A DNA stretch of 64,000 nt from Rhodospirillales bacterium. GTDB lineage: Bacteria; Pseudomonadota; Alphaproteobacteria; CACIAM-22H2. Of the stretch, positions 1-64,000 are shown piece by piece. The stretch covers positions 3,980 to 67,979 of the forward strand of contig JAEUKX010000069.1 of NCBI GenBank assembly GCA_016794025.1. Reading direction: 5' to 3'. A program made the translations under genes and the position numbers. Numbering within the stretch: position 1 is the stretch's first letter; each line of letters starts with the position of its first letter. The notes under the pieces were generated by a model. The model was given only the letters and a program-made list of their open reading frames with translations. It was not told where the DNA came from and did no database searches.

Positions 1-62
1 ATTTTTCGCGCCCTCCCTATTGACAGCAGCGTAGTTCGCGGTGAGTATTGCATCAATAGCAA

Positions 63-89
63 CGTATGTTGATATTATATCAACATACG
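63..89. promoter_or_regulatory. Perfect 13-1-13 palindrome CGTATGTTGATAT-T-ATATCAACATACG, probable repressor operator of the catabolic operon
   Basis: Read directly: 63-75 is the exact reverse complement of 77-89. It lies downstream of a TTGACA hexamer (20-25) and upstream of the GGGAGG RBS and ATG at 145. Confidence 0.75.
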
Positions 90-144
90 GTAGGAAACGG
101 AAATCATCCGGAGCCGCTATGAATAAGCAAAAGGGAGGAACCAA

Positions 145-1383
145 ATGAATCGCATGTCCCGGCGCACGGCTTTGGGGGCACTAGCCGGCGCATCGGCGGC
201 GCTGTCGCTTCCGCATGTCGCGCGCGCCAACACGCCGCTGAAGGGCTTGAGCCATCGCCAGCCGTCGCTCGAGTTCTACGCCAAGGCGATTTCCTCGGCC
301 GTGCCGGGCAGCCCGGTCGATATGACGCTGATCCCCGCCGACAAGGCGGTCGAGTTGCAGACGCTGACGCTGTCGCAAGGTTCGGATGCCTACGACATCC
401 TGTGGGTCAACGACACCCAGTTGATGAAATACGCCAAGAACGGCTGGCTGCAGCCGATCGACGATCTTTGGGCGCGCTATCGCGCCGAGTTCAAACTCGA
501 CGACTATCCCGCGTCGGTGCTCGACTCCTACCGGTACGACGGCAAGCTCTACGCCGTGCCGTCCTCGGTCAACGGCATGTTCTATTTCTATCGCCAGGAT
601 CTGTTCGACGCGAAGGGCTATAAGCCGCCGTCGACCTTCGACGAATGGCTGAAGATCGCTGAAGGCCTGCATTCGCCTGCGATGTCGGGCGCCGTCGTCA
701 ACATGAAGCGAATCGACGCGGCGCTGAACGAAGCGCATTACTACATGAACGCTTTCGGTGACGGCTGGTTCGGCGCGAAGTGGAAGCCGATCTTCAACAA
801 CGACAAAGGCGTGGCCGCGATCGAACGCCTGAAGTCGCTCACCAAGTTCGCGCAGCGCGCCTACGCTTCCAGCGCCAACGACGAAGCAATGATCGCCTTC
901 CAGCAGGGCTTGGGTGCTACGGGCCTGCAATGGTTCTCGCGCGCGGGCGCGATGGACGACGCGCAGAAGTCGCGCGTCGCCGGCAAGATTGCCTGGGCGG
1001 TGCCGCCGGGCGGCAAGCAGCGCATCGTGGTCGACGGCTTCGCGATCTCGAAATTCTCGAAGCAGGACCGTGATTTGCAGTTCCGCATCCTGGCGACGGC
1101 GATGAACGAACCGAACCAGCGCGCGATCGCGTCGGATTCGATCCCGTCGCGCGCATCGGTGCTGAACGACGCCGAATTGCACAAGAAGTTCCGCCATTAT
1201 CCGGCGGCGCTGTCGGCGATTCAGGCGGGTAAGGCCTATCCTGCCTTGCCCGAATTCGTCGAATGCGGGGACTTCATCACGTTGCGTATCCAGCAGGCGC
1301 TCGCGGGCGAGATGGGCGTGAAGCAAGCGCTCGACACCGCCGCGCGCGAAGTGTCTGAGCTGCTGGCCAAGCGCGGGTACTGA
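145..1383 (+). CDS. Carbohydrate ABC transporter substrate-binding protein with Tat signal peptide
   Basis: 412 aa. N-terminal SRRTALG twin-arginine motif plus hydrophobic stretch and ARA cleavage site; DGKLYAVP and FYRQDLF motifs of CUT1-type binding proteins; GGGAGG RBS; followed by two permeases. Confidence 0.9.
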   Translation: MNRMSRRTALGALAGASAALSLPHVARANTPLKGLSHRQPSLEFYAKAISSAVPGSPVDMTLIPADKAVELQTLTLSQGSDAYDILWVNDTQLMKYAKNGWLQPIDDLWARYRAEFKLDDYPASVLDSYRYDGKLYAVPSSVNGMFYFYRQDLFDAKGYKPPSTFDEWLKIAEGLHSPAMSGAVVNMKRIDAALNEAHYYMNAFGDGWFGAKWKPIFNNDKGVAAIERLKSLTKFAQRAYASSANDEAMIAFQQGLGATGLQWFSRAGAMDDAQKSRVAGKIAWAVPPGGKQRIVVDGFAISKFSKQDRDLQFRILATAMNEPNQRAIASDSIPSRASVLNDAELHKKFRHYPAALSAIQAGKAYPALPEFVECGDFITLRIQQALAGEMGVKQALDTAAREVSELLAKRGY

Positions 1384-1458
1384 ATTGCCGACCGTCTCCG
1401 GCCGGGGCCGCGCGTCCCGGCCGGATCTTCCGGAATACTCACGGTATATCTTCGCCGT

Positions 1459-2328
1459 ATGAACACACATCGCGGTCTCGTCTGGTTCCTGGCGCCGAGC
1501 CTGCTCGTGCTGCTGGCGATGCTCGTCTATCCGCTCGGCTACGCGCTGTATCTCAGCTTGTTCGATTTTTATCTGCCTTCCAATGCGCCCAAATTCATCG
1601 GCGTAGGCAACTACCTCGCCTTGCTGGGCGAGGCGCGATTCTGGAGCGCGGTCTACAACACCTTCGTCATCGTCATGGCGAGCGTGGCGCTGGAATTTTG
1701 CTTGGGCCTTGCGCTCGCCGTCGGTCTCTACAAGCTGCGTTTCGGCGCGCACGGGCTAATGGTCGTGCTGTTCGTGCCGCATATCATCACGCCGGTCGTC
1801 GCGGCGCTGTTTCTACGCTGGATCTTCGTCGGCCAATGGGGCTTGATCGACGCCACATTCTGGCCGCTCGGCATTTTCACGCCCGACTGGCTGGGGGATC
1901 CAATCTGGGCGAAAGTTACCGTCGTGCTGGCCGACGCGTGGAAGGCGACGCCCTTCATGATGCTGGTACTCTACGCGGGGCTTCAAAGCCTCGATCAGTC
2001 GCTGATCGAGGCCGCGACGGTGGATGGCGCCAATGGCCGCCAATTGCTGTTCCGCGTCGTGCTGCCGCTGATGCGGCCGATCATTCTTTTCGTCGTCTCG
2101 ATCCGGATCATGGATGCGTTCCGATTTTTCGACACGATCTACGTTCTGACCGGCGGCGGCCCCGGCACGGCGACCGAAACCCTGACACTCTACACCTACT
2201 CGGTCGGCTTCAGCCGGCTGGAAGTGGGCAAGGCCTCGGCGCTTGGTGTCGTCACCCTGCTGATCGTTCTGGGGTTGATCTCGGCCTTCGTGTCGTTCAT
2301 TTACCGTCGCGAGCGGGGGCGGTTCTGA
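1459..2328 (+). CDS. Carbohydrate ABC transporter permease (MalF-like)
   Basis: 289 aa, multiple TM helices, EAA loop (LIEAATVDGA), TGGGPGTATETL motif. Confidence 0.92.
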   Translation: MNTHRGLVWFLAPSLLVLLAMLVYPLGYALYLSLFDFYLPSNAPKFIGVGNYLALLGEARFWSAVYNTFVIVMASVALEFCLGLALAVGLYKLRFGAHGLMVVLFVPHIITPVVAALFLRWIFVGQWGLIDATFWPLGIFTPDWLGDPIWAKVTVVLADAWKATPFMMLVLYAGLQSLDQSLIEAATVDGANGRQLLFRVVLPLMRPIILFVVSIRIMDAFRFFDTIYVLTGGGPGTATETLTLYTYSVGFSRLEVGKASALGVVTLLIVLGLISAFVSFIYRRERGRF

Positions 2329-3143
2329 TGAAGACCCGGCAAGTTCTGCTGTTCCTCGCGCTGGCGGCGGCGACGTTCGTCAGCTTGATTCCCGTCCTAT
2401 GGGCCATTCTGACCTCGTTCAAACAGCCGGTCGACGCGTTCACGATTCCGCCGACATTGGTCTTCTCGCCGACGGCGGAGTTTCATTACCAGATTTGGTT
2501 CGAGAAAGGATTCTGGACCTTTCTCGTGAATTCAATGGTCATCGCGGTTTCGACCGTGTGCATCTCCGTTCCGATCGGCACGATGGCCGCCTATGCGCTT
2601 TCGCGCATCGAAACGCCGCAGACGCGCGCGCTGCTGATGGTCATCCTGGCGGTGCGGATGTTTCCGCATATGCTGCTGGCGCTGCCGTTCTTCGTGATGG
2701 CGAGCATGCTGAAGCTGTTCGACACCTACGCCATCATGATCATGGCGCTTGTGGCGATCAACCAGCCCTTCACGATCTGGCTGATGCGCAGCTTCCTGGT
2801 CGACGTGCCGCGCGAGCTGGACGAAGCCGCCTGCATCGACGGCTGCAACGTGTGGCAAACCTTCGTAAAAGTGATCGTGCCGGCGGTGCGGCCGGGCATC
2901 GTCGTCACGTCGTTGTTCAGCCTGCTGCTCGCCTATAACGAGTTTCTGTTCGCGCTGGTCCTGACCGGCGCCAAAACCAAGACGCTGCCCGTCGCGATCT
3001 CCGAATACGGCGGCGAGGACATCACTTATTGGTCGCTATCGGCCGCCGGCGCCGTCGGGATCATGCTGCCGATCTTGCTGTTCATGGTGTTCGTGCAGCG
3101 GCATCTGATCCGCGGCCTGACGATGGGGGCGGTGAAGGGATGA
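2328..3143 (+). CDS. Carbohydrate ABC transporter permease (MalG-like)
   Basis: C-terminal part of ORF 1698..3143. ATG at 2328 overlaps the upstream TGA. ELDEAACIDG EAA loop; ends RGLTMGAVKG. Confidence 0.92.
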   Translation: MKTRQVLLFLALAAATFVSLIPVLWAILTSFKQPVDAFTIPPTLVFSPTAEFHYQIWFEKGFWTFLVNSMVIAVSTVCISVPIGTMAAYALSRIETPQTRALLMVILAVRMFPHMLLALPFFVMASMLKLFDTYAIMIMALVAINQPFTIWLMRSFLVDVPRELDEAACIDGCNVWQTFVKVIVPAVRPGIVVTSLFSLLLAYNEFLFALVLTGAKTKTLPVAISEYGGEDITYWSLSAAGAVGIMLPILLFMVFVQRHLIRGLTMGAVKG

Positions 3144-4237
3144 GGACCGTGTCGCAACGCAAACTTCGCGTCGGCTTCGCCGGGTTGGGGCGGATATTTT
3201 CGCTCCATCTCGCGGGATACGTCAACTCGCCCGACGCCGAGATCGTCGCGCTGTTCGATCCGGATTTCGAGCGCTGCGCCATCGAGGCCGCGAAATTGCC
3301 CGGTGCCGTCGCATGTCGCGACTATGCGGCGTTGCTGGAGCAGAATCCCGATCTGATCGAGATCCTGTCGCCGCATCCGTATCACGCCGATCAGGCCGTC
3401 GCGGCATTCGCGCGCGGCGCGCATGTCTCGGTGCAGAAGCCGATGTCGATGACGCTCGCGGAGGCGGATCGCATGATCGCGGCGGCTGCGGCCGCCGGCT
3501 GCACGTTGCGCGTGTTCGAGAATTTCCGCTTCCTGCCGGCCCTGGTCAAGGCGAAGGAACTGCTCGACGCGGGCGCCATCGGCGCGCCGCTCCATTGCCG
3601 CTTGCGTACGTTGGCGGGCGATCCCGCGCGCGCTTGGGCGGTCGCCGGCGACACCTGGAAATGGCGCGCGCAGGTATTCGAGGATCATCAGCTCGGTCGG
3701 CTGAGCTTCGACGACGGCCATCACAAGATGGCGGCGGCGCTGTGGTTTTTCGGCCCCGTGCGCGACGTTTTCGCCTTCATCGACACGAAGACTACACCAT
3801 TCGGCGCGATCGACTCGCCTGCCTCGATCACGTGGCGCCATAGCGCCGGCGTGCACGTGATCTGGGATATCGTGCATGCGCCGGATATGCTCGTGCGTAC
3901 CGACTACTATTCGCTCGACGAATGCTTCCAGATAACCGGCGAGAACGGCGTGATCGAAGTGACGCGCGCGACCGGCCGGATGCTTGATACTCCCGTGCTG
4001 TCGCTTTATCGCGATGGTGAGGTCCGCGCGTTCCACAATATCGAAACGGATTGGGGCAAGAGCTTCGCCGCCGCGACGCGCGCGCTCGTTTCCGGTTTGC
4101 GCGACGGGCGCGATGACGTGCCGTTGACCGGTGCGCAAGGCCGCGACGTGCTCCAACTGGGGCTCGCCATCGCCCGATCGGCGGCGACCGGCCGCGCCGT
4201 GTCGTTGCCGCTTTCCGAATCGCCGAACAGCGCGTGA
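3140..4237 (+). CDS. Gfo/Idh/MocA family NAD(P)-dependent oxidoreductase
   Basis: ATGA overlap at 3140-3143. LRVGFAGLGRI Rossmann motif, HVSVQKPM (EKP-like) motif, DDGHH. Confidence 0.88.
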   Translation: MRTVSQRKLRVGFAGLGRIFSLHLAGYVNSPDAEIVALFDPDFERCAIEAAKLPGAVACRDYAALLEQNPDLIEILSPHPYHADQAVAAFARGAHVSVQKPMSMTLAEADRMIAAAAAAGCTLRVFENFRFLPALVKAKELLDAGAIGAPLHCRLRTLAGDPARAWAVAGDTWKWRAQVFEDHQLGRLSFDDGHHKMAAALWFFGPVRDVFAFIDTKTTPFGAIDSPASITWRHSAGVHVIWDIVHAPDMLVRTDYYSLDECFQITGENGVIEVTRATGRMLDTPVLSLYRDGEVRAFHNIETDWGKSFAAATRALVSGLRDGRDDVPLTGAQGRDVLQLGLAIARSAATGRAVSLPLSESPNSA

Positions 4238-6138
4238 CCACCATGCCTCAGGACGCCGCCGACCGACCTTCGCAAACGCCCTACGATCGCGCGCGTATCG
4301 TCGCGACGCTGGGCGGTCTCGATTCCGCGCTCGCGTCGGGCGCGCTCGATCCGGTGATCGAGGTGACGCTCGCCGAGGCGCTCGTGCTCGGTCTTCTGAA
4401 ACAGGGGGTGCGGAAATACTTCGCGATATTCGGGCATGGCAATACGGCGCTGGGCGAGATCCTGCGCCAATACGAGGAAGCGGGCGCCGTGCGCGTGCTG
4501 CAATTCCGCAACGAGATCGCAATGGCGCATGCCGCCACGCAACTGAGTTGGCAGTACGGTGAGATTCCGGCGGTCGCGACGTCGATCGGGCCGGGCGCAT
4601 TGCAGGCTTTTGCGGCCTCGCTTGCCGCCGCATCGAACGGCGTCGGCGTCTATCACCTTTACGGCGACGAGACGACGCACGGCGAAGGGCCCAATATGCA
4701 GCAGGTGCCGGGCCGGCGTCAGGGCAGCTACGGGGCGTTGACCGCGATGATGGGGGCGAACTACGTGCTCCACACGCCCGAAGCACTGCGCGACGCGTTG
4801 CGTTTGGGGGCGGCGACGGTGGGCCACCCCTATAAGGCGGCGCCGTTCTATCTGTTGCTGCCTATCAACACGCAACCCGCGACGGTCCGCGTCAATCTCG
4901 CGACATTGCCCGCGCGTGTAACGGCACCGCCCGTGGCACCGGTCGCGGACGATATCTACCGCGACGCGGTCGTGCGCATCGCGGCGGTAGATCGAATTGT
5001 GCTGAAAGCGGGCGGGGGAACACGGCGCCACGCGGTTGCGGTTCGCGCGCTCGCCGAACGGATCGGCGCGGCGGTCGTGCTGTCGCCGGGCAGCACGGGC
5101 GTATTGCCCGATGCGCATCCGCTGAATATGCATGTCGGCGGATCGAAAGGTTCGATCAGCGGAAATCACGCGATGGAAGCGGCGGAATTGCTTCTGGCGA
5201 TGGGTGTCCGCGCGGTCTGTCAATCTGATTGCTCGGGTATCGGCTATCCAAATGCGCACGCGGTCATCAACGTCAACGGTGACATCGACGACGTCTATCA
5301 TTACGCCAACACCTTGGCGCTGACCGGCGATATCGGCGCGATCGCCACGCGCCTTATCGCCGCCCTCGATGCGGCGGATTATGCGATCTCGCCGGGCAAG
5401 CGCGCTTGGCTCGACACTTGCGCCGACAAAAAGCGCGAATGGGCGGCGTTCCGGCAGGCGCGCATCGCTGCGATGCCGCCGGTTGATGCGACCTGGGCGT
5501 CGCGGGTGATGACCCAACCCCAGGCGATCGAGATCGCCGCCGAGTTTGCCAAATCGGTCGGTGCCGTAAAGCTGTTCGACGCGGGCGACGTGCAAGCCAA
5601 CGGTTTTCAAACCGTGCGCGACGACGCGCCGTTCGAAACTTTCACCGAATCCGGCGCGTCTTACATGGGTTACGCGGTCAGCGCGTTGCTGGCGGCCGGC
5701 GCTGCCGACAAGCCCGTCTACGCGATGGCGTTCACTGGCGACGGTTCGTTCACGATGAACCCGCAGGTGCTGATCGATGCGATCGAGCACCGCGTGCGCG
5801 GTATGATCGTGCTGTTCGACAATCGCCGTATGGCCGCGATCACCGGGTTGCAGCACGCGCAATACGGGCGCGAGTTCCGTACGAGCGACGGCGTGGCGGT
5901 GAACTATCTGCAATTCGCCTCGTCGGTCGAGGGCGTGCTGGCGGTCGATGGCGGCACGACGCCCGATCAGTTGCGCGCGGCCCTAGTCAAAGCCCATGCG
6001 CATTCGGCGTTGTCGCTGGTCCATGTGCGTGTCTATGGCGGCGCTGATCCGGTCGGCGGGTTGGGCGCACACGGCAAATGGAATGTCGGCAATTGGTGCG
6101 ACGACGTGCAGGCCCGGCATCTCGAACAATCGATCTGA
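4234..6138 (+). CDS. ThDP-dependent enzyme, divergent IolD-like (trihydroxycyclohexane-dione acylhydrolase family)
   Basis: 634 aa. FAIFGHGN, RNEIAMAHAA and TSIGPGA motifs resemble IolD; GDGSF...DN ThDP-binding motif; SGASYMGY resembles the IolD GYSCMGY motif. Confidence 0.7.
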   Translation: MTTMPQDAADRPSQTPYDRARIVATLGGLDSALASGALDPVIEVTLAEALVLGLLKQGVRKYFAIFGHGNTALGEILRQYEEAGAVRVLQFRNEIAMAHAATQLSWQYGEIPAVATSIGPGALQAFAASLAAASNGVGVYHLYGDETTHGEGPNMQQVPGRRQGSYGALTAMMGANYVLHTPEALRDALRLGAATVGHPYKAAPFYLLLPINTQPATVRVNLATLPARVTAPPVAPVADDIYRDAVVRIAAVDRIVLKAGGGTRRHAVAVRALAERIGAAVVLSPGSTGVLPDAHPLNMHVGGSKGSISGNHAMEAAELLLAMGVRAVCQSDCSGIGYPNAHAVINVNGDIDDVYHYANTLALTGDIGAIATRLIAALDAADYAISPGKRAWLDTCADKKREWAAFRQARIAAMPPVDATWASRVMTQPQAIEIAAEFAKSVGAVKLFDAGDVQANGFQTVRDDAPFETFTESGASYMGYAVSALLAAGAADKPVYAMAFTGDGSFTMNPQVLIDAIEHRVRGMIVLFDNRRMAAITGLQHAQYGREFRTSDGVAVNYLQFASSVEGVLAVDGGTTPDQLRAALVKAHAHSALSLVHVRVYGGADPVGGLGAHGKWNVGNWCDDVQARHLEQSI

Positions 6139-6150
6139 CGGAGTGATTCG

Positions 6151-7590
6151 ATGCGCCCCGAATATGCGCTGCTGATCGACAATCGCTTCGTCGCGGCGGC
6201 GGACGGCGCCACGATACCCATGATCTCTCCGGCGACGGAGGAAGTCGTCGCGCATATTCCCCAGGCCGGGCCAGCCGATTGGAACGCGGCACTGGCGGCG
6301 GCGTCGCGCGGCCTCGCCGCGTGGCGCGCGGTTCCGGCATGGGACCGCGCGCGGGTTCTGCACAAGGCGGCAGCGTCGATCCGAGACCGCGCCGACGCTA
6401 CCGCCGCGACGATCGCGCATGAGACCGGCAAGCCGCTAGCCGAAGGCAAGGGCGAAATCCTCGCCGCAGCCGATCAATTCGAATGGCATGCGGAAGAGGC
6501 GCGCCGCGTTTACGGCACGACGCTGCCGCCGCGCGCCGCCGATCAATTCCAGTTCGTGTCGTTCGAGCCCGTCGGCGCGGTACTGGCGCTGACGGCGTGG
6601 AATTTTCCGGCCTTGCTGCCGGCGCGCAAAATCGCCGCAGCGCTGGCGGCGGGATGTTCGGTGATCTGCCGGCCGGCTTCCGAGGCGCCGGGGGCCTGCC
6701 TCGCTTTGGCAGCGGCGCTGGTCGAGGCTGGCGTGCCGCCGGGAACAGTTGGCGTACTGACTGGCGATCCCGAACCGATGGTGCCTGCGCTGATCGCCGC
6801 TCCCGAGATTCGCAAGGTTTCGTTCACCGGTTCGGTACCGGTCGGCAAACGTATCCTGGCGCTCTGCGCCGCGGGCGTGAAGAAGGCGTCGATGGAATTG
6901 GGCGGACACGCGCCGGTGATCGTGCGTGAAGACGCCGATCCGGTTTTCGCGGCACGGATGGCGGCGGCGGCGAAGTTCCGCAATTGCGGACAGGTCTGCA
7001 TTTCGCCCAGTCGCTTCTACGTCCATGAATCGATCCGTCCTGCTTTCGCCGCGGCATTCGCCGACTACGCGACGAATCTGCGCGTGGGCGATGGCCGTGA
7101 TCCCGACAGTCAGATCGGGCCGTTGATCCGCGCGCGCGCACTCGAACACGCCCAAGTCCTGGTCAACGATGCGCTGGCGCGTGGTGCGAAGCTGTTGGCG
7201 GGCGGCGGGCGCGCCGCAGGGCGCAACAAGGGTCATTTCTTCGCGCCGACCGTGCTTGATGGCGTGGACGATTCGGCACGGATCATGCGCGAAGAGCCTT
7301 TTGCGCCCGTGGCGCCGATCGCGGGATTCGTCGACGAGGCGGAGGCTATCGCGCGCGCTAACGCCTTGCCGTTCGGCCTTGCGGCTTATGTGTTCGGGAA
7401 GGACGGCGATGCGGCGCGACGCACGGCCGCGCGCCTCGATTCCGGCATGATCGGGATCAACGAAGTCCTGCTTGCGAGTGCCGAGATGCCGTTCGGCGGC
7501 ATGAAGGAAAGCGGCTTTGGACGCGAAGGCGGCACGCTGGGCATCCGCGAGTATCTCGAGCCAAAATTCGTGCGTCAGAAATTGGTTTGA
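6151..7590 (+). CDS. NAD(P)-dependent aldehyde dehydrogenase (succinate-semialdehyde dehydrogenase-like)
   Basis: 479 aa with WNFP, SFTGS, MELGG, NCGQVC (catalytic Cys), EEPFAPV and PFGGMKESG motifs. Confidence 0.92.
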   Translation: MRPEYALLIDNRFVAAADGATIPMISPATEEVVAHIPQAGPADWNAALAAASRGLAAWRAVPAWDRARVLHKAAASIRDRADATAATIAHETGKPLAEGKGEILAAADQFEWHAEEARRVYGTTLPPRAADQFQFVSFEPVGAVLALTAWNFPALLPARKIAAALAAGCSVICRPASEAPGACLALAAALVEAGVPPGTVGVLTGDPEPMVPALIAAPEIRKVSFTGSVPVGKRILALCAAGVKKASMELGGHAPVIVREDADPVFAARMAAAAKFRNCGQVCISPSRFYVHESIRPAFAAAFADYATNLRVGDGRDPDSQIGPLIRARALEHAQVLVNDALARGAKLLAGGGRAAGRNKGHFFAPTVLDGVDDSARIMREEPFAPVAPIAGFVDEAEAIARANALPFGLAAYVFGKDGDAARRTAARLDSGMIGINEVLLASAEMPFGGMKESGFGREGGTLGIREYLEPKFVRQKLV

Positions 7591-7594
7591 GGGC

Positions 7595-9292
7595 ATGACG
7601 AACAAGACGAAGACCGGCATCGCCGGCGGCCTCACGAACTACGGTGACCCGGAATTCGCGGCGTATCTGCGCCGATCCTTCGCGCGTTCGATGGGCTATT
7701 CCAGCGAAGCGCTGGCGCGCCCGATCGTGGGCATCGCCAACACCTATAGCGGCTTCAACAACTGTCATCGCCATTTCCCGGAATTGGTCGAGGCGACCAA
7801 GCGGGGCGTGTTGATGGCGGGCGGCCTGCCGGTCGAGTTTCCGACGACCTCGCTGGGCGAAGTATTCCTCAACCCAACCAGCCTCAAATTCCGCAATTTG
7901 ATGGCGATGGATACGGAGGAGATGATCCGTGCCCAGCCCATCGACGCGGTCGTGCTGCTCGGCGGCTGCGACAAGACCGTCCCGGCGCAACTGATGGCGG
8001 CGGTCTCGGCGAACGTGCCCGCGGTGCAAGTCGTCGCGGGACCGATGTCGACCGGCCGCCACAAGGGCGAGCGCCTGGGCGCTTGCACCGATTGCCGCCG
8101 CTTCTGGGCGCGTTATCGCGCGGGCGATGTCGATGCGGCGGAGATCGACGTCGTCGAGGGACGCCTCGCCACCACGGTGGGAACCTGCGCCGTGATGGGC
8201 ACGGCATCGACGATGGCGTGTATCACCGAAACGCTGGGCATGTCGCTGCCGAACTCGGCGGCGATCCCTGCGGTGCATGCCGACCGACTGCGCAATGCGG
8301 AGGAAAGCGGCAAGCGCGCGGTCGAGCTGATCGGCACGCAGACGCTACGTCCGCGCGATATCGTCACCGAGAAATCGATCGAGAACGCGTGGCGCGTGTT
8401 GCTGGCGATCTCCGGTTCGACCAATGCGGTGATCCATCTGACGGCGATCGCGCGGCGCGCGGGCGTGAATGTCGATCTCAACCGGCTTAACCAGCTTTCC
8501 GACGAAACGCCGGTGCTGGTGAACCTCAAGCCCGTCGGCGACAATTACATGGAGGATTTCCACGCGGGCGGCGGCGTGCCGGCCGTGCTGAAGGAAATCC
8601 GCGACCTGCTGCATCTCGATGTGCCGACCGTTTCGGGAAAGACGCTGCGCGAGTTGATCGACGTGCCGATGGCCGATCAGGTCAACCGGACGATCGTGCG
8701 CCCGCGCGCCGAGCCGGTTGATCCCGATGGGGGCTTGGTTGCGGTGTTCGGCACGCTGGCCCCGCGCGGTGCCATCGTCAAGCGTGCGGCGGCCGATAAG
8801 AAATTGCTGGAGCACGAAGGGCGCGCCGTCGTGTTCGCGTCGCTCGAGGATCTGTCGGCGCGCATCGACGATCCCGATCTTGACGTCACCGCCGACGATA
8901 TTCTGGTGTTGCAGAACGCGGGGCCCCGCAGTGCGGCCGCGATGCCGGAAGCGGGGTATTTGCCGATCCCGCGCAAACTCGCTAAGATGGGTGTGAAAGA
9001 CATGGTGCGCATCTCGGATGCGCGCATGTCGGGCACGGCCTATGGCGCCATCGTGTTGCACGTGGCGCCGGAGGCGGCCGTGGGCGGCCCGCTGGCGCTG
9101 GTGAGGAACGGCGATCGAATTCGCTTAAGCGTCGCGCAGCGCAAGCTCGATCTCTTGGTCGACGGAGTCGAGCTCGAAAGGCGCCGCAAGGCATTACCCG
9201 CACCCGCGAAGATCGAGCGACGCGGCTACGACAAGCTCTACGACGCCCATGTCCTCCAAGCCGACGAAGGTGTGGATTTCGATATTTTTTGA
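7595..9292 (+). CDS. IlvD/Edd family dehydratase (sugar-acid/dihydroxy-acid dehydratase)
   Basis: GCDKT, GTCAVMGTASTM, GSTNAVIHL and RISDARMSGT motifs. Start taken at ATG 7595 (MTNKTKTG), in frame with ORF 7517..9292. Confidence 0.9.
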   Translation: MTNKTKTGIAGGLTNYGDPEFAAYLRRSFARSMGYSSEALARPIVGIANTYSGFNNCHRHFPELVEATKRGVLMAGGLPVEFPTTSLGEVFLNPTSLKFRNLMAMDTEEMIRAQPIDAVVLLGGCDKTVPAQLMAAVSANVPAVQVVAGPMSTGRHKGERLGACTDCRRFWARYRAGDVDAAEIDVVEGRLATTVGTCAVMGTASTMACITETLGMSLPNSAAIPAVHADRLRNAEESGKRAVELIGTQTLRPRDIVTEKSIENAWRVLLAISGSTNAVIHLTAIARRAGVNVDLNRLNQLSDETPVLVNLKPVGDNYMEDFHAGGGVPAVLKEIRDLLHLDVPTVSGKTLRELIDVPMADQVNRTIVRPRAEPVDPDGGLVAVFGTLAPRGAIVKRAAADKKLLEHEGRAVVFASLEDLSARIDDPDLDVTADDILVLQNAGPRSAAAMPEAGYLPIPRKLAKMGVKDMVRISDARMSGTAYGAIVLHVAPEAAVGGPLALVRNGDRIRLSVAQRKLDLLVDGVELERRRKALPAPAKIERRGYDKLYDAHVLQADEGVDFDIF

Positions 9293-9385
9293 TCGAGGGT
9301 TGCAGAGGTACATTTTCCGCAAGAGGCCTCAAAATGCCCCGGTATTGCGGAAAATTGAGTTGATATGATTCTATTAAATACGGTC

Positions 9386-9426
9386 GGGGGACTGGGGGCG
9401 TGAGTTCGAAACTCGCCGCTCTGACA
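9386..9426 (+). other. Degenerate tRNA-Pro 3'-half fragment (att-like scar)
   Basis: GTGAG-TTCGAAA-CTCGC forms a T-arm, followed by CGCTCTGACA, which resembles the tRNA-Pro acceptor end CGCTCCGACCA. No D-arm or 5' acceptor strand is present. Confidence 0.55.
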
Positions 9427-9473
9427 AAATACCTTTGGCCTGAGCCCCTGAACTCACCCGGTTGAGGGTAGAG

Positions 9474-9918
9474 TCTGTTCATTGTTTGAACTGGTCTTGG
9501 TGGTTGTGGCAACGGGGCGAGGAGCGAAGCCCCGTTGCATCGCGAGGAGGCTTGCTGCAGCGAAGGCCGCCGGCGTCTGGTTGCCGATCGCGCTGTGCGG
9601 CCGTGTGGTGTTTTAGCCGATCCGCCAGGCCTCGATCTTCTCGATGGCGTCAGCAAGGGAGCCGAATAGACAGTCGTTCAGGCACTGGTCGCGCAGTTTG
9701 CTGTTGATGCTTTCGATGAATGCGGGCTGCGTCGACTTGCCGGGCGCGATGTAGTGCCAGTTGATGCCTGTCTCCATCGTCCACTGCAACACGACCGGAC
9801 TGGTCATCTCACCGCTGTTGTCGCTGTCGATCGACAGCGGCTCGCCGCGTCGTTCGATGATCCTGTCGAGCTCGACCACCAGACGCCGCCCGGTGATCGA
9901 CGTGTCCGACACTGTCAT
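9474..9918 (-). pseudogene. IS3-family transposase OrfB C-terminal remnant
   Basis: Reads [10 protein letters not shown]...YIAPGK...[15 protein letters not shown]...AWRIG*NTTRPHSAIG, with a TAA where the YN..RPH motif has Tyr. The N-terminal half is missing. Left coordinate approximate. Confidence 0.8.
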
Positions 9919-9927
9919 CGTTCTGTA

Positions 9928-10059
9928 CTAGGTTTTCAAATTGTAGAGGGTCGCCTCGCCGATCCCGTGCCGCCGACATAGCTCCCCGGCCTTCCCGCCG
10001 GCCGCGTGCGGCTTCAGGATCTCGATGATCTTCTCTTCTGTGAACCGGCTCTTCTTCAT
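9928..10059 (-). pseudogene. IS3-family transposase OrfA, truncated (43 aa)
   Basis: MKKSRFTEEKIIEILKPHAAGGKAGELCRRHGIGEATLYNLKT* is an IS407-like HTH start; AGGAG RBS upstream. Confidence 0.8.
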
Positions 10060-10368
10060 CGTCCGCTCCTCTCTTCCGGCGGACCCTACACTTCTCACCG
10101 GGGGGAATTCAGGGCATCAGGCAAGATCCCCTGAGCCGAATAGCTGCCGCTGTAGGCGCGTTCCGCGGCAGCAGTCTAATTCCCGGCACTTCCATCTCGG
10201 CTCGCCGAATGCCGTTCCCAACTTCCCTCAGTGGGAAAATCAGTGGGAACACCCGGCGACAACCTGCAACACGGAGCGACACGAGGCGCGTAAAACTTCA
10301 ATAAATCCAGCATCGCCGTGCCCAACCATCGGCTTCCTAAACTGCGGGTCGGATAAACGAGTGTGGCG

Positions 10369-10752
10369 CTAAGAAGTAAATATGTCGCTGAACATGCCAA
10401 AACGTTTGTCGCCGGATCCATCATATTGCTTAGTTGCGGGCTCGGACTTGGAATTCGAGGTCGATTTCGAATCGCACTGCTCATTGTCAGCCGAATTCAC
10501 GCACACGTACGGCTCATGCGGAAGTGCCGGTCCTGGAGCCAGGGTGGATACCGCATTTGCAATTTGAGGATTCCTTGTAGGCTCGCGCAGTATCTCTAAT
10601 ACGGCCTCCAGTAGATTCCTTTCGCCGTGAGAGCCCCAGCCGAGCCTAAGCTCGATGCGACCCACCTGTTTGTTGCGAATTCTGTGGCGGCGCATGGCAT
10701 CACGATGCTTTGCGGCCTGCGGGTTCTTGCCCGTCTTCATTTCAAGCCTCAC
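10369..10752 (-). CDS. Hypothetical protein with basic N-terminus (possibly DNA-binding)
   Basis: 127-aa ORF starting 2 bp after the relaxase stop on the same strand. KHRDAMRRHRIRNKQVGRIELRL basic segment; no family recognised. Confidence 0.4.
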   Translation of the reverse strand: MRLEMKTGKNPQAAKHRDAMRRHRIRNKQVGRIELRLGWGSHGERNLLEAVLEILREPTRNPQIANAVSTLAPGPALPHEPYVCVNSADNEQCDSKSTSNSKSEPATKQYDGSGDKRFGMFSDIFTS

Positions 10753-10754
10753 TT

Positions 10755-12077
10755 CTAATCCGGCTTGATCGAGTAGTGAACCGCAGCGCTCTCTAGATCT
10801 TCCGCATCAGGGCCATGTTCCATTACCGGGTCTTTGACGCAAAGGAACGTATCGAGAGCGAGCGCAGTCTTTTCCAGCGCCTCGATCGTGGACCGAGCGA
10901 CTGCGAATGACTGTGCCTCGGCAGGGCTTTGGGCCTGACGATTCCGGTCCCGGATCTTTATTAATCCTCTTATCGATAGCTTAATGCTTTCGAGCGTTGT
11001 CTGGGCCGTTGGTAGAACATCCTTTGCTGCTTGCCGAAAGGCCGCCTCTGCCTTTTTCGCCATCTGCCGGGCAGCGACCGCGTCTCGTTCACTAGACCGG
11101 GTTCGCTCAAGGGCCAAAGCAAGGTTCTCTTCGCTTATCTGAATGGCTAACTCGCGCCGTTGGAAGTCGGCCTTTTGTGCCTCGATCGCAGCAATCCGAA
11201 TATTGATCTCGCTTTGGGCGCCATCGATCTCGCGCTGCAGGATAGCGAGCTCCACTTCCTTTTGCGTCAACTGGGCCTGCTTCCTGTCAGCAACTTGACG
11301 GGTCTTGGCGAGCAGTTTGTTTTGATAGGCGAGCTCCCGTTTCTGACCCACGAACAGGCTGCGGGCCACCCGCGGTCGCTTCTCTTTGTGTCGGGCGTGT
11401 CCGTGCTTTTGCGACACAGCAATGTAGAAGACATCCTGCAGGCTCTCAGTGCCTTGCCTGTAGGCCGCATCTTCTTTCACCTTTCCCAGGTTTGCCCTGC
11501 GTGCCTCAAGCTTGGGCTGCCAACCGTCGTGGACCTCGCGCGCAGCAAATGTAGGAGATCCAACCGGTAGAACGTAGAAGTGGAGGTGTGGGTAAGGTTC
11601 GTCCACATGCTCGACCACTGACGCCAGCTCACCGCCGGCCTTCGCGTAATGCTCGACCAAGAACGCCACGACATCCTTCTTCCATTCGGAAAGATTGGCG
11701 GCCGCTGTCGGATCATCGCGGATAGTCTTCCAGTCGACTGGGTAACCGGCGACGCCAGAAATCATAACGTGCTGGTCCTTCCGGATGCGCCGGACCTTTC
11801 CTCCTTTCGCAGCCGTTTCCAGGAGCTTCACCCTCCGTTTCGCGACTTCCTTTGTGATCCGCTCGATGACCTTCGTTGGAGTTACTCCGTAAATAAGGAT
11901 CGGGGCTTCAGGTTGGTTGATATGTGGGATCGCTTCTGGACGACGCTCAGCCTCGTTACGAATGTCCCGCGCATTCCACCCTTTGCGACCTGTGCCGCGT
12001 CGTTTGCTTTTTCCTGACAACGTGCTCCGCTCAAGGGGGTGCGTCTCTGATCGGATGAACTGTGCCAAATCAGCCAT
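10755..12077 (-). CDS. MOBV (Mob/Pre) family relaxase / plasmid recombination enzyme
   Basis: VEHVDEPYPHLHFY matches the HxDExxPHxH motif; NEAERRPEAIPHI segment; coiled-coil C-terminus. Start chosen at MADLAQFIR with AAAGGA RBS (ORF track starts at 12110). Confidence 0.8.
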   Translation of the reverse strand: MADLAQFIRSETHPLERSTLSGKSKRRGTGRKGWNARDIRNEAERRPEAIPHINQPEAPILIYGVTPTKVIERITKEVAKRRVKLLETAAKGGKVRRIRKDQHVMISGVAGYPVDWKTIRDDPTAAANLSEWKKDVVAFLVEHYAKAGGELASVVEHVDEPYPHLHFYVLPVGSPTFAAREVHDGWQPKLEARRANLGKVKEDAAYRQGTESLQDVFYIAVSQKHGHARHKEKRPRVARSLFVGQKRELAYQNKLLAKTRQVADRKQAQLTQKEVELAILQREIDGAQSEINIRIAAIEAQKADFQRRELAIQISEENLALALERTRSSERDAVAARQMAKKAEAAFRQAAKDVLPTAQTTLESIKLSIRGLIKIRDRNRQAQSPAEAQSFAVARSTIEALEKTALALDTFLCVKDPVMEHGPDAEDLESAAVHYSIKPD

Positions 12078-12200
12078 TTTCGGATCCTTTGGAGAAATCC
12101 ACATAACCATTTGTAAAAATTACGAAATTTGTTATCTTCCCTTTCTTCAACCGAATAAGAGTTCTGACGCACATCCCTTTTGATTCTTGAACAAACGCCT

Positions 12201-12299
12201 TGATCACGCGTGACCACGTCGTCGTAGCTCGCGAACGCATCACGCGTGATTTCGCTTTCCTTGACGCCAGCCGTAATGCGCCGCAGTCACGCGTGATCA
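12201..12299. repeat. Three copies of the palindrome TCACGCGTGA, outer pair forming a 14-bp inverted repeat; candidate oriT/regulatory region
   Basis: Copies at 12204-12213, 12240-12249 and 12287-12296. TGATCACGCGTGAC (12201-12214) is the reverse complement of 12286-12299. Located upstream of the relaxase. Confidence 0.6.
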
Positions 12300-12628
12300 T
12301 CGATTGAGTCGATTGCAAACCTGGCGATCTGATCAGCTCGCGGATGGCCGCAATTGTGTGCGCTTTTGACTGCATCCGAGAATTGTCGGAGCTGAATTCC
12401 GGAACGACAAGCGCGAGCTTCGATAGAAAATGTCAACATTGCAAACATGCAACACTTTGCTATCGGGTTACAGGTTTTGTCGGTGCTGCTGGCAATGGAC
12501 GCCGCAGAATACTCCAACACTTTCGTCTAACCGGCACCAGCCATTGGGCACGCTGTGATACCAACGAATTCGCCACCCCAATTCACGACACATGCGTTCG
12601 TTCCGGAATGCTCCGCTACAATGCAGGC

Positions 12629-13030
12629 ATGGATCGGCAGCACTGCATCTCCAGAGTTGATTGCGGACTGGCCTCTGGCTTGTCGGATCAACTCGACCAT
12701 GCTGACGAGTTTGCCAACGCACTGTCGATCGAGGATTTAGCCGCGCGCTGGCACTGTAGCCTTAAGACGGCACGGGCAAGGATTGTTGCGAATGGTCTGG
12801 GCATCAACCCTGCTGGAACTTGGTTGATCTCTTGGCAGCGGGTCCGCGGATATGAGGAATCCCTTCGTGTAGGGGCAATCGCAAATCCAAAAGCTAACGC
12901 CATTTCAACGGCGGATGAAGTCCGCGACCACGTCAAGACCGAGCTTGTAAAGCTTGGCATCTTGCGTTCGCGTCGGTTTGCGCCAAATAAGGAAGCATGG
13001 GTCAGTCGACCCTATCGGAAAGCAGGATAG
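12629..13030 (+). CDS. Excisionase/recombination-directionality-factor-like HTH protein
   Basis: LSIEDLAARWHCSLKTARARI resembles the winged-HTH of Xis/MerR-like proteins. Ends 4 bp before the integrase ATG. Start uncertain (ORF track 12344). Confidence 0.55.
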   Translation: MDRQHCISRVDCGLASGLSDQLDHADEFANALSIEDLAARWHCSLKTARARIVANGLGINPAGTWLISWQRVRGYEESLRVGAIANPKANAISTADEVRDHVKTELVKLGILRSRRFAPNKEAWVSRPYRKAG

Positions 13031-13034
13031 GCCC

Positions 13035-14501
13035 ATGCGAGGGAAGTCGATCTGGTACGACCGGTCGCGGAATCATTGGCGGATCGAATTCCAGTTCCGA
13101 AGGAAGCGCTACACCGCTTTCGCGAAGAATCCGGATGGGACGTTCGCACTCAATGAGTTCGAGGCTGCGCGAGCGGCGGCTCGCCTTAAGGATCAAATCC
13201 AGTTCGGGCCGCATCAGCAAGCGGGCGGTGTGCCACGCGCGGTCGCCCGTATGGCGGGAGTATCTGTTTCGGTAGTTGGAACTGAACCAGATCCCCAGTC
13301 GGTCGTCAGTGGCGCCGTATCGAGAGCGTCAACCTATACCCTTGGTCAGGTCGTATTGGTGTACGGCGCTGCAAGCGAGGGCCACAAATCGTGGCCCACC
13401 ATTCGGGGCTACCTTACGGCGATCATCGAGTTTTATGGCGATGACTTTCCGATCAACCAGGTTGATGAGGTCAAGATCGCCGAATTCCGGCAGTGGCTCG
13501 CAAAGACCCCTGTCTTGACCTACCGGGGTGGCCCTGGTGCCATCGAGGAGTCCCGCCGTGCACCGGAAACGCTGTATGGTGAACGAACTGGCGCTCGATC
13601 GTCGCGTAGCCCCAGCACGATCCGAAAATACCTTAAAGCTCTCCGGAGCGTGCTCCTGACGGCGCATCGCAAGCAGGACGAGAGCGATCCGCTTGGCCGC
13701 CCGCTGTTGCGCGTCATGCCGACGTTTAGGGGCCTCCAGGATCCCGTGGGGACGCCACGACCCTTTCCGGTTAGCCGTCTTCAGGATGTGCTCGCGGTGC
13801 TGCCGCCGCATACCCGAGCGGTGGTCCTCGGCGCTGTGTTTACGGGCTGGCGACGTGGCCAGGTCTGCGCTGCGCAGGTTTCGTGGCTGGATGACGAACG
13901 TCGTGCCCTCCGCCACGACGCCAACAACAAGGGAGGGCGAGAGGGTTGGACGCCGCTGAGCGATGAGGGCTACGCGTTCTTTGTCGCTCTACGCGAGCAG
14001 GCGCGAGCGGTCGGCTCCAGCCACTTCATCAACTATTTCGATAAGACCCTGCGTTCGTGGCGGCCGGTTGGCACGGTTGCGGGCTCGTGGCTGCGCGGGC
14101 TGGATCGGGTTGGCTTGGGAGGGCAGTACCGCTTCCATGATCTGAAATCGATGGTCTTGTCGGCGATGGCCAAGGAGCGGATCGATCCGCGGACGCTCCA
14201 ATCAATTGCGCAGCATGCTGACATCGAGACGACGATGAAGCATTACATCGAGTCCGACATTGAGATGTCGCGGGAGGGGCAGGACATTGTTGTGCGGCGC
14301 CTGAACGCCACCGGTCTCGACCTCTCCGCCGAGATCGCGAAGGCAGCGCCGACGGGTGTGGACATACCGAAGTCCCACGCAAAGTCCCACGCAGCGCCGG
14401 AAGCGAAATCCGGCACCAACGCGAAAACGTCACCTAAGGTATTGAAAGACTTGGCGCACCCGGCGCGACTCGAACGCGCGACCTTCAGCTTCGGAGGCTG
14501 A
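13035..14501 (+). CDS. Tyrosine recombinase/integrase
   Basis: N-terminal arm-binding-like beta segment (IWYDRSRNHWRIEF); FTGWRRGQV (Arg I), NNK, RFHDLK (HxxK in place of HxxR), AQHADIETTMKHY (His/Tyr). The C-terminus reads antisense into the tRNA. Confidence 0.9.
   Translation: MRGKSIWYDRSRNHWRIEFQFRRKRYTAFAKNPDGTFALNEFEAARAAARLKDQIQFGPHQQAGGVPRAVARMAGVSVSVVGTEPDPQSVVSGAVSRASTYTLGQVVLVYGAASEGHKSWPTIRGYLTAIIEFYGDDFPINQVDEVKIAEFRQWLAKTPVLTYRGGPGAIEESRRAPETLYGERTGARSSRSPSTIRKYLKALRSVLLTAHRKQDESDPLGRPLLRVMPTFRGLQDPVGTPRPFPVSRLQDVLAVLPPHTRAVVLGAVFTGWRRGQVCAAQVSWLDDERRALRHDANNKGGREGWTPLSDEGYAFFVALREQARAVGSSHFINYFDKTLRSWRPVGTVAGSWLRGLDRVGLGGQYRFHDLKSMVLSAMAKERIDPRTLQSIAQHADIETTMKHYIESDIEMSREGQDIVVRRLNATGLDLSAEIAKAAPTGVDIPKSHAKSHAAPEAKSGTNAKTSPKVLKDLAHPARLERATFSFGG
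14370..14393 (+). repeat. Perfect tandem 12-bp repeat AAGTCCCACGCA x2, candidate integrase arm-type sites
   Basis: Read directly at 14370-14381 and 14382-14393, about 60 bp from the tRNA 3' end. Confidence 0.55.
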
Positions 14502-14528
14502 CACTCTATCCAACTGAGCTACGGGTGC
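14452..14528 (-). tRNA. tRNA-Arg (anticodon CCG)
   Basis: The reverse complement GCACCCGTAGCTCAGTTGGATAGAGTGTCAGCCTCCGAAGCTGAAGGTCGCGCGTTCGAGTCGCGCCGGGTGCGCCA folds as a cloverleaf with anticodon loop CT-CCG-AA and an encoded CCA. Confidence 0.96.
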
Positions 14529-14541
14529 CCAAGGCGGGGGG

Positions 14542-14570
14542 AACCTAGCCGAAAGCCTCCGGCGACGCAA
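14542..14570 (-). promoter_or_regulatory. Sigma70-type promoter of tRNA-Arg (TTGCGT-N17-TAGGTT)
   Basis: Hexamers at 14570-14565 and 14547-14542 with a 17-bp spacer, 13 bp upstream of the tRNA. Confidence 0.55.
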
Positions 14571-14688
14571 TTGCGCCGGCATGCGTGCCGGAGCCGACTT
14601 GGGAATTCCACCTGCGCAAGCCGCAGACTAGATTGCGGCGGGTACCTGTGCCGCCGCCCCGATGCGACAGGAAGGATCGTATGCGCGC

Positions 14689-15828
14689 ATGACCGGAAAC
14701 AACGGATCCGGAACCCTGCCTGTCGGCCGGCGGCTTGCCTTGTGGCTGCTCATGCTTGCCGTGCCGCTTGTCGTTGCGCCACTCGTCCTGGTGCAGGCCT
14801 GGTACCTGTACGGCTATCTGGGCTTCCAGGGTGGATATTGCGGCCCGTTCGGGAAGCTGGACCCGGAGATCGGATGGGTGCTCGCGCCCGACACGCAGAG
14901 CTGCATCATCGGGAAGGATGGCCCCTTCGGACAGATCGCCTTCCGGGGCGAGGTCTCGATCGACGATCGCGGCGCGCGTGTTCCGGCCGACTCGTTTCGG
15001 CGAGGCGGCCATACGGTGAAACCGCTTCAGGTCATCGTCATGGGCGACTCGTGGCCCTTCGGATATGGCATCGACGGCAAAGATACCTTTGCCAGCCGCC
15101 TGACGCGCGATCACGGCTACGAGACCGCCCTGTTCGCGAGTCCGGCCTATTCGAATGCGCAGGCGTTGATGTTGGCCGACAGGATGGCGGCAAAGCATCA
15201 CCCCGAGGCGTTCGTCTTTCTGATCGCCGGACTGGAGCGCGCGATCTGCATCGGGGCGACCGAACCGGAATGGATCCTGAAGCCATGCTACTGGACCGCG
15301 CCCGGCGGCAAGGCGCGGCTGGTTGTACCGCCGCCGGGTCTCGTCGAAGCTGCCGCAAAATTCGGACTCCGGCCAGGCGGCATGCTGGGTGCGGGGGAAA
15401 TGACGCCGGGCTATTTCCTGATCAGCCGTCCGGTGTCCAAGGCAAACGCGATGCTCGTGAAGCTCGGCGTCATCAGCGGCACGCCCGACGACTTCTATGG
15501 TGTGGCTCCGGCCGATGAGACCGAAGCGATCCGCCGCGCCAGTTTTGCGGATCTGCGCAGGCTCGTCGCACGACACCACGCGAAGATGATCCTGCTCGAT
15601 CCCGGCGGCATCTATGGCGGGTTGACGGAAGACGCCGTCGCGTCCGGCGAGATGATCTATGTCGGCAACAAGCAGTGGCGTGAGGAGATTTCGCTGCCAA
15701 GCGACGCGCTGCCGGCGAACGAGCGGGCGGTCCCGTATGACGGACACTATGGCCCGGGCGTTCACGCGATGATTGCCGGGATGGTCAGCGCAAAGCTGAA
15801 AGCGGTCGGTCTCAAGCCGTCCAATTGA
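14689..15828 (+). CDS. Membrane-anchored SGNH/GDSL-like hydrolase/acyltransferase
   Basis: N-terminal TM helix; VIVMGDSWPFGYG (block I GDS) and C-terminal YDGHY (DxH). Start may be 14662. Confidence 0.65.
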   Translation: MTGNNGSGTLPVGRRLALWLLMLAVPLVVAPLVLVQAWYLYGYLGFQGGYCGPFGKLDPEIGWVLAPDTQSCIIGKDGPFGQIAFRGEVSIDDRGARVPADSFRRGGHTVKPLQVIVMGDSWPFGYGIDGKDTFASRLTRDHGYETALFASPAYSNAQALMLADRMAAKHHPEAFVFLIAGLERAICIGATEPEWILKPCYWTAPGGKARLVVPPPGLVEAAAKFGLRPGGMLGAGEMTPGYFLISRPVSKANAMLVKLGVISGTPDDFYGVAPADETEAIRRASFADLRRLVARHHAKMILLDPGGIYGGLTEDAVASGEMIYVGNKQWREEISLPSDALPANERAVPYDGHYGPGVHAMIAGMVSAKLKAVGLKPSN

Positions 15829-15853
15829 CCCGGCAAAATGCGGGGCGCCGACG

Positions 15854-16273
15854 TCAGCCGCCGGCCGGGGGCGCAGGGACGGCGCAATCGGCAAGCGATG
15901 TCGCGTCGAGTTCACGCATGAACGCCTCGCGCGCCGCCGCAAGCCGCGACTTGAGCCGGCAGCGTGGTGTCAGCGTGCATTCGCCGCCGTCGGTGCGGAA
16001 GCATTCCACCAGCGCGTGGCGCTGCTCGAGCGTCCGCACGACCTGCCCGAGGGTGATCGCCCTTGCCGGCCGCGCGAGGCGAAAGCCTCCGCCGGCGCCG
16101 CGCTGGGTCTCCACGAAGCCCGCTTCGGCCAGATCGCGAATGACCTTTGTCAGATGATTGCGGGAAATCCCGAATTCCGCGGCGATCTCGTTCGTCGAGA
16201 AGGACCTGTCCGGTTCGCCGGCCAGCCGCATCAAGGCGCGAAGGCCGAAATCCGTGAACATCGTCAGGCGCAT
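15854..16273 (-). CDS. nsrR: Rrf2 family Fe-S transcriptional regulator, NsrR-like
   Basis: MRLTMFTDFGLRALM start, QRGAGGGFRLARP wing, three Cys (CFRTDGGECTLTPRC); divergent from globin and ric genes. Confidence 0.8.
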   Translation of the reverse strand: MRLTMFTDFGLRALMRLAGEPDRSFSTNEIAAEFGISRNHLTKVIRDLAEAGFVETQRGAGGGFRLARPARAITLGQVVRTLEQRHALVECFRTDGGECTLTPRCRLKSRLAAAREAFMRELDATSLADCAVPAPPAGG

Positions 16274-16286
16274 GCCGGGCTCCCGT

Positions 16287-16343
16287 AATAGGCATTGACA
16301 ATACGTATTCAACTTGATTGAATGCGCATATTAAATACCTATT
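16287..16343. promoter_or_regulatory. Two 11-1-11 inverted-repeat operators (NsrR-type) in the divergent promoter
   Basis: AATAGGCATTG-A-CAATACGTATT (16287-16309) and AATGCGCATAT-T-AAATACCTATT (16321-16343). TTGACA lies inside the first box. Confidence 0.65.
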
Positions 16344-16358
16344 ACGTCGGAGACAAGT

Positions 16359-16820
16359 GTGGAGACCGCCGAACGCCGCGCGCAGCTTACCGCCGAAATC
16401 GCCGCGCGCACGGGCATCGACACCGCGATGATCGAGCGACTGGTGCGCACATTTTACGAACGCGTCCGGGCAGACGCGATGCTCGGGCCCGTCTTCGCGG
16501 CACGTATCGCCGACTGGGAACCGCATCTCGCCCGCATGTGCGCGTTCTGGGAGTCGGTCGCCCTGATGAGCGGCACCTACCACGGCAGCCCGATGGCCCG
16601 GCACCTGCCGCTGCCCATCGATGCGCGCCACTTCGACCGCTGGCTCACCCTCTTCGAGAAGACGGCCGACGATCTGTGCCCGCCTGCCGCTGCCGCGCAC
16701 TTCGTCGAGCGCGCGCGGCGCATTGCCGCAAGCCTGGAGCTGGGCATCGCCGCGCGCAACGGCGCGATGCCCGGCCCCGGTGCCCGATATGTCGATCCCG
16801 GGATCGAAGTTCCCGCCTGA
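16359..16820 (+). CDS. Group III truncated hemoglobin
   Basis: LVRTFYERVRADAMLGPVF, WEPHLARMCAFW, YHGSPMARH and HFDRWLTLF motifs. Confidence 0.88.
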   Translation: METAERRAQLTAEIAARTGIDTAMIERLVRTFYERVRADAMLGPVFAARIADWEPHLARMCAFWESVALMSGTYHGSPMARHLPLPIDARHFDRWLTLFEKTADDLCPPAAAAHFVERARRIAASLELGIAARNGAMPGPGARYVDPGIEVPA

Positions 16821-16830
16821 GGAGACGGAA

Positions 16831-17514
16831 ATGGAACTGCAGACCAACGAAGCGAATCTCCGCGAGCAGACAGTCGGCGCGATCGCCGCCCGCTTGCCCG
16901 GCGCCACGGCCGTCTTCCGCCGCCACAAGCTCGATTTCTGCTGCGGCGGCGAGAAGCCGCTCGGCGCCGCGGCCGGCGCGCGCGGCGCCGATGTCGCCGC
17001 GATCGTGCGCGAACTTGCCGCGCTGGGCGAGTCGTCCGTCATGCCCGATGTGAACCGCGAGACCGGCGCTCTCATCGACCATATTCTTGCGCGATTTCAT
17101 GAGACGCACCGGCGCGAACTGCCCGAACTTGTCCGGCTGGCCCGCAAGGTCGAATCCGTGCATGCCGACCATCCGCAGGTGCCGGGCGGCCTCGCCGCAC
17201 TGCTCCAGGCGATGCAGGCGGATCTCGAATCCCACATGGTCAAGGAGGAGACGGTGCTCTTCCCCATGATGCGCCGTATGCCGGGCGGCCGCTTCGATCC
17301 GCCGATCGTGTGCATGCGCGGCGAGCACGACGAGCATGGCCGCACGCTCGACCGTCTGCGCGCGCTGGCGCACGACTTCGCGCCGCCCGAGGGGGCGTGC
17401 CGCTCGTGGCAGGCCCTCTATGCCGGCCTCGCCAAGCTCGCCGACGACCTGATGAACCATATCCATCTCGAGAACAACGTCCTGTTTCCCCGCTTTTCGG
17501 GCGCCGGCGAATGA
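16831..17514 (+). CDS. ric: Iron-sulfur cluster repair di-iron protein (Ric/YtfE)
   Basis: DFCCGG (ScdA N-terminal), HETHRRELP, HMVKEETVLFP, EHDEH and HIHLENNVLFP hemerythrin-like ligands; GGAG RBS. Confidence 0.92.
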   Translation: MELQTNEANLREQTVGAIAARLPGATAVFRRHKLDFCCGGEKPLGAAAGARGADVAAIVRELAALGESSVMPDVNRETGALIDHILARFHETHRRELPELVRLARKVESVHADHPQVPGGLAALLQAMQADLESHMVKEETVLFPMMRRMPGGRFDPPIVCMRGEHDEHGRTLDRLRALAHDFAPPEGACRSWQALYAGLAKLADDLMNHIHLENNVLFPRFSGAGE

Positions 17515-17618
17515 GCGGGCGCAATCCGCTGCTCGAGCGCGGCAGCCTTGTGCCGATGCTCGTCGCCGGTCTCGTGGCGATCACGATCGGGATGGTCTGC
17601 GTGCTGCTGTTCGCCTGA
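17511..17618 (+). CDS. Small single-pass membrane protein (35 aa)
   Basis: MSGRNPLLERGSLVPMLVAGLVAITIGMVCVLLFA; its ATG overlaps the ric TGA (ATGA). Confidence 0.45.
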   Translation: MSGRNPLLERGSLVPMLVAGLVAITIGMVCVLLFA

Positions 17619-17625
17619 CGCCCGT

Positions 17626-18204
17626 TCAACGGCGCGGGGCGAACTCGCGGTAAAGGCGCTGGCCGAACGCGACAAGCAGGCAGGCGGCGTGGACATAGAG
17701 TTCCCGCCGGTCGAGCCGGATCGACAGCGAATAGTGGAACCACGCGGCGGCCGCGGCCGGGTAGATCAGGAGATGCAGCCGGCGCCATCGGTCCATCCCG
17801 AGCCGGCGGCGCGAGAAATCGTTCGAGGTGGCCGCAAGCGGCGTCATCAGCAGCGTGGCGGCAAGACCCAGCAGCAGGAACACGCGTACGATCTCGTCGA
17901 ACAGGAACGGCCAGTCGAAGGCGTACTGGCGCATCCAGAACCACAGATGGACGAAACCGTAGAGCGCCGACCCCAGTCCGAGCGCGCGGCGCGAAGGTTC
18001 GACGGCGCGCATGCCGGTCAGCGCCACGAACGGGGACACCATCAGCGTGACCGTCGTCCAGCGCAGCGCCCAGAGACCGGATTCCTGCACGGCGATCCGC
18101 CACGGCGAGACATCGTACGTGCCGGCGAGAAGATTGCCGACCAGCAGCGCGAATGGCGCGCCGACGATCGTCCAAGCGAGCGCTTCCGTCCTTCCAGGGG
18201 TCAT
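17626..18204 (-). CDS. msrQ: MsrQ/YedZ-like heme-binding membrane subunit
   Basis: SGLWALRW, RRALGL...YGFVH, LAATSND and WRRLHLLIY motifs of the ferric-reductase-like TM family. Confidence 0.82.
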   Translation of the reverse strand: MTPGRTEALAWTIVGAPFALLVGNLLAGTYDVSPWRIAVQESGLWALRWTTVTLMVSPFVALTGMRAVEPSRRALGLGSALYGFVHLWFWMRQYAFDWPFLFDEIVRVFLLLGLAATLLMTPLAATSNDFSRRRLGMDRWRRLHLLIYPAAAAAWFHYSLSIRLDRRELYVHAACLLVAFGQRLYREFAPRR

Positions 18205-19142
18205 CGCGGCTCCGTTCGGGCAAGGATCCAGTTCGCGACGTCGTCGATGGCGCGGCCTCGCTGACGGTCGCGCAGCAGCATGTGATAGCCGGCCCGGTAT
18301 GTCACGACTGTCCGATCCGCAGGCGGCGCCGGCGGCATAGAGGCCAGCATCGTGGCCGTGGGCCCGCTCGGTACGAGCGTATCCTGCGCGCCGAGCAGGA
18401 CAAGTGTGGCGCCGCCGATGGCCGGACCCGCCGCGAGGCTTTCATCCATGAGATCGACAAGCCCCTTGAGCGTGTCGACGCGTGTGCGCTTGAGGAACAG
18501 CGGGTCGGCCGACAGCTCGCGCAGCATCTCGATATTGTCGGACGCCTGCACGCCGGGTACCGACACGGTCGGCGCAATTCCGGGTACCGTGGCATAGAGC
18601 AGTGCCAGGCCCCAGCGCTCGAAGATCGTCAGCGTCGACCGGCCGCGCACGGCGGGCGCCACAAGCACCGTGCCGTGCACCGCGCCGATGCGGCCGTGTG
18701 CGATGGCAGCCATCGCGACGGCGCCGCCCATGCTTTCCCCGGCGACGAAAACGGGCGCGTCCGCGTGCCTGTCGCGCACGAGCGCGAAGGCATCGGCGAG
18801 GTCGGCAACCAGCGAGTCGGTCCCCGACCAGATGCCCGGATGCGGCGACCGGCCGAACCCGCGCTGGTCATAGGCGTAGGTCGTGATGCCGCGCCCGGCC
18901 CAGGCCTGGGCCGGCATCGTCCAGGCCCGCGAATGGTCGTTGAATCCGTGCAGCGCCAGCACGACCGCCTTCGGTGCGCCGCTCGACGACGGCCACGACC
19001 GGTAGGGAAGCGTGGCGCCGTCGGGCATCTCGAACGCCTCGCCCGTCATGCGCGCGGGCCGGATATCGGGGCCTCGAGGCTCGAGTGCCGGCGTACAGGC
19101 GCCGAGGAGGAGGGCTGCGAAGGCGGCGGCCATCCCGCGCAT
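18201..19142 (-). CDS. Alpha/beta hydrolase (lysophospholipase/monoacylglycerol lipase-like), lipoprotein
   Basis: Lipobox LLLGAC, LHGFNDH, YDQRGFG, nucleophile GESMGG, YHMLLRD. Start may be GTG 19151. Confidence 0.85.
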   Translation of the reverse strand: MRGMAAAFAALLLGACTPALEPRGPDIRPARMTGEAFEMPDGATLPYRSWPSSSGAPKAVVLALHGFNDHSRAWTMPAQAWAGRGITTYAYDQRGFGRSPHPGIWSGTDSLVADLADAFALVRDRHADAPVFVAGESMGGAVAMAAIAHGRIGAVHGTVLVAPAVRGRSTLTIFERWGLALLYATVPGIAPTVSVPGVQASDNIEMLRELSADPLFLKRTRVDTLKGLVDLMDESLAAGPAIGGATLVLLGAQDTLVPSGPTATMLASMPPAPPADRTVVTYRAGYHMLLRDRQRGRAIDDVANWILARTEPR

Positions 19143-19147
19143 GCCGA

Positions 19148-20125
19148 TCACGCCGCGGCGGGCGCGCTGCGCACGAGCTGCAGGAAGACGTCCTCGAGGT
19201 CGCTCTCGCGCGTCGTGAGATCGAGGACCGAGATGCCTTCCGCCCGCACGGCCGCGAGAAGGTCGTCGACGCGCGTGCGGCTGGGCCGGTAGTGCGCGAC
19301 GAGCGTGCGCGTGCCGTCGAGCGTCACGCCGAGGGCGGAGAGCGACGCAGGCACATGGCCGAGGTCGCAGTCGATGGCGATGCGCAGTTCCTTCGCGTCG
19401 AGCCGCGAAAGCAGTGCCTGCTTGGTATCGCACGCGACGACCCGGCCGTGATTGATGATCGCGATGCGATCGCAAAGCTCTTCCGCTTCCTGCAGGTAAT
19501 GGGTCGTCAGCACGACGGTCGTCCCTGCGGCGTTGAGTTCGCGAACGTAGTTCCACAGGCCCTGGCGCAGCTCGATGTCGACGCCGGCCGTCGGCTCGTC
19601 GAGGACGAGAACGGGCGGTGCATGGACAAGCGCCTTGGCCACGAGAAGGCGCCGGCGCATGCCGCCCGAGAGCGTGCGCGAATAGGCGTCCGCCTTGTCG
19701 GCGAGGCCGACCGCCGCGAGGATCGCGTCCGTCCGCCGTTCCGCCACCGGCACGCCGTAGAGCCCGGCCTGCAGGTCGAGAAGCTCGCGCGGCGTGAAGA
19801 ACGGATCCATGTTCAGTTCCTGCGGCACCACGCCGATGGCGGCGCGGCTGCCGCGCGGATCGGCGTCGATGTCGATGCCCCAGACGCGGGCATGGCCGCG
19901 CGTCTTGTTGACGAGGCCCGCCAGAATGTTGATCAGCGTCGACTTTCCGGCACCGTTGGGGCCGAGCAGCCCGAAAATCTCGCCGCGCGGCACGACAAGG
20001 TCGACGCTGTCGAGCGCCGTCTTGGCCGGCATGGCCCCGCGCGGGGCGTAAATCTTCGTCAGACCCTCGATTTCGAGGGCCGCGGCGGGCAGGGGGGCGT
20101 TCGTCGATTGCATCGGGGCGCGCAT
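19148..20125 (-). CDS. ABC transporter ATP-binding protein (ABC-2/DrrA-like)
   Basis: Walker A GPNGAGKST, LSGGM signature, Walker B LVLDEPT, TTHY H-loop. Confidence 0.92.
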   Translation of the reverse strand: MRAPMQSTNAPLPAAALEIEGLTKIYAPRGAMPAKTALDSVDLVVPRGEIFGLLGPNGAGKSTLINILAGLVNKTRGHARVWGIDIDADPRGSRAAIGVVPQELNMDPFFTPRELLDLQAGLYGVPVAERRTDAILAAVGLADKADAYSRTLSGGMRRRLLVAKALVHAPPVLVLDEPTAGVDIELRQGLWNYVRELNAAGTTVVLTTHYLQEAEELCDRIAIINHGRVVACDTKQALLSRLDAKELRIAIDCDLGHVPASLSALGVTLDGTRTLVAHYRPSRTRVDDLLAAVRAEGISVLDLTTRESDLEDVFLQLVRSAPAAA

Positions 20126-20174
20126 TGGGTATCATCCGCGCCACGACAGGGTCAAACATTCCGGAAAGCGCGCC

Positions 20175-20372
20175 ATGGCCAGTACCGCAAACGTCCTTCC
20201 GCCGCCCGAGACCATCACGGTCGAGTCGACGACGGTCGCCTGCGACGGCGGCGGCGGCGCGCTCGGCCATCCGACCGTCTACCTGACGATGGGCGAAGCC
20301 GACTCGGTCGAATGCCCCTATTGCGACCGCAAGTACGTCCTGAAGCCCGGCAGTCCGCGCGGCGGCCATTGA
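20175..20372 (+). CDS. Zinc-finger (zf-CHCC) domain protein
   Basis: 65 aa; CDGGGGALGHP...CPYC pattern. Confidence 0.88.
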   Translation: MASTANVLPPPETITVESTTVACDGGGGALGHPTVYLTMGEADSVECPYCDRKYVLKPGSPRGGH

Positions 20373-23221
20373 GCAAGACCAAGCCCCGCGCGCGGGTCTG
20401 TCTGGTCGACGGCTCGGGCTTCATCTTCCGCGCCTATCATGCCCTTCCGCCGCTGACGCGTGCCGACGGCACGCCGGTCGGTGCGGTGATGGGTTTTTGC
20501 AACATGGTCGCGCGCCTGATCGAGACGCATGCCGGCGACCGCATTGCCATCATTTTCGACACGGCGCGCACGAGCTTCCGCAACAAGATCTATCCTGAAT
20601 ACAAGGCGCATCGTCCCGATCCGCCTGAAGATCTCGTGCCGCAGTTCGCGCTTGTGCGCGATGCCACGCGTGCCTTCGATCTGCCCGCGATCGAGCTTGC
20701 CGGCTACGAGGCCGACGACCTGATCGCGACCTATGCGCGGCTGGCCGCCGAGGCCGGCGACGAGGTCGTGATCGTCAGTTCCGACAAGGATCTGATGCAG
20801 CTCGTGCGGCCCGGCGTGGCAATGCTCGACCCGATCAAGCAGAAGACGATCGGCGAGGCCGAGGTCGTCGAGAAGTTCGGCGTCAAGCCCGACCGCGTCG
20901 TGGACGTGCAGTCGCTCGCCGGAGACTCGACCGACAACGTCCCCGGTGTCCCCGGCATCGGCGTCAAGACCGCGGCCGAACTCATCAACACCTATGGCGA
21001 TCTCGATACGCTCCTGAAGCGGGCTGGCGAAATCAAGCAGCCCAAGCGGCGCGAAAGCCTCGTCAGCAACGCGGAGATGGCGCGGGTCTCGCGCGAGCTT
21101 GTCCGGCTCAAGGACGACGTGCCGGTGCCTGTGCCGCTCGACGAGCTGACATTGAAGCGGCCCGATGCAGCCAAGCTGCGCGGCTTCCTTGCCGCACAGG
21201 GCTTCCGCACGACGGTTGCCCGGCTCGAGGCGGCAGGTCTTCTCGAGTCGGGGGGCGCGTCGGAACTGCCCGCCGCATCCGTTTCCGCGCCGGCGGCAAG
21301 GGTCGCCGCTGCCGCGACGCCAACGGCGGCCGCAGGTCCGGCGCGTTACGAGCTTGTCCAGGACGTCAAGGCGCTTGATGCCTGGATCGCGCGCGCGCGC
21401 GGCGCCGGCGCCTGCGCAATCGACACCGAGACGACATCGCTCGACGCGCTCAACGCCGTACTGGTCGGCGTGTCGATGTGCGTCGAGCCTGGTCATGCCT
21501 GCTACATCCCTGTCGGGCACGTGCCCCAGGGCGCGGCCGCAGGTGCCGGCGGTCTCGATTTCGGCCAGGCGGGCCGTCTCGTCGAAGGGCAGATCCCGCG
21601 CGAAAAGGTGCTTGAACGGCTGGGTCCCCTGCTGGCCGACCCGGCCACGCTCAAGATCGGCCACAACATCAAGTACGACCTGCAGGTTTTTTCCCGGCAC
21701 GGGCTGGGCGAGGTCGCAAGTATCGACGACACGATGCTGATCTCGCACGTGCTTGAGGGCGGCGCGCACGGTCACGGCATGGACGAACTGGCCGAACTCC
21801 ATCTCGGCCACAAGACGATCTCCTACGACGACGTGACCGGGACCGGAAAGGCGCGGATTTCTTTCGCCGAAGTGGCGCTCGACAAGGCCTGCGACTACTC
21901 GGCCGAGGATGCGGAGGTGACGCTCCGCCTGCATCGGACGCTGAAGCCGCGGCTCGCCGAACAGGGTCTTCTGACGGTCTACGAGACGATCGAGCGGCCG
22001 CTCATCCCCGTGATCGTGGCCATGGAGGCGGCGGGCATCTGCGTCGACCGCGGCGTGCTCCAGCGCCTGTCGAACGATTTCGCGCTGCGCCTGGACGAGC
22101 TCGAGAAGCTGATTCACAAGGAGGCGGGCCATCCGTTCAACGTCGGCAGCCCCGCCCAGCTCGGCAAGGTGCTGTTTGACGAGCTGTCGCTTGCGCTGCC
22201 CGATGGCAAGTCGCCGTCGAAGACGAAGACGGGTGCCTATGCCACGGGTGCCGACGTGCTCGAGGATCTGGCCGCGCTCGGCCACAGGCTGCCGCAGCTC
22301 GTGCTCGACTGGCGCCAGCTTGCCAAGCTCAAGTCGACCTACACCGATGCGCTTGTCGCGGCGATCGACGCGCGCACGCAGCGCGTGCACACGAGTTTCG
22401 CGCTTGCCGCGGCATCGACCGGGCGCCTCGCGTCGACCGACCCGAATCTGCAGAACATTCCCGTGCGCAACGAGGAGGGTCGCAAGATCCGCGAGGCGTT
22501 CGTGCCGGCCAAGGGAAAGACGCTTCTTTCGTTCGACTATTCGCAGATCGAACTGCGCCTGCTCGCGCACGTGGCGGATATCGGCTCGCTCAAGGAAGCC
22601 TTTGCCAAGGGACAGGACATCCATGCCACGACGGCATCCGAGATGTTCGGCGTGCCGGTCGAGAAGATGGACAAGGAGACGCGCCGACGCGCGAAAGCGA
22701 TCAATTTCGGGATCATCTACGGGATCTCGGCGTTCGGCCTCGCACGCCAGCTCGGCATCCCGCAAGGCGAGGCCCGCGACTACATCGAGGCCTACTTCAA
22801 GCGCTATCCCGGCATCCGTGCCTACATGGATCGCACGAAGAAGGAGGCCCATCAGCGCGGCTTCGTGACGACGCCCTTCGGCCGGCGCATCTGGCTCAGC
22901 GAAATCGGCTCGAAGAACCCGGCCATGCGGAACTTCGCCGAGCGTGCGGCGATCAACGCGCCCATTCAGGGCGGTGCGGCCGACATCATCAAGCGTGCGA
23001 TGATCCGCATTCCCTCGGCGCTTGCCGATGCGCGGCTCGACGCCCGGCTTCTCCTGCAGGTGCATGACGAACTGCTGTTCGAGGTCGATCCCGGCTGTCA
23101 GGACAAGGCGGTTGCGCTGATTTCCGGCATCATGGAGAAGGCGGCCGAACCGGCCGTCCGGCTCTCCGTAAGGCTCCAGGTCGACTGGGGCGCGGGCCCG
23201 AACTGGTCGGCAGCCCATTGA
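20369..23221 (+). CDS. polA: DNA polymerase I
   Basis: LVDGSGFIFRAYHALP 5'-3' exonuclease, AIDTETT 3'-5' exonuclease, DYSQIELR, RRRAKAINFGIIYG and QVHDEL polymerase motifs. TTG start inferred, overlapping the zf-CHCC stop. Confidence 0.97.
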   Translation: MSKTKPRARVCLVDGSGFIFRAYHALPPLTRADGTPVGAVMGFCNMVARLIETHAGDRIAIIFDTARTSFRNKIYPEYKAHRPDPPEDLVPQFALVRDATRAFDLPAIELAGYEADDLIATYARLAAEAGDEVVIVSSDKDLMQLVRPGVAMLDPIKQKTIGEAEVVEKFGVKPDRVVDVQSLAGDSTDNVPGVPGIGVKTAAELINTYGDLDTLLKRAGEIKQPKRRESLVSNAEMARVSRELVRLKDDVPVPVPLDELTLKRPDAAKLRGFLAAQGFRTTVARLEAAGLLESGGASELPAASVSAPAARVAAAATPTAAAGPARYELVQDVKALDAWIARARGAGACAIDTETTSLDALNAVLVGVSMCVEPGHACYIPVGHVPQGAAAGAGGLDFGQAGRLVEGQIPREKVLERLGPLLADPATLKIGHNIKYDLQVFSRHGLGEVASIDDTMLISHVLEGGAHGHGMDELAELHLGHKTISYDDVTGTGKARISFAEVALDKACDYSAEDAEVTLRLHRTLKPRLAEQGLLTVYETIERPLIPVIVAMEAAGICVDRGVLQRLSNDFALRLDELEKLIHKEAGHPFNVGSPAQLGKVLFDELSLALPDGKSPSKTKTGAYATGADVLEDLAALGHRLPQLVLDWRQLAKLKSTYTDALVAAIDARTQRVHTSFALAAASTGRLASTDPNLQNIPVRNEEGRKIREAFVPAKGKTLLSFDYSQIELRLLAHVADIGSLKEAFAKGQDIHATTASEMFGVPVEKMDKETRRRAKAINFGIIYGISAFGLARQLGIPQGEARDYIEAYFKRYPGIRAYMDRTKKEAHQRGFVTTPFGRRIWLSEIGSKNPAMRNFAERAAINAPIQGGAADIIKRAMIRIPSALADARLDARLLLQVHDELLFEVDPGCQDKAVALISGIMEKAAEPAVRLSVRLQVDWGAGPNWSAAH

Positions 23222-23233
23222 TCTGGCGCGGCT

Positions 23234-23262
23234 TTGCCGAGCGGCGAAGTTCGTAATATACT
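23234..23262 (+). promoter_or_regulatory. Sigma70 promoter TTGCCG-N17-TATACT, probably producing a leaderless mRNA
   Basis: -35 at 23234-23239 and -10 at 23257-23262. The ATG at 23269 sits at the expected +1 and has no RBS. Confidence 0.6.
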
Positions 23263-23268
23263 GTTCCC

Positions 23269-23460
23269 ATGTCCTTTCAGGTCATGCCCTCGGTCTTCAC
23301 GCCCAGCGCCGCGCGCGCCTATGCGCATCCGGTCGCAGCCCCGGCCGTCGTCGCCGACATCCAGGGCCGCGCGGAAAGCATCCGGCGATCGCCCGGTGCC
23401 ATCGCGCCCGCGCCGTTGCCCGCAAACGCGACCGAGCCGAAAGTCTCGTTTTTCGCCTGA
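23269..23460 (+). CDS. Small Pro/Ala-rich hypothetical protein (63 aa)
   Basis: ORF starts at the predicted +1 of a good promoter; no family recognised. Confidence 0.5.
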   Translation: MSFQVMPSVFTPSAARAYAHPVAAPAVVADIQGRAESIRRSPGAIAPAPLPANATEPKVSFFA

Positions 23461-23471
23461 GTCCGAACGCA

Positions 23472-23663
23472 ATGGCCGAGCTCTATCCGCTTCCGACAGT
23501 CATCTCGCCGGTCTCGCCGCGCGGCGGAGCGCCGGCGCGGATCGAGCGCGACGTCCAGCGAAACCAGCCGCCGCCGCCACCGGCCCAGGCCGCACCGGTC
23601 GCCGCAGCCAATTCCGGCTCCACGACACAGACACGCGGAAACAACGTCAATCTTGTCGCCTGA
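23472..23663 (+). CDS. Small Pro/Ala-rich hypothetical protein (63 aa) ending RGNNVNLVA
   Basis: Follows the previous ORF by 11 bp; low-complexity body with a short terminal beta-like motif. Confidence 0.5.
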   Translation: MAELYPLPTVISPVSPRGGAPARIERDVQRNQPPPPPAQAAPVAAANSGSTTQTRGNNVNLVA

Positions 23664-23719
23664 CCCGACGCAGCGCGTCCGGTCCGGGTTAACGCGATGG
23701 TAATGTTCGCGCGACAAGC

Positions 23720-24895
23720 TTGGAGATTGCGATGGCCGACGACGCGCCGATAACCGATGCACGTTCAGCTCTGCACGCGATCGACAGGCGGCTTGTCGAG
23801 TTGTGGCGCGAGGGTTCGCGCTTCATCGCCGGCTGGACGCTCGACAATCTCGACCTCGTCGTGGCGGTCGCCCCCATCGGACGGCTGCCGGGACTGGTGA
23901 CGAGCGAACCGGCCCTCCTGCGCGGCGATCCGGTCGATGCACCTGCCCTGATGAAGATCGCGCAGCGCGCGGGTCTCGAAGTCGCGAAGATCTTTGCGGG
24001 CGCCTGGTGGGGGACGCCAGCCATGAAGGCCGCCCTCGCGCAGAGCATCCAGCGCTACGGCATCCGCCGCTCGCATTTCCACGCGATGGGCCGCATCGAA
24101 ATCGACGGCTTCGCCGAGCTTTCGACGGCCGAGCAGATCGCCCAGCTTGCGACGCTGTCCTATTCGATCAACGTCGCTTCGAATCGCATTGCCGATCTCG
24201 GCACCGAGATCGACCTCGGGCGCAGCCCGACGGCGGCGGGCTTCCGGCTCTGGAACCGCCGGCAGGGTTACCGGTCCGATATCGACCTCTTCTGCCTGAT
24301 CGCGCTGGCGCTTGCCGAGAACGGGCTGGCCCGCGCGCGCGACGAAAACAGCGCGCCCGTCGTGAAGGCCGCCTTCACGATCGCGGCCGGCTGGGAGTTC
24401 TCGCTGCCACGCGGCGGCGCCAGCCCGGTCATCCACAACGACGTCCTTGGCGAGGTGCGCGAAGTCCTGACAAGGCTTGTCGATGCGGCGCTTCCCCGGC
24501 AGATCCTGATCGGATCGTTCAACCGGCCGATGGTCGAGGGACCGCCCAAGCCGGGCAACATCTACCGGAATCTCGATGCGCCGAGATTCATGGGCCTTGC
24601 GCAGCGCCGCCTGCAGGATTTCGACAACGTGCTGCTGGGCGGCGAGAAGGTGTCGAGCCTGAAGCTCTACCTGACCGGCGACGAGATCGGACCCGGCACG
24701 TTCGACATCAAGGCGTTCCGCTACCCGATCCGCAATGACGAGTCGATGGACGCCTTCAACGTGAAGCTCAACATCCATCGCCCCGACCAGACGCCGTTCT
24801 TTTTCGGTCTGCAGCACCGCGACCTGAACGACGTGGCGCCCACGCACGCCTACTATGGCGACGAGTCGGCGCGCGAATTCGTGCTGAAGGACTAG
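23720..24895 (+). CDS. Hypothetical protein with degenerate class III nucleotide-cyclase-like domain
   Basis: 391 aa with host-like codon usage. GRIEIDGFAELS...Q and PTAAGFRLW align by eye to the cyclase DIxGF and TGDGF motifs, but with the aspartates replaced. Start may be 23732. Confidence 0.5.
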   Translation: MEIAMADDAPITDARSALHAIDRRLVELWREGSRFIAGWTLDNLDLVVAVAPIGRLPGLVTSEPALLRGDPVDAPALMKIAQRAGLEVAKIFAGAWWGTPAMKAALAQSIQRYGIRRSHFHAMGRIEIDGFAELSTAEQIAQLATLSYSINVASNRIADLGTEIDLGRSPTAAGFRLWNRRQGYRSDIDLFCLIALALAENGLARARDENSAPVVKAAFTIAAGWEFSLPRGGASPVIHNDVLGEVREVLTRLVDAALPRQILIGSFNRPMVEGPPKPGNIYRNLDAPRFMGLAQRRLQDFDNVLLGGEKVSSLKLYLTGDEIGPGTFDIKAFRYPIRNDESMDAFNVKLNIHRPDQTPFFFGLQHRDLNDVAPTHAYYGDESAREFVLKD

Positions 24896-25644
24896 TCGGC
24901 CCGCGCGCGGGCGCGCTTGGCCAGGCGCACGAGTTCCACGCGCGCGCTTTCCGGATCCGTCACGGTCTTGTCGAAGCGCACGCGCGCGCTCTCGCCGCGC
25001 CCGTGCTCGCGCATGTCCGCGCCTTCCGGATCGATGCCGCACATCGTCCATTTGCCCGGCGCACGTCCGGCAAGGACGCGCGCGTAGAGGTCGACGGCCT
25101 CGGCGTGATCGGCATTCATGTGCGAAAGGATGTCCGCTTCGCCGTGCGCAAGCGCGTCGGCGCCGGACACATCGAACGCGAAGGCATCGAACCAGCGGAT
25201 GCGGCCGAAGCCGGCGACGAGATGGGCGCGCGCGGGCGCGACTTTCCAGAAGGCGAAATCCTTGAATCCTGCATACATGCGCGCGCCCGGAAAGCGCGCG
25301 AGGTACCGTTCGGCCACACGCGGATCGTCGGTCTGCCGGGCGGTGCCCTGCACGCTCACGCGCGGGCCGGTCAGCGGCTCGGCCAGGCCGCCCGTGCCGT
25401 CGAACAGCAGCGAGCAGCGCGGGTCCTCGAGCAGGTTCCTGGTGTGGTCGGCCAGCGTCGAGATCAGCAGAAGCGGGCTTGCGTCGTGGTCGAAGGCGAT
25501 CTGGACGAGGCTTGCGTAAGGTGCGCCGGCCTCCGGCGTGCCCGTGCGCGCAACCGCCGCCAGCACCGCCCGGTCGCAGCCGCGCGCCACGTCGCGGGCG
25601 AGGACCAGCGGATCGGGTTCCTTGGCTTCGCCGGGCGTCGACAT
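24892..25644 (-). CDS. HugZ/pyridoxamine 5'-phosphate oxidase-like FMN/heme-binding protein
   Basis: [40 protein letters not shown] and HMNADH motifs; AAGGAG RBS before ATG 25644. Confidence 0.85.
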
Positions 25645-25801
25645 GGACGGAAATCTCCTTATTATGCGCGGCCGTCGGGCCCGTCTGCCGTGCCCGGAAT
25701 TGGGCCAACCGCCGCCCCAATTGGGCCGCATTCGCGCGCCAGATTGGCGACAAGGCGCGGTTCGCGCAATTCCCGATTGGAACGGCATACGGTCTCCCAT
25801 C

Positions 25802-26560
25802 ATGGCCCTCTCGCTGAAGTCCCCGCACATGACCCCGCAACCGGTTCCGCTTCCCACCATCGCCCTCGTCGATGACGACCGGAACATCCTCGCCTCCGTC
25901 TCGCTGGCGCTGGAAGCCGAAGGCTTCAAGGTCCGCACCTGGACCGACGGCACCGAAGCGCTGAAGGCATTGCTTGCCGAGCCGGCCGATCTCGCGATCC
26001 TCGACATCAAGATGCCGCGCATGGACGGCATGCAACTGCTCGAGCGACTGCGCCAGCATTCGCAGCTGCCGGTCATATTCCTCACCTCGAAGGACGACGA
26101 GGTGGACGAGGTAATGGGCCTGCGGCTGGGCGCGGACGACTACATCACCAAGCCCTTCTCGCAGCGCCTGCTGATCGAACGCATCCGTGCGCTGCTTCGC
26201 CGGCAGGCGGCCAACCGCGCGGCCGATGCGGGCGAGGCGCCGGCCGCCGCGGCCGAGCCGCCGCTGACGCGCGGCGACCTGACGCTCGATCCGGAGCGGC
26301 ACTTGTGCACGTGGAAGGGCGAGCCGGTCACGCTGACGGTGACGGAATTCATGCTGCTCAAGGCGCTTGCCCAGCGTCCCGGCCTCGTCAAGAGCCGCGA
26401 CCAGCTGATGGACCTTGCCTATGGCGAGTCGATCTATGTCGACGACCGCACGATCGACAGCCACGTGAAGCGCCTGCGCAAGAAGTTCAAGGCCGTCGAT
26501 TCCGAGTTCTCGCAGATCGAGACGCTTTACGGCCTCGGCTATCGCTACAAGGAGAAATAG
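25802..26560 (+). CDS. chvI: OmpR-family response regulator ChvI
   Basis: [52 protein letters not shown] and [10 protein letters not shown] are typical ChvI segments. Start may be 25829. Confidence 0.92.
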
Positions 26561-26575
26561 GCGAAGGGCGTCCCG

Positions 26576-27361
26576 TCAGGGACGCTGCGCCCATTTGGGT
26601 TTGGGGGTGTCGCCCCACCACGAGTCGGGGACATCTTCCGGCGGATGCCATGTCGTGGCAATTTCGCCGCGCGCCGGCGACATATAGATTTCGCGGCGCG
26701 GTTTGGCGCGGGACCAGTCGATTACGGCTTGGGTTGCCAGCATTCTTCGCCGACCAATGCTACGTTTGTTCACGTTTCCGTCGCGACGCTGATACGCGTC
26801 GTAGGACGTCCATCGCACTGGCACGAGTTGCCGGCAGAGATTTGCCGCAAGGCGCACGACCGCTGACGCGATGCGCTTCTCGACGTGAAGTTCCCGGCGA
26901 TAGGATGTGCTCAAACCGGAGAGTTTCCAGGTCTGGATGGGTGCGTCGGCAGCCGTGCCATACCAGTCCGTCCACTCCCATTCGGCGTGCGGCGGACGCC
27001 AGCTGGCTATCGAGATGATCGGTGACAGGTAGTTCTCCCATGTCCAATACGGCCATTTCGGCCGATCCGGCGGACGGACATGGACAAGATTCGGCTTCCA
27101 GCCGGGCGGCGGGAAGACCGCTTTGAGTGACCATTGCGGCCGCGCCTGATCGATCGACTCGACGATCCGGATCTTGAAATCCTCACGCTCTTCGTCGAGC
27201 AAGCTGAGGCTGTCGTAGAAAAGCACATTCGGATATTTCTTGCGCAGCAGTTGGCCAAAGCGGACCAAGTCCGCTTTCGACCAGAGGCAGTAGAAGTGCG
27301 TGCCGGCATTCGGAAGGATGGCCGGCCGGGTTCCTTCCAGAAAGAAATCTTCGACGTTCAT
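26576..27361 (-). CDS. Trp/Pro-rich hypothetical protein, putative immunity protein (261 aa)
   Basis: ATG at 27361 overlaps the stop of the upstream gene (ATGA); no family recognised. The immunity role is inferred from position only. Confidence 0.55.
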   Translation of the reverse strand: MNVEDFFLEGTRPAILPNAGTHFYCLWSKADLVRFGQLLRKKYPNVLFYDSLSLLDEEREDFKIRIVESIDQARPQWSLKAVFPPPGWKPNLVHVRPPDRPKWPYWTWENYLSPIISIASWRPPHAEWEWTDWYGTAADAPIQTWKLSGLSTSYRRELHVEKRIASAVVRLAANLCRQLVPVRWTSYDAYQRRDGNVNKRSIGRRRMLATQAVIDWSRAKPRREIYMSPARGEIATTWHPPEDVPDSWWGDTPKPKWAQRP

Positions 27362-28959
27362 TCGCTGTCGCTGCCCTTTTTGGCGTTTCCCTCGTGCACG
27401 CGGATTTGTGCCTCCACGATCTTGCGGCATACCGGCCGGATAACCGTCTCACGGTAAGTTTCACGATCTTCATCCGGCCGACGCTTCCGGATCATGCCGA
27501 CAAGATCGGGGATTTCGACCATGTTCAGCATGTCGATATATGCCCTCACTTCTGCCGCGATCGGCGTGCCATCCGCTTTCGCCGTGTAGGTGTTGATATG
27601 GCCGAACTTTCTTGGGTCCGTCTCGTTCTTCGGGCCTTGGGCGAAATCGGATCGGCGCGATTTTCCGGTCTCGTCATCTTTGATGGTGACTTCCTCCATG
27701 TAGTCTTCGTCGTTGCCCTCGAACGACGCGCCGCCCTTGTGTAAGAGCAGTTCAGGAAGTCGCGAATTTTTCGCTTCCTCTGTACAGATCTTCGCGACGT
27801 CCTTGTTGAGTTCCGTCGTCAGATCGCCACCGCGATTGTCGTAGCGGTCTCCGATAGCGCGCGCTTCGAGCTTCCCGGCGAAGTGTTTGCCGATAAGGTC
27901 CGATATTTCTTGGCGCTTCTTCTCCGGCAGCAGTGCCGAAAAGCCTTCGATACCGTCTTCCGCCTTCGGCGGTTCAACCGGACTGCCGGTATTGTTCGGC
28001 ATCTTCGGAGTCGGCAGGCGGTTGCCGGTATCGGTTGGGCCGACCGGCACGGGGGCCGGTAGGGTCGGATCGTTGGGATCGACGAGGTTCAGGGGCGCCC
28101 CCGAACCGGGAATTGCGCGAAGTCCGTCGAGGGTCTTCTTGGCGCCATACGCGCCTGCCGCGGCTGTTCCCGCGGCAAGGAGACCGAGTGCGGCATCCGT
28201 GGCGAACGGAACGGCAAGCGCCATCGGGCCGAGCGCGACCTTCGTTCCTTTCGGCTTCGGCTCCGGCAACTCGATGCCGAATTCGCGCTTCGCGTCGTCG
28301 GATACATCCGGCATCACGGCCGCAAGAAGTTGCCCGCCCTTGCCGGGCTGCAGTTCGTCGAACTTTCCGGCAAGGTCCTTCACGGCCGCGAGGCCGGACT
28401 TGCCGGATTGCTCGATCGTCTGCGCGAGCAGTTTCGCATAGCCGCGGAAATCGCCCGTCCGCACCATCGTGCGCGCGAGGCGCGCGTTCGATGCGTCGGT
28501 TTCGTGGTCGATCCCGGGCAGGCCTTGAATACCGTCGAGCGAAACCGGCGGTGCCTGCCAGACGATCGTGCCGGGATTGTCGTCGCCGACGATTTCGTGG
28601 TGCGCGTCGATGTCGGCCGGCGTGGGCGGCACGTGGCCGGCAAGCAGCGTGCCGAACGTGTCGCGCATGTGGCTGATTGTCGGACCGCCGGGCCGCACGA
28701 TGCCGTCGACGGCGAGACCGTTGCGCGCCTGATAGCGGCGCAAGGCGCCGTCGAGAGCGAGGCCCCAGTAGCCTGTCGGCCCTTGCGTACGCTCCAGCGA
28801 AAGATCGCCGCTATTGGCGAGAATCGCTTCGAGTCTGGCGATGTCGGCGCGGTGGCTGGGATGGCCTGAGCCGACCCAGTCTTCAAGATCGAACCAGTTC
28901 CTGTATTCATCGGCTGGCGGCTCGCGCCGTGCGACCAGGAGATTCTGTTGCCCGTACAT
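27358..28959 (-). CDS. Peptidoglycan-binding domain protein with unknown C-terminal domain, putative polymorphic toxin (533 aa)
   Basis: GYWGLALDGALRRYQARNGLAVDGIVRPGGPT is a PG_binding_1-like motif; followed by a helical region, a hydrophobic Ala/Gly segment, a Pro-rich linker and a charged C-terminal domain. GGAGG RBS before ATG 28959. Confidence 0.65.
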   Translation of the reverse strand: MYGQQNLLVARREPPADEYRNWFDLEDWVGSGHPSHRADIARLEAILANSGDLSLERTQGPTGYWGLALDGALRRYQARNGLAVDGIVRPGGPTISHMRDTFGTLLAGHVPPTPADIDAHHEIVGDDNPGTIVWQAPPVSLDGIQGLPGIDHETDASNARLARTMVRTGDFRGYAKLLAQTIEQSGKSGLAAVKDLAGKFDELQPGKGGQLLAAVMPDVSDDAKREFGIELPEPKPKGTKVALGPMALAVPFATDAALGLLAAGTAAAGAYGAKKTLDGLRAIPGSGAPLNLVDPNDPTLPAPVPVGPTDTGNRLPTPKMPNNTGSPVEPPKAEDGIEGFSALLPEKKRQEISDLIGKHFAGKLEARAIGDRYDNRGGDLTTELNKDVAKICTEEAKNSRLPELLLHKGGASFEGNDEDYMEEVTIKDDETGKSRRSDFAQGPKNETDPRKFGHINTYTAKADGTPIAAEVRAYIDMLNMVEIPDLVGMIRKRRPDEDRETYRETVIRPVCRKIVEAQIRVHEGNAKKGSDSE

Positions 28960-28984
28960 GTTGCCTCCACACTCGAAAGTAGAA

Positions 28985-28999
28985 GAACGTGTATAGAAC
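28985..28999 (-). promoter_or_regulatory. Alphaproteobacterial LexA (SOS) box GAAC-GTGTATA-GAAC
   Basis: Exact GAAC-N7-GAAC (GTTC-N7-GTTC on the coding strand), 25 bp upstream of ATG 28959 and just downstream of a TTGACT -35 (29016-29011). Confidence 0.75.
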
Positions 29000-29105
29000 A
29001 ATCAAAGGGCAGTCAAGGTATACATTCTTATGCCGGCTGAGCTTGGCTGACCTACAGGAATTTCCGCCGCAATGTCGCCATCTGGTTCGCTAGACTGTGC
29101 GCGCC

Positions 29106-30767
29106 ATGGCCGTCCGGTTCGGTTTCCGCCGAAGTTTCTCGCCGCTCACGCGGCGAATCCTTTTCCTGAATTCGCTGCCGCTGCTGCTGCTGGCGGCGGG
29201 CGTGCTGTATCTCGACGATTTCCGCCGCGGCCTGATCGAATCCGAACTGCAGGCGTTGACAACGCAAAGCCAGATCATCGCTGCGGCCCTCGGCGAAGCG
29301 GCGGTTTCCGTCGCCGATCCCGACGAGGAGGAGCGCGACGACCGGCTTGCCCCGGACGCGGCGCGCCAGATCCTGCGCCGGCTGATCGAACCCACCCGCG
29401 TACGCGCGCGCCTGTTCGATTTCACGGGCGCCCTGATCGCCGACACCCGCGTGCTGGGGCAGGGCAGCCTCGCGGTCGAGGTCGAGATACTGCCGCCGCC
29501 GGAGCCCGATGCACCGGCCCCGCACCGCGCCATCGACGCGCTGAGCGAGCTTTTCGGTGGCGGCCTGACCGGCAATCTCAATCTTCCGGCCTACCGGGAG
29601 CGGCGCGATCCCGTGGCGCTCGACTACGAAGAAGCGATTGCCGCTCTCGTGGGCGACGGCGGCCGGGCCGTGCGCCGCGGCCCCGGCGGGCGGCTTGTCC
29701 TGTCGGTCGCCGTTCCCGTGCAGCGCTTCAAGCAGGTGCTGGGCGCGCTGATGCTGTCGAGCGACAGCCGGAACATCGAGCTGGCGCTGCGCAACGTGCG
29801 CCGCGACATCCTGCGCGTGGCGGGCGCCACGCTGCTGCTGACCGTGCTGCTGTCGCTTTATCTTGCCGGCACGATCGCGCGGCCGATCCGCCGGCTGGCG
29901 CGTGCGGCCGACCGAATACGCACGGGCGGCGGCTCGCGCGCGCGCGTGGGCGGCACACTGGGCGCCGGGGCCGCGCTGGTGGGCGCCATCCCCGACCTCT
30001 CGGCGCGCGGGGACGAGATCGGCGACCTGTCGGCGGCGTTGCGCGAGATGACGGAGGCACTGTCGCGCCGGCTCGACGCGATCGACCGCTTTGCCGCCGA
30101 CGTGGCGCACGAGCTCAAGAATCCCCTGACCTCGCTCAAGAGCGCGGTGGAGACGGCCGCCCGCGTGCCGGACCTTTCCGTGCGCGAAAAGCTCATGGCC
30201 ATCGTCCTCGACGATGTCGCCCGGCTCGACCGCCTCATCACGGACATCGCCGGTGCCTCGCGGCTCGATTCCGAACTGAGCCGCGCCAACGCCGAGAAGG
30301 TCGACATCTCGGAGGTACTCGACCGGCTTGTGGACGCGCTTGCCGCGGTCGCAAAGCCCGGCCAGGCGCGTCCCGTGCTGGTCCGGGACGGCGGCGGCCC
30401 CTTCATCGTCATGGGGGTCGAGGACCGGCTCGGCCAGGTCTTCCGCAATGTCATCGCCAACGCGCAGTCCTTCAGCCCGTCGGGTGCCGACGTGCGCGTG
30501 ACGGTCAGCCGGGCTTCGGAATTTGTCACCGTGACAATCGATGACGACGGGCCGGGGATTCCGGCCGACAAGCTCGAATCCATCTTCGAGCGGTTCTACT
30601 CGGAGCGTCCGGCCGACGAGAAATTTGGAACCCACTCCGGACTGGGTCTGTCGATCTCACGCCAGATCATCGATGCACATGGCGGTACCATCGAGGCAGA
30701 AAACAGAAGTAATAACAATGGAATGATAACCGGTGCCCGGTTCCGGATCCGCCTGCCGGCCGCGTAA
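29106..30767 (+). CDS. chvG: Sensor histidine kinase ChvG/ExoS
   Basis: SPLTRRILFLN, LIEPTRVRARLF, VSVAVPVQRFKQVLGALML, HAMP, DVAHELKNPLTS H-box, FYSERP and HSGLGLSIS motifs. Start may be 29097. Confidence 0.92.
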   Translation: MAVRFGFRRSFSPLTRRILFLNSLPLLLLAAGVLYLDDFRRGLIESELQALTTQSQIIAAALGEAAVSVADPDEEERDDRLAPDAARQILRRLIEPTRVRARLFDFTGALIADTRVLGQGSLAVEVEILPPPEPDAPAPHRAIDALSELFGGGLTGNLNLPAYRERRDPVALDYEEAIAALVGDGGRAVRRGPGGRLVLSVAVPVQRFKQVLGALMLSSDSRNIELALRNVRRDILRVAGATLLLTVLLSLYLAGTIARPIRRLARAADRIRTGGGSRARVGGTLGAGAALVGAIPDLSARGDEIGDLSAALREMTEALSRRLDAIDRFAADVAHELKNPLTSLKSAVETAARVPDLSVREKLMAIVLDDVARLDRLITDIAGASRLDSELSRANAEKVDISEVLDRLVDALAAVAKPGQARPVLVRDGGGPFIVMGVEDRLGQVFRNVIANAQSFSPSGADVRVTVSRASEFVTVTIDDDGPGIPADKLESIFERFYSERPADEKFGTHSGLGLSISRQIIDAHGGTIEAENRSNNNGMITGARFRIRLPAA

Positions 30768-30878
30768 CACGCCGAAATATTACCTTATCTGGTTACCGTT
30801 TTTTTGCGTGCCGCGTTTTTGTGCAGTGCAAAGAGTCAAGATTGACTTCGCCCGGGAACGGCCGCACGTTATCGCCGC

Positions 30879-31343
30879 GTGACGGTTCCGCCTCCTCTCC
30901 AGATCCATGGCACCTGTGTCGTTCTTGCCAAGATTGGCGTTTTATTGTGCGGACCGTCCGGCAGCGGCAAGTCGGACCTTGCGCTGCGGCTCGTCGATGA
31001 CGGGGCGCAGCTTGTGGCCGATGACAGGGTGGATCTGGCACGCCGTTCCGGTGCGTTGTGGGCATCCGCCCCGGCGGCGCTGGCAGGACGCCTAGAAGTA
31101 AGGGGCATCGGCATCGTGCGACTGGACGGGCGGAACGGACGCTGCACGAAACGGGCAAGGCTCGGGCTGGTCGTCGATCTGGTCGACCGGACGCGCATTG
31201 AACGGCTCCCTGACGAATCTTCGCGCGAATTTCTCGGGATCGCCGTGCCGCGAATCGACCTCGATCCGTGGACGGCCTCGGCAGCCGCAAAATTGCGTCT
31301 GGCAGCCGGACTTGCCTGCCAGGGCAAGCTCTTCGCGCATTGA
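30879..31343 (+). CDS. hprK: HPr kinase/phosphorylase (short alphaproteobacterial form)
   Basis: IHGTCV, GPSGSGKSDLAL, LVADDRV and GRLEVRGIGI motifs; follows chvG. Confidence 0.88.
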   Translation: MTVPPPLQIHGTCVVLAKIGVLLCGPSGSGKSDLALRLVDDGAQLVADDRVDLARRSGALWASAPAALAGRLEVRGIGIVRLDGRNGRCTKRARLGLVVDLVDRTRIERLPDESSREFLGIAVPRIDLDPWTASAAAKLRLAAGLACQGKLFAH

Positions 31344-31368
31344 ACCCGTCGGGCAAGGCCGTCCTTTC

Positions 31369-32280
31369 ATGATCGTCCCGTTGCCCGTGACAACACCCCA
31401 CGCCGCCGCCGCCCGCCGCCGGATCGCGCTTGTGACCGGTCTTTCCGGGGCCGGCCGCTCCACCGCCATGCGGGCGCTGGAGGATGCCGGCTACGAGGCC
31501 GTGGACAATCTTCCGCTGACCCTGCTGGCAAGCTTGGTGCTTTCCGACCCGGACCCGGCGCACGACCGGCCCGTGGCGATCGGCGTCGACACGCGCACGC
31601 GCGATTTCGGCGTCGATGCGCTCGTCGCGGCGATCGACCGCCTCAAGGGCGAGCAGGGGCTCGACGTCCGTCTGCTTTATCTTGACTGCGACGACGAGAC
31701 GCTTTCCCGCCGCTTCACCGAAACGCGCCGCCGTCATCCCCTTGCCGCTGACCGGCCGCTGGTCGACGGGATCAAGGCCGAGCGCCGCCTCCTCGAACCG
31801 CTGCGCGCGCGCGCCGATCGCGTCGTGGATACCTCGGCACTGGCTCCGCACCAGCTCAAGCGGATCGTCCTCGAGGACTTCTCGCTGGATGCGCCCGCGG
31901 GCCTCGCGCTGTCGGTTGTCAGCTTCGCCTACCGCAACGGGCTTCCGCGCGAAGCCGATCTCGTCTTCGACGTCCGCTTCCTCTCCAATCCCCACTATCG
32001 GACCGATCTCAAGCCGCTGACCGGCCGGGATGCCGAAGTCGCCCGCTTCGTCGAGCGCGATCCGGGCTTCCAGGCCTTCTTCGACGGTCTCAGCGACATG
32101 ATCCTGGCTCTCCTTCCGCGCTTCGAGGCGGAAGGCAAGTCGTACCTGACGGTCGCCGTCGGCTGCACCGGCGGCCGCCATCGTTCCGTTTTCGTCGCCG
32201 AACGACTGGCCGACCGCCTTGCGAAGGGCGGGCGGCGGGTCAATCTCGTCCATCGCGATCTGGACCGGGGCTTCGCATGA
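31369..32280 (+). CDS. rapZ: RNase adapter RapZ (P-loop nucleotide-binding protein)
   Basis: VTGLSGAGRS, AVDNLP, RRFTETRRRHP, ADLVFDVRFLSNPHY and GCTGGRHRSV motifs. Start approximate. Confidence 0.9.
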   Translation: MIVPLPVTTPHAAAARRRIALVTGLSGAGRSTAMRALEDAGYEAVDNLPLTLLASLVLSDPDPAHDRPVAIGVDTRTRDFGVDALVAAIDRLKGEQGLDVRLLYLDCDDETLSRRFTETRRRHPLAADRPLVDGIKAERRLLEPLRARADRVVDTSALAPHQLKRIVLEDFSLDAPAGLALSVVSFAYRNGLPREADLVFDVRFLSNPHYRTDLKPLTGRDAEVARFVERDPGFQAFFDGLSDMILALLPRFEAEGKSYLTVAVGCTGGRHRSVFVAERLADRLAKGGRRVNLVHRDLDRGFA

Positions 32281-32327
32281 AGCTGGTCGCAGGCCGCGGA
32301 AATAACGTCACGGAAGGCACGCCGCAC

Positions 32328-32753
32328 ATGATCGGACTCGTCCTTGTCACCCACGGGCGCCTTGCCGCCGAATTCGTCTCGGCGCTCGAGCATGTCGTGG
32401 GCCCGCAACGCAATGTCGAGGCCGTCTGCATCGGTCCCGAGGACGACATGGAAATGCGCCGCAACGAGATACTCGCCGCCGTCGCGCGCTGCGACACGGG
32501 CGCAGGCGTTGTCGTGCTGACGGACATGTTCGGCGGCACGCCCTCGAACCTCGCCATCTCGATCATGGATCGCGCGCGCATCGAGGTGATCGCCGGCGTC
32601 AACCTGCCGATGCTCATCAAGCTTGCCAGCGTGCGCAACTCCGAGCCCCTCGTCGCCGCCGTCCAGGCGGCGCGCGAGGCGGGCCGGAAATACATAAACG
32701 TCGCCTCCCAGCTTCTGGCCGGCGAGATCAAGCCGGCGGCGGGCGCGCGATGA
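32328..32753 (+). CDS. PTS EIIA component, mannose/fructose type
   Basis: MIGLVLVTHG, LTDMFGGTPSN and AGVNLPML motifs. Confidence 0.9.
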   Translation: MIGLVLVTHGRLAAEFVSALEHVVGPQRNVEAVCIGPEDDMEMRRNEILAAVARCDTGAGVVVLTDMFGGTPSNLAISIMDRARIEVIAGVNLPMLIKLASVRNSEPLVAAVQAAREAGRKYINVASQLLAGEIKPAAGAR

Positions 32754-33046
32754 ACGATGCGGCCGCTCCCGGACGGCCGGTCGTCGTGCGAACCTGCGAG
32801 ATCCTCAACAAGCGCGGCCTGCACGCGCGCGCGGCCGCGAAGTTCGTGAAGCTCGCGGCCCAGTTTCAGGCCGACACGCATGTGACGAAGGGGGGCACGA
32901 CCGTGTCGGGCCTCTCGATCATGGGCCTGATGATGCTGGCGGCGGCACCCGGCTGCACCGTTGAAGTCAGCGCCGAAGGCGACGATGCCGCGGCTGCCGT
33001 GGACGCGCTTGCGGGCCTGATCGCCGCGAAATTCGACGAGGAATGA
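32750..33046 (+). CDS. ptsH: HPr phosphocarrier protein
   Basis: NKRGLHARAAAKFV (His15) and SIMGLMML (Ser46) motifs. Confidence 0.92.
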   Translation: MNDAAAPGRPVVVRTCEILNKRGLHARAAAKFVKLAAQFQADTHVTKGGTTVSGLSIMGLMMLAAAPGCTVEVSAEGDDAAAAVDALAGLIAAKFDEE

Positions 33047-33047
33047 T

Positions 33048-34853
33048 TTGAGCACCCGCGCGCCCCGTACCCGTGCCAAGCGGTCCGCCGGCGAAGGACA
33101 GGCCGTCTTCAAGGGTCTTGGCGTGGCGCCGGGCATCGCGATCGGACCGGCGCACGTGCATGGTGCGGAGCTCCCGGCGCTCGCCGATTGCGGCGTCGCA
33201 CCCGACCAGGTGGAAGGCGAGCGCCAGCGCTTCCGGACCGCCGTGGAGGCAAGCAAGAAGCAGCTCACGAAGCTCAAGCAGAAGACGGCCGGCCTGCCGC
33301 CGGCCGCGGCCGAGGAGCTTGGCTACCTGCTCGACGCGCACGTGCAGATGCTCTCGCAGTCGCGCCTGGTGCGCGGTGTCGAGAAGCGGATCGGCGAGAA
33401 TCTCGTGGCCGCTGAGACGGCGGTGCGTGCGGAGGCCGAGGCCATCGCCGAGGCTTTCGAGGCGATGGACGACTCCTACCTCGCCCAGCGCGTGCAGGAC
33501 GTGCGCGAGGTCGGCGCCCGGCTCGTGCGCAACCTGACGCAGACGCCGTGGGGCGCCTTCAAGAACCTGCCGGAAGGCGCCGTCATCGTTGCCGAGGAGA
33601 TCACGCCCGCCGATACGGCGGTGATGGATCCGGACGTCGTGGGCGGCTTCGCCACCGTGACGGGCGGTGCGGAAGGGCACACGGCGATCATGGCGCGCGC
33701 GCTTGGCCTGCCGGCGGTGCTTGGCGTCGCCGATCTGGTCGGCGCGATCCGCACGGGCGACACCGTCATCGTCGATGGCAACGAAGGCCGCGTCGTCGCG
33801 AGGCCGACGGCCGCAACGCTCGAGCGCTACGAGCGCAGGCGCCTCGAATACGAAAAGGAAGAGCGGCAGCTCGCGCGCCTCGCGAAGCTGCCATCGGTAA
33901 GCCGCGACGGTGTCGACTTCCAGCTCGGCGCCAATCTCGAGCTGCCGCGCGAAGTGGGACAGGCGCTGGCCGCCGGTGCCTCGTCGATCGGCCTGCTGCG
34001 CAGCGAGTTCATGTTCATGAACCGTGCCGACATACCCGACGAGGAAGAGCAGTACACCCAGCTCGCCGAGATCGTGAAGGGCATGGCCGGGCGCGTGGTC
34101 ACCGTGCGCACGCTGGATGTCGGCGGCGAAAAGCTTGCTTCCGCGCTGGGCGACCTGTCGCCCGGACCCAATCCGGCGCTGGGATTGCGCGCGATCCGCC
34201 TGTCGCTGGCAAGGCCCGAGCTCCTCGATGCGCAGCTTGCCGCGATCCTGCGCGCCGGCGCGCACGGGCCGTTGCGCATCCTCGTCCCGATGGTCGCCAC
34301 CGTCGACGAGATGAAGGAAGTGCGTGACGCGGTCGGGCGCGTCGCGCGCCGGCTCGTGCGCAAGGGGATCGCAATTGCCGATCCGCTGCCGCCGCTTGGC
34401 GCGATGATCGAGATTCCGGCCGCGGCGCTGGCAGCCGACGCGCTCGCGCGAGTCTGCGACTTCCTGGCGCTGGGCACCAACGACCTGACCATGTACGCGC
34501 TTGCCATCGACCGAGGCGACGAGCAGGTGGCGCATCTCTACAACCCCCTCCACCCGGCGGTCCTGCGTCTCATCCAGTTCACGGCCGAGGCGGCCTTGCG
34601 CAACCGGATCCCGGTCTCGATCTGTGGCGAGATCGCCGGGGACCCGCGCTACACGGCACTGCTGGCCGGGCTTGGCATCCGCGAACTTTCGATGGCGCCG
34701 ATCAAGATTCCGCGCGTCAAGAACCGCGTGCGCGGGCTCGACGTGCAGAACGCCACGGCCCGAGCCCGCACGGTCATGGAGCAATGGGATACGAAGGCCA
34801 TCGCCGCCCTTGTCGACGAATACAACGACAGCCTCGTGCGGGCGAAAGAATAG
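33048..34853 (+). CDS. ptsI: PEP-protein phosphotransferase (PTS enzyme I, no GAF domain)
   Basis: GGAEGHTAIMAR phospho-His motif, IGLLRSEF, RTLDVGGEK, NPALGLRAIR, GTNDL and ICGEIAGDP motifs. Confidence 0.92.
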   Translation: MSTRAPRTRAKRSAGEGQAVFKGLGVAPGIAIGPAHVHGAELPALADCGVAPDQVEGERQRFRTAVEASKKQLTKLKQKTAGLPPAAAEELGYLLDAHVQMLSQSRLVRGVEKRIGENLVAAETAVRAEAEAIAEAFEAMDDSYLAQRVQDVREVGARLVRNLTQTPWGAFKNLPEGAVIVAEEITPADTAVMDPDVVGGFATVTGGAEGHTAIMARALGLPAVLGVADLVGAIRTGDTVIVDGNEGRVVARPTAATLERYERRRLEYEKEERQLARLAKLPSVSRDGVDFQLGANLELPREVGQALAAGASSIGLLRSEFMFMNRADIPDEEEQYTQLAEIVKGMAGRVVTVRTLDVGGEKLASALGDLSPGPNPALGLRAIRLSLARPELLDAQLAAILRAGAHGPLRILVPMVATVDEMKEVRDAVGRVARRLVRKGIAIADPLPPLGAMIEIPAAALAADALARVCDFLALGTNDLTMYALAIDRGDEQVAHLYNPLHPAVLRLIQFTAEAALRNRIPVSICGEIAGDPRYTALLAGLGIRELSMAPIKIPRVKNRVRGLDVQNATARARTVMEQWDTKAIAALVDEYNDSLVRAKE

Positions 34854-34891
34854 CCTGATTTCAATATATTAGATGGATTGCCGGAAAGCGA

Positions 34892-34920
34892 TTGAGGGCC
34901 CCGGCGGTGGCCGTTATAAG
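34892..34920 (+). promoter_or_regulatory. Sigma70 promoter of ahcY (TTGAGG-N17-TATAAG)
   Basis: Hexamers at 34892-34897 and 34915-34920 with a 17-bp spacer. Confidence 0.55.
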
Positions 34921-34990
34921 GCGCGGCTGGAATTTCCCCGCGAATCCGTCCGTTGAACGGCGCCCATATCCAACCGGAGCCTCGCTCGCC

Positions 34991-36388
34991 ATGCCCGACT
35001 ATATCGTGAAAGACGTTGCCCTCGCCGAATGGGGCCGCAAGGAACTGTCGATCGCCGAATCCGAGATGCCGGGCCTGATGGCGATCCGCGCCGAGTACGG
35101 CAAGGCGCAGCCGCTGAAGGGCGCGCGCATCGCCGGCTCGCTGCACATGACCATCCAGACGGGCGTGCTGATCGAGACGCTGAAGGCGCTGGGCGCCGAT
35201 GTGCGCTGGGCCTCGTGCAACATTTTCTCGACGCAGGACCATGCCGCCGCCGCCATCGCGGTTGCCGGCACCCCGGTCTTCGCGGTCAAGGGCGAGACGC
35301 TGGTCGATTACTGGGACTACACCCACAAGATCTTCGAGTGGCATGACGGCGGCGTGCCGAACATGATCCTCGATGACGGCGGCGACGCCACGCTGCTCAT
35401 CCATCTCGGCATGAAGGCCGAGAAGGATCTGAAGGTCATCTCGAACCCGACCAACGAGGAGGAGGAAGTCCTCTACGCCGCAATCAAGAAGCGCGTGAAG
35501 GAGCAGCCGGGCTGGTACTCGAAGCTGGGCGCCTCGATCCGCGGCGTGACCGAGGAGACGACCACCGGCGTGCACCGCCTCTACACGATGGAAAAGGATG
35601 GCACGCTGCTGTTCCCGGCCATCAACGTCAACGACTCGGTCACCAAGTCGAAGTTCGACAATCTCTATGGCTGCCGCGAGTCGCTGGTCGACGCGATCCG
35701 CCGCGCCACCGACGTGATGATGGCCGGCAAGATCGCCGTCGTCGCGGGCTTCGGTGACGTGGGCAAGGGTTCGGCCGCCTCGCTGCGCCAGGCCGGTGCC
35801 CGCGTGCTCGTGACCGAGATCGACCCGATCTGCGCGCTGCAGGCGGCGATGGAAGGCTACGAGGTCGTCACGATGGAAGACGCCGCTCCGCGCGGCGACA
35901 TCTTCGTGACCGCCACGGGCAATGTCGACGTCATCACGGTCGATCACATGCGCGCCATGAAGGACCGCGCGATCGTGTGCAACATCGGCCACTTCGACAG
36001 CGAGATCCAGGTCGCGGGCCTGAAGAACTTCAAGTGGAACAACATCAAGCCGCAGGTCGACGAGATCGAGCTTGCCAGCGGCAAGCGCATCCTGCTGCTG
36101 GCCGAGGGCCGTCTCGTGAACCTGGGCTGCGCCACGGGCCACCCCAGCTTCGTGATGTCGTCCTCGTTCTCGAACCAGACGCTCGCCCAGATCGAGCTTT
36201 GGGCGAACCGCGACAACGGCAAGTACCAGAAGAAGGTCTACGTGCTGCCCAAGAAGCTCGACGAGAAGGTGGCGGCCCTGCATCTCGAGAAGATCGGCGT
36301 CAAGCTCTCGAAGCTCACCCCGGCGCAGGCCAAGTACATCAACGTCTCCGAGCAGGGCCCGTTCAAGGCCGACCACTACCGTTACTGA
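34991..36388 (+). CDS. ahcY: Adenosylhomocysteinase
   Basis: [47 protein letters not shown] and GHPSFVMS motifs; ends DHYRY. Confidence 0.97.
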
Positions 36389-36418
36389 GGCGTCGCTCGC
36401 CTCGCACGCCGTATCGGG

Positions 36419-36454
36419 CGGCCGGGTCCTTCGGGGCCCGGCCGTTTTCTTTTT
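36419..36454 (+). terminator. Rho-independent terminator after ahcY
   Basis: CGGCCGGGTCC-TTCG-GGGCCCGGCCG hairpin followed by TTTTCTTTTT. Confidence 0.85.
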
Positions 36455-36505
36455 CCCATCCAAGGGGTCTCGCGCCGAATCGCCCCTCTCGTCTAGGATG
36501 ACGGC

Positions 36506-38536
36506 GTGATCGAACTCTTGACCGGGCTTGCGATCGGGCTTGGGGCGGGCGGGGCAGGATGCCTTGCGCTGCGCGGCCGCCTGCGCGCCGAGCGTGCCAG
36601 GGCCGACGCGGCGGAAGCCGCGCGTGCGGAACTTTCCGTGCGCACGAACCTGCTACGCACCGAACGCGAGGCGGCCGAGGAATCGGCGCGCCGGGTGGAA
36701 GCCGCGCTCGACGCCCTGCCGCTGCCGCTCTGGCGCCGGGACGGCGAACAGCGGCTCGTCTGGTGCAACTCGGCCTACGCGCTGGCCGCGGACTCCGAGC
36801 GTGAAAATCTCCTCGGTGGCGCCAACGGACTTGGCGGCCCCGCACTCAGCCGGCGGCTGTTGGCGCTTGCCAGGCTGGCACTGGCCGCACGCACGGCGCA
36901 AAGCGAGTCCGAGCACGTGGTTGTCGCGGGCGTGCGCCGGCTGTTCGAATTCGTCGAGGCGCCGCTGCCGGATGGCGGCACGGTGGGCATGGCCGTCGAC
37001 CAGACCGAGCGCGAGGACGCCGGCATCGAGCTTGCGCGCCACATCGCCGCCCAGGGCGCAGTGCTCGAGACGATGCCCGTCGCCATCGGCATTTTCGGCG
37101 CCGACAAGCGGCTCAAGTATTTCAACAGCGCCTACGCGCGGCTCTGGCGTGCGGACGAAGCCTGGCTGTCGGGCGAGCCGGAATACGGGGAAATCCTCGA
37201 AAGCCTGCGCGAGCGCCGGCGCCTGCCGGAAGTGGCCGACTTCCGGATGTTCAAGCGCCAGCGCCTGAAGCTGTTCGACACCCTGTTCGAATCGCACGAC
37301 GAACTGATGTACCTGCCGGACGGCACGACGCTGCGCGAACGCTGCATGCCGCATCCGCTGGGCGGACTTCTCTTCGCGTTCGAGGATGTGACCGACCGCC
37401 TCGTGCTCGAACGCTCCTACAACACGCTCATCGCCGTGCAGCGTGCCACGCTCGACAATCTCTATGAAGGCGTTGCCGTGTTCGGCTCGGATGGCCGTCT
37501 CAAGCTTCACAATCCGGCATTCGCGCGCATCTGGGAAATTCCCGACGCGGCCCTCATCGCCGAGCCGCACATCGCCGACGTGGTCGAACGCATGCGCGGC
37601 TTCTATCCCGCCGACGCCGACTGGCCGTCGCTGAAGGAAAGGCTTGTCGAGCGGCTGACCTCGCGCGATGCCGCGAATGCGCGCATCGAGCGCACGGACG
37701 GCCGTGTGCTCGACTATGCACTTGTGCCGCTGCCCGACGGCGCCACGCAGCTCTCGTATGTCGACGTGACCGACAAGGTTCGCGTCGAACAGGCGCTGCG
37801 CGAGCGCGCCGAGGCGCTCGAAGCCGCCGACAGGCTCAAGTCGGAATTCATATCGACCGTATCGTACGAGCTGCGCACGCCGCTCAACACGATCATCGGC
37901 TTCGCCGAACTTCTCTCGAAGCAGTATTTCGGCGAGCTCAACAAGCGCCAGGCGGAGTACTGCGCCGACATCCTTTCCGCGTCGGAAAGGCTGCTTGCCA
38001 TCATCAACGACATCCTCGACCTCGCGTCGATCGATGCCGGGCGCATGACGCTGGAACTCGCCGCCGTCGATCCGATCGCGCTGCTTTCCGACGCCGCGCA
38101 GATCATGGGCGACCTCGCCCGCGAGCGCGAGCTCAGGATCGACGTTGTCCATGCGGACGTGCCGCGGCTGCGCGGCGACGAGCGGCGGCTCAAGCAGGCG
38201 ATGTGCAATCTCGTCTCGAATGCGCTCAAGTTCACGCCGCCGGGCGGTGTTGTCCGCCTGTCGGCGCGCGCGGCAGATCGCATGGTGACGCTGGAAGTTG
38301 CCGACAACGGCGTGGGAATCCCGGCGGCCGACCGGGCGCGCGTCTTCAAGGAATTCGAGCGCGGCACCACACCCGATGCGCGGCGGATGGGCGCGGGCCT
38401 GGGCCTGTCGCTGGTCAAGCGCATCGTCGAACTGCATGGCGGGACGATCGACCTCGACTCCGCGCAGGGCGAAGGGACGGTCGTTACGTGCCGTCTGCCG
38501 CTTTGGGTGCCGGGCGAGAAGGCCGCCGCGGCATAG
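36506..38536 (+). CDS. divL: PAS-domain pseudo-histidine kinase DivL
   Basis: H-box reads VSYELRTPL (Tyr in place of His), PAS-like repeats, HATPase domain (GAGLGL), conserved position between ahcY and tsaE. Confidence 0.8.
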   Translation: MIELLTGLAIGLGAGGAGCLALRGRLRAERARADAAEAARAELSVRTNLLRTEREAAEESARRVEAALDALPLPLWRRDGEQRLVWCNSAYALAADSERENLLGGANGLGGPALSRRLLALARLALAARTAQSESEHVVVAGVRRLFEFVEAPLPDGGTVGMAVDQTEREDAGIELARHIAAQGAVLETMPVAIGIFGADKRLKYFNSAYARLWRADEAWLSGEPEYGEILESLRERRRLPEVADFRMFKRQRLKLFDTLFESHDELMYLPDGTTLRERCMPHPLGGLLFAFEDVTDRLVLERSYNTLIAVQRATLDNLYEGVAVFGSDGRLKLHNPAFARIWEIPDAALIAEPHIADVVERMRGFYPADADWPSLKERLVERLTSRDAANARIERTDGRVLDYALVPLPDGATQLSYVDVTDKVRVEQALRERAEALEAADRLKSEFISTVSYELRTPLNTIIGFAELLSKQYFGELNKRQAEYCADILSASERLLAIINDILDLASIDAGRMTLELAAVDPIALLSDAAQIMGDLARERELRIDVVHADVPRLRGDERRLKQAMCNLVSNALKFTPPGGVVRLSARAADRMVTLEVADNGVGIPAADRARVFKEFERGTTPDARRMGAGLGLSLVKRIVELHGGTIDLDSAQGEGTVVTCRLPLWVPGEKAAAA

Positions 38537-38543
38537 CGTCCCG

Positions 38544-39557
38544 TCAGCTGCCGGGCACGCCCTTGGTCGTCGAGTATTCGAAGTGCAGCACTTCGCCGGG
38601 GTGCACGATCTTGTGGCAGGCGTGCGCGGCGACGGCGGCTTCCGAGAAACCCTGAAGGATCAGCTTCAGCTTGCCGGGATACTGCGCGATGTCGCCGATG
38701 GCGAAGACGCCGGGCGAGGAAGTCTGGCAGGTCGCGGGATCGACGGAGATGTTGCCCTTGACGAGATCGAGCCCCCAGCCGGCGATCGGCCCCAGATTCA
38801 TGGCGAGGCCGAAGAAGGCAAGGAGCGCGTCGGCCTCGAGCTTGCGGATGTTGCCGTCGAGATCCTTGAGGACGACGTGCTTCAGCGCGCCCGGCTCGCC
38901 TTCGAGCGAATCAAGCTGGAACGGCGTGACAAGCTCGATCCTGCCGGCTTTCGCCAGTGCCATGACCTTGTCGACCGTATCGGGCGCGCCGCGAAACTTG
39001 TCGCGGCGGTGGATCACCATCACGTGTGCCGCCACATCGGCCAGCGACAATGTCCAGTCGAGGGCGGAGTCGCCGCCGCCGGCGATCGCCACGCGCTTGC
39101 CGCGGAAATCCTCGCGGCGACGCACGAAATAATGGACCCCCTTGTTTTCGAACTCGTCGATCCGGGCGAGCGGCGGCTTGTTGGGGCCGAAGGCGCCCAC
39201 GCCCGCCGCGAGGATCACGGCCTTGGCCCGGATCCGCGTGCCGGTGCCCGTTTCGAGCACCCAGAACTCGCCGTCGCGCGCGAGCTTCTCCACGCGCTGG
39301 CCCAGATGGTAGGTCGGCGCGAATGGTGCTGCCTGCGCCTGGAGGTTTCCGATCAGCGCGCTTGCCTCGATCTTCGGATAGCCGGGAATGTCGTAGATCG
39401 GCTTCTCGGGGTAGAGCGCGGCGCACTGCCCGCCGGCCATCTCGAGGGCGTCGATCACGTGGCAGCGCATCTTGAGCATGCCGCATTCGAACACGGCGAA
39501 CAGGCCTACGGGGCCCGCGCCGATGATCGCAACGTCGGTCGTGTGGGTATCAGGCAT
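38544..39557 (-). CDS. Ferredoxin-NADP+ reductase, thioredoxin-reductase-like (YumC type)
   Basis: IIGAGPVGLFA, GGQCAALYPEKPIYDIPG, IAGGGDSALDW, FAIGDI and HYSTT-like terminus; no CxxC. Confidence 0.85.
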   Translation of the reverse strand: MPDTHTTDVAIIGAGPVGLFAVFECGMLKMRCHVIDALEMAGGQCAALYPEKPIYDIPGYPKIEASALIGNLQAQAAPFAPTYHLGQRVEKLARDGEFWVLETGTGTRIRAKAVILAAGVGAFGPNKPPLARIDEFENKGVHYFVRRREDFRGKRVAIAGGGDSALDWTLSLADVAAHVMVIHRRDKFRGAPDTVDKVMALAKAGRIELVTPFQLDSLEGEPGALKHVVLKDLDGNIRKLEADALLAFFGLAMNLGPIAGWGLDLVKGNISVDPATCQTSSPGVFAIGDIAQYPGKLKLILQGFSEAAVAAHACHKIVHPGEVLHFEYSTTKGVPGS

Positions 39558-39654
39558 GGGCCGGCAAACTCCGCGGATCGGCTGCTTTCGACAGCGCCAT
39601 TGATAGCGGCCTCGGGCGGGTTTTCAACGGATTTCGGCCCCTGTAGAAGGGAGC

Positions 39655-40131
39655 ATGCTGCCGCCGCCGTCGATTCGCGAACTGGCGCTGCCCGACGAGG
39701 CGGCAACCACGGCGCTTGCCCGCCGGCTGGCGGCAGTCGCCCGGCCGCGCGACGTGCTGGCGCTGTGGGGAGACCTCGGGGCCGGCAAGACGACATTCGC
39801 ACGGGCCTTCGTGGCGGCCCGGGCAGGCAAGCCTGTCGAGGTGCCGAGCCCGACCTTCACGCTTGTCCAGACCTACGACCTGCCCGGCGGTCCGGTCTGG
39901 CATCTCGATCTCTACCGGCTGACGGATTGCGAAGACGTCTGGGAACTTGGCTGGGAAGAAGCGCTGGCCGAAGCGATCGTGCTCGTCGAATGGCCGGAGC
40001 GGCTCGGGCCGCTGCTGCCGGCCGAAAGACTCGACGTGCGGCTTTCCGCCGGGACGCAGCCAGGCGCCCGCACTGTACGCCTTGAAGGACAGGGCGCATG
40101 GCAGGGACGACTGGAGACGGCCGTTGTTTGA
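39655..40131 (+). CDS. tsaE: tRNA threonylcarbamoyladenosine biosynthesis ATPase TsaE
   Basis: GDLGAGKTTFAR, VPSPTFTLVQ, HLDLYRL and LVEWPER motifs. Confidence 0.93.
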   Translation: MLPPPSIRELALPDEAATTALARRLAAVARPRDVLALWGDLGAGKTTFARAFVAARAGKPVEVPSPTFTLVQTYDLPGGPVWHLDLYRLTDCEDVWELGWEEALAEAIVLVEWPERLGPLLPAERLDVRLSAGTQPGARTVRLEGQGAWQGRLETAVV

Positions 40132-41131
40132 ACCCAGGCCCGCATCGCGGCTTTTTCTCGACTCGAACGGCTGGCGCGACGTCGAACCGTCGCCGCTGGC
40201 CGGCGATGCGAGTTTCCGGCGCTATTTCAGGCTGTCCGACGGCGCGCGCCGCGCCGTTCTCATGGATGCGCCGCCGCCGCACGAGGATGTCCGACCGTTC
40301 GTGGCCGTCGCCACGCACCTTTCCGCCCTTGGACTTTCGGCGCCCCGAATCCTCGCGAAGGATCCCCATGCCGGCTTCCTGCTGATCGAGGATTTCGGCG
40401 ACGAGACCTATACCCGTGCCCTTTCTGCTGGTGCGGACGAGCGGTCGCTCTATCTGCTCGCAATCGATGTTCTCGTGGCGCTTCACCGCCATCCGGCCCA
40501 GACAAAGGTCGATGTGCCAGCCTACGATGACGCGACGCTCGACCGCGAGGCGAGCCTGCTCGTCGACTGGTTCCTGCCTGCCTGGCGCGGATCTGCGGTG
40601 CCCGCGGGCGCGATTCGCGATTATCTGGCCGCGTGGCGGCGTGTCTATCCGCTGGCGCGCATCGGTGGGCCGGCGCTCGTTCTGCGCGACTTCCACGTGG
40701 ACAATCTGCTAAGGCTTCCTGCGCGCGGCGGTGCCGCGGCCTGCGGCCTGCTCGATTTCCAGGATGCCCTGATCGGGTCGCGCGCCTACGATGTCGCAAG
40801 CCTCGTCGCGGATGTCCGCCGCGACGTCGATCCGGCGGTCGCAAGGGCCTGCATCGCGCGCTATCTCGACGCGTTTCCCGATCTTCCGCGCCTGGAGTTC
40901 GAGACGGCGGTCGCCATCCTTTCCGCGCAGCGCAACGCGAAGATCGCCGGGATTTTCGTCCGGCTGGCGCGACGGGACGGCAAGCCGCAATATCTGAAGC
41001 ACATCGCGCGGACCTGGCGGCTGCTCGAGAGCGAGCTTGCCCACCCGGCGCTTGCCGAGGTCCGCGCCTGGTTCGACGCACATGTGCCGGCGGGATGGCG
41101 TGCCGCCCCGGCACTCGAGGGAGCCCGATGA
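40124..41131 (+). CDS. amgK: Aminoglycoside-phosphotransferase-family MurNAc/GlcNAc kinase (AmgK-like)
   Basis: LAGDASFRRYFR, LRDFHVDNL, LLDFQDALIG and DGKPQYL motifs; located between tsaE and murU. TTG start inferred. Confidence 0.78.
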   Translation: MFEPRPASRLFLDSNGWRDVEPSPLAGDASFRRYFRLSDGARRAVLMDAPPPHEDVRPFVAVATHLSALGLSAPRILAKDPHAGFLLIEDFGDETYTRALSAGADERSLYLLAIDVLVALHRHPAQTKVDVPAYDDATLDREASLLVDWFLPAWRGSAVPAGAIRDYLAAWRRVYPLARIGGPALVLRDFHVDNLLRLPARGGAAACGLLDFQDALIGSRAYDVASLVADVRRDVDPAVARACIARYLDAFPDLPRLEFETAVAILSAQRNAKIAGIFVRLARRDGKPQYLKHIARTWRLLESELAHPALAEVRAWFDAHVPAGWRAAPALEGAR

Positions 41132-41850
41132 AGCAGATCGAGACTGCGATGGTTCTTGCCGCGGGGCTTGGCAAGCGTATGCGTCCGCTGACCGATACGC
41201 TGCCCAAGCCGCTGGTCCCCGTGGCCGGCCGCACGCTGATCGATCGCGTGATCGACCGGCTGGCGGAGGCGGGCGTCAAGCGCGTCGTCGTCAATCTCCA
41301 CCATCATCGCGCCACGCTCGAAAAACATCTGGCAACGCGGTCGGACGTCGAGCTGATCCTGTCGCCCGAGGCGGACCTGCTTGAAACCGGCGGCGGCGTC
41401 CTCAATGCGCTGCAGCTCATCGGTGACGCACCGTTCTATTGCGCGAATGCCGACGTGCTGTGGTTCGACGGTCCCACGCCGGCGCTCAGGCGGCTTGCGC
41501 AGGTCTGGGATCCCGAAAGCTGTGACGCACTTCTGCTGATGCAGGCCGCCGCCAGCGCGTTCGGCTACGAGGGGCGCGGCGATTATTTCGTCGATCCTGC
41601 CGGCCGCGCGCGTCGGCGCAAGGGCAACGAGGTTGCGCCATTCGTCTATGCGGGCGTGCAGATCCTCCATCCGCGGCGGTTTGCCGGGCTTGTGCCCGGC
41701 CGCTTTTCGCTCAACGTCGTCTATGACGCGGCCGAAGCCGACGGACGCCTGCGCGGCATGCCGCACGACGGGCTTTGGTTCCATGTCGGTACGCCCGAGA
41801 GCATCGTCGAGACCGAGTTCCAGCTGGGCTACCGGCGCGAGCGTCGGTGA
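41128..41850 (+). CDS. murU: N-acetylmuramate-1-phosphate uridylyltransferase (MurU-like nucleotidyltransferase)
   Basis: MVLAAGLGKRMRPLT, PKPL, LETGGG and WFHVGTP motifs. Confidence 0.82.
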   Translation: MKQIETAMVLAAGLGKRMRPLTDTLPKPLVPVAGRTLIDRVIDRLAEAGVKRVVVNLHHHRATLEKHLATRSDVELILSPEADLLETGGGVLNALQLIGDAPFYCANADVLWFDGPTPALRRLAQVWDPESCDALLLMQAAASAFGYEGRGDYFVDPAGRARRRKGNEVAPFVYAGVQILHPRRFAGLVPGRFSLNVVYDAAEADGRLRGMPHDGLWFHVGTPESIVETEFQLGYRRERR

Positions 41851-41856
41851 ACGGAG

Positions 41857-44772
41857 GTGGCGTTGGCAGGCAGCGCCAGGGTCTTCTCGATACCGGCCGG
41901 CATGCCCTTCCTGCCGGCGCTGGCCCGCGGCATCCTCGACGAGCTGGGCCATGATCCGCTGGCGCTGGCGCGGGCGACCGTCCTTCTGCCCAACCGACGT
42001 GCGACGCGCGCCCTGGGCGAGGCGTTTCTGGCCGCCGGCGAGGGCCAGGCGCTGCTGTTGCCGCGCATCGCGGCCGTCGGCGATGTCGACGAGGACGAAC
42101 TCATCCTTACGGGTGACGAGGCGAAACTCGACGCGGCGTTTGCGCCGGCCATCGATCCGGTCGCGCGCAACATGCTGCTGGCGCGGCTCGTGCGCGCGCG
42201 TGGCGGCATCGCACCGTCGCCGGCCGCGGCGTACAAGCTGGCTGGTGCCCTGTGCGAACTGCTCGATGCCGTGCAGATCGAGGAAGTGGGCTTTTCGAAG
42301 TTCGCGCAACTCGTGCCCGCCGAATACGCAGAGCACTGGGGCCAGACGCTCGCCTTTCTCACGATTCTCGAGGAGGCGTGGCCGAAGATCCTGGCCGAGC
42401 GCGGCGAGATGGACCCGCAGGCCCGCCGTGTCGGCCTCGTTCGCGCCCTTGCCGCGCACTGGGAAGCAAAGCCGCCCGGCGCGATCTGGGCGGCAGGTTC
42501 GACCGGATCGGTGCCCGCGACCGCGTATCTCCTGTCCGTCCTCGCGCGCCTGCCGCAGGGCGCCGTCGTGCTGCCGGGGCTCGATCTTTCGGCGGATGCG
42601 GCGACATGGGAAGCGATCGGCGAGGATCCCTCGCATCCGCAATACGGCCTGAACCACCTTCTGCGGCGGATGGAGGTGCTTCGCGACGACGTCAAGCCCT
42701 GGCGCGGGACGCGCGAGGCGCCGCGGGCGGGGCTTGTCGCATCGGCGCTGTTGCCGGCCGTACGGACCGTCCAATGGCGCCAGGCGCAGCGCTTCGACGA
42801 CGGCGCCTTCGCGAGCCTGATCCGGCTGGAGGCAGGCGACGCGGACGGCGAAGCCGGGGCCGTGGCCCTGCTGCTGCGCGAGGCGCTGGAAACGCCGGGC
42901 CGGACCGCGGCCCTTGTCACAGCCGACCGCAATCTCGCCCGGCGCGTGGCGGCGAAGCTTGCGCGGTGGGGTATCGCGATCGACGACACGGCCGGCCGCC
43001 CGCTCGCGCGGACGGCGCCCGCCACACTGCTGCGGCTGCTGGCCGCCTGCGTCCACGATGCGCTTGCGCCGATCGGGCTGCTGGCGCTGCTCAAGCATCC
43101 GCTTGCCGCGATGGGACGCGCGCGCGCGGCCCATCTTGCCGAAGTGCGCCGCCTCGATCGAAGGGTCCTGCGGGGCCCCCGACCCGCACCGGGTCTCGCT
43201 GGCCTGCGCCTGGCGGCCGAAAAGGCCGGCGATCATTCCGCACTGCTCGCAGCGCTCGAAGCCGCGCTTGGCAGCGTGCTCGAGCGGCAGGGCGACTTCC
43301 TGGCGCGGCTCGACGCGCATGTGGCGGCGGCTGAACGCTTCGCCACGCTCGACGACGGCACGTGCCTCCTGTGGAGCGGCGAGGCGGGGGAAGCGCTGGC
43401 CGGGCTTGTCGCGCAACTCCGGGCGGCAGCCCCGCTCTGCGGGACGATCGAGCCCGCCCAGTTCGCCGATTTCCTCGAAGTGCTGCTCGAGGGTGCCACG
43501 TTCCGGCCGGCGCATGGCGGACATCCGCGCCTGTCGATCCGCGGCACGCTCGAGGCGCGTCTTGTCGGCGCCGACCGGGTCATCCTCGGGGGACTCAACG
43601 AAGGGACCTGGCCCGGCGAAGCGCAGGAAGATCCCTGGATGTCGCGCCCGATGCGCGCCGCAGTCGGCCTGTCGCCGCCCGAACGGCAGATCGGCCTGTC
43701 GGCGCACGACTTCGCACAAGCCCTGTCGGGCGCGGATGTCGTTCTCACGCGCGCACGCAAGGTCGACGGGGCGCCGGCGCTGCCGTCTCGCTGGCTCTCT
43801 CGGCTCGAAGCGCTCGTCGGGGCGGATCCGCGCTGGCGCGCCACGCTTGCCGTCGACGCGCTCGCCTGGGACAGGGAACTTGCCGGCGCTGCCGAGAAAG
43901 GTGCGCGACTTGGCCCGCCGCACCCGACCCCGCCCGCCGATGCGCGGCCGGCGCGCCTTTCGGTGACACGTGTCGAACGCCTGCTGCGCGATCCCTATGC
44001 GATCTATGCGCAGTACTGCCTCCGCCTCAGGCCGCTCGAACCCATCGATGCGGATACGGATGCGATGATGCGCGGCAATCTGATCCACGAGGCGCTGCAT
44101 CTTTTCATCGACGCGAACCCGGACCGGATTCCCGCCGATGCGCTGGACCAGCTCGTGGCGATCGGCCGCAGGCTCTTTGCGCCGCTGATGTCGCGCCCCG
44201 TCGTGTCCGCATTCTGGTGGCCGGGCTTCCTTGCGATCGCCGCCTGGTTCGTCGCCGAGGAGCGCCACCGCCGGGCGGCAGGGTTCCGGCCGGTCGTCAC
44301 GGAAACGAAGGGCCAATTGGACCTGGACGGCTTCGAGCTTTACGCCAAGGTTGACCGCATCGACCGGACGGCGGACGGCAAGCTCGTCATCCTCGACTAC
44401 AAGACCGGGCGCACCCCGACGCGAAGGCAGGTCGCTTCGGGTCTTGCCGGCCAGTTGCCCCTAACCGCGGCGATCGCCAAGGCGGGCGGCTTTCCGGGCG
44501 TGCCGGCGGCATCGATCGCCGAACTCGCCTACGTGAAATTCGGCCTGCCCAGCAATCCCGGTGCGCCGTTCGTGGTTGTCCCCTCGCGCGACGTGCCGGA
44601 CGCCAACCTGCTTGCCGAACGCCTCCTGAACGAGCTCAAGGCGCTCGTGCGGCGCTATGCCGATCCGTCCTTTCCCTACCTTTCGCGCCCGCGCCCGATG
44701 TTCGTCGACTGGCCGGGCGACTACGACCATCTCGCACGCTGGCGCGAATGGGCGAGCGGGGGCGAGGAATGA
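41857..44772 (+). CDS. addB: Double-strand break repair protein AddB
   Basis: VLLPNRRA, AGSTGSVPAT, LVTADRNLARRV, LSVTRVERLLRDPYAIYA and KVDRID...DYKTG nuclease motif. Confidence 0.92.
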   Translation: MALAGSARVFSIPAGMPFLPALARGILDELGHDPLALARATVLLPNRRATRALGEAFLAAGEGQALLLPRIAAVGDVDEDELILTGDEAKLDAAFAPAIDPVARNMLLARLVRARGGIAPSPAAAYKLAGALCELLDAVQIEEVGFSKFAQLVPAEYAEHWGQTLAFLTILEEAWPKILAERGEMDPQARRVGLVRALAAHWEAKPPGAIWAAGSTGSVPATAYLLSVLARLPQGAVVLPGLDLSADAATWEAIGEDPSHPQYGLNHLLRRMEVLRDDVKPWRGTREAPRAGLVASALLPAVRTVQWRQAQRFDDGAFASLIRLEAGDADGEAGAVALLLREALETPGRTAALVTADRNLARRVAAKLARWGIAIDDTAGRPLARTAPATLLRLLAACVHDALAPIGLLALLKHPLAAMGRARAAHLAEVRRLDRRVLRGPRPAPGLAGLRLAAEKAGDHSALLAALEAALGSVLERQGDFLARLDAHVAAAERFATLDDGTCLLWSGEAGEALAGLVAQLRAAAPLCGTIEPAQFADFLEVLLEGATFRPAHGGHPRLSIRGTLEARLVGADRVILGGLNEGTWPGEAQEDPWMSRPMRAAVGLSPPERQIGLSAHDFAQALSGADVVLTRARKVDGAPALPSRWLSRLEALVGADPRWRATLAVDALAWDRELAGAAEKGARLGPPHPTPPADARPARLSVTRVERLLRDPYAIYAQYCLRLRPLEPIDADTDAMMRGNLIHEALHLFIDANPDRIPADALDQLVAIGRRLFAPLMSRPVVSAFWWPGFLAIAAWFVAEERHRRAAGFRPVVTETKGQLDLDGFELYAKVDRIDRTADGKLVILDYKTGRTPTRRQVASGLAGQLPLTAAIAKAGGFPGVPAASIAELAYVKFGLPSNPGAPFVVVPSRDVPDANLLAERLLNELKALVRRYADPSFPYLSRPRPMFVDWPGDYDHLARWREWASGGEE

Positions 44773-47700
44773 CCGCGCGCGCGATCGAGGACGGCCTCGC
44801 CAACCAGCGCGCGGCGGCGGATCCTGCCAACTCCGTCTGGGTCGTCGCGAATGCCGGCTCCGGAAAGACCTACGTGCTCACCTCGCGCATCGTGCGTCTG
44901 CTGCTGGCCGGCGCGCGGCCCTCCGCCGTGCTCTGCCTCACCTTCACGAAGGCGGCCGCCGCGGAAATGCGCGACCGGCTTTCGCGTCTTCTGGCGGACT
45001 GGGCGACGTGCCCGGAAGCCGATCTGGCGAGAGGCCTGGTCGACCGGCTGGGCCGTGCGCCCGAGCTGCGCGAGCTCGAGGACGCGCGCACCTTGTTTGC
45101 GCGCGTGATCGACGCGCCCGGCAGCCTGCGCATCCAGACGATCCACTCGTTCTGCGAAGGTCTCCTCAAGCGGTTTCCCGTCGAAGCCGGCGTGCCGCCG
45201 CATTTTGCGGTGGCCGACGAAGCGACCGCCAAGGCGCTGCGTCGCGAGGCGCGCGAAACTCTGGTGGCCGATGCCGCAACGGATGAAAAACTCGCCCGTG
45301 CGCTGCGCGCGATGGCGGAGCGGGCAGGCGAATCGGGTTTCGAGTCGGCTATCGAGTCGCTTCTCGGCGGTCGCCGCCGACTGCGATCGCTTCTGGCGCG
45401 CGCGAACGGCAATGTCGACACAGCCGTAGCCGAGGTCTACGCCGTGCTCGGCGTGCGTGCGGACGAGACGCGCGTTTCTGCCTTCGCGGCCCATCGCGAC
45501 GAGGCCGACCGTGACGCGCTCGAGCATGCTGCCAAGGCTCTCGGCGGCGGCTCGAAGACCGACAAGACGCGTGCGACGGACCTTATCGATGCCTTGGCTG
45601 GAGTAAGCGAGGAAGCACTTGCCAGCTGGCTCGACGTATTTCTCACCAAGGAAGGGGAAATCCGCTCCCGGCTTGCGACGAAGGGGATCGTCGATACGCA
45701 TCCCGAGGTCGAAGAGACGCTGCGCGCGGAACAGCGCCGTACGCTTGCACTGGCGGAGAGGCTTGCCGCAATCGCGGTGGCCGGACCCTCGGCGGCGCTC
45801 GTGCGCGCAGGTGCCGCGCTTTTCGAACGCTACGATGGGCTCAAGGCCTCGCGCGCGCTGCTCGACTACGACGACCTGATCCTCGGGGCGGCGGGCCTGC
45901 TGCAGGGTGCGACGCCATGGGTGCTCTACAAGCTTGATGGCGGCATCGACCATATTCTGGTCGATGAGGCACAAGATACCGCGCCCGAGCAGTGGTCGGC
46001 CGTGGCGGCACTGGTCGGCGAGTTCTTCGCAGGATCGGGCGCACGCGAGCGGATGCCGCCGCGCGGGGTCTTCGTGGTGGGCGACGAGAAGCAGTCGATC
46101 TTCAGCTTCCAGGGGGCGGATCTCGCCACTTTCGAGGACATGCGCGAAAAGTTGCGCGTGCGCGCGGGCGCTTCGTGGAAGGAAGTGCCGCTCGAAGTCT
46201 CGTTTCGCTCGGCGCCGGCCGTGCTCGAGGCGGTGGATCGCGTCTTTGCGGTCGAATCGAACCGAGCGGGCGTCGTATCCGGCGGCCGTGACCTTGCCCA
46301 TCGCGCGATCCGTGCGGGCGCCGGCGGCCGGGTTGAATTGTGGCCGCCCGAGGCCACGGTCGATCAGGACGAGCCGCCGCCCTGGGATGCGCCCCTGGAC
46401 TATGTGCCGGGCGAGCATCCGTCGGTTCGGCTTGCGCAGCGCATCGCCCGCACGGTTGCCGGCTGGATCGGGCGCGAGGACCTGCCGGCGCGCGGGCGCA
46501 AGGTGCGCGCGGGCGACGTGCTGGTGCTGGTTCGTCGCCGCAACCGGTTCTTCGATGCCTGCGTGCGTGCGTTCAAGGATGCCGGTGTGCCGGTCGCCGG
46601 CGCCGACCGGATGGTTCTTGCCGACCAGATCGCGGTCATGGACCTGATGTCTCTTGCGCGCTTCTGCCTGATGCCGGCCGACGATCTTTCGCTGGCGGAG
46701 GTGCTGAAGTCGCCGCTTTACGATTTCGACGACGATGATCTTTTCGCGCTGGCATGGGCCCGGAAGCGGCATCTGTGGGCTACCTTGCGCGCGCGCGCCG
46801 CCGAACGGCCGAAATGGGCTGCCGCGGCCGGCGAACTGTCGGAGATCCTTGCGCGCGCCGACTTCGTGGCACCCTACGAGCTGTTCGCCGACCTGCTGAA
46901 TGCACGCGACGGCCGCCGTCGGATGCTGGCGCGTCTGGGGCCGGATGCGGCCGATCCGCTCGACGAGTTCCTCGCCGCATGTCTTTCGTTCGAGCGCGGC
47001 GGGCCGGCCTCGCTGCAGGGCTTCCTGGCCTGGTTTGAATCCGGCGGCACCGACATCAAGCGCGACATGGAGCAGGGGCGCGACGAGGTGCGCGTGATGA
47101 CCGTGCATGGCGCAAAGGGGCTCGAGGCGGACATCGTCTTCCTGCCGGATACCTGCGTGCCGCCGTCCACAAAAGACCCCGTCGCGTGGGCGGGCGACGT
47201 GCCGCTGTGGCCGCCGAGCGGCAACGGCGCGCAGCCGGCGGTCAGGGCCGCGCGCGATGCGGCAGGCGTGCGCGAACAGGCCGAGTACCGCAGGCTTCTC
47301 TATGTCGCCATGACGCGCGCACGCGACAGGCTCTATATCTGCGGCTGGACTGGCAAGGCCGGAGTCGCGCCCGGTTCCTGGTATTCGCTCGTCGAGCCGG
47401 CGCTGCGCTCCGATCCGCGTGCGGCCGAGATCGAGACGCCCGATGGGCCGATCCTGCGCATCGAACGGCCGACGACCATCGTCGACGTGCCGCCGCGCGA
47501 CGAGGCGTCTGTGCCGGCTGCCGAACCGCTGCCGGACTGGGCACGGGCGCAGACCGCGCCTGTCGAACCCGTGCCCTCGCGGCCGCTCGTGCCCTCGCGG
47601 CCCGACGCCGAACCTGCCGTGGTCTCACCGCTCGGGGCGGATGCCGGGTTCGGTTTTCTGCGTGGCCGGCTCATTCACCGGCTCCTGCAGACGCTTCCCG

Positions 47701-48158
47701 ACCTCGCCGTGCCGGATCGGCGCCCGGCCGCCCTTCGGTTGCTGGCGCGGCCCGCCTACGCCCTGTCGCCGGCCCAGATCGGCGAGATCGCCGACGAGAC
47801 GCTGGCCGTGCTTGCCGATCCGGTGTTCGCGCCGGCTTTCGAGGGAGCGACGATTGCCGAGGCTCCGGTCGTGGCGCGGCTGGGCACCCGCACGATCGCC
47901 GGGCGCATCGACAGACTTGCCGTGCGCGACGACGGAATCTTTGTCGTCGACTACAAGACAAACCGCCCGCCGCCCGCCGAACCGGATGGCGTGTCGCCGG
48001 CCTATATCGGGCAGCTCGCCGCCTATCGGGCCGCCCTTGTGCCGCTGTTTCCGGGCCGCACGATCCGCTGCGCGCTGCTGTGGACGCATGCGCCGCGACT
48101 GATGGAAATCCCCGGCGCGATGCTGGATCGATTCGATCCTAACCGACTGATTTCGTGA
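44769..48158 (+). CDS. addA: Double-strand break repair helicase/nuclease AddA
   Basis: ANAGSGKT, TFTKAAAAEM, LVDEAQDT, VGDEKQSIFSFQGA, MTVHGAKGLE, YVAMTRA and IDRL...VDYKT motifs; ATGA overlap with addB. Confidence 0.95.
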   Translation: MTARAIEDGLANQRAAADPANSVWVVANAGSGKTYVLTSRIVRLLLAGARPSAVLCLTFTKAAAAEMRDRLSRLLADWATCPEADLARGLVDRLGRAPELRELEDARTLFARVIDAPGSLRIQTIHSFCEGLLKRFPVEAGVPPHFAVADEATAKALRREARETLVADAATDEKLARALRAMAERAGESGFESAIESLLGGRRRLRSLLARANGNVDTAVAEVYAVLGVRADETRVSAFAAHRDEADRDALEHAAKALGGGSKTDKTRATDLIDALAGVSEEALASWLDVFLTKEGEIRSRLATKGIVDTHPEVEETLRAEQRRTLALAERLAAIAVAGPSAALVRAGAALFERYDGLKASRALLDYDDLILGAAGLLQGATPWVLYKLDGGIDHILVDEAQDTAPEQWSAVAALVGEFFAGSGARERMPPRGVFVVGDEKQSIFSFQGADLATFEDMREKLRVRAGASWKEVPLEVSFRSAPAVLEAVDRVFAVESNRAGVVSGGRDLAHRAIRAGAGGRVELWPPEATVDQDEPPPWDAPLDYVPGEHPSVRLAQRIARTVAGWIGREDLPARGRKVRAGDVLVLVRRRNRFFDACVRAFKDAGVPVAGADRMVLADQIAVMDLMSLARFCLMPADDLSLAEVLKSPLYDFDDDDLFALAWARKRHLWATLRARAAERPKWAAAAGELSEILARADFVAPYELFADLLNARDGRRRMLARLGPDAADPLDEFLAACLSFERGGPASLQGFLAWFESGGTDIKRDMEQGRDEVRVMTVHGAKGLEADIVFLPDTCVPPSTKDPVAWAGDVPLWPPSGNGAQPAVRAARDAAGVREQAEYRRLLYVAMTRARDRLYICGWTGKAGVAPGSWYSLVEPALRSDPRAAEIETPDGPILRIERPTTIVDVPPRDEASVPAAEPLPDWARAQTAPVEPVPSRPLVPSRPDAEPAVVSPLGADAGFGFLRGRLIHRLLQTLPDLAVPDRRPAALRLLARPAYALSPAQIGEIADETLAVLADPVFAPAFEGATIAEAPVVARLGTRTIAGRIDRLAVRDDGIFVVDYKTNRPPPAEPDGVSPAYIGQLAAYRAALVPLFPGRTIRCALLWTHAPRLMEIPGAMLDRFDPNRLIS

Positions 48159-48184
48159 ATTAGTTTAATTGAAACCCGCGCGCC

Positions 48185-48213
48185 TTGACCCCGGCCGTGC
48201 CCCTACCTACGTT
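48185..48213 (+). promoter_or_regulatory. Sigma70-type promoter of trxA (TTGACC-N17-TACGTT)
   Basis: Hexamers at 48185-48190 and 48208-48213. Confidence 0.5.
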
Positions 48214-48256
48214 TTAGGACCTTCGATTCGCCAGAACATCCACGCGAGGCCTTTCC

Positions 48257-48583
48257 ATGAGCGCCAATACCACCAAGGTTACCGATGCCAGCTTCCAGGC
48301 CGACGTGCTTCAGTCGAAGTCGCCGGTGCTGGTGGATTTCTGGGCGGAATGGTGCGGCCCCTGCAAGCAGATCGCGCCGGCGCTGGACGAGCTCGCCACC
48401 GACATGGCGGGCAAGCTGACCGTCGCCAAGATCAACATCGATGAAAATCCGATGACCCCGTCGAAGTACGGCGTGCGCGGCATTCCGACCCTGATGCTGT
48501 TCAAGGGCGGCGAGGTCGCGGCCACGAAGATCGGCTCGCTTCCGAAGAGCAAGCTCTACGAGTGGGTCCAGCAGAACGTCTGA
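48257..48583 (+). CDS. trxA: Thioredoxin
   Basis: 108 aa; [16 protein letters not shown] and YGVRGIPTL motifs. Confidence 0.97.
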
Positions 48584-48608
48584 GCCCGAACAGGCCCGGT
48601 TCACCGCA

Positions 48609-48634
48609 GCCCCGCGCCGGCAACGGCGCGGGGT
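48609..48634. terminator. Hairpin between convergent trxA and glycosyltransferase genes
   Basis: GCCCCGCGCCG-GCAA-CGGCGCGGGGT stem-loop; the U-tract is weak. Confidence 0.65.
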
Positions 48635-48643
48635 TGTGCATTT

Positions 48644-49891
48644 CTAGGCAAACTGCGCGTCGAGCCACGCCGACAGGCGGCCGGCGTAATGTGCCCAGGT
48701 GAATTCCTCGGCGCGTGCGCGGGCCGCCTTGGCCATGCGCGCGCGCAGGTCGGGATCGCGCGCAAGTACGCGCAGCCGGTCGATCAGTGAATCGACGTCG
48801 CGCGGCGGAACAAGCAGGCCCTCCACCCCGTCGCGCACGACCGAGCCCGTGTTTGGCGTGCACACGACCGGCAGGCCCGAGGCGAGCGCCTCGTAACTTG
48901 CGAAGGCGGAGCCCTCATGCAGCGAGGGATAGGCGAAGACGTCGGCCGTCTGGAAAAGCCGGTGGACCTCATGGAATGGGACATGGCGCACGTGCCGGAA
49001 GATGTCCGCATAGGGCGCGAATGCCGCCGGATCGCCGGTCATCTTGCCCACGCATACAAGTTCGAGGCCGGGAATGTCTGCACGGCGCGCGGCCTCGAGC
49101 AGGTACTTGATGCCCTTGCGCTGCGTAAGCCCGCCCACGAACAGCACGCGGAAGCGCCCGTCTTGCGGGCGCGGTGCCTCGGGCGGCCGGAAGCGCTCGG
49201 TGTCGACGCCATAGGGCAGCACGAATATCCGGGAAGGTTCGGTGCCGCGGGCGATCATGGTCTCGCGCACATAGTCCGAGGGCACGATGACCCGGTCCGC
49301 CTCGCGCGCCTCGATCGCGCACTGTTCGATCACGCGGCGCGGCGGCAAGGGCAGGGTCTCGGCAAATTCGGGTGCGCGGCGCGCCTCCTCGGCGAAGATG
49401 TCGAGGCCCGCCTCGATGTGCCCGATGACCTGGTTGAGGATCGCTAGCCCCCCGTAGCTCTGCGTGGCGCGCTGGGCCGCAAGCGCGGAACTGTCGTGCC
49501 CGATCGTGAAGTGCGGGCGTTCGGCCAGCACACGCTGGGCGAATTGCGCGTCGAACACGTCATTGCGCCACGCGATGGCGGCAAGCTGATGCCGGGCCGG
49601 GAGCCGCAGGCGCGTCGAGGCGACGTACATGAGCTCCGGCACCGGCTGGAACGTGACGCGCGCCGGATCCACGCCCGGATGGGAGCGGCGCTTCAGTTCC
49701 CGCTCGATCCGGCCGCGCAGCGCGCCCGGCAGCAGTGCCGTGAGGCGCGGCAGGAGACCGCGCCCGGTCCAGAACAGGCCGGTCTCGAAGCCGGTATCGA
49801 ATCCGGCGCCCTGCAGGGCCGCGACAAGCTGATAGGCGAGATGGTTCGAACCCGGATGCCCCACAAGCCCGCGGATCGAGGCGCGATTCAC
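48644..49891 (-). CDS. Glycosyltransferase family 4
   Basis: VLPYGVDTERF, LFVGGLTQRKG and YPSLHEGSAFASYEALASGLPV (EX7E) motifs. GTG start overlaps the flippase TGA. Confidence 0.88.
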   Translation of the reverse strand: MNRASIRGLVGHPGSNHLAYQLVAALQGAGFDTGFETGLFWTGRGLLPRLTALLPGALRGRIERELKRRSHPGVDPARVTFQPVPELMYVASTRLRLPARHQLAAIAWRNDVFDAQFAQRVLAERPHFTIGHDSSALAAQRATQSYGGLAILNQVIGHIEAGLDIFAEEARRAPEFAETLPLPPRRVIEQCAIEAREADRVIVPSDYVRETMIARGTEPSRIFVLPYGVDTERFRPPEAPRPQDGRFRVLFVGGLTQRKGIKYLLEAARRADIPGLELVCVGKMTGDPAAFAPYADIFRHVRHVPFHEVHRLFQTADVFAYPSLHEGSAFASYEALASGLPVVCTPNTGSVVRDGVEGLLVPPRDVDSLIDRLRVLARDPDLRARMAKAARARAEEFTWAHYAGRLSAWLDAQFA

Positions 49892-51177
49892 GGCAGCACC
49901 CGTGCGAGCACGCGGCGCACCTGCGCAACGTCGTCCGCGGTGGGCCGGAACAGGACCAGCGTGGGCGAGCCGATCCGCTGCCGAAGCATCCCGGCCATCG
50001 CCAGCAGCGCCACGACATTGGCCACGACGAGCGCCCAGGCAGCGCCGCGGATGCCGATGGCCGGCATCAGCAGGGCAAGCGAGGCAATCGCGGCCAGCAG
50101 GCCCGCGCCTTCGGCCCAGCCGATGGCGAGCGACTTGTCGAATGCGTTGAGCGCCTGGATGAACATCAGCTTCGCGGCGAAGAACGGAAGGCCGATCAGC
50201 ATGATCTGGCACAGAACCGCGCTTTCCTCGAACGCCTGTCCGAATATGAGCGGCACGAGAAATGGCGCCAGCACCGCAAGGCCGGCTGCACTCGCCACCG
50301 ACAACGCCATCGCGAGACGCAGGTAGGTGCCGAAGATCCGCAGCTTCTCGGCCGGGTCGGGCGCCTGGCTGATCTTGGGAAACGCCACGCCGGCGACCGT
50401 ATTGACGAGGATCATCGGCCCGTTCGCCACGGTCAGCGCCACGACGTAGTGGCCCATGTCGCTCGCGCTCAGATAGAGCGAAACGCCCATCTGGTCGACG
50501 CGCTGGCGCAGGCTGTTGACCATCTCGCCCAGATGCAGCCGGGCCCCGTAGCCGAGCAGTCCCTTCGCCGTGGCGTAGTCCGGACGCCAGCCGACCCAGC
50601 CCTTGCGGGCGAGCCACAGGAATCCGACGACGCCGGAAATGAGCGTTCCGCCGATATACGCGGCGGCGAAGGATCCGACGTCGGTCCGTCCCGCGAAATG
50701 GAGAATGCCGATGAAGCCGAGATATCCGAGACCGACGAGTGCGCGCACGACGTTCCAGGCGACAAGGTCCAGATGACCCTGGAACATCGTCGCGACAAAG
50801 AGCGAGAACAGGTAGACCGGGACATAGGCCGCGATATACCAGCCTTCGACCGCCTGCACGGTCGCGGTATCGCTGGTCGTCATGTAGGGGATGACGAGGT
50901 AGCCGACCGTGGTCAGGACGGCGGTGAGCCCGATCCCGATCCAGATGACCGTCGCGAACAGCACCTTCGGCGGGGCCGCGCGGGTCGCCGCGCGGTAGAG
51001 CAGCGCATCCGACATCGCGAGGATGCCGAACTCCATCAGCAGGCCCGGCCAGAGCATGATCTCGGCAAGTTCGCCGCGCCCCTCGGGAAGCAGGAACCTT
51101 GCGGCGAGAAGGCCCGTCAGGATGTTGACGGTCTGGATCAGGATCGTGGTCAGGAAGGAAAGCGAGATGTCCTTCAT
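49888..51177 (-). CDS. Wzx/MATE-like polysaccharide flippase
   Basis: About 430 aa with many TM helices; LLAARFLLPEGRGELA and GHYVVALTVA segments; embedded among GT genes. Confidence 0.8.
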   Translation of the reverse strand: MKDISLSFLTTILIQTVNILTGLLAARFLLPEGRGELAEIMLWPGLLMEFGILAMSDALLYRAATRAAPPKVLFATVIWIGIGLTAVLTTVGYLVIPYMTTSDTATVQAVEGWYIAAYVPVYLFSLFVATMFQGHLDLVAWNVVRALVGLGYLGFIGILHFAGRTDVGSFAAAYIGGTLISGVVGFLWLARKGWVGWRPDYATAKGLLGYGARLHLGEMVNSLRQRVDQMGVSLYLSASDMGHYVVALTVANGPMILVNTVAGVAFPKISQAPDPAEKLRIFGTYLRLAMALSVASAAGLAVLAPFLVPLIFGQAFEESAVLCQIMLIGLPFFAAKLMFIQALNAFDKSLAIGWAEGAGLLAAIASLALLMPAIGIRGAAWALVVANVVALLAMAGMLRQRIGSPTLVLFRPTADDVAQVRRVLARVLP

Positions 51178-52397
51178 GGCGCGATCCGCCCCGGGCATAC
51201 GGCAGCAAGCGCTGCACGCAGACCTGCCACGTCTTCGCGGTAGCTCCAGGTGGAGATGATCGCGGCGGACTGTCTGCCCATCGCTGCAAGGCCTGCCGCA
51301 TCGCGCAGCACTTCGCCCAGTGCACGCGAAAGATCTGCAAGGTCGTCGGTGCGGAAGATGGCTCCGTTCGCGCCGGGCCTCACGAGGTCGGGCGCCGCAC
51401 CGATGCTGTCCGAGCAGATGACGGCCTTGCCCGCGCACATCACCTCGTTGACGACAAGTCCCCAGGCTTCCTGGCCGGAAGGCAACACGAAGACGTCGCA
51501 GAGGTCATAGCAGGGCGGCAGCTCGTTCTGCTTCTTGAAGCCGAGGAAGCGCACCGCGTCGGGACCCAGAGCCGCCGCCGCCGCTTCGAGTTCGCCGCGC
51601 TGCGGACCGTCGCCCACGAAGGCGAGCACCGGATTGCGCATGGCCGGATCTGCGTGGATTCGCGCGAAGGCGTCGAGCAGCAGGCGCGGACGCTTGCGTT
51701 CGATGAGCTTGGCGCAGAACAGGATGACGGGTCGGCCCGGCGCGATGCCGAGCTCGCGCTTGAACGCATCCCTGCTTTTCGACGCGTCGGCCGCCTGCAC
51801 GGCAAAGCGGTCGTTGTCGACCGCATAGGGCACGTGGAAGATCCGCGAATCCGGCACGCCCTGGTCGCGCCAGTACTGCCGGTTCATCGAGCCGATGGCG
51901 AGATATGCGTCGACGCCACGTTTCAGGATCTCGAAGAACGCGCGTTTGGCGAGACGCTTGGCGGGCGAGCGCACGGCCGAGATGGGCGTGGCCTCGTCGC
52001 GGATCATGACCTTGATGCCGCGGCACTTCGCCGACGCGATCGCCGCCCAATGGCTGAAATGGGCATAGCCGTGGATCCACAGGGCGTCGAAACGCCCCTC
52101 GTCGAGTTCGCGCGCGAAGCCGCGCGACAGCGGCCGCCACAGCGTCAGCGGCTCGAGGATCCCGGCGGGCGGCGTCGGGTCGAGGCGCGCGAGCGTCCTG
52201 TGCCTGTAACCTTCGACGAGCGGCACGTCCCAGACGATCTGCTGGCCGAACTCGCCGGCGACGAACGGCCGGGTCGTGAAATCCGTGCCGAAGAACGCGG
52301 TGAAGTCGATGTCCGGCTGTGCCGCCATCATGCGCAGCAGGGGCGCCTGATAGGGGATCGGGTGGGTGACGAGATAGGCAAGGCGCAGCTTCTCCAT
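51174..52397 (-). CDS. Glycosyltransferase family 4
   Basis: THPIPYQAP, VPYAVDNDRF, LFCAKLIERK and PSGQEAWGLVVNEVM motifs. Confidence 0.88.
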   Translation of the reverse strand: MEKLRLAYLVTHPIPYQAPLLRMMAAQPDIDFTAFFGTDFTTRPFVAGEFGQQIVWDVPLVEGYRHRTLARLDPTPPAGILEPLTLWRPLSRGFARELDEGRFDALWIHGYAHFSHWAAIASAKCRGIKVMIRDEATPISAVRSPAKRLAKRAFFEILKRGVDAYLAIGSMNRQYWRDQGVPDSRIFHVPYAVDNDRFAVQAADASKSRDAFKRELGIAPGRPVILFCAKLIERKRPRLLLDAFARIHADPAMRNPVLAFVGDGPQRGELEAAAAALGPDAVRFLGFKKQNELPPCYDLCDVFVLPSGQEAWGLVVNEVMCAGKAVICSDSIGAAPDLVRPGANGAIFRTDDLADLSRALGEVLRDAAGLAAMGRQSAAIISTWSYREDVAGLRAALAAVCPGRIAP

Positions 52398-52405
52398 CGC
52401 CGCCC

Positions 52406-54163
52406 TCACGCCGGAACGAACGCGCGGTAGACCTGCCGCGACCAGCCGCGCAAGCCGCGAAGCGCTGCGTCGGGATGGGCCTCGCCCATCAGCCATTCGC
52501 GCACCGGCACCACGAAGCCGGTCTTCGGCCGTTCGGTCAGTTCGGGCGGCAGGGGTGGAACAGGCGTTGCGGCCAGCGCCCGCTTGCCGGGCTCGCCGAG
52601 TGAGGGCAGGACATTGGCAAGGAAAACCGGATCGACGAAGGGAACGCGGATCTCGATCGAATGCGCCATGCCCGCCCAGTCGGCGTCGCGCAGCAACCTG
52701 TCGCGCATGTAGTTGGCGATCTCGAGCGCGGATACCTTCAGCCGGTCCGACGGCACGCCGGCCAGTCCGCGGTCGAGCGCGTCAGGGTAGCCCAGCGTCG
52801 CAAGGCCTTCCTCGGCCATCGCGCGCGGCAGCAGGCCGGCGATTTCCCAGGGCATGTGCAGGGCGCGCCGCAGCAAGTAGGCACCGGGGAACGTCGCGCC
52901 GTACTCGAACAGGCCTGCGTATTTTGGCGACGTGAGACTGCCGATCCAGCCTTGCGTAGCCGCGCGGAAGGCGGATCCGAGAAAGGCGAAGGGCTTCGTG
53001 CGGCGCACGAGCTTGGGGATCTGCGCAAAACCGGGATAGCCCGCAAATATCTCGTCGCCGCCAAGGCCGGAGAGTGCGACCTTCAGACCCGTGCGACGCG
53101 CCGCGCGCGCGACGAAATAGGTGTTGATGCCGTCGACGGTGGGCTGATCCATCGCCGCGAACAGCGCGGTCCGTTCGGCCGCAAACTCCTCGCGGCCAAT
53201 CCAGTGCGTGTGCTGGCGCGTGCCGCGTGCCTTGGCGAACGCCTCGGCCGGTGCAGTCTCGTCATTCCCGGTGCCGCGAAAGGCATCGAAGCCCAGCGTC
53301 ACCGTGTCGAGCTGGCCGGCATTCGTTTCGGCCGCGATGCCGGCAAGCGTCGTCGAATCGATACCCGCCGAAAGGAAAACGCCCACCGGCACGTCGGCGA
53401 TCATGTGGTGCGCGACCGTGTCGCGGACGGCCTCGCGAAGCGTGGGCGCGCTTGCGGCAGGCGAGGCGAGCGCCGAGCACAGATCGAAGAACGGCCTTGG
53501 TGCGTCCGCGCCTTCGGCGCCGATCCACATCGCGCTGCCGGCGGGTAGCGCGCGGATTCCGCGATAGAGTGTGTGCGGATCGGGAACGTGGCCCCACAGG
53601 AAGAAGCCGGCGTGACCGGCTGGATCGGGCCGCGTGTCGGGGGAATCCGCGGCAAGCAGCGCCTTGACCTGGCTTGCGAAGCGCAACGTTCGGCCGTCGT
53701 CCGAGAAATAGAGCGGCTTGATCCCGAACGGATCGCGCGCGAGGAACAGCGCGTTCCGCGACGGATCGTGAATCGCCAGCGCGTACATCCCGCGCAGTCG
53801 CGCAAGCATCCCTTCGCCTTCGCGCGCGTAGAGATGCAGCAGAACTTCGGTGTCGGAACTTGTCTCGAAACGCGCACCGGCGGCCGCAAGGCCCTCGCGC
53901 AGTTCCCGATAGTTGAAGATCTCGCCGTTAAAGACGATGCGGATGTCGGTACCCGCCAGTCGCATGGGCTGGTCGGCCACGCTGCGCAGGTCGATGATCG
54001 ACAGCCGCCGGTGGCCGAAGGCCACGCGCCCGTCGGCCGAGAACCACTCGCCCGTGCCGTCGGGACCGCGCGCGGCCATCGCATCGCGCATCGCGCGCAG
54101 CTCGCCCTCGCGCAGCTTCGGCGCGCCGGCGGCATAGGCGAATGCACCGGCGATGCCGCACAT
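52406..54163 (-). CDS. Asparagine synthase (glutamine-hydrolyzing)-like amidotransferase, probably glycan-modifying
   Basis: MCGIAG N-terminal nucleophile, RGPDG, FNGEIFNY, LARDPFGIKPLY, FLSAGIDS and SGLGGDE motifs; located in a glycan locus. Confidence 0.88.
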   Translation of the reverse strand: MCGIAGAFAYAAGAPKLREGELRAMRDAMAARGPDGTGEWFSADGRVAFGHRRLSIIDLRSVADQPMRLAGTDIRIVFNGEIFNYRELREGLAAAGARFETSSDTEVLLHLYAREGEGMLARLRGMYALAIHDPSRNALFLARDPFGIKPLYFSDDGRTLRFASQVKALLAADSPDTRPDPAGHAGFFLWGHVPDPHTLYRGIRALPAGSAMWIGAEGADAPRPFFDLCSALASPAASAPTLREAVRDTVAHHMIADVPVGVFLSAGIDSTTLAGIAAETNAGQLDTVTLGFDAFRGTGNDETAPAEAFAKARGTRQHTHWIGREEFAAERTALFAAMDQPTVDGINTYFVARAARRTGLKVALSGLGGDEIFAGYPGFAQIPKLVRRTKPFAFLGSAFRAATQGWIGSLTSPKYAGLFEYGATFPGAYLLRRALHMPWEIAGLLPRAMAEEGLATLGYPDALDRGLAGVPSDRLKVSALEIANYMRDRLLRDADWAGMAHSIEIRVPFVDPVFLANVLPSLGEPGKRALAATPVPPLPPELTERPKTGFVVPVREWLMGEAHPDAALRGLRGWSRQVYRAFVPA

Positions 54164-54165
54164 GT

Positions 54166-54900
54166 CTATTTCACCGCCACGGCGAACAGGTTCTGCGTCA
54201 GGACCGTATGCTGGCGCGAGCCGGTCTCCACCGCCAGATAGAAACGCAAGACTGCGCGGATGGCGCGCCATAGCACCGCGCGCACGAGGCTGGCGGCACC
54301 GTGCACGGCCGGAGGGTCCTCGAAACAATCGACGCGCGACCAGCCCGAGGCCAGGAAGAGCTGCGTGAGGCTCTCCGGCGTGAACGCGATTTCGTGCGTG
54401 AAATCGGAATAGATCATCAGCGTACCGAACGGGGATGCGCCATTGGGCACGTGAAGAATGAGACGACCGCCCTTCTTCAGCACGCGCGCGATCGCGTCGA
54501 CCGCGTCAACTGCCTCATCGCGAGTCAGGTGTTCAAGCACGTCGAACAGGATGACGGCGTCGTACCGGTCCGCCGGGGCGTCAGCCAGCGCGTCCATGAG
54601 CTGGCCTTCGCGGATTCCCTCGATGCCGAGCCGACGGGCGGCCGCGACTTGCGCGGAAGACCCGTCGACACCCTCGATGTTCGCGTAGCCGAGCTGCCGC
54701 GCGAAATGGATCAGCGCGCCGTGCCCGCAGCCGAGTTCCAGGATGCGCGCGTTGCGGTCAGCCGGGAAATGGTCCCGGATGAGGCGCGTGAGGTGGGCCG
54801 AGCGCGGGGCAAGCCCGCCGAGCGTGTCGGGCGCCAGCGGCGCGCAGGTGGCGGCCGTGTAGTTGGCATAGATGCGCGCGCGGAAGCGGGTGTCGCCCAT
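54166..54900 (-). CDS. Class I SAM-dependent methyltransferase
   Basis: ILELGCGHG motif I, FDVLEHL, LKKGGRLILHVPN. Confidence 0.88.
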   Translation of the reverse strand: MGDTRFRARIYANYTAATCAPLAPDTLGGLAPRSAHLTRLIRDHFPADRNARILELGCGHGALIHFARQLGYANIEGVDGSSAQVAAARRLGIEGIREGQLMDALADAPADRYDAVILFDVLEHLTRDEAVDAVDAIARVLKKGGRLILHVPNGASPFGTLMIYSDFTHEIAFTPESLTQLFLASGWSRVDCFEDPPAVHGAASLVRAVLWRAIRAVLRFYLAVETGSRQHTVLTQNLFAVAVK

Positions 54901-54904
54901 CGTC

Positions 54905-56044
54905 CTAGGCCGCCTTCCTTGTGCGGCTGTCGAACCGTGCGAGCAGGCGTGCCTGCTGCTCGACATAGCGATCGAAGGCGAACATCTTTTCAACGGTCCT
55001 TACGCCGGCAGCGCCCATGCGCGTGCACAGCGCTGGATCATCGCGCAGCCGGCCGAGTGCGACCGCCAGCGCGTCGACATCCAGCGGGCCGATGGCGAAG
55101 CCGCACGGATCCTCGGCGAGGATCGCCTCGGGCGACCCGTCCTCGTTGCCGCAGATGAAAGTCGTTCCGCACGCCGCCGCCTCGATGAGACCAAGCGGCA
55201 CCGCCTCGCCCCAGCCCGGACCGCCGCGTGCGACGAGCGTGGCCACGTCGGCCGCGGCATAGAGGAGCGGGAGCTGCTCTTGCGGTGCACGGCCGGTGAA
55301 GCGGACCTGTTTGGCCATGCCTGCCGCCTTCGCATGGGCTTCCATGGCTTCCCGGTCGGGGCCGGAACCGACGATGATGTAGAGCATTCGCGGGTCTGCG
55401 AGTTTCGCGAGCGCGTCGATCGTCTGGCGCTGGCCCTTGTTGGGCGGCAGCAGCATCGCGGCGACCGTCGTAACGAGGAACCGGCCGTCGAGATCGTCCC
55501 AGCCGTAGGCTTTCGCGATCTCGGCGCGTGCGACCGTCTTGGCCACCGGCTTGAAGAAGCCGACATCGACCGGATCGTAGAGAAGGCCCGTGGGCGGCAC
55601 GAAGCTGCGGTATTTCGGCATCCAGTCGATGGTGTAGTTGCAATCGGCGATTACGAGATCGGCGGCCGCGAACGCGGCTTCGCGCAGCGCGGGCAGCTTC
55701 GTGAGGATGTCGATGTTGTAGACGTTGATCGTGAACGGCGTGCCCGAGATCTTCTTCACGAGCCAGCCCAATCCAGCCAGGAATACGTGATTGAGCATCA
55801 CGAGGTCGTAGCGCCCGCGCGCGGCGACCGCCTCGCGCACCAGCGTCGCGACTGCCCGCAGGCGGTTCTCGAACGGAAGCTTGCGGTCCGCCACGCCCGG
55901 CGCGAGGGGCGCGCCGTCCTGCTTGTCGATCGAGACGACGTCAAGCGAATGGCCGAGGCGCTTCAGCGCCGCCACCTGATAGCGGCTGTAGGTCGCGATG
56001 CCGCCGTAGCCTTCGATGTCGAAGCCGAGGAAGAGGATGCGCAT
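54905..56044 (-). CDS. Glycosyltransferase family 4
   Basis: GGIATY, YDPVDVGFF, NKGQ and GEAVPLGLIEAAACG motifs. Confidence 0.82.
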   Translation of the reverse strand: MRILFLGFDIEGYGGIATYSRYQVAALKRLGHSLDVVSIDKQDGAPLAPGVADRKLPFENRLRAVATLVREAVAARGRYDLVMLNHVFLAGLGWLVKKISGTPFTINVYNIDILTKLPALREAAFAAADLVIADCNYTIDWMPKYRSFVPPTGLLYDPVDVGFFKPVAKTVARAEIAKAYGWDDLDGRFLVTTVAAMLLPPNKGQRQTIDALAKLADPRMLYIIVGSGPDREAMEAHAKAAGMAKQVRFTGRAPQEQLPLLYAAADVATLVARGGPGWGEAVPLGLIEAAACGTTFICGNEDGSPEAILAEDPCGFAIGPLDVDALAVALGRLRDDPALCTRMGAAGVRTVEKMFAFDRYVEQQARLLARFDSRTRKAA

Positions 56045-56065
56045 TTTCGCTGGCCGACGATAACT

Positions 56066-56812
56066 TTACTTGTGCGCGACGGCCAGAAACGTCTGGCTGA
56101 AGATCGCATCGCGGCCGGTCTCGCCGGTTTCCGCGGCCAGCGCCAGACGCAGCACGCCGCGCACGAGCTTCCACAGGACGAGGCGCGCCGCGCTTTTCAG
56201 TCCGTGGGCAACCGGCACGTCTTCGTGACAGGTGACCGAAGCGAAGTCGCACACGAGCATGAGCTGCTCGATCGACCGGCGCGTGAACGAACCCGTCGCC
56301 ATGATGTCCCAGTAGCGCACGCGACCGGCGAACAGCGCTTCGCCGTTGGGCAGGTGCATGATGAAGCGGCCGCCGGGCTTGAGCACGCGGCGCACCTCGT
56401 CGGCCAGACGCAGCTGCGTGGCCGGATCGAAATAGTGGTAGAGGTCGAAAAGCACGACGGCATCGAAGCTCTCGGCCGGTGCCGCTCGCAGCGTGGCCAT
56501 CAGGTCGCCCTGCCGCACACCCTCGATGCCCAGCGTCTTGGCCATCGCCACCTGTTCGGGGCTGGCGTCCACGCCCTCGATGTTCCGGTATCCCACGCGC
56601 CGCGCCGCCCACACGATGGCGCCGTGGCCGCAGCCAAGATCGATGATCTTCGCATCGCGGCTGGCTGGAAAGTGTCCGGCGATCAGGCTCGACAGGAACG
56701 GCCATCGCCGGTCGAGGTTGCCGGCGGCGTCCGAGACGGCGGCGTGGGTCGACACATAGCGGGCAAGGAAGCGCTGGCGCCAGTCGGTTGCGGGGTTCTG
56801 TTCGCTGTCCAT
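56066..56812 (-). CDS. Class I SAM-dependent methyltransferase (paralog of 54166-54900)
   Basis: IIDLGCGHG motif I, FDLYHYF, LKPGGRFIMHLPN. Confidence 0.88.
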   Translation of the reverse strand: MDSEQNPATDWRQRFLARYVSTHAAVSDAAGNLDRRWPFLSSLIAGHFPASRDAKIIDLGCGHGAIVWAARRVGYRNIEGVDASPEQVAMAKTLGIEGVRQGDLMATLRAAPAESFDAVVLFDLYHYFDPATQLRLADEVRRVLKPGGRFIMHLPNGEALFAGRVRYWDIMATGSFTRRSIEQLMLVCDFASVTCHEDVPVAHGLKSAARLVLWKLVRGVLRLALAAETGETGRDAIFSQTFLAVAHK

Positions 56813-56841
56813 GATCTTGATTTTCCGTCCGTCCTAACGGC

Positions 56842-57318
56842 TCAGCCGCCAAAGCATTCCCGCCGGACCACGAGCCGGTCGGGTTCGCGCAGCATGGCGG
56901 CAGCCCCGCCGGCGGTTTCATCGGCGCGGGCGGGGTCGTTGATGGCCATCGTAAACCGGTCCACGATCGTTCGCGTACCGGTCCCATCTGGTATAAGCCA
57001 CTGAATTCTAACGATTCTTCGACGCCTGTCGGCCGGATCCGGCTCGATCGCGACAAGGCGCGCGAAAGGTCCGGGCCCATCGACAAGGATCGGATCGACG
57101 GCCATTTCCACCGAGCCATAGGTCCCCGGCTCCAGATGGCGCAGGCGCAGGCCTTCCAGACACTGGGTCATGGGATCAGGCAGGCGCCAACCGGCCAGTT
57201 CGAGCGCCAGGAAGTCTTGGGCAAGCTCGGTCTCGACCGGCCGCATGCCGCCCTGGGCGAGGGCGGTCGCGGGCAGCAGGGCCGCCAGCAAATACAGGTA
57301 TTTGTGGATCCGGCGCAT
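56842..57318 (-). CDS. Secreted hypothetical protein (158 aa)
   Basis: Sec signal MRRIHKYLYLLAALLPATALA; two Cys; no family recognised. Confidence 0.6.
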   Translation of the reverse strand: MRRIHKYLYLLAALLPATALAQGGMRPVETELAQDFLALELAGWRLPDPMTQCLEGLRLRHLEPGTYGSVEMAVDPILVDGPGPFARLVAIEPDPADRRRRIVRIQWLIPDGTGTRTIVDRFTMAINDPARADETAGGAAAMLREPDRLVVRRECFGG

Positions 57319-57521
57319 CCTTGTCCCCGTCGCGCGCGGGGTTGGTAGCGCGTTCCGGGGCCAGCCGGCAAGGGACGTGTGCGCGGACCGGCCGGAAGCG
57401 CTACAGTCTGCCTCGAATCGGACCTCATCTCCGGATTTCGACCGCCCATGCGCCCCGGCCTGCCGCCTTCCTCCGCCGCTTCGTCCGCCGCTTCCGCTGC
57501 CCACGCCGATCCGGCCCGCCG

Positions 57522-58055
57522 ATGAAGCGCAAGGGAACAGCGGCCGAGCGGCTTGCCGGCGAATTCAAGTCGGCGATGCGCCGGCTGGCGGCGGGCGTCA
57601 CGATCGTGGCGACCGACGGGCGGGGCCGTCCCAACGGCCTGACCGCAACTGCGGTCTGCTCCCTTTCGGCGGAGCCGCCGCAGCTGCTCGTCTGCGTCAA
57701 CCGCGATTCCGCGCCCAATGCGGCGATCGCACGGGCCGGGCGCTTTTCAGTGAATGTCCTTGCCACGCGACACAAGGCGCTGGCACTGCGTTTTGCCGGC
57801 GCCACGGGCGTGCAGGGGGCCGAGCGTTTCGAGCGCGGCGAATGGACGACCGCGAAGACGGGCGCGCCGGTGCTCGCCGATGCGATCGCCTTTTTCGACT
57901 GCTCGCTTGTGGATGCAGTCGAATCCGGCACGCACACGGTCTTCATCGGCCGCGTGCGCGCGGCGCACGCGCACCGCAACGGCGCGCCGCTCCTTTACGC
58001 CGCCGGCGCGTTCCAGGCGCTCGCCCGCAAGGTCGCGCGCAAGAAGCGCAAGTGA
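57522..58055 (+). CDS. Flavin reductase family protein
   Basis: FKSAMRRLAAGVTIV, SLSAEPPQLLV, FSVNVL and GTHTVFIG motifs. Confidence 0.9.
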   Translation: MKRKGTAAERLAGEFKSAMRRLAAGVTIVATDGRGRPNGLTATAVCSLSAEPPQLLVCVNRDSAPNAAIARAGRFSVNVLATRHKALALRFAGATGVQGAERFERGEWTTAKTGAPVLADAIAFFDCSLVDAVESGTHTVFIGRVRAAHAHRNGAPLLYAAGAFQALARKVARKKRK

Positions 58056-59299
58056 GGGCAACCGCCCCGCTGCGCGATCCCATCGTGGCGCGCCTGTGGG
58101 CGGCCCTGGTCGTCTTCACGACAGGGGACGAGCTTTACCGCGTGGCGCTCGTGTGGCTTGCGGTCGAGATCGTTGGCCGCCAGGCCGGCTACATGAGCGC
58201 CGCCCAGTCGGCCTGCATGATGCTGGGAGCGGCACTGGGCGGCACGTTCGTGGCCGGATACAGCCAGCGCCGCGCGATGTCGATCTTCCTTGCCGCCGGT
58301 GCGGCCTGCGTGATGGTGCCGCCGGTGGCATGGATGGCGGGTCATCCGTCGTTCGCGGCGCTGATGGTACCGGCGATCGCCGTTTCGCTGATGCGTGCCC
58401 AGTTCGAGCCCGCGATCCAGGGCAACCTTCCGCTTCTCGTGCGCGACCGCGACCATCTGTTCGCGACGAACGGCCTCATCGACGGCGTGCGCCGCATGGC
58501 GCGGATCACCGGCCCGATGCTTGCGGGCGCGCTCGCGGCGATCATGGCGGTCCAGGATCTTTTCGTCGTCTATGCCGCCGCTCTTCTGATGGCCGCCTAC
58601 CTGCTGCTGCGCGTGGGCGACGCGCTCCCGCATCGCGAGGGGCGCGGCGACGCGGGGTTCGTCATGGGGCTGCGAATCGTGCGCGAGGAACGCGCGCTGC
58701 GCTCGCTGCTGATGCTGAAGAGCGTCACGGACGGATGCTGGGTCGTCGTGATCGGCCATGCGCTGCCGCTGACGATCGAGCGCAGCGGCGAAAGCTGGCT
58801 TGGCATCTCCGGCGTTGCGGCCTATGGCGTGGGGCTGGCCGCCTACGGCCTCACCAACATCATGTCCAACATCTTCATCGTCTCGATGCCGCCGTCCGTC
58901 TCGGCGCTCCGCATGGTGAGCGGCAGCACATGGATGGGATCGGGCCTTGCGCTCATGGGACTTGGCGCGATCCTGGCGCCGCCCGGGTATCTTCTGCCGG
59001 CGCTCTACGCGGGATTGGCGCTGACGGCATTGGGCAGCCCCTTCTTCGACATCTCGCTCGCCATGCGCATCCAGATGGCCGGCGGCTTCGGCGCCTCGCG
59101 CGCGGCGGCGGCCTCGGTCCATCGCGTGCGCCTGTTCATGAATTTCGGCGGCATCCTGACGGCCGGGCTCGTCTCGCCGACGCTTTTCGGCCAGTTCGGC
59201 GTCGCGCCCACGATGCTCGCTACGGGTCTTCTGTGTGCCGGCGTGAGCCTCGCCTCCATGCTTGTCATCGTGCGGCTGGGCCGGCGACCGCAGGGCTAG
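58052..59299 (+). CDS. MFS transporter
   Basis: About 12 TM helices; WAALVVFTTGDELYRVALVW and ARITGPMLAG segments; GTG start overlaps the upstream TGA. Confidence 0.78.
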   Translation: MRATAPLRDPIVARLWAALVVFTTGDELYRVALVWLAVEIVGRQAGYMSAAQSACMMLGAALGGTFVAGYSQRRAMSIFLAAGAACVMVPPVAWMAGHPSFAALMVPAIAVSLMRAQFEPAIQGNLPLLVRDRDHLFATNGLIDGVRRMARITGPMLAGALAAIMAVQDLFVVYAAALLMAAYLLLRVGDALPHREGRGDAGFVMGLRIVREERALRSLLMLKSVTDGCWVVVIGHALPLTIERSGESWLGISGVAAYGVGLAAYGLTNIMSNIFIVSMPPSVSALRMVSGSTWMGSGLALMGLGAILAPPGYLLPALYAGLALTALGSPFFDISLAMRIQMAGGFGASRAAAASVHRVRLFMNFGGILTAGLVSPTLFGQFGVAPTMLATGLLCAGVSLASMLVIVRLGRRPQG

Positions 59300-59943
59300 C
59301 GTTCCAGGATCCGGGCGGCGGCCTCGTCGCGCATCTGCCATCCCGAACGTTCAAGCTCGGGCACGTCGTCCGCGCGCTCCGGATAGCCCAGACAGAGATA
59401 AGCCACGAACGACCAGTCCTGCGGCACGTCGAGGATGGCCGTCATCCGCAGCGGTTCGAGGATCGACACCCATCCCACGCCGATGTCGCGCGCGCGGGCC
59501 GCCAGCCAGAGCGCGAACACGGCGCCGACGGCGGAATAGCGCAGCGCTTCGGGCATCGTGTTCCGGCCGAGACCGCGGCCGGATTGCGTTGCCTCGTCGC
59601 AGAAGACGGCAAGATGTCGCGGTGCCGTGTCGAGCCCGGCAAGCTTGAGGCGCGCATAGGCGGCCCGGTCCGCCGGAGCCTGTGCGGCCAGCGCCTCAGC
59701 GTTGCAGCGTTCGAATTCGGCGCGCACGGCTTTCCGCCGGGCCGTGTCGTCGACCTGCACGAAGCGCCAGGGCTGGCTGTTGCCGACCGACGGGGCGAGG
59801 CAGGCGCGCGCCACCAGCGCTTCGACCGCGCCGGGCGGCAGCGGATCGGGCCGGAACCGGCGCACATCGCGCCGCCAGCGCAGGAGCGAATCGAGCTTGT
59901 CCTGGAACGGCTTATCGAATTCCGGGGGCAGCGTGTCGGGCAT
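59296..59943 (-). CDS. bluB: 5,6-dimethylbenzimidazole synthase
   Basis: RWRRDVRRF, APSVGNSQPWRF, LKLAGL, GLGRNTMPE and WLAARARDIGVGWVSI motifs. Confidence 0.9.
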   Translation of the reverse strand: MPDTLPPEFDKPFQDKLDSLLRWRRDVRRFRPDPLPPGAVEALVARACLAPSVGNSQPWRFVQVDDTARRKAVRAEFERCNAEALAAQAPADRAAYARLKLAGLDTAPRHLAVFCDEATQSGRGLGRNTMPEALRYSAVGAVFALWLAARARDIGVGWVSILEPLRMTAILDVPQDWSFVAYLCLGYPERADDVPELERSGWQMRDEAAARILER

Positions 59944-60055
59944 CGGGCTTTCGGTGTCGGGGTTGCCGCTGGCGTTTAGACCGGCTATCCAACGGCGTCC
60001 ATAGCGGCCGACCGATGCCGGATCGGCCGGACAATCCGGGGAAGGAAGTCCGTCA

Positions 60056-60904
60056 ATGAAGCTCGCGAGCGTGCGTGTCGGCAAGAAGGAAACCTACGGC
60101 GCGGTCGTCGCCGGGGGGATCGTCGATCTCGGCAAGAAATTCGGCAAGCAGTGGCCCACGCTGCGCCAGGCGCTTCTCGGCGGCGGGCTCGCCAAGCTCA
60201 AGGCCTATGCCAAGAACCGCAAGCCCGACATCAAGGACGGCAAATTTTCGTGGATGCCGGTCATCACGGATCCGCTGCGCATCTTCTGCGTGGGCGTGAA
60301 CTATCGCGAGCACCGCGCCGAGACTGGACGCCCCGATACGCTGCACCCGACGATCTTCACCCGCTTCGCCTATACGCAGATCGGCCACGAGCAGCCGATG
60401 ATCAAGCCCAAGGAGAGCGAGCGGCTCGATTGGGAAGGCGAGCTTGCCGTCGTCATCGGCAAGAAGGGCCGGCGCATCGCACGCGAGAACGCGATGAGCC
60501 ATGTCGCGGGTTACGCCTGCTACAACGACGGTTCGGTGCGCGACTACCAGCGCCACACCTCGCAGTTCACACCGGGCAAGAATTTCGTCGGCACGGGCGG
60601 CTTCGGCCCGTGGATGGTGACGTCGGACGAGATGAAGGACATCACCAAGCAGACTCTGACCACGCGCGTGAACGGCCACGTGAAGCAGCAGGCCGGAATC
60701 GACATGCTGATCCACGACATTCCGGCGATCATCGCCTACATCTCGACCTTCGCCCCGCTCGAGCCGGGCGACGTCATCGTGACGGGTACGCCGGGCGGGG
60801 TGGGTGCGGCGCGCACGCCGCCGGAATTCATGTTCCCCGGCGACACGGTCGAGGTCGAGATCACCGGCGTGGGCCTGCTGACTCACACGATCAAGGAAGG
60901 CTGA
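60056..60904 (+). CDS. Fumarylacetoacetate hydrolase family protein
   Basis: CVGVNYREH, DWEGELAVVIG, YNDGSVRDYQ, GKNF and GDVIVTGTPGGVG motifs. Confidence 0.92.
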   Translation: MKLASVRVGKKETYGAVVAGGIVDLGKKFGKQWPTLRQALLGGGLAKLKAYAKNRKPDIKDGKFSWMPVITDPLRIFCVGVNYREHRAETGRPDTLHPTIFTRFAYTQIGHEQPMIKPKESERLDWEGELAVVIGKKGRRIARENAMSHVAGYACYNDGSVRDYQRHTSQFTPGKNFVGTGGFGPWMVTSDEMKDITKQTLTTRVNGHVKQQAGIDMLIHDIPAIIAYISTFAPLEPGDVIVTGTPGGVGAARTPPEFMFPGDTVEVEITGVGLLTHTIKEG

Positions 60905-60940
60905 CGCAAGTCGACCGGCCGACGCCTTCGCGCCGGCCGG

Positions 60941-62419
60941 TCATTCCAGCTCGAAGAACGACTGGATCTTGGCGAGCAGAGCCGCCGCCTGGCTGCGCGT
61001 GGCGGTCCGCCGCTCGGCCGGCGGCAGGGCGCGCAGGGCGGCGTCGTTGGCAAGCCGCCGGTGCAGCACCACGTCGCCCAGCCGCCTGGCGAGCGTCGGG
61101 TTGGCCTGAAGGATCGGGCCCAGCGCCGCCTTGTCCAGTTCAAGCGCCGTCGTGTCGCACAGGGCCGTGACATGCGCGCTGCGCGGGCTTCCGGTCAGCA
61201 GCGACATCTCGCCGAAGAAATCGCCCGTGCCCAGCCGCGCGACGGCCACGCGCTTGCCGTTTGAATCGAGGCTGACCTCGAACACGCCGCGTTCGACGAT
61301 GAAGAGCGATCCATCCGTATCGCCCTGCCGCACGACATCGTCGCCGGCGTGGAACGTCACGTGCCGCGCCGCCGCGGCGATGCTGGCGCGCACCGAGGGA
61401 TCGACCGTCCGGAATAGGTCGACATGGTCGAGCAGCCGTTCGGTCGTCGGCCGGTCGGTCTGGATCGGCTGGCCGATGGCGATGCCGGCCGCGTCGAGCG
61501 CATACCAGATCGACGTCGACACCTCGTCGTGCACGCTCGAATCGTCGTTGTACGAATCGACCCAGTAGCGCACCTGGTAAAGGATCGTCGTGTCGCGGAT
61601 CTCCTTTGTTTCGACCGTCGGGCCGGGATCGGCGCACACGCGCATGGCCTTGAGCGCGGCGACCGCCAGCGCGTCCTTCGCCGCCCCCGGAGGCACGCGC
61701 GCATCGAGCGGTACGGCGACAGACGCCCGGTAGCGGGGAGCGGGGAAATCGAAATTGACGATCTGGGCTGCCGCCAGCTTCGAATTCGGCATCACCACGG
61801 TGTTGCCGTCGGCCGAGCGCAGGCGCGTGGCGCGCCAGTTGATCTCCTGCACCTGCCCGGTGAGGCTGTTGTCGATCTGGATCCAGTCGCCCACGCGGTA
61901 GGGCCGCTCGAGATTGAGCGCGATGCCGCTGAACAGATCGGCGAGCGTCGACTGCATGGCGAAGCCGATGACGACCGCCAGCACGCCCGAGGCGGCAAGC
62001 ACGCCGGTGAAGGACTGGTCGAAGGCCGCCGACACGATGCCGAAAAGCGCGACGATCAGCACGAGCGCGCGCACGACGTCCTTGAGAAGTTTGGGTACGG
62101 CAATGTGCCGGCGGTCGAGCGCGCGCCAGACGAAGCGCTCGAGAACGACCGAGGCGATGATCGCCAGGATCAGCCACCACAGCACGCCGAACAGGCGTGC
62201 GGCATCGGCGACAAGCCCCTTGGCCATCGACGACTCGAATTGCTCGGCAAGCTTGGGACCGCCCAGCCACAGGCCGGTCGATGCCAGCAGCACGAGCCCC
62301 ATCACCGAAAGACGGCGCCGCACCGGATCGGGCGAGCGCAGCCCCGACGCCGCAAGCCACGCCATGCCCACGCCGATCGCGACCAGATAGATCCAGTAAT
62401 GGGCGGGGATGTCGCTCAT
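60941..62419 (-). CDS. Small-conductance mechanosensitive channel (MscS) with C-terminal cyclic-nucleotide-binding domain
   Basis: GFAMQSTLADLFSG, PYRVGDWI, INWRAT and PNSKL MscS motifs; C-terminal GDFFGEMSLL...RSAHV cNMP motif. Confidence 0.9.
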   Translation of the reverse strand: MSDIPAHYWIYLVAIGVGMAWLAASGLRSPDPVRRRLSVMGLVLLASTGLWLGGPKLAEQFESSMAKGLVADAARLFGVLWWLILAIIASVVLERFVWRALDRRHIAVPKLLKDVVRALVLIVALFGIVSAAFDQSFTGVLAASGVLAVVIGFAMQSTLADLFSGIALNLERPYRVGDWIQIDNSLTGQVQEINWRATRLRSADGNTVVMPNSKLAAAQIVNFDFPAPRYRASVAVPLDARVPPGAAKDALAVAALKAMRVCADPGPTVETKEIRDTTILYQVRYWVDSYNDDSSVHDEVSTSIWYALDAAGIAIGQPIQTDRPTTERLLDHVDLFRTVDPSVRASIAAAARHVTFHAGDDVVRQGDTDGSLFIVERGVFEVSLDSNGKRVAVARLGTGDFFGEMSLLTGSPRSAHVTALCDTTALELDKAALGPILQANPTLARRLGDVVLHRRLANDAALRALPPAERRTATRSQAAALLAKIQSFFELE

Positions 62420-62494
62420 GGAAGGATGCGTCAGACGCTAGCGCAGATCGCCGTCGGACCGCTAGAGTTGCCCAAAGGACCGGGAGGGACGGAG

Positions 62495-63250
62495 ATGCGT
62501 CTGGCAGGAAAAACCGCGATCGTGACGGGCGGCGGATCGGGATTCGGGGAAGGTATCGCGCGACGTTTTGCCGCCGAGGGCGCGAAAGTCGTGGTCGCCG
62601 ACATCGACGAGGCAGCGGCGCGCCGCGTCGCGGGCGCGGTGACGAAGGCTGGCGGCACGACGCTGGCGGTTCGCGCCGACGTCTCGAAGGCCGACGACAC
62701 GAAGCGGATGGTCGCCGCGGCGATCGAGGCGTGGGGCCGGCTCGACATCCTCGTGAACAATGCGGGCGTCAGCCATCGCAACGGGCCGATGCTGGGCGTC
62801 GACGAGGCGACGTTCGACAGGATATTCGCGGTCAACGTGAAGTCGATCTATCTTGCCGCGCAGGAGGCCGTGCCGGTCTTCCGCCGGCAGGGCGGCGGCG
62901 TGATCCTCAATACCGCCTCGACGGCCGGTATCCGGCCGCGGCCGGGTCTCGTCTGGTACAACGCCTCGAAGGGCGCGGCGATCTCGCTCACCAAGGCGAT
63001 GGCGGTCGAACTTGCGCCCGAGAAGATCCGCGTGAACTGCCTGTGTCCGGTCGCGGGCGAAACTCCGCTGCTGGCGACGTTCATGGGCGAGGACACGCCG
63101 GAGAAGCGCGCGCAGTTCCGCGCGTCGATCCCGCTCGGCCGCCTGTCCACGCCCGAGGACATTGCCAACGCGGCGCTCTATCTCTGTTCGGACGAAGCCT
63201 CGCTCATCACCGGCGTCGCCTTCGAGGTCGACGGCGGAAGGTGCATCTAG
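62495..63250 (+). CDS. Short-chain dehydrogenase/reductase (FabG-like)
   Basis: TGGGSGFG, NNAG, YNASK and RVNCLCP motifs; GGAG RBS. Confidence 0.92.
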   Translation: MRLAGKTAIVTGGGSGFGEGIARRFAAEGAKVVVADIDEAAARRVAGAVTKAGGTTLAVRADVSKADDTKRMVAAAIEAWGRLDILVNNAGVSHRNGPMLGVDEATFDRIFAVNVKSIYLAAQEAVPVFRRQGGGVILNTASTAGIRPRPGLVWYNASKGAAISLTKAMAVELAPEKIRVNCLCPVAGETPLLATFMGEDTPEKRAQFRASIPLGRLSTPEDIANAALYLCSDEASLITGVAFEVDGGRCI

Positions 63251-63264
63251 GGGAGGGACGGGAC

Positions 63265-64000
63265 ATGCAGGTGCGCGCCGCAATCCTCGAGGCGATGGGC
63301 GCGCCGCGCCCCTACACCGACAGCCGCCCGCTGAAAATCGAGCGGATCGAGCTTGCGCGGCCCGGCCCCGGCGAAATCCGCGTGCGGATCGTCGCGGCAG
63401 GCCTGTGCCACTCCGATCTGTCGGTCATCAACGGCGACCGGCCGCGGGTCATGCCGATGGCACTGGGCCACGAGGCGGCCGGCGTGGTCGACGAGCTTGG
63501 CGCCGGCGTCGAGGATCTCGCCGTCGGCGATCATGTCGTACTGGTCTTCGTGCCTTCCTGCGGCTGCTGCCTTCCGTGCGCCGAAGGTCGGCCTGCGCTC
63601 TGCGAGCCCGGCGCGAAGGCCAACGGTGCGGGCACCCTGCTTTCGGGCGCGCGGCGAATCGCGCGCGAGGGAACGCCGGTTCTCAACCACCATCTTGGCG
63701 TATCGGGGTTCGCGGAGCAGGCGGTCGTTTCGCGCCGTTCGGCCGTGCGCGTGCCGAAGGATGTGCCGCTCGACGTCGCGGCGCTGTTCGGCTGCGGCGT
63801 CCTGACGGGCGTGGGCGCGGTCGTGAACACCGCGCGCGTTCAGGCGGGCGAGACGGTTGCGGTTGTGGGGCTGGGCGGCGTCGGCCTCAATGCGCTGCTT
63901 GGCGCATCGGCCGCCGGTGCAAGGGCGATCGTCGCGGTGGATCTCGATCCCCGCAAGCTCGAGCTTGCCAGGACGCTCGGTGCGACCGACGTTGTCGACG
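63265..64000 (+). CDS. Zinc-dependent alcohol dehydrogenase (partial, runs off the window)
   Basis: GLCHSD, LGHEAAG, structural-zinc Cys cluster CGCCLPC...LC, GCGVLTG and GLGGVG motifs; no stop before the window end. Confidence 0.88.
   Translation, partial: MQVRAAILEAMGAPRPYTDSRPLKIERIELARPGPGEIRVRIVAAGLCHSDLSVINGDRPRVMPMALGHEAAGVVDELGAGVEDLAVGDHVVLVFVPSCGCCLPCAEGRPALCEPGAKANGAGTLLSGARRIAREGTPVLNHHLGVSGFAEQAVVSRRSAVRVPKDVPLDVAALFGCGVLTGVGAVVNTARVQAGETVAVVGLGGVGLNALLGASAAGARAIVAVDLDPRKLELARTLGATDVVD

Follow-up and report, generated by a model that had tools for sequence, protein, structure and literature searches.

A predicted LexA operator in the shared promoter of a portable two-gene cassette, inserted between chvI and chvG in a Rhodospirillales genome

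Between chvI and chvG of the Rhodospirillales genome analysed here, a gene for a protein with a peptidoglycan (PG)-binding domain is encoded in antisense orientation, and upstream of it lies a sequence of the form GTTC-N7-GTTC, which corresponds to the published LexA box of Caulobacter (PMC9578287, Table 1; PMC12700426). As cited in these two papers, the box of the Caulobacter crescentus SOS regulon goes back to da Rocha et al. 2008. The locus raises the questions whether the motif is an operator of the SOS response, what kind of gene it would control, and whether it was obtained from the host or brought along by the gene itself. The genome comprises 3.35 Mb with 67% GC in 115 contigs, and the window, i.e. 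the whole stretch of 64,000 nt that was analysed, corresponds to positions 3980-67979 of its contig C35. The two genes of the locus are referred to as P1 (the PG-binding protein) and P2, and the features described in the following are compiled in Table 1.

The motif at 28985-28999, GAACGTGTATAGAAC, contains its tetramers as a direct repeat exactly 7 nt apart. On the forward strand it consists of GAAC (28985-28988), GTGTATA (28989-28995) and GAAC (28996-28999), and read on the coding (-) strand it is GTTCTATACACGTTC (GTTC-TATACAC-GTTC). This perfect box is located 25 nt 5' of the ATG of P1, between TTGACT (29016-29011) and the GGAGG/ATG region (28968-28957). An earlier note on this DNA had given the positions of the motif and of TTGACT and had named the GGAGG RBS, and all of this was confirmed; the ATG is in frame with the ORF of P1. 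The bare motif statistics are not significant: GAAC-N7-GAAC occurs twice in the window versus 1.78 ± 1.3 times expected from shuffled sequences, and the genome of 3.35 Mb contains 78 matches, mostly in coding DNA and with GC-rich spacers. Therefore, the argument rests on calibration and conservation, and it is because of its position and conservation that the box stands out above chance. Intergenic boxes with AT-rich spacers number about 10 in the genome; three of them belong to cassettes of the type described here, and the others include those of lexA and of a radical-SAM gene. The sole other GAAC-N7-GAAC of the window (44617-44631, GAACGCCTCCTGAAC) has a GC-rich spacer, lies deep within an ORF of 971 aa and is most likely a chance match.

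For calibration, the SOS genes of the organism itself were used. Its lexA gene (C9:49927-50673; TIGR00498, E 1e-51) carries a perfect box, GAACTAAACTAGAAC, 147-161 nt upstream, and in five related genomes (three Tagaea, two sister genera) lexA is preceded by a perfect GAAC[CT]AAA[CA]TAGAAC. Upstream of recA there are two GAAC-N7-GTAC sites, and recN has one perfect box, with a GC-rich spacer, and one near-perfect box. A gene of the PA0069 family of radical-SAM proteins outside the window has a perfect box, GAACATATCAAGAAC, at C27:43611-43625, 17 nt upstream of its start, and looks like a local member of the SOS regulon. Since the organism's own SOS genes carry the motif, this lineage uses the canonical LexA operator of Alphaproteobacteria, of which the sequence at 28985-28999 is a perfect copy. 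The description of the motif in the earlier note as an alphaproteobacterial LexA box over the promoter of the PG-binding protein gene is thus borne out by the same motif upstream of lexA here and in the five related genomes. Also outside the window, a perfect box with the AT-rich spacer GAACGTATCAAGAAC is present at C28:18939-18953, 53 nt upstream of a gene of low GC content (GC3 0.48) coding for a TcmP-like protein (TIGR04474, E 1e-40), which may be another SOS-controlled mobile element.

In a scan of species genomes, 16 homologous loci (L001-L016) were obtained (up to four on one chromosome), of which nearly all belong to Tagaea or Tagaea-like Rhodospirillales MAGs. A perfect GTTC-N7-GTTC was present upstream in 14 of the 16 loci, and L003 and L008 showed one mismatch each. 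For the promoter alignment, the three copies of this genome and L001-L015 were used (n = 18). The box was found at the same place in all aligned promoters, perfect in 16/18 and with one mismatch in 2/18, so that the conservation upstream of homologs that the earlier note had named as a check was positive and its reading of the gene as wired into the SOS response is supported. The consensus of the 18 promoters is ATAaGAnTGTATaCc-TTGAC-N8-GATT-GTTC-tnTAnnn-GTTC-(leader)-GTGGAG-N5-6-ATG, and the three paralogs of this genome and the copies of other genomes have in common the block ATAAGAnTGTATACC-TTGAC-N8-GATT-GTTC-N7-GTTC-SD. With 1.92 bits per column in the tetramers versus 0.63 bits in the spacer, the constraint is specific to the tetramers and the spacer drifts. 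The GATT preceding the first tetramer is not part of the lexA box, which has AACC at the place where the cassette promoters have GATT. The 15-nt upstream element occurs in the genome at the three cassette promoters only and may be an UP element or the site of a second regulator.

Within the spacer, position 3 is T in 14/18 and position 4 is A in 16/18 promoters, and the remaining positions vary. This TA follows TTGAC after 18 nt, i.e. in the register of -12/-11, which suggests that the box straddles a probable -10 region. A scan for the sigma-70 consensus (spacer of 16-18 nt, T at position 6 of the -10) did not reveal a canonical promoter here, and a hexamer in this register would have the box's invariant G as its last base; for this reason, we infer the overlap of box and -10 from the conserved TA. 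The earlier note had the box covering the -10 region; its placement between TTGAC and the SD and the conserved TA agree with this, and the canonical -10 hexamer is the part that was absent in the scan. The more distant locus L016 shares the N-terminal module but differs in C-terminus and promoter; there, a perfect box (GTTCCGTTTTTGTTC) directly abuts TTGACA, which is independent support for the operator reading. Taken together, the calibration by SOS genes, the near-invariant tetramers with a drifting spacer and the conserved bases at -12/-11 indicate that the sequence very probably is a LexA operator blocking the promoter, and we predict with high confidence that it is functional. Among the more distant family members, no LexA box with up to one mismatch was detected upstream of L020, L021, L023 and L024; the SOS wiring is therefore clade-specific.

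Table 1. Positions of the cassette features and flanking genes in the window. Information is given in bits per column for the alignment of 18 promoters.
Feature	Position	Strand	Information (bits per column)	Remarks
chvI-like response regulator, left flank	25838..26560	+		start approximate
7-bp GC hairpin GCGTCCC-GTCA-GGGACGC	26568..26585	.		between convergent chvI and P2 stops; includes P2 stop codon; no T-run
P2, 261 aa, Trp-rich; putative immunity/partner protein	26576..27361	-		predicted cytoplasmic; ATG overlaps P1 stop (ATGA)
P1, 533 aa, putative toxin	27358..28959	-		ATG 28959-28957; PG_binding_1 at aa 37-88
Short 5' leader	28960..28984	-	2.00 (SD)	SD GGAGG (28964-28968); small hairpin UUCUAC/GUGGAG pairing with SD (RNAalifold)
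Predicted LexA operator GTTC-TATACAC-GTTC, direct repeat with 11-bp period	28985..28999	-	1.92 (GTTC-1), 1.92 (GTTC-2)	conservation; same motif upstream of lexA, recA and recN
N7 spacer	28989..28995	-	0.63	coding-strand positions 3-4 T, A; probable -12/-11 of weak -10 (TACACG)
GATT	29000..29003	-	2.00	invariant (18/18 promoters); directly 5' of first GTTC
-35 hexamer TTGACT	29011..29016	-	1.94 (TTGAC)	function predicted
AT-rich conserved upstream element ATAAGAATGTATACC	29017..29031	-	1.77	5' boundary of cassette; homology between copies starts here
chvG-like sensor kinase, right flank	29097..30767	+		
Other linkers			0.63-0.68	
Non-homologous flank			0.41	

The unit to which this promoter belongs comprises promoter, P1 and P2. 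It starts with the upstream element (29031), ends with the P2 stop (26576) and spans about 2.45 kb, its GC content of 56-62% being below that of the flanks. Homology between the copies runs exactly from the promoter element to the P2 stop, and no terminal repeats or recombinase were found at the cassette ends. This genome contains three diverged copies; the P1 proteins of the two copies on further contigs (one of them C15) are 41% and 58% identical to that of the window, and each copy has the same promoter with a perfect box. On Tagaea chromosomes, up to four copies are present. An origin from plasmids or phages was considered and is unsupported, with no relatives in plasmid or phage collections.

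The window copy is inserted antisense between chvI and chvG, and the same site holds a cassette in four other Tagaea-like loci (L003, L006, L011, L013). In two cassette-free sister genera, chvI and chvG are direct neighbours separated by 145-190 bp. Among the sites of other copies are those behind an EF-G-like and a pyruvate-kinase-like gene, and other genomes provide at least four different chromosomal contexts. Judged from this distribution, the insertion between chvI and chvG is old. The earlier note had interpreted the box as a sign of domestication by the host and not of a recent random insertion. The age of the chvI/chvG copy agrees with the latter part, since four other loci are occupied and the site is empty in two sister genera. 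Domestication as such found no support: the box belongs to the cassette's own promoter, which is common to the three paralogs and to copies elsewhere, and distant members of the family have no box. As a component of a shared promoter block that travels with the cassette, the box is portable and did not come from the host once the cassette had inserted. Colicins, integrons, prophages and other selfish or competitive elements are typically wired into the SOS response (PMC9578287); in the cassette, this wiring is intrinsic as in these elements and does not indicate co-option by the host.

The insertion splits the chvI-chvG operon, and transcription of the cassette runs toward the 3' end of chvI. 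The hairpin at 26568-26585 may act as a bidirectional transcription stop; as only this hairpin lies between the convergent stops, SOS induction could interfere with chvI. The chvG gene must have a promoter of its own in 29032-29096.

In P1, the PG_binding_1 match (E 7e-7, Pfam) is followed by a region of helices at aa ~140-230 and by a linker rich in Gly/Ala and Pro, which is hypervariable (aa ~235-375). The C-terminal (CT) domain, variable and of the alpha/beta type, takes up aa ~378-529 and has 8 invariant residues, among them E423, D438, N456, E470 and K492. The AF2 model is confident for the helical region at aa ~140-230 and the alpha/beta domain at aa 378-529. P1 has no N-terminal anchor, and its central Gly/Ala segment is weakly hydrophobic. 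Comparison of the full-length model with the PDB by Foldseek gave nothing significant: the best nuclease-like hit was BstEII at a probability of 0.18, and BstEII and the influenza PA endonuclease appeared at E 0.6-4 only. These matches speak neither for nor against a restriction-endonuclease-like (PD-(D/E)xK) nuclease fold. For P2, a confident AF2 model was obtained (pLDDT 84, pTM 0.83), which has no structural neighbour in the PDB according to Foldseek (best E 0.13). The P2 family shows a mean column identity of 56% with invariant polar residues, and it is lineage-restricted, with an occurrence in 1 of 401 class-level genomes. Searches with the CT domain and P2 in Pfam, NCBIfam, PADLOC, PHROGs and PDB profiles gave no match.

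Throughout its 166 cluster representatives, the CT domain is found at the C-terminal end. Of 20 distant members that were examined, 13 have kept PG_binding_1 beside the CT domain, and Rhs, PAAR, CDI or LXG domains were detected in none of these 20 proteins. In the distant members L020 and L021, a P2-like ORF follows the CT domain, although the LexA box is absent. In L016 (L016:4780-6161), the N-terminal PG-binding module is joined to a C-terminus with a coiled coil, a stretch resembling a Gly zipper and an acidic low-complexity region; downstream, a P2-like gene is absent. Regarding a possible route out of the cell, neither P1 nor P2 has a signal peptide, their N-termini being hydrophilic, and the cassette ends at the P2 stop and contains no lysis gene. 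The T6SS sheath gene TssC was absent from the four genomes searched, and delivery by a T6SS was rejected on this ground.

Among the copies, the N-terminus of P1 has a mean identity of 63%, compared with 35% in the CT domain and 43% in P2. The identity matrices of CT and P2 are strongly correlated (Mantel r = 0.76, p = 1e-4), and that of the N-terminus is correlated with neither (r = 0.16 with CT, r = 0.19 with P2); in 10 of 14 loci the nearest neighbour according to CT is also the nearest one according to P2. Orphan modules were found downstream of main cassettes in other genomes. At L004:7407-8387, a complete second P2 is preceded by the remnant of a type-C CT domain (its last ~60 residues), both unlike the type of the main cassette of L004, and at L010:7282-7960, a second P2 without its first ~60 residues lies downstream of a complete cassette. 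In the window's own genome, no orphan CT/P2 modules were found. A conserved N-terminus, exchange of CT and immunity gene as a unit, and orphan remnants are hallmarks of polymorphic toxin/immunity systems (PMC3482391). From the co-variation and the orphan modules, a specific interaction of CT with P2 in pairs is predicted, so that both are well suited for assays of structure and toxicity.

Several explanations of the promoter data have to be weighed against a LexA operator. A chance occurrence of the motif in an intergenic region would agree with the two matches in the window, a number close to that expected from shuffling; it is effectively refuted by the same promoter position in 18/18 homologous loci (two with one mismatch) around variable spacers, and we give it practically no weight. 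The tetramers could further be real signals that are not bound by LexA, namely elements of the core promoter or leader, or the site of another, cassette-specific regulator, with a coincidental match to the LexA consensus. As the whole promoter is conserved in blocks, including GATT and the 15-nt element exclusive to cassette promoters, conservation of the tetramers could in principle serve such another factor, and the absence of the box from distant family members and the frequency of the pattern in the genome point in the same direction. This explanation does not account well for tetramers that keep the exact 11-bp period of the organism's own lexA operator around a drifting spacer, which is the signature of an operator and not of a -10 region, nor for the perfect box that L016 has kept at another position in another promoter. 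Also, the cassettes provide three of the about 10 intergenic boxes with AT-rich spacers, a set that otherwise includes lexA and the radical-SAM gene. We regard binding by a factor other than LexA as improbable.

A real LexA operator would also be compatible with a cassette that acts on the cell carrying it, be it in the manner of a toxin-antitoxin system, with a death function like that of BapE, or as a PG-binding checkpoint of division or the cell wall resembling YneA and ChiZ; P2 would then be a regulator. YneA and ChiZ are LexA-repressed division inhibitors that carry PG-binding (LysM) domains too. In line with such a role, neither an export signal nor a secretion system or lysis gene was found, the combination of PG_binding_1 and CT is fixed and not promiscuous, and the invariant polar residues of P2 resemble those of an enzyme or a specific regulator. 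The presence of 3-4 diverged paralogs per genome, the swapping of CT/P2 modules and the orphan remnants rather suggest a diversifying conflict than a housekeeping checkpoint, P1 is far larger than the known SOS division inhibitors or the toxins of toxin-antitoxin systems, and the P2 family is confined to the lineage (1/401 class-level genomes). SOS-controlled toxins directed against the producer are known from Alphaproteobacteria with HigBA and BapE (cited in PMC12700426). Overall, we consider a self-acting cassette unlikely, although it is the main rival of the reading favoured here. The toxin/immunity reading has to cope with objections as well: the CT domain does not move between known delivery domains; a signal peptide, a T6SS sheath gene (four genomes) and a lysis gene are all absent; a PG-binding domain is hard to explain without a visible export route; neither homologs nor fold neighbours are known for CT and P2; and immunity proteins usually are not as large and as conserved as P2. 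In view of both sides, we lean towards P1-P2 being a putative polymorphic toxin/immunity pair, and the combination of a LexA operator with a toxin/immunity-like cassette is the description that we favour with moderate confidence.

For this combination of LexA operator and toxin/immunity pair, the following mechanism is proposed. In the undamaged cell, a LexA dimer would be bound to GTTC-N7-GTTC and, as the repeat spans the -10 region, would block RNA polymerase at a promoter that otherwise should be strong due to its consensus -35 (TTGAC) and AT-rich upstream element. Upon DNA damage, activated RecA would trigger the self-cleavage of LexA and the promoter would fire. P1 and P2 would be transcribed into one mRNA with P2 translationally coupled to P1 via the ATGA overlap, and P2 would neutralise the CT domain in the producer. 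Since P2 has no signal peptide, the CT domain probably acts in the cytoplasm. Following a colicin-like logic, a damaged subpopulation would make the toxin-immunity complex, which probably would be released by lysis, without a dedicated secretion system. The motif and its conservation, the calibration by SOS genes of the organism, the joint variation of CT and P2 and the orphan modules were shown; we infer from them the binding of LexA, the precise places of -10 and transcription start, and the toxicity of P1, its neutralisation and its release.

With respect to known systems, the operator is identical to that of Alphaproteobacteria in tetramers, spacing and direct-repeat arrangement, lexA here and in relatives carries the same motif, and the site lies over the predicted core promoter. 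In contrast to the usual operators, its target is a new one, a multi-copy cassette of uncharacterised proteins and not a gene for repair, translesion synthesis or division, and the box is flanked by the invariant GATT, which the lexA operator does not have. The colicin operons of enterobacterial plasmids share with the cassette a LexA operator over the promoter and a toxin gene directly followed by a co-transcribed protective gene (all predicted in the case of the cassette), the absence of a signal peptide, an expected expression in damaged cells only, and a conserved N-terminal part with a variable C-terminal domain, which in the cassette is a putative killing domain. Unlike these operons, the cassette is chromosomal, is present in several copies and has no lysis gene, and its single direct-repeat box of the alpha type differs from the tandem palindromes of the gamma type in colicin promoters. 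No homology to colicin domains or immunity proteins was detected with Pfam, PDB profile searches or Foldseek.

Polymorphic toxin systems such as CDI and Rhs (Zhang et al. 2012, PMC3482391) resemble the cassette in their conserved N-terminus, hypervariable CT, joint exchange of CT and immunity gene, and orphan remnants downstream. They differ from it in that the cassette has no recognised trafficking domain or secretion system, its CT is not found on other carriers and its N-terminal domain is PG_binding_1; moreover, polymorphic toxins usually are not under direct LexA control. HigBA and BapE of Caulobacter (cited in PMC12700426) are likewise under LexA control in an alphaproteobacterium and encode products that are harmful to cells following DNA damage, whereas there is no homology to the cassette and P1 is much larger, modular, multi-copy and polymorphic. 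From small single-copy membrane inhibitors of the YneA/ChiZ type, with their transmembrane anchor and extracytoplasmic PG-binding domain, the cassette differs by the size of P1 (533 aa), the 3-4 paralogs per genome and the lack of an N-terminal anchor.

By analogy, the P1-P2 pair of Tagaea-type soil and wastewater bacteria is a previously undescribed, putative alphaproteobacterial parallel to damage-induced colicins. As a tentative idea, Tagaea-type Rhodospirillales could possess a new class of chromosomal, LexA-triggered polymorphic bacteriocins with new toxin and immunity folds and without a dedicated secretion or lysis gene for release. If true, Alphaproteobacteria would thereby have their first described polymorphic toxin system under SOS control. 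The data suggest that the colicin strategy, by which only cells with damaged DNA are armed, evolved independently in a lineage of Alphaproteobacteria that is common in metagenomes of wastewater and soil. The alphaproteobacterial SOS regulon would gain a new type of target, namely a two-gene cassette that is portable and diversifying, in place of a repair gene. The cassettes offer a clean natural example of a predicted LexA operator that moves with its cargo, and they show that a two-component operon, chvI-chvG, can be interrupted by such an element. In addition, two protein families without a match in Pfam, PDB sequences or folds were defined, i.e. the CT domain with its 166 cluster representatives and its confidently folding partner of about 260 aa.

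Two loci contain frameshifted P1 genes (L012:4919-4936, L013:4968-5357) and have kept perfect LexA boxes and an intact P2; these frameshifts are either pseudogenes or errors of long-read assembly. In the short 5' leader, an inverted repeat (CTCCAC...GTGGAG) in the homologous leaders of L001-L015 forms a hairpin of 7 pairs according to RNAalifold, two of them compensatory. Its 3' arm is invariant, and the 5' arm shows changes of C to U by which G.U pairs are kept. The window's own copy of the leader folds weakly (-5.2 kcal/mol, z +0.5) and gives the hairpin no support. Across the copies, these data weakly suggest a hairpin sequestering the RBS, which may be a translational brake or a 5' hairpin stabilising the mRNA. 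The distant members L021 (L021:560-696) and L023 (L023:60-200) have a strong sigma-70-like promoter; between it and the gene, a long leader contains a GC-rich hairpin resembling a terminator, and a T-run. These leaders may be attenuators or riboswitch-like controls that replace the SOS control.
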